Shown in pieces: positions 1 to 22,139 of a stretch of 22,139 nt of DNA. Source of the DNA: Archangiaceae bacterium (GTDB lineage Bacteria > Myxococcota > Myxococcia > Myxococcales > Myxococcaceae). The notes below the pieces were generated by a model. That model was not told where the DNA came from, made no database searches, and saw nothing but the letters and a program-made list of their open reading frames with translations. The stretch is from NCBI GenBank assembly GCA_043750125.1, contig JAYVCD010000238.1:1-22139 (forward strand). The letters run 5' to 3'. Every line of letters begins with the position of its first letter. The stretch's first letter is position 1. The position numbers and the translations under genes were made by a program.

Positions 1-62
1 CGTCGATTGGCGAGCTGGCGTACTACCAGCAGACCTACTTCAAGAATGTGAAAGACGTTTGA
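1..62 (+). CDS. 3' end of an unidentified CDS running in from the left edge
   Basis: Frame starting at nt 3 reads SIGELAYYQQTYFKNVKDV-TGA (stop 60-62) with GC3-rich codons; converges on and overlaps the NUDIX 3' end. Confidence 0.45.
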   Translation, partial: SIGELAYYQQTYFKNVKDV

Positions 63-541
63 GCTGAAGCCCGCGCGGCCAACCAGTCGCGCACGGCGAG
101 CCCAGTTCCGAAGTCCCACGGGCGAAGCTTCTCGGGGGCGATCTTCTTGTAGGCGAGAAGCTCGTCGCCGAGCTTCAGCGTTCCCGTTGCGACCACGTGA
201 AAGGCGACGATCAGCTCGTTGCGCAATTCGAAGGTGTACGCCCCCACGAGTGAGCGGACTTCGCCTTCGAGGTCGAGCTCTTCTTTCACCTCGCGCAGCA
301 CCCCTTGCTGGGGCGACTCGCCGGCTTCGAGGAAGCCCGTGACAAGACCGTAGAATTTTTCAGGCCAGCCCTGGGCACGGACCAACACCACCGCGCCTTC
401 GTGCTCGACGATCGCCGCGACCACCGGCAGCGGGTTTCCGTAATGGACGAACCCGCAACCTTCCTTCGGGCAGACCCGGCGGGTGCGACCCTCTTCGAGC
501 CGGTCGTTGAGCTCGGTCGCACACCGCGGGCAAAATCGCAT
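35..541 (-). CDS. NUDIX hydrolase with N-terminal zinc ribbon (NudC/ADP-ribose pyrophosphatase-like)
   Basis: RFCPRC...CPKEGC zinc ribbon; Nudix box GFLEAGESPQQGVLREVKEEL. Confidence 0.9.
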   Translation of the reverse strand: MRFCPRCATELNDRLEEGRTRRVCPKEGCGFVHYGNPLPVVAAIVEHEGAVVLVRAQGWPEKFYGLVTGFLEAGESPQQGVLREVKEELDLEGEVRSLVGAYTFELRNELIVAFHVVATGTLKLGDELLAYKKIAPEKLRPWDFGTGLAVRDWLAARASAQTSFTFLK

Positions 542-550
542 CGGCGGGCT

Positions 551-967
551 TCAGGATTTAGAAGAGACCACCGGGACCAGGGCACGGACGGCCGAGTCGC
601 GCAGGTACAGCCCGACCCAGACGACGATTCCGAGCACCACCGGAGCGATGAAGGGCTCGCCGACGCGGACGTGGCTCGCGGTGGCTCCACCGAGGTAGGC
701 GGTGAGCAACAGGCCACCCAGAATGCGGGTCTTCGGAATCGCGTAGAGAATGCCGCAGGCGATTTCGACGATTCCGATCGGAGTCAGCGCGCTCTCGCTG
801 TAGCCCAAATGCTGAACCAGGCCTTCGACGATCGCGGGCGCATGGGTGAGCTTCATCACTCCGCTGGCTGCGGTGGCCAGGACGACAAGGCCCGAGAGCA
901 CCCGCCCGACCCAGACCGACCCATGCACGCCTGCCTTTCCTGCGGACTGCCCAAGCGCTGCTTCCAT
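551..967 (-). CDS. DoxX-family membrane protein
   Basis: ATG at 967 with GAGAGG upstream; four hydrophobic segments; SGVMKL, GIVEIACGILYAIPKTRILGGLLLTAYLGGATASHVR pattern typical of DoxX_2. Confidence 0.85.
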   Translation of the reverse strand: MEAALGQSAGKAGVHGSVWVGRVLSGLVVLATAASGVMKLTHAPAIVEGLVQHLGYSESALTPIGIVEIACGILYAIPKTRILGGLLLTAYLGGATASHVRVGEPFIAPVVLGIVVWVGLYLRDSAVRALVPVVSSKS

Positions 968-1038
968 GGCTGTTGCCTCTCGTGGGGATGAAAAGGGGCG
1001 TTGGTTAACGACTGCGGGCAGCGGACACAAGCGAAGCC

Positions 1039-2391
1039 TCATCCCGCTTTATCAATCTCGGGCGGCTCGTCTTCGGTCGGCTCATCCTGAAACGCGCTGG
1101 GCAACATGTTGAACGGAAGCACCTTGGCCAGGGCGATCAGCAGCAAAACTCCTCCGGGCGCGGCGAAGATGGCCAAAGCGGGAATGACCTTCGCCACGTC
1201 GATGAGCTGCTCGCGCATCGCCTTGCGTTCTTCGCGGGTCAGCTTCTGGCCACGGGCGGCGCGGGTGAGCAGCACCGACAGCTCGCCGGTCTCTTTGACT
1301 TCCTGAATCAGGCGCTTGAAGTTTTTCTCGACGGTGCGCTGCATCGAATCGACGAGCTCCTGGCCCATCACATCGGCTCCGGCCGAAACGGTGAAGACAT
1401 CGACCACGCTGCGGTGGCGGGCGTAGAACTCGGCCATCTCGAGCTCGATTCGTTTGCCTTCTGCGTCTGGCACGCCCAGCGTTTCGCGCAGCCCCTTCAC
1501 CCAGCGGACTTCCTGGGGCGAGCGTCGGCCATCGACCAGCGAAGCGAGCACCGTCTGCTCGAGGATGAAGCGCTTGAGGTCCCGGCTGCGCACTTCTTTG
1601 AGCACCGCGCGCATCGAAGGGGTCTTCTCGAACGCCTTTTTCGCAAACGACCGCACGTCCCGCTCGAACGCGGACGGAAGGTGGAGGTCGTCGATCTGGC
1701 GCAAGATCGCCCGACGGGTGGGAAACGAGGGCTTTCGTTCGGCACAGACCAACCCCACCAACACCTGCACCAACAGCGCCTTCTGCGCGGCGGCAAAGTG
1801 AAGGCGCCGTTGCGCGGCGGCGCGGGGAAAGCTCGAGCGGGTGAAGTAGGCGAGCGCGATTCGCCCGAACACCTGGGCGTCGGCGTAGATCGCGCCGTTG
1901 TGGAGCACGAGGCCGAAGTACGGGTCTCCGGTGAGCGACATCGCGCGCTCTTCGAGGGCCTGCTCGACGCGGGTCCACACCTTGGTCGGCACCGGCCCGC
2001 TCTTCGCCGCCCGCTCGATTCGCTGATGAACTTCTTCGGCGTCGTTCACCTTGCCGAAGGTCGCGGCGAGCAGCAGCAGCAGCTGTTCCCGACGGGGAGC
2101 CGCAGGAGCTTCGGCCAGCACCGCTACGTCGAGCGCGACCCGGCTCAAGGTCCGCAGCACGGCCAGAAACAGAGTCTCTTCAGGCGCTCCAGTTCCCGGC
2201 GCGGCCTGGGAAGGAGTTCCATAGAGCAGGCCACTCTCGCGAAAGATTCCCCGCAGGTACCGACGGGCCCGCGCGGGTCGGCTGGTCAGCGCCAAGGCCT
2301 CGATCGCCGACCGGGAAAGGTGATCCGGGCGATGTGCTGCGACCTCGGCGTCGAGCAGCTTCACCAACCATCCTCGCTTCCCGAGCTCCAT
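1039..2391 (-). CDS. LETM1-like C-terminal domain / TerB-like helical protein
   Basis: Probable ATG at 2391 (MELGKRGWL); LASLVDGRRSPQE TerB-like segment; C-terminal REQLIDVAKVIPALAIFAAPGGVLLLIALAKVLPFNMLPSAF resembles the LETM1 motif. Confidence 0.65.
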   Translation of the reverse strand: MELGKRGWLVKLLDAEVAAHRPDHLSRSAIEALALTSRPARARRYLRGIFRESGLLYGTPSQAAPGTGAPEETLFLAVLRTLSRVALDVAVLAEAPAAPRREQLLLLLAATFGKVNDAEEVHQRIERAAKSGPVPTKVWTRVEQALEERAMSLTGDPYFGLVLHNGAIYADAQVFGRIALAYFTRSSFPRAAAQRRLHFAAAQKALLVQVLVGLVCAERKPSFPTRRAILRQIDDLHLPSAFERDVRSFAKKAFEKTPSMRAVLKEVRSRDLKRFILEQTVLASLVDGRRSPQEVRWVKGLRETLGVPDAEGKRIELEMAEFYARHRSVVDVFTVSAGADVMGQELVDSMQRTVEKNFKRLIQEVKETGELSVLLTRAARGQKLTREERKAMREQLIDVAKVIPALAIFAAPGGVLLLIALAKVLPFNMLPSAFQDEPTEDEPPEIDKAG

Positions 2392-2434
2392 CGGCGCGGA
2401 CCGTAGCGGATCACGACCCAAACGCCGATCGAGC

Positions 2435-2446
2435 CGAAAATTTTCG
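2435..2446. promoter_or_regulatory. Perfect 12-bp palindrome CGAAAATTTTCG in divergent intergenic region
   Basis: Directly visible; AT-rich island between divergent LETM1-like and pal-like genes; function unproven. Confidence 0.3.
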
Positions 2447-2542
2447 ACGACCCGAAGCGGATCGCACGCCAAAAAATTGATCAGCTTCAGGCCTGTGACA
2501 CCCTGTTGTTCACCTCGAAACACGGAGCGGGGAACACCACAC

Positions 2543-3055
2543 ATGATCAAAACAAACCTTTCGCTGATTGCGCTTGTCGTCCTTTTCATTCCGGCCTGCG
2601 CCCACAAGAAGATGATCGCCGAGCCTGCAGATCCGACCGGCGACAACCCGGTCTACGTGCGGGCCGGAGAGCCGGACCCGCTTCCCCAGATGCTCAAAGA
2701 GACGGTGCTGCACTACGGCTTCGATGACGCGACGCTCACCCAGCACGACACCCTGGCGCTGCGCCGCCTTGCGGACCAGATGCGCGCGCAGCCGTGGGCC
2801 GGAATCCGAATCGCGGGCCACTGCGATGAGCGTGGGACCGAAGAGTACAACCTCGCGCTCGGCCAGCGCCGCGCCGACGCCGCCCGCTCGTATCTGATCA
2901 AGCTTGGCGTCGCCGAGGCCGCGGTCGAGTCGTTGACCTTCGGGGAAGAAGTGCCGCTGATCGACGCTGAGACCGAAGAGGCGTTCGCCGAGAACCGCCG
3001 CGCCGAGTTCGCCCCTGCGCCGCTCGAGCTGTTTGGCTTCCTGGTGGACAATTGA
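2543..3055 (+). CDS. pal: OmpA-family peptidoglycan-associated lipoprotein (Pal-like)
   Basis: ATG 2543, lipobox-like FIPAC; GHCDERGTEEYNLALGQRRA and ENRRAEF motifs. Confidence 0.85.
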   Translation: MIKTNLSLIALVVLFIPACAHKKMIAEPADPTGDNPVYVRAGEPDPLPQMLKETVLHYGFDDATLTQHDTLALRRLADQMRAQPWAGIRIAGHCDERGTEEYNLALGQRRADAARSYLIKLGVAEAAVESLTFGEEVPLIDAETEEAFAENRRAEFAPAPLELFGFLVDN

Positions 3056-3546
3056 TTCACGCCGACGCGGGCTTCATCGACGTGGGCAGTCTTCACGCTT
3101 CGGCTGAGGACGGAATGTTGCCCCCGCCCTCGCCCACCCCGATTCTGTACGACCGCCGCGCGATGGAAAGGCGGCTGTTGGGCCTGGTCCCCGAGTCGAT
3201 CGAACGCAAGACCGAGCGCCGGGGAGAAGAGCGCCGCAGCTCGCCGCGCGCGCCCCGCCGCTTGTGGGTGGTCGACTCGAACGAAGGAGGCATTCCGAAA
3301 GTGTTCGAAGGAGAAATCGGCCTCGGCGGAGCTTCGTGGAACACCGCGTTTCCTCCGATGTCGGAGTACTTCGAGGTGCGCTTTCGCGTTCCGGACCACG
3401 AAGAAGAAGTGAAGCTGGCGGCGAAGCTGGCCCGCATTGTCCCGATGGGGGACGACAACCGGGTGCAGGTCATCTTCACCGACTTGCCGCTGCGGCATGA
3501 GCTGGCGATGGCGCGGTACCTCGACGACTGCGTCACCGGTCGCTGA
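3052..3546 (+). CDS. PilZ-domain protein (degenerate c-di-GMP motif)
   Basis: ERRSSPR (RxxxR) then EIGLGG at the D/NxSxxG position; ends F.DL....ELAMARYLD; TTG start overlaps pal stop (TTGA); later ATGs at 3115/3162 possible. Confidence 0.7.
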   Translation: MIHADAGFIDVGSLHASAEDGMLPPPSPTPILYDRRAMERRLLGLVPESIERKTERRGEERRSSPRAPRRLWVVDSNEGGIPKVFEGEIGLGGASWNTAFPPMSEYFEVRFRVPDHEEEVKLAAKLARIVPMGDDNRVQVIFTDLPLRHELAMARYLDDCVTGR

Positions 3547-3675
3547 AAGAGCAGCCGGTGAGGGGTTCGCCCCCCGCGAAGTGCCCACTTCAGTTCACAG
3601 GAGGGGTGCGACAAAAGGACTTCAGCAGTCCATGTGTGACCGGCGTTCCGCGCCTGATCTCGCGGACCTGACCGT

Positions 3676-3691
3676 TGGATACCAAAGTGCA
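3676..3691 (+). promoter_or_regulatory. Putative sigma54 (-24/-12) promoter
   Basis: TGGATACCAAAGTGCA: GG (3677-78) and GC (3689-90) separated by exactly 10 nt, about 30 nt upstream of the ATG at 3723 and its AAGGAG RBS. Confidence 0.45.
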
Positions 3692-3722
3692 CAGCGTGCT
3701 GTTCCCTCCAAGGAGCAGCCCT

Positions 3723-4745
3723 ATGCGAACCAAATCTTTACGAAACGAGTCGGTGTGGCCGCTGTTGATTGCGGCGCTGGCGTTCACGGGTTGCTCGGGG
3801 ACTCAGGAGCTTGGGGCTTCTGTTTCTTCCGGAGTTGGGCGGCTCGAAGCCGAGCTGTCGAGCACCAACGCCGTCAATGGAATGCAGATGCAGTCGAGCG
3901 GCCCGGGAGCCAAAGCGAAGGTCAAAGAGATCATCGTCACGGTCGCCAAGGTCACCGCGCACTCGAGCAGCGCTGGCTGGCAGACGCTGTCGAGCACCCA
4001 AATCACGGTCGACATCTTGAAGCTGGCCCAGTTCAGCCAGGCCCTGGGGTTTGCCAACATGCCGGCGGGAAAAGTGACCCAGGTGCGGCTCTACCTTGCT
4101 GAGACCGGGCCGCAGTACGTGACCCGGGACGACGGGGTCAAAATCGATCTGAAGGTTCCCAGCGGAGTGCAATCGGGAATCAAGATCAAAGGGCTCTTCG
4201 ACGTGGCCGGCTGCAACCTGACCAGCCTTCCCCTGCAAATCGACGGGAAGAAGAGCATCTGGGTTCACCCGACCGGGCAGGGAGATTTGTGGATCCTCCG
4301 GCCGGTGATCCGAATGGGCAAGATTCAGTCGTCGAACATTGGCTGCACGCCGAACCCGGGGACGGGCGGTGGAAATGGCGGCACCGGTGGTGGCGGCTTC
4401 GAGGAAGGAAGCGGCACTCCGGGTGGATCGGGCGCCCCTTGCACCACCAACCTCGGTTGCCTCTCTGGGGCGTGCACCAGCGGAATCTGCGCCAAGGGCG
4501 GGCCCGACGCTCCCTGCTCGCTTTCGCGCGACTGCGTTTCCAACGTCTGCGCTGATGGTGCCTGCGCGGTGGGAGGCGCGGGTGGAACCGGGTCGGCATG
4601 CACCCTCAACAGCGACTGCCTCTCGAACGGGTGCGTGAGCGGCAAGTGCGGCGAGGGCGGTCAGGGTCAACCGTGCGTCGTCGCGACCGACTGCGCGATG
4701 GGCTTCACGTGCGAGCTGGGCTCGTGCGCGGCGACTCTCAACTAG
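3723..4745 (+). CDS. DUF4382-like lipoprotein with Gly-rich linker and Cys-rich C-terminal repeats
   Basis: AAGGAG RBS; lipobox AFTGC; VDILKL...GKVTQVRL...LKVPSGVQSGIKIKG...ILRPVI pattern of DUF4382; four C-x5-C-..C..G.C repeats. Confidence 0.75.
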   Translation: MRTKSLRNESVWPLLIAALAFTGCSGTQELGASVSSGVGRLEAELSSTNAVNGMQMQSSGPGAKAKVKEIIVTVAKVTAHSSSAGWQTLSSTQITVDILKLAQFSQALGFANMPAGKVTQVRLYLAETGPQYVTRDDGVKIDLKVPSGVQSGIKIKGLFDVAGCNLTSLPLQIDGKKSIWVHPTGQGDLWILRPVIRMGKIQSSNIGCTPNPGTGGGNGGTGGGGFEEGSGTPGGSGAPCTTNLGCLSGACTSGICAKGGPDAPCSLSRDCVSNVCADGACAVGGAGGTGSACTLNSDCLSNGCVSGKCGEGGQGQPCVVATDCAMGFTCELGSCAATLN

Positions 4746-5289
4746 CGCCGAAGACGTCCCGGTGGACTTGAAGGCTCGAGGTGAGCTCGGGGTGGAAGGT
4801 GGCGCCGGTGATGTTGGCCTGACGCACCAGCACCGGCTCAGCCTCGAGGGTCGCGAGCACTTCGACCGATCTTCCCCGTTCGACGATTCGGGGAGCGCGA
4901 ATGAAGACCAGGGGCAGCGTGCTGCCGTCAGCGGTGCCCTCGAAGCTGTCGAGCTGCCGACCCCAGGCGTTGCGAGCGACCTTCACGTCGAGCAAGCCCA
5001 GGCTGTCTTGCTCGGGGCCGACCACGTTTTTCGCGACCAGAATCAACCCGGAGCAGGTGGCGAGAATCGGCTTTCCGCTGGAGGCGAACCGTTCGATCGC
5101 CGGCCGAAGACCATGGCGGGCGATCAGCGCCAGCTGGGTGGTGCTCTCGCCTCCGGGAAGCACCAGGCCATCGACGGTGGAAAGCTGCGCCGCCTCGCGC
5201 ACTTCGATGACCCGGTGGCCCAGCGCCCTTAAACTGTCGGCATGCAACGCGTAGCCGCCCTGCAGTGCGAGCACGCCGATCGACTTCAT
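4738..5289 (-). CDS. pdxT: PLP synthase glutaminase subunit PdxT
   Basis: IGVLALQG, LPGGESTT, TC nucleophile, RNAWGRQLDSF, FIRAP, FHPEL; ATG overlaps pdxS stop (TGATG). Confidence 0.95.
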   Translation of the reverse strand: MKSIGVLALQGGYALHADSLRALGHRVIEVREAAQLSTVDGLVLPGGESTTQLALIARHGLRPAIERFASSGKPILATCSGLILVAKNVVGPEQDSLGLLDVKVARNAWGRQLDSFEGTADGSTLPLVFIRAPRIVERGRSVEVLATLEAEPVLVRQANITGATFHPELTSSLQVHRDVFGAS

Positions 5290-6179
5290 CACCAGCCTCG
5301 AGTCGACAGCCGCTGCTCGGGAAGCAGCCTGGCCCGCTCGATTCCGCGCATGGCCGCGCCCAGGCCGGTGCTGACCTCAGCGAGCTTCTTGAAGTCCTGC
5401 CAGTAGGTGACGGCGTCGACGATCGCCTTCGCGCGCTTCGCCGGCTCTTCACAAAGGAAGATCCCGCTGCCGACGAACACCGCTTCGGCGCCCAGTGCCA
5501 TGCAGAGCGCGGCATCGGCCGGCGTCGCGATTCCGCCTGCCGCGAAGTTCGGCACGGGAAGCTTTCCGGTCTCGGCGACGGACTTCAGCAGCTCGTAGGG
5601 AGCCCCGAGCGTCTTGGCTTCGGTCATCAGCTGCTCGGGATCGAGGCTCTTCAGTCGACGCAGCTGGGTGCGCAGCGCGCGCAGGTGCCGGACCCCTTCG
5701 GCGATGTCGCCGGTGCCCGCTTCGCCCTTGGTGCGCAGCATCGACGCCCCTTCCGCGATGCGGCGCAGCGCTTCCCCGAGATCCCGACAGCCGCAGACGA
5801 AAGGAATCTTGAACGGATGCTTGTCGATGTGGAACTCGTCATCGGCGGGAGTCAGCACTTCACTCTCATCGATGAAGTCGACCTCGAGCGCCTCGAGGAT
5901 CTGCGCCTCGACGAAGTGGCCGATGCGGCACTTGGCCATCACCGGAATGCTGACGACTTCTTGAATCGCACGGATCATCGAAGGGTCCGAGGCGCGGGCG
6001 ACGCCTCCTTCGGCGCGAATCTGGGCGGGCACCCGCTCGAGCGCCATCACCGCGACCGCTCCGGCGTCTTCGGCCAGGCGGGCCTGCTCGACGTTGACTA
6101 CGTCCATGATCGCTCCGCCGCGCAACATCTGGGCGAGACCAATCTTGGTGACCCCAGTGGACTTCGTTTTAGACAGCAT
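5289..6179 (-). CDS. pdxS: PLP synthase lyase subunit PdxS
   Basis: [74 protein letters not shown]. Confidence 0.97.
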
Positions 6180-7692
6180 CGAGACGACCCTCCTTGCGGG
6201 TTGGTTGTTTGGTGCGCGAGCGGCGTTCCACCGCGGCCCACGCTTTGCCCAGCAGCTTCGCGCCCTCGACCAGCCGGGCTTTCGGTTCGGCGCAGAAGGT
6301 CAGTCGCAGGCCGCGCTGGGGTGATGCGCCGACCGCGTTGAGCGTGCCCGGGCTGACCATCACCCCGTGCTGCAGCGCTTCGACGTAGAGCAATTCCGGG
6401 TCGAGATCGGGGGTGGGCAGCCACAGCTGCAGTCCGGTCTCGGGGTGCCGCCACGTCACGGACGGGGGCAAATATTTTCGCAGCGCGTCTTCGAGCGCAT
6501 CGCGGCGCAGGCGGTATTCGGCGAGCACCCGGGTGAGGTGCGCCCGCAGGTAGCCGCGGCTCAAGAACTCGGCGAGCGCGTGCTGCAGCAGGCCCGAAGT
6601 TCCCAGGTCCATCGAATGTTTCAGCGCCGCGACGTGCTGCTGCAGCGCGGGCGGGCACAGCAGGTAGCCGATGCGCAGCGCGGGAATGAGCTTCTTGCTG
6701 TAGGTGCCGAGGTAGACGACTTCGCCGCTGAGCGAGCGCAGGGCCGGCAGCGGCGGTTTGCCATCGAGGTTGAGATCCGACGCGTAGTCGTCCTCGATCA
6801 GCGGCATTCCGGCTTGATGGGACCAGGCGACCAGCGCCTCGCGTCGAGCCAGCGACACCCGCAGCCCGGTGGGGTTCTGGCAGTTGGGCATCAGGTAGAA
6901 GCCCTTCATTCCGGCGCGGCCATCGCGGGCGAGCGCCTCGAGCGACGGGCCCTCGTCATCGCTGGGCACGGCAATCAGCCGCGCGCCGGCGGCCGAGAGC
7001 AGGTTCAGCGCCCCGTGGTAGGTCGATTCGTCGGTGAGAAAAGGGTCGCCGGGGTTGATCAGCGTGCGCGAGATCAGATCGAGCCCCTGCTGGCTGCCGG
7101 TGGTGATGAGCAGCTCGTCGGGGGAAGCGGGGACTCCCTGGCGAACGAGGTCCTGGGCGATGAGCTCGCGCAGTCGGGGCAGCCCCTCGCGCGGGGTGTA
7201 GCCCAGCGCTTTGGGACCCACGGTGCGCAGCACGTGATCGAGGCACCGGCGCAGCAGCTCGTGCGGCATCAGGTCTTCGGAAGGCTGCATGCGGGACAGC
7301 GCGATCACCTTCGCCCCGGGACTGCCGCTGCGAGAGATGCGGTCCTGGCGTCCCAGCGGCTCGACGGCCACCGCGTTCGAGGTCAACGACGCCCACGGAA
7401 GGCCGGCCCGTCGCATCGGCTGCGGCGCCGCAGCGGTCGGCAGCTGCTCGGCGACGAAGGTCCCGCGCCCGACGGCCGAAGAGACGAAGCCCGCCGACTC
7501 GAGCTCTTCGTAGACCCGAACCACGGTGTTGCGATGGGCCGCCAGCTCATCGGCCAGCGCCCGGGTGGGAGGCAGACGAAACCCCGGCGGCCAGGTGCCG
7601 GTGCGAATGCGGCCGGTGATTTGGTCGAACAGCTGTTGGTACAGCGGTTGTTCGCTTTTGCCTGAGAGAGACAGTCCGGTCGCCTTCGTCAT
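6169..7692 (-). CDS. pdxR: MocR/GabR-family PLP-dependent transcription regulator (PdxR-like)
   Basis: GntR wHTH ([10 protein letters not shown]...RLPPTRALA...[11 protein letters not shown]...GRGTFV) plus aminotransferase-like domain ([24 protein letters not shown]); overlaps pdxS start by 11 nt. Confidence 0.88.
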
Positions 7693-7765
7693 CGGGACTC
7701 CTTGGAAGAGACCCGATCAATGCCACCGGCCTCGAACGGTCGGTAGAGCCAGGCGCTTCAAAGGT

Positions 7766-7808
7766 ACTGTTCCAAGTAGGCCAATTCTAAACAATGAATT
7801 GTACCAAT
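7766..7808 (-). promoter_or_regulatory. Putative pdxRST promoter/operator: extended -10 plus direct repeat
   Basis: Minus strand TGGTACAAT (7806-7798) = TGn-TACAAT; direct repeat TTGGTACA (7807-7800) / TTGGAACA (7775-7768) in an AT-rich island. Confidence 0.45.
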
Positions 7809-7860
7809 CGCCTCGAACGAGACTTGATCGGGTTCATCGCCACCGACGCCTGGAGCTGGG

Positions 7861-9084
7861 TCAGGTCCTCCGGTTCGGGCGAGGGCGGGAATGCTCAGTG
7901 GCCCAGGTGCGGACCTCGACGGCGAGCCGCGCGCGGTCGGCCTCGGGAATTTCGGGCCAGACGGGCAGAAAGACCAGTTGCTGCAGCAGGGCGATCACGT
8001 TCTGGGCAGGGGCCCTCTCATCGGTTGCGCCGACACAGCTCAGGCTGGTCGCGGCCCGCGTCGCATCGAAGCCGCGCCGATGGAGCCAGGCGATCAACGC
8101 CGCGGGGTCGGACACCGTCACCGCGAACAACCAGTGGCTTCGCTCGGGCTGATCGACGCCGACCACCGTCGTGCCCGCGCCGAGCGCCTGGGTCAGCGCT
8201 TCTCCTGCCGCCGCCCGGCGTTCGAACCTCGAGTGGTCGAAGCGGTGGATTCTCCGATGGAGCAACGCCTGCAGCGGGCCGCAGGGGCGGCGACGGATTC
8301 CAGCGAGCAGGGCGGCGGGGTCCGCGAAGCCTCGGGTGACGGCGTTGAGCACTTCCTCGAGCGGTCGTCCGGTAAGGTCGCAGCCTTTTGCGAGCACCGC
8401 GTAGCCCACCGGCCCGCGGGCGCTCGACAGGGCCAGGGTCCGGGCGACCTTCTGGGCGTATTGCCCCACCGGCTGCACCGGCCAGTGGGCCTGGGCGGCC
8501 GCCATCGCTGCACGCCGTTGTGGATTTCGCACCACGGCGATCGCGCCCCCCAGCGCGGTGGCGGTCTTGATCGAACCGAAGCTGAACATCGAGATCTCTG
8601 CCTCGGGGTGTCCTTTCCACCCGGGGCCGGTGAAGCCCTGGGCGAGGTCTTCGATCAACACGAGCCGATGGGCGCGTGCGAGCGCGGCGATCGGCGCGAG
8701 GTCGAGGCGACCTCCCATCAGGTGAGCCACCAGCACCGCCCGGGTTCGTGGGGTGATCGCCGCTTCGACCCAGGCAGGCTCAGGGGCGAGCGTGCGCGGA
8801 TCCAGATCCACCGGAACTGCGAGCAGCCCGTGTTCCTCGAGCACCCGCAACATCCCCGGAATGGTGAGCGCGGTCGTGATCACTTCTGAGCCCCGGGGCA
8901 GCGCCAACGCCGAGAGGTAGAGATCGAACGCTGAGCGCACCGACAGACACACCACCGCCTCCCACTCGGCTTCGAGCGCGCGCCCGGCCTCCAACCCCCG
9001 GTCGCCACGCTCGAGGCAGGCGCGGGCCGCGAAGCCGAGGTCGTCGAAGCCGATGTCGATTCGGTGGCGGGGGTAGAGGGTCAC
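7861..9084 (-). CDS. DegT/DnrJ/EryC1/StrS-family PLP-dependent aminotransferase
   Basis: ITPRTRAVLVAHLMG, IEDLAQ, FSFGSIKTATALGG (PLP Lys); GTG overlaps upstream stop. Confidence 0.85.
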   Translation of the reverse strand: MTLYPRHRIDIGFDDLGFAARACLERGDRGLEAGRALEAEWEAVVCLSVRSAFDLYLSALALPRGSEVITTALTIPGMLRVLEEHGLLAVPVDLDPRTLAPEPAWVEAAITPRTRAVLVAHLMGGRLDLAPIAALARAHRLVLIEDLAQGFTGPGWKGHPEAEISMFSFGSIKTATALGGAIAVVRNPQRRAAMAAAQAHWPVQPVGQYAQKVARTLALSSARGPVGYAVLAKGCDLTGRPLEEVLNAVTRGFADPAALLAGIRRRPCGPLQALLHRRIHRFDHSRFERRAAAGEALTQALGAGTTVVGVDQPERSHWLFAVTVSDPAALIAWLHRRGFDATRAATSLSCVGATDERAPAQNVIALLQQLVFLPVWPEIPEADRARLAVEVRTWATEHSRPRPNRRT

Positions 9085-10046
9085 AGAAATCTTTCCGTGC
9101 CCTGAGTTCCATCTGCGGCGAACCCCTCGAGGTGTTGGTAGGCCGGGTCCAGCAGCGCGTTGATCTCTTTCATCAGCGCGTCGGTGGCCGCTTGAAGCAC
9201 CGGGCGGTGGCGCGCCTCATGTTCAGGAACGAAGGGCTGAAAATCCGCGGGCAGCGCGTGGAGGTCGGGTTTGAAGAGGGCGCCGAACCGAACCGTGATG
9301 GTGCCACCCCGCAACGACAGGCCGCTGCCGCCGAAGGCCTCGCGGCAGCCGCTGATCCCCACCGGGATGATGGGCAGGCCGAGCGCCCGCGAGAGCTCGA
9401 CTGCGCCGATCCTTCCTTGGCCGAGCCGGCTGGCGGCAGTCCCTTCCGGGTAGATCTGCACGTGGGCCCCTGCCGCGACCGCCTGCCGGGTGAGCCGCAG
9501 CGTTTCCTTCATCACCGCCGCGTAGACCTGGTCGATCAAGGCGCGATAGCCGGTGGTCGTCGGATCAAAGGGGTACCCGAGCACCCGCCGCGGGGTGCGC
9601 TCCAGCCGTGCGAACGCTTCACCTGTCGGAAGCGGCGTGCCGTCGTCCAGGTGGCTGCGCAGGGCACGGTATTCGTCTTCGGTCGGCCTGCGGCCCAAGA
9701 GCCCGGTGAAGTCGACCAGCAACAGGTACCCCCGCGAGGCGAGCGGGATGACGCCCAACCGCGAGAGCAGGAACGCCATCGGAGCCCAGTGGTAGTTCTT
9801 CCCCTTGGTCAACGTCACCGTCGGGATCTGCCGCCGCGCGAGCTCGACGCGGATCGGCATGAAGTCGTATTTCTGGGTCGAGTTGGTGGCGAAGATCACT
9901 GGCGTGCTCGGAGGCACCTGCAGCCCCTCGAAGACCACCCGGGTTCCGGACCGTCGTTCCTGCCTCTGCCACGATCGAATCGCCAGCCACTGCCAGAAGG
10001 GCGCCGGCATGGGACGGTAGCGGCGAAAGAAGTCCGGGTCGAGCAT
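9081..10046 (-). CDS. Lysophospholipid/glycerolipid acyltransferase-family protein (non-canonical motif I)
   Basis: IYPEGT block III, LPIIPVGISG block IV, ITVRFG; block I reads NSTQKYD instead of NHxxxxD. Confidence 0.75.
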   Translation of the reverse strand: MLDPDFFRRYRPMPAPFWQWLAIRSWQRQERRSGTRVVFEGLQVPPSTPVIFATNSTQKYDFMPIRVELARRQIPTVTLTKGKNYHWAPMAFLLSRLGVIPLASRGYLLLVDFTGLLGRRPTEDEYRALRSHLDDGTPLPTGEAFARLERTPRRVLGYPFDPTTTGYRALIDQVYAAVMKETLRLTRQAVAAGAHVQIYPEGTAASRLGQGRIGAVELSRALGLPIIPVGISGCREAFGGSGLSLRGGTITVRFGALFKPDLHALPADFQPFVPEHEARHRPVLQAATDALMKEINALLDPAYQHLEGFAADGTQGTERFL

Positions 10047-10183
10047 CGCCGCCTTCTAACCTGCACCGTCGCCTCAGACCCATCGCCTGCACTCAACTCG
10101 GGGTGACCCCCTGGATACGGACAGTTATCGAAGGCACCTCTTCGGACACCGCATCGCAGAGGGCCCCGGACCTTGTTTGACCG

Positions 10184-10205
10184 TGCTGACTAAAATTACT
10201 TAGCA
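10184..10205. promoter_or_regulatory. AT-rich imperfect palindrome, candidate operator
   Basis: TGCTGA-CTAAAATTAC-TTAGCA about 140 nt upstream of the acyltransferase start. Confidence 0.35.
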
Positions 10206-10266
10206 GGGCATTCGAAGGAAGGCGGCGGGGGGGTAGCGCACCGCCGACCCGTCGCCCGGAAAAAAC

Positions 10267-11379
10267 TCAAGGGACGACGTTGGAGATTACGAACACGTAG
10301 TCCTGGTAGTCGCCGTTGGCAGCGTCCTCGAACCCAATCAGGAAGGCGTACGGCACTGGGCGCCCCTGTCGATCTTTGAGGGGGTAGACCCGGGTCGCAT
10401 GAATCGTGGGCCCGGTGTTCAGCGCGTCCTGGGTGTACGTATTCCGATTGAAGGTGAGGCTGCTGACGTAGATCCCAAACGCGGTGGTGCCGGGGTCGAA
10501 CGAGACGCCGCTGTCGGGAGTGAGACCGGGGTTGAGCGTCTGTTCCTGGCCGAACGCGATGGTGCCGACGAGGCTTCGCGCGCCTGCGCCGCCGTCGGCC
10601 CCGGGCAGATACCAGCCGAAGGGCAGCGTCTCGTTGGGCGAGTAGCGCGCGACCGCTCGCAGCCCCACCGGGCCCGCGTCGGCTTTGCGGAACAAAGGGT
10701 GCACCACTTCATCGCCGATGGGAGCAGCCCCTGTCCCCAGGCTCAGCCCCGTGCCGCCGACATTGATCGCGTAACCCAGAGCAGCGACGCAGAGGGCCAG
10801 CGGGGGTTCGTTGGCGCCCTGAAGCCCATTGGTCGAGAGCGCAAACAGCCCCGCATCCAGGGGGCCCAGCGAGGACGCGAAGTTCAGGCGGCCATTGACG
10901 ATGCCGACGGTGGCGCTCGACGGACTGAAGGTGACCGCGAAGTTGGCGGTCTGGCCGGGCCCCAGAGTCACCGGCAGCGCCGACGAAGACGAGACCGCAA
11001 AGGCCGCGCCCGTGACCGTGGCGGACATCAACTGCACGGCTGCATTTCCAGAGTTGGTAGCGGCGATCGCGTGGGGACCGATGGTGGTGCCCTTGACTCC
11101 GCTGAACACCAGCTCGACCGGGGACAGTGAGAGCCGGCCCGACTTGAGGCCCGCGTCGGTGCCGGCATCGATTCCGCCATCGAGCCCCGGGTCCCCACCG
11201 GCATCGGGGCCGGCGTCGAGCGGCGTCCCCGAATCGGTCGAGGCGTCCGGCTTCATCGCCGCGTCGGGCTCATCTTCGCCCCCATCGGGCGAGCCGATTC
11301 CCACCGCCCCCGAGCAGGCCGCCGAAAGAACCGCGACGGCCAAACACGATGCAGAAAAACGCCAGCGCCCAGAAGTCAT
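10267..11379 (-). CDS. Surface lipoprotein: DAG-rich linker, ASH/choice-of-anchor-D Ig-like domain, DUF4114-like C-terminus
   Basis: Lipobox SAAC; PDAG/DGG repeats; TNSGNAAVQL...LPVTLGPGQTANFAVTFSP; C-terminal GFEDAANGDYQDYVFVISNV; alternative GTG start at 11391. Confidence 0.7.
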   Translation of the reverse strand: MTSGRWRFSASCLAVAVLSAACSGAVGIGSPDGGEDEPDAAMKPDASTDSGTPLDAGPDAGGDPGLDGGIDAGTDAGLKSGRLSLSPVELVFSGVKGTTIGPHAIAATNSGNAAVQLMSATVTGAAFAVSSSSALPVTLGPGQTANFAVTFSPSSATVGIVNGRLNFASSLGPLDAGLFALSTNGLQGANEPPLALCVAALGYAINVGGTGLSLGTGAAPIGDEVVHPLFRKADAGPVGLRAVARYSPNETLPFGWYLPGADGGAGARSLVGTIAFGQEQTLNPGLTPDSGVSFDPGTTAFGIYVSSLTFNRNTYTQDALNTGPTIHATRVYPLKDRQGRPVPYAFLIGFEDAANGDYQDYVFVISNVVP

Positions 11380-11392
11380 CACCCGGTGCACC

Positions 11393-11895
11393 CTACCCTT
11401 TCAGCGCGTCGATGAACCCTTTGGGCAGCGCGGGATCACCGAAGTCGTCGAGCGGATCTCCCCGACCGTTGGTGCACCCCATCGCGGCGCCGATGGTGTT
11501 GAGCACCTTGTTGTTCTTCGTGCCGTGCGCGTCGCACGTAGAGCCCGGTCTTCGAGGCGCCTCCGGCATTGCCGGCGAGAAATCTTGTGGAAGGGTTTCT
11601 GCCGCACTCCATCGATCCAATACTCGGTCACGTCGTTTCCACAGCCCAGCTGCAGAGTGGCGGCCTTCCGCGCCCCACACGCAATCGCCAGGGTCATCAG
11701 GTCCATGTGCCGCTTCACCACGGTCTCGATCGTGTCGTCGTTCTCGAGGTGGTTGGCCAGTGCGCGAAGGTCAGCGACGGACCCATCGGGCAGCGAGCAG
11801 ATCGAGCCGAATGCGATCTGCCTTCGACAGGTCCCTGCGGCTGAGCAAAGTGCGCAATTCGGACCGCACCAAATCGTTCACGCTGCGGCGCTGAG
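11393..11895 (-). pseudogene. DUF1552-family gene remnant (multiple internal deletions/frameshifts)
   Basis: Ordered fragments in different frames: RRSVNDLVRSELRTLLSRRDLSKADRIRLDL / MDLMTLAIACGARKAATLQLG...FHKIS / GNAGGASKTGLYV / NNKVLNTIGAAMG...FGDPALPKG-stop. Confidence 0.75.
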
Positions 11896-12410
11896 CAGCT
11901 CGCGCACCCCTCCTCCGCGCGCCTGTGGCCGTCTCGTCGCTGAGCTCGGCGCGGTAAAGGAAAAAAGGAGACTGCAGGAAGCCGGCGATGCTCACCCGCA
12001 CCCCGGCCACGAAAGGGTCCAGCGCGGGGTAGATCGCCGTTCCCCGCTGGAACAGCGCCCGTCGCGCGGTCACTTCCTCGGGCGTGAGCGGACGGCGAAA
12101 AGCCTTTCCACCCAGAGTCTCGAGGAAGGCTTTTTCCCTCGCCCCGGGCGCCCCCGAGGGGTCGGAGGGAACGAAGCGCTCGAGCCGGGCTGGGTCCGAG
12201 GTCAGCTGCTCGGCGAGTGCTTCAGAGGCGCGCTGGTAGTCGCCCCACAGCATCGGGCTGACCGAGAGCACCGATTGACCGTTGTCGAAGACTTTTCCCC
12301 CAAGGGGATCACGGGCAAACGCGTCCGAGAGGACGGTGCCGCCATCGAGCTCGAAGAGATCTGCGACCGTCAGCGCCCACTGCGCGTGACTGAGCCGGGG
12401 AAAGCGATCA
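11896..12410 (-). pseudogene. DUF1587/DUF1595/DUF1592-family gene remnant
   Basis: Open frame RFPRLSHAQWALTVADLF...GGKVFDN...LGGKAFRRPLTPEE...FLQSPFFLYRAE; no ATG/GTG/TTG start or signal peptide before the first domain; C-terminal DUF1592/1588/1585 parts absent. Confidence 0.75.
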
Positions 12411-12411
12411 A

Positions 12412-12460
12412 CCCCTTCGGGCTCGCCCAGAGGAACGCGGCCACCGGCAGACCGAAGGGG
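12412..12460. terminator. Inverted repeat downstream of the radical SAM operon (possible terminator/stabilising hairpin)
   Basis: CCCCTTCGG (12412-20) ... CCGAAGGGG (12452-60), 31-nt spacer, about 37 nt after the stop at 12497; no clear U-tract. Confidence 0.3.
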
Positions 12461-12496
12461 CTTATGGGAAGCCCTCCGGTTTCGCCCCGACCGAGC

Positions 12497-14002
12497 TCAC
12501 GGAATCGTGAAGTTCGAGACCGGAAGGTTGGTCGTCGAGTCGTACTGCACGACGTGCCAGCCACCGGCGGCGAGCTGTTGAATGGTGACGAACCCGTAAG
12601 GCGTGCTGCCCGAGATCGGCGCTCCGCCCATGCCGATCACCAGCTCGTTGCCGCGGTGGGCGAAGAGGTGGGTGTGACCGACCAGCAACAGGTTGTAGGG
12701 CGAGGCGGCGATCATCGGGTCCATCTCAGCGGTGCACGGCGCGGCGGTGCCAATCGCTTCGTGACGGACGATGATTTTGAACTGCGCCGCTGCGTTCAGC
12801 TCGTTTTGCAGCCACGCCTTCTGAGTCGCGTCCCACGCGTTGCAGGCCACGAGGATGAACCTGGCCAGACCGGTCGAAGTCTGAATCGGCACCGAGTAGT
12901 ACGGCAGCGTCTTCCCCAGCGGCTTCACCAACGCATTGATGAACGCGTCGTAGGTCGGGCGGATGAAGGTGCCGACGCAGTTGCTCAGGGTGGGCGAGAG
13001 GCACTCGTGGTTTCCCATCGAGGCGAACATCACCCCGGGGAACTGTGCGCGAGCGGTGAGGTAGAAGCCGAGCTCGATCGCCGCATCGCCGCTGATCGGG
13101 TTCGAGTATTGGTAATCGCCGGTGCCGACGATGAACTGCGGTCGGGGGTTGAGCGCGGTCAAGTCGGCAAAAATCTTGGTGATGATCGCGGTCGGGTAGT
13201 TGGCCGGAGCGTTGATCGGGCTTGCGGGCCGGGTGTCTCCGACGACCGCGAAGTAGAGAAGATTGACCGAGCCACCGTCAGCGCGCACGAAGCCGCCATC
13301 GACCGGTGCGCCGGCATCTTTGGGCCCCGCGTCCTGGGTTCCGGCATCCGTCGTTCCGGCGTCCGTCGTTCCGGCATCGAGGACTGTGCAGGAAGTGGGA
13401 GGCGTTTTGCAGCTGCACGCCGCGAGATTGGCCTCATCGCACCACCAACCGCCGAAGCAGCCGTTGGTCTGACACGCACTCGAGCCGGGCACGCAGGCGT
13501 GGCAGCACGAGGCGGCCGCTGGGGGCGTCTTCGCACCGCACGGGCCACCGTCGGAAGGCAACTCGCCCGCGTCGGGCGGCTCTTCACAGATGCCCAGCGC
13601 CAGGTTGCAGGTGGTGCCGGTGGTGCAGACGCCACAGCCTCCACCCGCGGTGCAACTGCCGGTGAGCGGCAGACAGACCTTCACTTCGATTCCGGCGAAG
13701 TCGCTGGCAGGGACGCAGCCTTCGGTGCTCGCGCAGTCCGAGGCGACCTGGCAGTTCTTGGCGCAGAAGCTGTCGCCGCTGTACTGGGTGCAGGAGCCAT
13801 TCAAGTCGCACTCTGCGCTGCTCACGCACGGACGGCAGCTCAGGGGGCCCGCGTCGCCGCTCTGGCCCCCACCGGATCCACCAGCCGCGCCGCCGCCTGC
13901 GCCTGCGCCGCCCGCGGATCCACCGCCGCTACCGCCGGGGGGATTATTCGGACAACCGCAGAGCAACGCGACCACTGCCAATCCAAACACTCGACGAATC
14001 AC
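12497..14002 (-). CDS. Cys-rich lipoprotein with C-terminal calcineurin-like metallophosphoesterase domain
   Basis: GTG 14002 overlapping radical SAM stop (GTGA) with GGAG RBS; lipobox LCGC; Cys-rich N-half; motifs VGDTR, GTGDY, MGNHE, VRHE, VGHTH. Confidence 0.85.
   Translation of the reverse strand: MIRRVFGLAVVALLCGCPNNPPGGSGGGSAGGAGAGGGAAGGSGGGQSGDAGPLSCRPCVSSAECDLNGSCTQYSGDSFCAKNCQVASDCASTEGCVPASDFAGIEVKVCLPLTGSCTAGGGCGVCTTGTTCNLALGICEEPPDAGELPSDGGPCGAKTPPAAASCCHACVPGSSACQTNGCFGGWWCDEANLAACSCKTPPTSCTVLDAGTTDAGTTDAGTQDAGPKDAGAPVDGGFVRADGGSVNLLYFAVVGDTRPASPINAPANYPTAIITKIFADLTALNPRPQFIVGTGDYQYSNPISGDAAIELGFYLTARAQFPGVMFASMGNHECLSPTLSNCVGTFIRPTYDAFINALVKPLGKTLPYYSVPIQTSTGLARFILVACNAWDATQKAWLQNELNAAAQFKIIVRHEAIGTAAPCTAEMDPMIAASPYNLLLVGHTHLFAHRGNELVIGMGGAPISGSTPYGFVTIQQLAAGGWHVVQYDSTTNLPVSNFTIP
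13311..13378 (-). repeat. 15-bp coding tandem repeat (DAGxx x ~4.5)
   Basis: ccggcatccgtcgtt-like units encoding DAGTTDAGTTDAGTQDAGPKDAG. Confidence 0.8.
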
Positions 14003-15150
14003 TGGAAACTCCGTTGTTCGGTCCAACGGGCTACCCGTGGACACCCTGGATCAGGGTGCACCTCACCATCATCAGGGCCGGCCGCGCGACACCCCCCCTT
14101 ACAGAGTGAAACGTAAGAGCATCGATCGCAGGGCTGGGGGGGGTTGGCTGCGAAGTCCCGAAAAGGGGCAAACCCGCTCAAGAAGGCCTTTCCCAGAGCA
14201 GGGCCGTCGTGCACGGACGCCTCGGGCTCGCCATAAAAGCCGCACCCGGTGACCGCGCCGTCGGGGCGAATGGCGATCACCTGCTCGCCTCCGACGCAGC
14301 CCACCACCCCGAAAAACTCGGCCAACTTCAAGGAAGGCCGATGCCAGAAGACCATCGGGGCAAACGAGCAATCGAGCCGAACGCGAATCCGATGGCGCAG
14401 GGAAAGCCACACCACCCGGGGCCAGAGCGCCTCGGCCTGCGCGCGCGACAGAACGCTTTCGGGATGGACGGCCGCGCGGCCCACCGGCTTGAGCCGAAGC
14501 AGCTGCACCTGGTTGAGCTCGAGCCGCTTGGCGAGCGCGAGGGTCGGCCCCACCTGCGAAAAATTTTCTCGGGTGACGACGCAGTTGAGCCCGACGTGGG
14601 GAAGCTGGGAGCGCAGCAGCTGCAGCGCGGCGATCGCCTGGTTCCCTCCATCGAAGCCGCGGACCCGGGCATAGGCTGCGGGCGGACCATCGAGGCTGAC
14701 GTTGACCTGGCTGAAGACCTTGCACTTGCGGGCCTGGTCCGCGGTCAGCGACAGACCGGCGGTGGTGAGGCTCGGGGTCACCTTGCGCCAGCGGGCGTGG
14801 GCCGCCAGCTCGAAGATCCACTCGAGGTCCAGCGGCTCTCCGCCTCCGAAGGCAACCCGAAAGACGCCCTTCTGGGCCAGGCGGTCGATCGCGCTCTTCG
14901 CTGCGGCCAGTTCCATCACTTCGCCCCGGGGGGTCGCCCCGACGTAGCAAGTCGAGCAGCCGGCGCCACACCGTCGCGACAGCTGCAGCTGGGCCTCGAT
15001 GGGGGCGGACAAGCGCTGCGGCTCGCCGGTCGACCAGCGGGCGCTTTGTGTGACGCCCAGCAATCGGGCCAGGGGCTGATTGACGGCCACCACCGCGGCG
15101 GGCCGGTCGAGCTCGACGAGGGCGCCAAACCACTCGGGGCGGATCTTCAC
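13999..15150 (-). CDS. Radical SAM/SPASM-domain protein (MftC/PqqE-like) with short RRE-like N-terminus
   Basis: GTG 15150 overlapping upstream stop (GTGA); CGAGCSTC (C61/65/68); FGGGEP; VSLDG; SPASM GC..IRPDG.V..C and CDRC-x5-CKGGC...DPGC. Confidence 0.9.
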   Translation of the reverse strand: MKIRPEWFGALVELDRPAAVVAVNQPLARLLGVTQSARWSTGEPQRLSAPIEAQLQLSRRCGAGCSTCYVGATPRGEVMELAAAKSAIDRLAQKGVFRVAFGGGEPLDLEWIFELAAHARWRKVTPSLTTAGLSLTADQARKCKVFSQVNVSLDGPPAAYARVRGFDGGNQAIAALQLLRSQLPHVGLNCVVTRENFSQVGPTLALAKRLELNQVQLLRLKPVGRAAVHPESVLSRAQAEALWPRVVWLSLRHRIRVRLDCSFAPMVFWHRPSLKLAEFFGVVGCVGGEQVIAIRPDGAVTGCGFYGEPEASVHDGPALGKAFLSGFAPFRDFAANPPQPCDRCSYVSLCKGGCRAAGPDDGEVHPDPGCPRVARWTEQRSFQ

Positions 15151-15350
15151 TTCTTGTCTTCCGGGCGCGGGGGCGGCTCTTCGCCCACCCGGTCTGGCTT
15201 CTTCCCGCGCAGCAACGCCGAAATCGCCAACGAGGCGATCACCAGGCCGCCGCCGCCCAGCAGCAGCCAGGTCACTTCGACCCCCAGCCCTCCCGAGGCG
15301 CTGCCCACGCCCGAGCGCACCGACAACACTTTGGGATTCTGCTTTTTCAT
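15147..15350 (-). CDS. 67-aa single-TM peptide, candidate radical SAM substrate/precursor
   Basis: ATG 15350 (ATGA overlap, GAGGGG RBS); MKKQNPKVLSVRSGVGSASGGLGVEVTWLLLGGGGLVIASLAISALLRGKKPDRVGEEPPPRPEDKK; stop overlaps radical SAM start. Confidence 0.7.
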   Translation of the reverse strand: MKKQNPKVLSVRSGVGSASGGLGVEVTWLLLGGGGLVIASLAISALLRGKKPDRVGEEPPPRPEDKK

Positions 15351-16132
15351 TCGAACCCCTCGAGCAGCGATTGCCACAGCGGCCGCCACAGCCCCGAGCC
15401 CGCCAGCACCACGTCGAGCCACAGCAGTCCCTGCAACCCACTCTTGAACGCCTCGAGCACCCGCGCCTTTCCCTGGGGGGGATGCGCGCGCAGGTAGGCT
15501 CCGTTGAGCCAGGCGAGGACGAGCGCTCCGAGCACCAGCGCGGACAGGGCGCGGCCCGCGTCGGGGCCCTGGGTGAAGGCCATCGCGCCAAGCAGCAGCA
15601 GCAACGGAGCGAGCACGAGAACTTCGGCCGGCACCGGAACCAGCGCCCGTCGAACAGTGAACAGCCGAGCGGCGAGCCAGAGCCCGAGCAGGCAGCCGAT
15701 CGCGACGGCCTGCCACCAGACTTGCTGGGCGACCTTCACTTCGATCAGCGCCTGGGTGCCGGTGAACTGCCACAGCTCGTTCGGCGAGCGGACCAGGCGA
15801 CCAAAATCTTCAGCCGCAGCCTGGAAGTGACGAAGCTCGAACTCGATTGCCGCCAGCGTCGACAGCGCCTGCATCGCGGCTTCATCGTGGCCTTCGTCCG
15901 AAATCACCGCCTCGAGGACGGGGCGCGCGTCGCCCGGCTGCCCGTCGGAATACAACAGGCGCGCGCACCACACCCGCCCGGTGCGCGCCTGCGGATCGTC
16001 TTTGTGGGCCGCGGCCCAGGCCAACATCGAGGCGCAGGACTCGAGGTGATTGTGAGTGTTGACCCCCGCGACGATTGCCTCGAAATCGGGAGGCGACGCG
16101 AGGGCCACCAGCAGCAGAAGGCTAGCGACCAT
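15347..16132 (-). CDS. Signal peptide + TPR-like helical domain + C-terminal multi-TM protein
   Basis: MVASLLLLVALA signal; TPR-like ARLLYSDGQPGDARPVLE and ALSTLAAIEFELRHFQAAAEDFGRL; about 4 hydrophobic segments after. Confidence 0.65.
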   Translation of the reverse strand: MVASLLLLVALASPPDFEAIVAGVNTHNHLESCASMLAWAAAHKDDPQARTGRVWCARLLYSDGQPGDARPVLEAVISDEGHDEAAMQALSTLAAIEFELRHFQAAAEDFGRLVRSPNELWQFTGTQALIEVKVAQQVWWQAVAIGCLLGLWLAARLFTVRRALVPVPAEVLVLAPLLLLLGAMAFTQGPDAGRALSALVLGALVLAWLNGAYLRAHPPQGKARVLEAFKSGLQGLLWLDVVLAGSGLWRPLWQSLLEGFE

Positions 16133-16499
16133 CGACGATTTCGGGAGCAATCGTGAGGACTGGAATCCGACCCCACAAAGCGAAAGCGTAGTAGCCGACG
16201 ACGAAGCACAGCAGCAGCACGCACCAGCCCACCGAAAGCCAGACTTGAGAATCGGGCACGTCGCGCTTGCGGACGACGCGGGAGGCCAGCCCGCCCACCC
16301 CCAGGCCCACCGCCGCAGCGAAGATCAGCTGTCCGAACATGCACATCGCCAGTCCCGGCGGGTGCGCGGTGAAGACGAAGCGACGCTCGATCGGCAGGTA
16401 CCAAACCACCGGTATCGCGAACGCGCTGCTGCTGAGCCACGCGATCCAGAACGCGACCACCCCGACGGCCCAGGAAAACGCTGCGCGGGTCTCGGTCAA
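16122..16499 (-). CDS. Small 3-TM hypothetical membrane protein
   Basis: TTG 16499 overlapping upstream stop (TTGA); three hydrophobic segments; WYLP...F.F...PPGLAM..FG loop. Confidence 0.65.
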   Translation of the reverse strand: MTETRAAFSWAVGVVAFWIAWLSSSAFAIPVVWYLPIERRFVFTAHPPGLAMCMFGQLIFAAAVGLGVGGLASRVVRKRDVPDSQVWLSVGWCVLLLCFVVGYYAFALWGRIPVLTIAPEIVDGR

Positions 16500-16942
16500 A
16501 CGCCCCGCACGCTGGTGATGATCAACCCCGAGACGGCCGCCCACGCCACGATCGCCCAGAGCAAAGCGGCGAAGAGATCCGTCACCGGACGGGCCTTCGG
16601 GCCTCGCCGCGCCAGAAAGAAGAGGGCAATCGCCATCGGCAGGCCCAGCGAGACCAGGTGCTCTTTGAAGTCGAACAGGTTCGAGGCCCACGGTTGAACG
16701 GAGTCCAGGTACCGCGCCCGCACTTCGACGCGAAAGTGGGGATACATCAACAGCCCGAGGATGAACGCCCCACCGAACAAGGGAGCCAGCAGTCTCATGT
16801 ACGTCTGCTCCAGCCTCTCGCGCGGCCGACCGCGCCAGCGCATCGCCTTGACCACCAGCAGGTGGGTCGTCACTCCGAGCAGGGCCATCGCGGTCAGCGC
16901 ATGCAACACCAGCAGTGGCTTGGCGGCCTGCGCGAAGATCAT
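16496..16942 (-). CDS. 4-TM membrane protein with His residues (H14, H27, H69, H95)
   Basis: ATG 16942; LHALTAMALLGVTTH, YPHFRVEVR, LFDFKEH motifs; four hydrophobic segments. Confidence 0.7.
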   Translation of the reverse strand: MIFAQAAKPLLVLHALTAMALLGVTTHLLVVKAMRWRGRPRERLEQTYMRLLAPLFGGAFILGLLMYPHFRVEVRARYLDSVQPWASNLFDFKEHLVSLGLPMAIALFFLARRGPKARPVTDLFAALLWAIVAWAAVSGLIITSVRGV

Positions 16943-17006
16943 CGGTTCCAAGGCGGCGGAAGCTACACCCGCGGGCGGGCGGAAGGCTGCAGTCAGGTTC
17001 TCTTCT

Positions 17007-17405
17007 TCAGTGCTGAATCTTCTCGCTGGGCGAAAGGGAGCCGACCTTGTGAATCTGCAGCAGCCCGTCGTCACGAACCAGGGCGGCCAGGGCCTCGAAG
17101 CTGTGAGCCTGCCAGCGAAGCGAGCCATCGTAATAGAGAGCCAGCTTCACTTTTCGGGTCCGGGCCTCTTCGATGAAGCGCAGCAGCGCGGCGATGGTGG
17201 AAGAATTGAAGTGCGTGAGCTGCTCGAAGTGCATCTCGAGGGTCTGCGATTTGGTCGAGGCTTCGGCCAGCGCGAGCCCGAAAAAGGACCTCACCCCCTT
17301 GTCCGGATCGCGGCTGTTGCTCATGCCTTTCCAGATCAGCGCCAGACGGTCGGGGGCGGGCTCATCGACATCGATCGTCAAGTCGCCCAGCACAAGTCCT
17401 TGCAT
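17007..17405 (-). CDS. SiaC/DUF1987-like (STAS-fold) regulatory protein
   Basis: ATG 17405; IWKGMSNSRDP, MHFEQLTHFNSSTI, LYYD...WQ pattern resembling SiaC (L.YFNTSS). Confidence 0.55.
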   Translation of the reverse strand: MQGLVLGDLTIDVDEPAPDRLALIWKGMSNSRDPDKGVRSFFGLALAEASTKSQTLEMHFEQLTHFNSSTIAALLRFIEEARTRKVKLALYYDGSLRWQAHSFEALAALVRDDGLLQIHKVGSLSPSEKIQH

Positions 17406-17476
17406 AACCCTCGACCCTACCACCGGCGCACGGCCCCGATTCTCAATCAATCTCGGGCGCGAGCTCCTTCGCCCCT

Positions 17477-17986
17477 TCAGCGAGCAGCCGGTCGAGGCTC
17501 GCGGGCGAGCTCTTTGACCAACGCGTCCAATTTTTCCGTGCCTTCGGCGAGTACCGAAGCAAAGCCAATCTTCTTGGCAGCGTCCCGGTCGGCGTAGGAC
17601 TTGAAGCGGCTGACGAGCTTCCAATGGGTCTGGTTCCCGTCGGCCTCGAGCGTCACGGTCATCACGTTGTCGCTGGGGTCGGCGACGGTGGACTTCGCAC
17701 TCTCGGCCTTTTTCCAGATCAGCTTCTCGGGCTTCACCACGTCGACGAAGACGAACTCCATCGCGTGCTCGACGCCGTCCGGAGTGCGCATCGTGTGGCG
17801 CCACCGACCGCCCGGCCGAACGTCCATCTCGCACACCGGATTCTCAAACCCTTTGCCCCCGTACCATTTGACGACATGCCTGGGCTCGGTGAGCGCTTCC
17901 CAGAGAATGTCGCGCGGGGCATCGAACGTGCGGCGCATCACGATCACTGCCGAGTGGGTCGAATTCGAGTTGATGTCGATCTTCAT
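17477..17986 (-). CDS. SRPBCC (AHSA1/START-like) domain protein
   Basis: RTFDAPRDILWEALTEP, EMDVRPGGRWRHTMRTPDG, VVKPEKL. Confidence 0.9.
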   Translation of the reverse strand: MKIDINSNSTHSAVIVMRRTFDAPRDILWEALTEPRHVVKWYGGKGFENPVCEMDVRPGGRWRHTMRTPDGVEHAMEFVFVDVVKPEKLIWKKAESAKSTVADPSDNVMTVTLEADGNQTHWKLVSRFKSYADRDAAKKIGFASVLAEGTEKLDALVKELAREPRPAAR

Positions 17987-17996
17987 GGGGCTTTTT

Positions 17997-19251
<1,255 letters not shown>

Positions 19252-19256
19252 GATGA

Positions 19257-19512
19257 TCAGTGCCAGCCGAACCCCGCCATCGGATCATCTATCGCTCCTT
19301 CGGCGATCGTGATCGCGCCGAGCGCGGTCTTCAGCTCGGCATACGCGACCATCGAGCTCTGGCTGCTCTGGTCCTGGCGGGCGGCAGGCCAGAGGTTCTT
19401 GAATTGGTTGATCGATTTGACGCTCATTGCGAAAAGCTCCGGTGAGAGGAAAGGCGCGCACACTGCCGCAGCCACTGGCCCGCGCGTCAGGTCCAGTTTC
19501 AATGTTTTCCAT
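19257..19512 (-). pseudogene. Short protein-like remnant, unidentified
   Basis: GC3-biased 81-aa frame (KLDLTR...AYAELKTALGAITIAEG...FGWH) with TTG start and an out-of-frame ATG at 19512; family not recognised. Confidence 0.3.
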
Positions 19513-19544
19513 GGACCAGTTCGGGACGGAAAGTCGGCTTCCCG

Positions 19545-20093
19545 TCAGGGGAACAACAGCCGGAAAATCAACCCCGCCGTGGTGGTGTAGCCGACGGCAG
19601 ATCGCTTCACCTTTCCTTCCGAATCGAGAAAGTAGACGGTGGGAAAGGCCGCGACCCGAAACTGACCCGAGAGGTTGTCCACGTCGAGCAGCACCGGGTA
19701 GTCCACCGCGTTCTGCGCGACGTAGCCCTGCACTTCGCTGACTTCCTTCCACGACGAGGCGACCGACAGCACGTGAACGCGGTCGCCCAGAATGCTCTTC
19801 ACCCAGGAAAAGTTCTTCGACTCGGTCTTGCAGACGCCACACCAGGGCGCCCAGAACGCCAGCAGCACCGGCTTGCCCTTCAGCGATTCCAGACTCACCG
19901 TCTGCCCCGCAAGCGAAGGCAGCGAGAAGGGCGGCGCCGCGCCAGAGACGTGACCTCGGGTCTGCCAGAGGCCGACCAGCCCCACCACGAGCACGAAACA
20001 CGACAGGTCAAACGTCCATCGAAACCAGCGCCGCTTTCGCAGCTCGTTCCAGCGCTTCACCCCTGGCTTCGTACTTGATCCCCTCGGGGACAT
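19545..20093 (-). CDS. Membrane-anchored TlpA/ResA-like thiol-disulfide oxidoreductase
   Basis: TM segment, APPFSLPSLAGQTVSL, FWAPWCGVC, cis-Pro AFPT; alternative GTG start at 20060. Confidence 0.9.
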   Translation of the reverse strand: MSPRGSSTKPGVKRWNELRKRRWFRWTFDLSCFVLVVGLVGLWQTRGHVSGAAPPFSLPSLAGQTVSLESLKGKPVLLAFWAPWCGVCKTESKNFSWVKSILGDRVHVLSVASSWKEVSEVQGYVAQNAVDYPVLLDVDNLSGQFRVAAFPTVYFLDSEGKVKRSAVGYTTTAGLIFRLLFP

Positions 20094-20130
20094 GGGCCGT
20101 AATTTCCTTGAGGGCAGGTCAGGTCCCCCG

Positions 20131-20722
20131 ATGTTCCCGCGCGTCGTGCTCATCGCCTGCTGCGCGTTCCCCGGTTGTCGGGGATCTGTGCCCGCCGGGT
20201 CCGCCTCCCAGTGGCCCGAAGCCGATGCGCTGTTTCACAGCAACCCGCAGTGGCTCGGCTCGGACGGCGCGTATTCGGTAGCGCTCTTGCCGGGCAAGAC
20301 GCTCTGGCTGTTCGGAGACACCTTCGTTGCGACCAGCCCCCAGAACGTTCGTTCGGAATCGAAGATGGTGCGCAACACGGTCGCGATTCAAACCGGCACG
20401 GATCCGGCCCTGGCCACCGCTGCCTTCGCGTGGGGCGACGGGCCTGCGTCCTTCTTCCCCGACGGGGCCGACCAGTGGCTGTGGCCCCTGCATGGAATCC
20501 GGGTCGCGAACACCCTGGTCCTCTTCTTCAGCAACGTGAAAAGAACTCCGGGCCAGGGGCTGGGGTTCGCGAACGAGGGCTGGCGCGCGGCGATCATCGA
20601 CAACCCGGACTCCGCGCCCCGCGACTGGCACGTGCAGATGTACGCTGGTGAGCTTCAAGGCCCTGGTGGACGACACCTCGCTCTATTACCCCCGCTTCGT
20701 CCGGGTCACCCTCGCGCCCTGA
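20131..20722 (+). pseudogene. DUF4185/DUF5005-like beta-propeller lipoprotein with central deletion
   Basis: WLGSDGAYSVAL...TLWLFGDTF...MVRNTVAIQ N-terminal half, then MYAG, then shifted-frame C-terminus SFKALVDDTSLYYPRFVRVTLAP-TGA (20651-20722). Confidence 0.7.
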
Positions 20723-20771
20723 CCGCAGGCCCGGGGGATCAATCTGGGGGGCATCGGCACCTGATGCCCAC

Positions 20772-21188
20772 ATGACCCGATCTCTGATGATCCTGATGCT
20801 GCTCTGCGTTGCTGCCTGTGGATCTCTTCCCGGCCCTGCCGATTCGGGGGTCGATGCCGGCCCCTGCAGCCCCTCGACCCAAACCGGGTGCGACACAGAC
20901 TCGAAGTGCACTGTGAAGCCAGACACGGGAGCCCCGGTCTGTGGTCCGAAAGGCAATTCGGTCGCCTACGCCTCCTGTGCCGCCGACCCCGAGTGCATCG
21001 CAGGGACGACCTGCAATGCGGTTCCGGCGGGCAATCCGACTTTCGAAGGAGGCCAGCTGTGCCGACCTCTGTGCAACCCGATGACCGGAGCCCACCTTGC
21101 CTGCGCGCTGGGAGGGACCTGCGAAGTCGTGGATGTTGCCGACCGCTCGATCGGCTTTTGCGTGAGGAAGGCTGACGGCGGAATCTGA
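20772..21188 (+). CDS. Small Cys-rich lipoprotein
   Basis: Lipobox VAAC; CSPSTQTGC...KC, C...ECIAGTTC, CRPLC, GFC repeats. Confidence 0.75.
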   Translation: MTRSLMILMLLCVAACGSLPGPADSGVDAGPCSPSTQTGCDTDSKCTVKPDTGAPVCGPKGNSVAYASCAADPECIAGTTCNAVPAGNPTFEGGQLCRPLCNPMTGAHLACALGGTCEVVDVADRSIGFCVRKADGGI

Positions 21189-21198
21189 AGCCGCACGT

Positions 21199-21924
21199 AT
21201 GCTCCACGAGGTGACGACCGGCGTGCCACACCATGTCGCTTTCATTCCCGACGGCAATCGGCGGTTTGCCCGCTCGAAGAACAGCTCGCTGCTCGAAGGC
21301 TACCGACAGGGGTACGCGAAGATCGAAGAGGTCCTCACCTGGTGCGGAGAGCTGCGCATTCCCGTCGTCACCGTCTGGGTCCTCTCGCTGGACAACCTGG
21401 CTCGGCCGGCCGACGAAGTGGCGGCGCTGCTTGCGTTCATCGAAGAGCAGATTCCGGTGATGGTCGAACTGCAGCACCGGGCGCAGGTCCCGCGCCAGCT
21501 GCGCTGTCTGGGTCGGTTCGACACCTTCCAACCTGGGCTGCGCACCGCGATCGCCGCGGCCGAAAAGGACACCCGGGAATTTGGCCCCTTTCGTTTGAAC
21601 CTCGCGCTCGCCTATGGCGGACAACACGAGATCGTCGACGCGGTGAAGCGGGTGCTCGAAGCGGCCAGGCCGGGAGAATCTGCCGCGGCGATCGCGAGCC
21701 GGCTGACCGAGCACGACATTCGACAACAGCTGTACGGCGATGATCCCGACCCGGACCTGATCATTCGAACCTCGGGCGAGCTTCGGCTCGGCGGTTTCAT
21801 GCTCTGGAAAAGCGTCTACAGCGAGCTGTTCTTCTGTGACGCGCTCTGGCCCGACCTGCGGCGGGAAGATTTTTCCGCTGCGATCGAGGCCTATCAAACC
21901 CGCGACCGCCGACGTGGCACGTGA
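21199..21924 (+). CDS. uppS: cis-prenyltransferase (UppS family polyprenyl diphosphate synthase)
   Basis: HVAFIPDGNRRFA, LSLDNLAR, LAYGGQHEI, DLIIRTSGELRLGGFMLW..YSEL, LWPD. Confidence 0.9.
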   Translation: MLHEVTTGVPHHVAFIPDGNRRFARSKNSSLLEGYRQGYAKIEEVLTWCGELRIPVVTVWVLSLDNLARPADEVAALLAFIEEQIPVMVELQHRAQVPRQLRCLGRFDTFQPGLRTAIAAAEKDTREFGPFRLNLALAYGGQHEIVDAVKRVLEAARPGESAAAIASRLTEHDIRQQLYGDDPDPDLIIRTSGELRLGGFMLWKSVYSELFFCDALWPDLRREDFSAAIEAYQTRDRRRGT

Positions 21925-22139
21925 CGGCGCTGGCTTCCAACCCCCGGCGGGCGCGGGCAGCCGCGTGGGTCGACGCGCTTCGAATCGAGTACCAGGGCGA
22001 CAACCTCGTCGCCTGGTTCACCGTCTGCGCCGTCGCCGCGACCACGGGCTCTTTGCCGCTGAGGTGGATGGGGCTCGGGGTGTTGATGCTGGTGACCGCC
22101 CAGTGCGCCGTCGAGCTCCTCGACGGGTACCACGACTTC
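21921..22139 (+). CDS. UbiA/MenA-family prenyltransferase, 5' partial (runs off window)
   Basis: GTG overlapping uppS stop (GTGA); reads MTALASNPRRARAAAWVDALRIEYQ...two TM segments...AVELLDGYHDF, matching the W..A.R start and first Asp-rich (NDxxD) motif position of MenA/UbiA. Confidence 0.6.
   Translation, partial: MTALASNPRRARAAAWVDALRIEYQGDNLVAWFTVCAVAATTGSLPLRWMGLGVLMLVTAQCAVELLDGYHDF

Follow-up and report, generated by a model that had tools for sequence, protein, structure and literature searches.

Among SPASM radical SAM enzymes, anSME modifies a protein at Ser or Cys rather than a natural-product precursor, and PqqE and MftC contribute to products that serve the cell's own use and are not antibiotics. 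In RiPP systems, the core peptides are usually variable. We analysed a 22,139-nt stretch of DNA from an Archangiaceae bacterium (the window) in which an initial annotation had described a radical SAM/SPASM enzyme encoded together with membrane proteins and a small peptide. Our data point to an undescribed protein-modification system at this locus.

Gene structure of the locus

Six minus-strand ORFs, g1 to g6 in the order in which they are read, occupy positions 12497-16942 (Table 1). Each overlaps the next: TTGA at 16496-16499 (g1/g2), an 11-nt overlap at 16122-16132 (g2/g3), ATGA at 15347-15350 (g3/g4), GTGA at 15147-15150 (g4/g5) and GTGA at 13999-14002 (g5/g6). All five junctions are as the initial annotation had them, and its descriptions of the genes agree with our structure models, family profiles, hydrophobicity and conservation for g1 to g6. 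We used a codon-usage gene caller, trained on related loci, to check the ORFs. All six genes were recovered with positive coding scores (21.7 for g4). The caller preferred TTG starts for g1 (at 16951) and g3 (at 16150), and shifted the g6 start downstream (12497-13825). The g2 start is a TTG overlapping the g1 stop; an alternative in-frame GTG at 16460 would abolish this overlap. In related loci, where start positions are imprecise and the calls are our own, 98 of 164 junctions between the six families overlap by 1-12 nt, as do 137 of 561 other same-strand junctions. Since overlaps of this length occur frequently in these genomes, a row of five marks a tight operon without being exceptional by itself. 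The locus is surrounded by housekeeping genes in conserved synteny.

Table 1. Features of the six-gene locus, in window coordinates.
Feature	Position	Strand	Description
g1	16496..16942	-	148 aa; four-helix membrane protein (ORF and AF2 model)
g2	16122..16499	-	125 aa; membrane protein, three hydrophobic stretches
g3	15347..16132	-	261 aa; signal-like N-terminus, TPR-like region, three C-terminal hydrophobic stretches
g4	15147..15350	-	67 aa; basic N-terminus, conserved motif, hydrophobic helix (residues 24-48), variable charged tail
g4 leader-like strand, residues 6-11 (PKVLSV)	15318..15335	-	family consensus RGR[IV]L
g4 conserved motif, residues 14-27	15270..15311	-	consensus G-x-NPNSSSLGVDVT; window copy GVGSASGGLGVEVT
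g4 invariant Ser19	15294-15296	-	just before the hydrophobic helix
g5	13999..15150	-	383 aa; Pfam Radical_SAM and SPASM TIGR04085
g5 N-terminal mini-domain, residues 1-45	15016..15150	-	three strands and two short helices; docks the g4 N-terminus (model)
g5 CX3CX2C radical SAM cluster motif (Cys61, Cys65, Cys68)	14947..14970	-	invariant in 24/24 aligned homologues
g5 SPASM region, residues 285-370	14041..14298	-	CX2CX5CX3C at Cys341, 344, 350, 354
g6	12497..14002	-	501 aa; predicted lipoprotein: Gly-rich linker, Cys-rich region, DAG repeats
g6 C-terminal purple-acid-phosphatase-like metallophosphoesterase domain	about 12497-13273	-	profile matches

The AF2 model of g1 (pLDDT 95.4) shows four long helices in a four-helix bundle. 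A 32-sequence alignment places His14, Tyr67, Pro68, Arg71, Arg75, Phe90, Asp91, Lys93 and Glu94 in invariant columns and gives at least 90% conservation for His27. g1 matched no family in Pfam or NCBIfam, and a fold search of the PDB gave no match at E<=0.001. The three hydrophobic stretches of g2 correspond to four overlapping scanning windows over threshold. No Pfam or NCBIfam family matched the g2 copy studied here, and one homologue matched FtsX only, below threshold. For g3, Pfam TPR matches are sub-threshold in the window copy, while a homologue passes TPR_6, TPR_16 and TPR_14, with YbgF/CpoB-like matches under the cut-off.

g6 carries a lipobox-like LLCGC and 30 Cys. Its Metallophos score falls just under the cut-off (20.9 vs 21.5), and a homologue reaches 44.4; the phosphoesterase motifs GDTR, GD, GNHE, H and HxH are invariant. 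Purple acid phosphatases are the sole significant PDB matches for the g6 domain profile (7e-8 to 7e-6, a weak match), from which g6 differs in its additional lipoprotein signal and 30-Cys region. In relatives, the N-terminal region is swapped for other modules, such as CBM96/DNRLRE in L002.

The enzyme, its small partner and their linkage

Judged by sequence, g5 is a genuine member of the radical SAM/SPASM enzymes, passing both Pfam Radical_SAM PF04055 (49.8 bits; cut-off 29.5) and the SPASM model TIGR04085 (31.9; cut-off 27), the latter over residues 285-358. In addition to the cluster motifs, Cys285, Cys303 and Cys370 are invariant, and Cys261 lies just upstream of the SPASM region. None of the NCBIfam equivalogs reached its curated subfamily cut-off: the best, MftC, scored 92 vs 265, and PqqE scored 51.7 (cut-off 381). 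The tetrapyrrole enzymes NirJ (73 bits vs 515) and AhbD (72 bits vs 500) were also sub-threshold. All equivalog scores are far under their cut-offs, and g5 falls in no characterised small-molecule family. Foldseek with the AF2 model of g5 (pLDDT 86.9) was led by SkfB (2.7e-14), SuiB (8.4e-14), CteB (5.4e-13) and anSME (3e-13), and also returned ChlB. A PDB profile search was led by PqqE (6.6e-17 over residues 45-375), followed by SkfB, CteB and anSME. The N-terminal mini-domain (DSSP: E3-6, E9-14, E19-24, H25-30, H37-40) has invariant Glu6, Phe8, Gly9, Pro17, Gly32 and Trp39 among 24 aligned g5 homologues. With about 45 residues it does not reach the length of a canonical recognition element, and no PqqD/RRE match was found in it with Pfam at E<=0.1.

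The small protein g4 defines a family that has no name and comprises at least 3551 clusters, in which all named members are "hypothetical". It has one hydrophobic stretch, a 25-residue helix. Conservation was assessed in 154 sequences (34 aligned and 120 best hits), a sample that leans to the consensus. Within this set the motif is nearly invariant and the tail variable. Leu9, Gly14 and Ser19 are invariant in 154/154, and the NPN and SS positions are retained in 152/154, both exceptions being the window copy and that of L001. Near-invariance of the whole motif suits a structural subunit as well as a substrate. In most clades g4 is without Cys. Basic residues flank the helix on both sides, so a cytoplasmic location of the g4 N-terminus is tentative.

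Gene linkage was followed in 80 related genome loci, the best of 332. Apart from about seven, these carry the label of Myxococcota or of delta-proteobacterial MAGs. The neighbourhoods of the radical SAM homologues show the proposed association with the small gene to be conserved. Where the sequence upstream of the enzyme gene extends for 400 nt or more (75 loci), g4 is present in 64 and lies directly upstream of g5, on the same strand, in 55; in the remaining 11 it was not found within 8 kb. An HMM search detected g4 in 66/80 loci. Most called copies in related loci (37/52) lie no more than 3 nt from the enzyme gene call, which fits the 4-nt overlap. Several loci from Polyangia have a gene cassette that stands between g4 and the enzyme gene or may have pushed g4 beyond the flank. 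In the enzyme quick tree, the g4-g5 linkage extends over the three larger clades, and no g4 is seen in the basal rows L041 and L070 and in the L038/L039/L043 group. The pairing is retained down to about 40% enzyme identity.

The membrane genes are also associated with the radical SAM homologues, as had been proposed, with g1 in 33/80, g2 in 32/80 and g3 in 36/80 loci. g2 is accompanied by g1 in all but one of its loci. The order of g1/g2 and g3 varies; they are upstream in window-like loci and downstream elsewhere. g6 has the weakest link of the partners, because it is found in only 14/80 loci, with variable positions and orientations; it recurs in the distant L052, L060 and L078. The complete set of five partners is limited to 9/80 loci, eight of which fall, in the quick tree, within the enzyme clade closest to the window. 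Contrary to the view of the initial annotation that the locus is one functional unit, the six genes are not a fixed set: the conserved core is g4 and g5, with g1/g2 and g3 as alternative or combined accessories.

Predicted complex and function

We modelled the g4-g5 complex. Three runs gave ipSAE values of 0.87, 0.88 and 0.88; with three controls, the best value was 0.00. Of 80 solved complexes, 58 reach the mark set for the tool, compared with 2 of 110 mismatched pairs; these counts are only rough here because our own alignments were used and ligands were included. At least 83% of contacts are common to the runs, and the partner pLDDT is at least 67. The lowest-error contacts pair g4 residues 6-11 with g5 residues 20-27. 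In the model, g4 residues 12-30 contact barrel residues 48-54, 92-100, 123-129, 147-150, 189, 216 and 246-286 of g5, and residues of the motif reach the inside of the barrel. Ser19 is not among the g4 residues named as contacts; the tool treats unnamed residues as merely uncertain. The score may partly reflect likeness to solved radical SAM-peptide complexes, including SuiB-SuiA, CteB-CteA and ChlB-ChlA.

We favour, at a probability of roughly 55%, a two-gene module in which the ribosomally made, membrane-anchored g4 is bound and, most likely, modified by cytoplasmic g5. With its basic N-terminal segment (consensus RGR-I/V-L), g4 would extend the three-strand mini-domain of g5 by one strand, in the manner of RiPP leader peptides on recognition elements. 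This would bring the hydrophilic motif with Ser19 into the barrel, where it would lie over SAM and the iron-sulfur clusters. There, a 5'-deoxyadenosyl radical would take a hydrogen from a motif residue, for which Ser19 is a first guess, and the auxiliary SPASM clusters would finish an oxidation, epimerisation or cross-link. The modified g4 would be neither cut out nor exported but held by its hydrophobic helix. Anchored in this way, it could work with membrane proteins, namely the His-bearing four-helix g1 together with g2, and/or the TPR-plus-membrane g3. In the window's clade, g6, as a putative periplasmic lipoprotein, may share the envelope function.

A tentative second reading is that g4 is a membrane adaptor that tethers g5 rather than its substrate, and that g5 acts on a lipid, quinone, tetrapyrrole or protein (g1, g2 or g3, for example). 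g4 has a hydrophobic helix and, like structural subunits, a nearly invariant stretch (its motif), membrane proteins are co-encoded with g5, and the locus has no peptidase or exporter. The conserved His of g1, in its four-helix bundle, could bind a cofactor. However, in the model the g4 motif enters the interior of the barrel and is not docked at the surface only, and the closest solved relatives of g5 are peptide- or protein-modifying enzymes. The sub-threshold matches of g5 to the tetrapyrrole enzymes NirJ and AhbD speak for this reading but fall far short of their cut-offs, and about half the family has loci that lack g1 and g2.

The initial annotation had proposed a RiPP or protein-modification system, and the complex model (0.88 vs 0.00) strengthens the second half of this proposal. 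A classical RiPP cluster, in which g4 would be a precursor with a modified core, a cleaved leader and an exported bioactive product, is improbable. The small gene does adjoin a SPASM radical SAM gene, leader-like docking is predicted, and the g5 fold is akin to sactipeptide and streptide maturases. This reading is unlikely because g4 has a 25-residue hydrophobic helix, its putative core hardly varies across the 154 sequences compared, and no peptidase or ABC exporter was found in the window or among the conserved neighbours; the syntenic housekeeping surroundings also count against it. Least probable of all is a common transcript without common function, kept by descent in close relatives only: the five-partner set is nearly confined to the window's nearest enzyme clade and short overlaps are frequent in these genomes, but the g4-g5 pairing holds across the three larger clades and at enzyme identities as low as about 40%, the order of g1/g2 and g3 differs where they recur, and g6 is kept despite changes of position and strand, even in distant loci.

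Comparison with known SPASM systems

The initial annotation recognised no known pathway at this locus. The window has no pqq or mft accessory genes and no peptidase or ABC exporter, no sulfatase gene was present among the window genes scanned, and g5 is below every equivalog cut-off.

Like SuiB-SuiA, CteB-CteA, SkfB and ChlB-ChlA, g5 has a radical SAM core with the full SPASM cysteine set and an adjacent small partner, whose N-terminus is predicted as an added strand with a downstream motif entering the barrel. It differs from these enzymes in its identity to them of only 14-20% and in its N-terminal domain of about 45 residues, which has no PqqD match. Furthermore, g4 lacks Cys in most clades, has a membrane helix and is nearly invariant, and no peptidase or exporter accompanies the pair.

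anSME resembles g5 in fold (3e-13; TM-scores 0.67 to 0.70), and the invariant Ser19 of g4 invites the analogy, with Ser19 oxidation as a guess. By eye, no sulfatase motif was seen in g4, and anSME, unlike g5, is not known to have an N-terminal docking domain.

The best sequence-level relatives of g5 are PqqE and MftC, the latter being the top NCBIfam match over nearly the full length. g5 differs from both in scoring far under the curated cut-offs, in having its recognition domain fused to the enzyme rather than supplied as a separate PqqD or MftB protein, and in having a partner, g4, that is predicted to be anchored in the membrane.

The six-gene operon and its surroundings

Six consecutive ORFs, g1 to g6, were read from the minus strand of 12300-17300 together with the ORF list. 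The initial annotation had described them as a translationally coupled operon and a candidate RiPP or protein-modification system acting at the membrane. All five junctions that it claimed (TTGA, an 11-nt overlap, ATGA, GTGA and GTGA) are present in the sequence. A codon-usage gene caller, trained on long ORFs from related loci, recovered all six genes with positive scores, including a score of 21.7 for g4; it replaced a GC3-based caller because the latter missed g5 in the window. The g2 ORF starts with TTG and has an in-frame GTG at 16460. For g1 and g3 the codon-usage caller favoured other TTG starts (16951 and 16150, respectively), and it placed the start of g6 farther downstream.

Coordinates of the six operon genes in the window
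Gene	Position	Strand	ORF length	Product
g1	16496-16942	-	148 aa	four-helix protein
g2	16122-16499	-	125 aa	membrane protein
g3	15347-16132	-	261 aa	TPR-like membrane protein
g4	15147-15350	-	67 aa	small protein with hydrophobic helix
g5	13999-15150	-	383 aa	radical SAM/SPASM enzyme
g6	12497-14002	-	501 aa	predicted metallophosphoesterase-like lipoprotein

By our own gene calls, in which start positions are imprecise, 98 of 164 junctions between the six families overlap by 1-12 nt, as do 137 of 561 other same-strand junctions in the related genomes. Since overlaps are frequent in these genomes, those of g1-g6 are the mark of a tight operon and are not exceptional alone. Elsewhere in the window, pdxT-like (SNO) and pdxS-like (SOR_SNZ) genes and a gene for a GntR-aminotransferase fusion regulator are clustered at 4738-7692 on the minus strand, with overlaps of 4 nt and 11 nt. 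As a vitamin B6 cluster it is nothing unusual, and it illustrates how commonplace overlapping junctions are in this genome. The G+C content of the window is 62-71%. The promoter and terminator scan returned no promoters and one terminator-like site, which lies within a coding region, against 5.4 expected; the Rfam scan returned no matches.

Just downstream of the operon, a minus-strand ORF of 166 aa (11771-12271) carries a DUF1595 (PSD5) match joined to a DUF1552 fragment. These domains usually sit on separate, larger proteins, and what is left here is probably the remnant of a gene. On the plus strand, two separate ORFs (18120-18809 and 18907-19251) retain just the C-terminal portion of a trypsin-like protease domain plus a PDZ domain, as if an HtrA/DegP-type protease had been broken up. 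The first of the two is partly overlapped by a minus-strand ORF at 17997-18449. It should also be noted that the ORFs at 17007-17405 and 17477-17986 (AHSA1/SRPBCC) were rejected as conserved partners of the operon, each forming a family of size 1 with no tblastn match in the 80 related loci.

Association of g4 with the enzyme gene in related loci

The closest relative of g5 (74% identity) is from a MAG labelled Archangiaceae. Many others lie at ~40-55% identity, in Myxococcota MAGs wherever the source is named. Searching 1.84 billion representative proteins in full yielded 107 relatives at E<=1e-30, and 332 relatives were located on genome contigs. All locus counts refer to the best 80 of these 332, with a flank of at most 8 kb on each side; genes were called and clustered by BLASTP, and per-family HMMs were run on six-frame ORFs.

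In 75 of the 80 loci, the available sequence reaches 400 nt or more beyond the start of the enzyme gene. A g4 gene is present in 64 of these 75, and in 55 it lies immediately upstream of the enzyme gene, on the same strand and within 300 nt. The neighbourhood analysis called for by the initial annotation thus upholds the link between enzyme and small protein. In those 55 loci the arrangement is one of those by which RiPP systems are recognized, a precursor gene adjoining its maturase gene. Spacing is also tight: of 52 called g4 copies in the related loci, 37 are separated from the called enzyme gene by no more than 3 nt. On a quick tree of the enzyme family, the association with g4 is seen in the three larger clades, and the basal rows (L041, L070 and L038/L039/L043) are without g4. 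In total, 11 loci whose upstream flank is long enough lack g4.

Among the Polyangia, some loci (L057, L059) have several genes between g4 and the enzyme gene. Two loci with the same gene order (L046, L056) run off the 8-kb flank, so g4 may sit beyond it. The intervening region of L059 (~3100-7900) contains four reverse-strand genes, and the same four precede the enzyme gene in L046, L056 and L066; judged by eye, two resemble ECF sigma factors and one an anti-sigma factor. An apparent second radical SAM gene upstream of g4 in one locus group was discarded as a single-linkage artefact arising from low-complexity matches. On inspection the mislabelled gene proved to encode the Trp-, Pro- and Gly-rich lipoprotein described below, and in the tree it stands apart on a branch with a length of 4.1.

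Among the 80 loci, g1 is present in 33, g2 in 32, g3 in 36 and g6 in 14. The most frequent partner sets are g3 + g4 (23 loci) and g1 + g2 + g4 (20 loci), followed by all five partners (9), g4 only (8) and other combinations (8); 12 loci have no partners. Window-like loci have the gene order g1-g2-g3-g4-enzyme, a second group has g4-enzyme-g1-g2 and a third has g3-g4-enzyme. The position and strand of g6 vary within the window's clade, and this gene recurs in distant loci (L052, L060, L078). The remaining recurrent neighbours are housekeeping genes, encoding NAD synthase, a kinase/pyrophosphorylase, AstA and 3-hydroxyacyl-CoA dehydrogenase.

Further genes were noticed in part of this set. Directly upstream of g4 in L011, L012, L015, L017-L019, L022, L023, L025-L027, L030, L031, L033, L034 and L037 is a gene for a predicted lipoprotein of ~350-400 aa, rich in Trp, Pro and Gly. 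Within L011-L037, two conserved genes without a family follow g1-g2. One encodes a lipoprotein-like product of ~140 aa (18 loci) and the other a product of ~160 aa (13 loci); these two proteins may stand in for g3 or g6.

Pfam and NCBIfam scans placed g1, g2, g4 and typical members of their families in no family. The AF2 model of g1 is a four-helix bundle (pLDDT 95.4), and the protein has an invariant His14 and an invariant YP-x-x-R ... FD-x-KE motif. Searched against the PDB, this model had no match at E<=0.001; what it hit was confined to oxidase subunits and helical bundles of a generic kind. Two assignments of g1 were rejected, DUF2269 (Pfam match in 1 of 32 members, E 0.0082) and cytochrome bd subunit II (Cyt_bd_oxida_II in 3 of 32 members), neither of which matched the window copy; in the Atlas, a cluster named DUF2269 resembled g1 with a feature score of 0.93, which is taken as a lead only. 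Three hydrophobic stretches are present in g2, for which no family scored above any cut-off. In g3, a signal-like N-terminus is accompanied by TPR-like repeats and by another three hydrophobic stretches. Every TPR match of its window copy is sub-threshold (at best TPR_14, 17.8 vs 23.5), and the homologue in L058 passes Pfam TPR_6, TPR_16 and TPR_14.

The g6 protein has a lipobox-like N-terminus and 30 Cys. Its window copy scores 20.9 against the PF00149 cut-off of 21.5, its homologue in L002 scores 44.4, and the GDTR, GD, GNHE, H and HxH metal-binding motifs are invariant in all 12 sequences. A profile of the C-terminal domain found purple acid phosphatases in the PDB (7e-8 to 7e-6); the single-sequence PDB search gave low-complexity noise only. 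In the g6 relatives of L002 (10044-11537) and L007 (10007-11467), an N-terminal CBM96/DNRLRE carbohydrate-binding-type module replaces the Cys-rich region of the window copy. In both of these loci the phosphoesterase gene is convergent to the operon.

The enzyme, the small protein and their predicted complex

Assignment of g5 to the radical SAM superfamily follows from its Pfam PF04055 (Radical_SAM) score of 49.8 bits (gathering score 29.5) and that to the SPASM group from TIGR04085 (31.9 vs 27). The CX3CX2C motif (Cys61, Cys65, Cys68) is invariant in 24 of 24 aligned sequences. Cys261, 285, 303, 341, 344, 350, 354 and 370 are likewise invariant in the 24-homologue alignment, and g5 has a CX2CX5CX3C motif with further Cys for two predicted auxiliary clusters. 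It is not MftC (TIGR03962, 92 bits vs a cut-off of 265), and no mftA/B/D/E/F genes occur in the window or among the conserved neighbours. Nor is it PqqE (TIGR02109, 51.7 bits vs 381.35), and the window holds no pqq genes. Scores also fall below the tetrapyrrole equivalog cut-offs for NirJ (73.1 vs 515), AhbD (71.8 vs 500) and AhbC (64.1 vs 650), and g5 reached no NCBIfam equivalog cut-off.

The best structural matches of the g5 AF2 model (pLDDT 86.9) are SkfB, SuiB, anSME, CteB and ChlB, and PqqE tops the profile search of PDB sequences with g5 (6.6e-17). In the model, residues 1-45 form a mini-domain of three strands and two short helices before the barrel. Pfam gave no match in g5 at E<=0.1 to PqqD, whose winged helix typifies RiPP recognition elements.

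The g4 protein consists of a basic N-terminus, a conserved motif, a single hydrophobic stretch (residues 24-48) and a charged tail. Both flanks of the helix are basic, so g4 could lie in the membrane in either orientation. A profile of 34 g4 sequences matched at least 3551 clusters at E<=0.001, and the family spans the sampled Myxococcota lineages. None of these clusters contains a Pfam domain and every source-named one is 'hypothetical'; one is from the cultured species Haliangium ochraceum. A typical g4 found nothing above 0.77 in the Atlas.

Conservation within g4 was assessed in an alignment of 154 sequences (those 34 and the 120 best matches), a sample that leans toward the consensus. Three residues, Leu9, Gly14 and Ser19, never vary in it. 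The NPN and SS positions flanking Ser19 are kept in 152 sequences, and the C-terminal tail is variable. The two exceptions at the NPN and SS positions are the window copy (15270-15311) and that of its closest relative, L001 (6796-7005), both of which retain Ser19. This replacement could reflect either relaxed constraint or altered specificity in the clade.

We modelled g4 (34-row alignment) with g5 (24-row alignment), three 4Fe-4S clusters and SAM. The predicted complex had ipSAE values of 0.87, 0.88 and 0.88 in three runs; of three controls, the highest value was 0.00. Among 80 solved complexes 58 reach the mark set for this tool, as do 2 of 110 mismatched pairs; these counts hold only roughly here because our own alignments were used and ligands were included. 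Contact agreement between runs was at least 83% and partner pLDDT at least 67. The surest predicted contacts join g4 residues 6-11 to g5 residues 20-27, where strand three and helix one of the mini-domain lie; the predicted strand pairing is of the recognition-element kind, on a mini-domain limited to three strands and two short helices. Residues 12-30 of g4 are predicted to contact barrel-interior residues of g5, and Ser19 is missing from the listed contact residues. The predicted geometry is that of leader-peptide docking on the recognition element in solved radical SAM maturases, and the high complex score may owe something to that likeness. Overall, the model supports binding of g4 by g5.

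Proposed function and relation to known maturases

The reading with the best support takes g4 and g5 for a substrate-enzyme pair, or at least an obligate pair. As a substrate, g4 would dock through its N-terminus on the g5 mini-domain, its invariant-serine motif would enter the active site, and the modified protein would remain in the membrane with g1/g2 and/or g3. The main rival to this reading holds that g4 serves solely as an adaptor at the membrane and that the substrate of the enzyme is something else. A classical exported RiPP, for which the adjacency of g4 and the enzyme gene might speak, is argued against by the nearly invariant g4 motif in the consensus-leaning alignment, by the hydrophobic helix, and by the lack of a leader peptidase or exporter in the window and among the recurrent neighbour families scanned.

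If g4 is the substrate of g5, the residue modified, the chemistry and the overall function are matters of inference. One specific proposal, which we consider unlikely (somewhat less than one chance in five), is that g4 gives rise to a protein-derived cofactor, or a prosthetic small subunit, that stays anchored in the membrane and is never released. By this proposal g5 would turn the invariant-serine motif reactive or redox-active, and g4 would be a fixed part of a new Myxococcota envelope module with the His-bearing g1, g2 and the TPR protein g3. If true, this would be a new class of peptide-derived cofactor, permanently held on its membrane helix.

Peptide-acting radical SAM/SPASM enzymes are among the main sources of new protein chemistry. 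To our knowledge, nearly all such enzymes studied yield exported natural products or soluble cofactors. If g5 does modify g4, the pair would define a new substrate family and probably also a novel type of housekeeping modification, one made at the membrane. The single invariant serine and a cultured host make the idea testable. Full-text search found no published description of the system; the supplementary tables of large radical SAM/RiPP surveys might list the family.

Compared to known systems, the g4-g5 pair would work like the SPASM maturases with a recognition element, and it belongs to no curated family tested. It differs from those maturases in three respects. The docking domain of g5 is very short, its partner g4 is membrane-anchored and nearly invariant, and membrane-protein accessories take the place of a peptidase or exporter.
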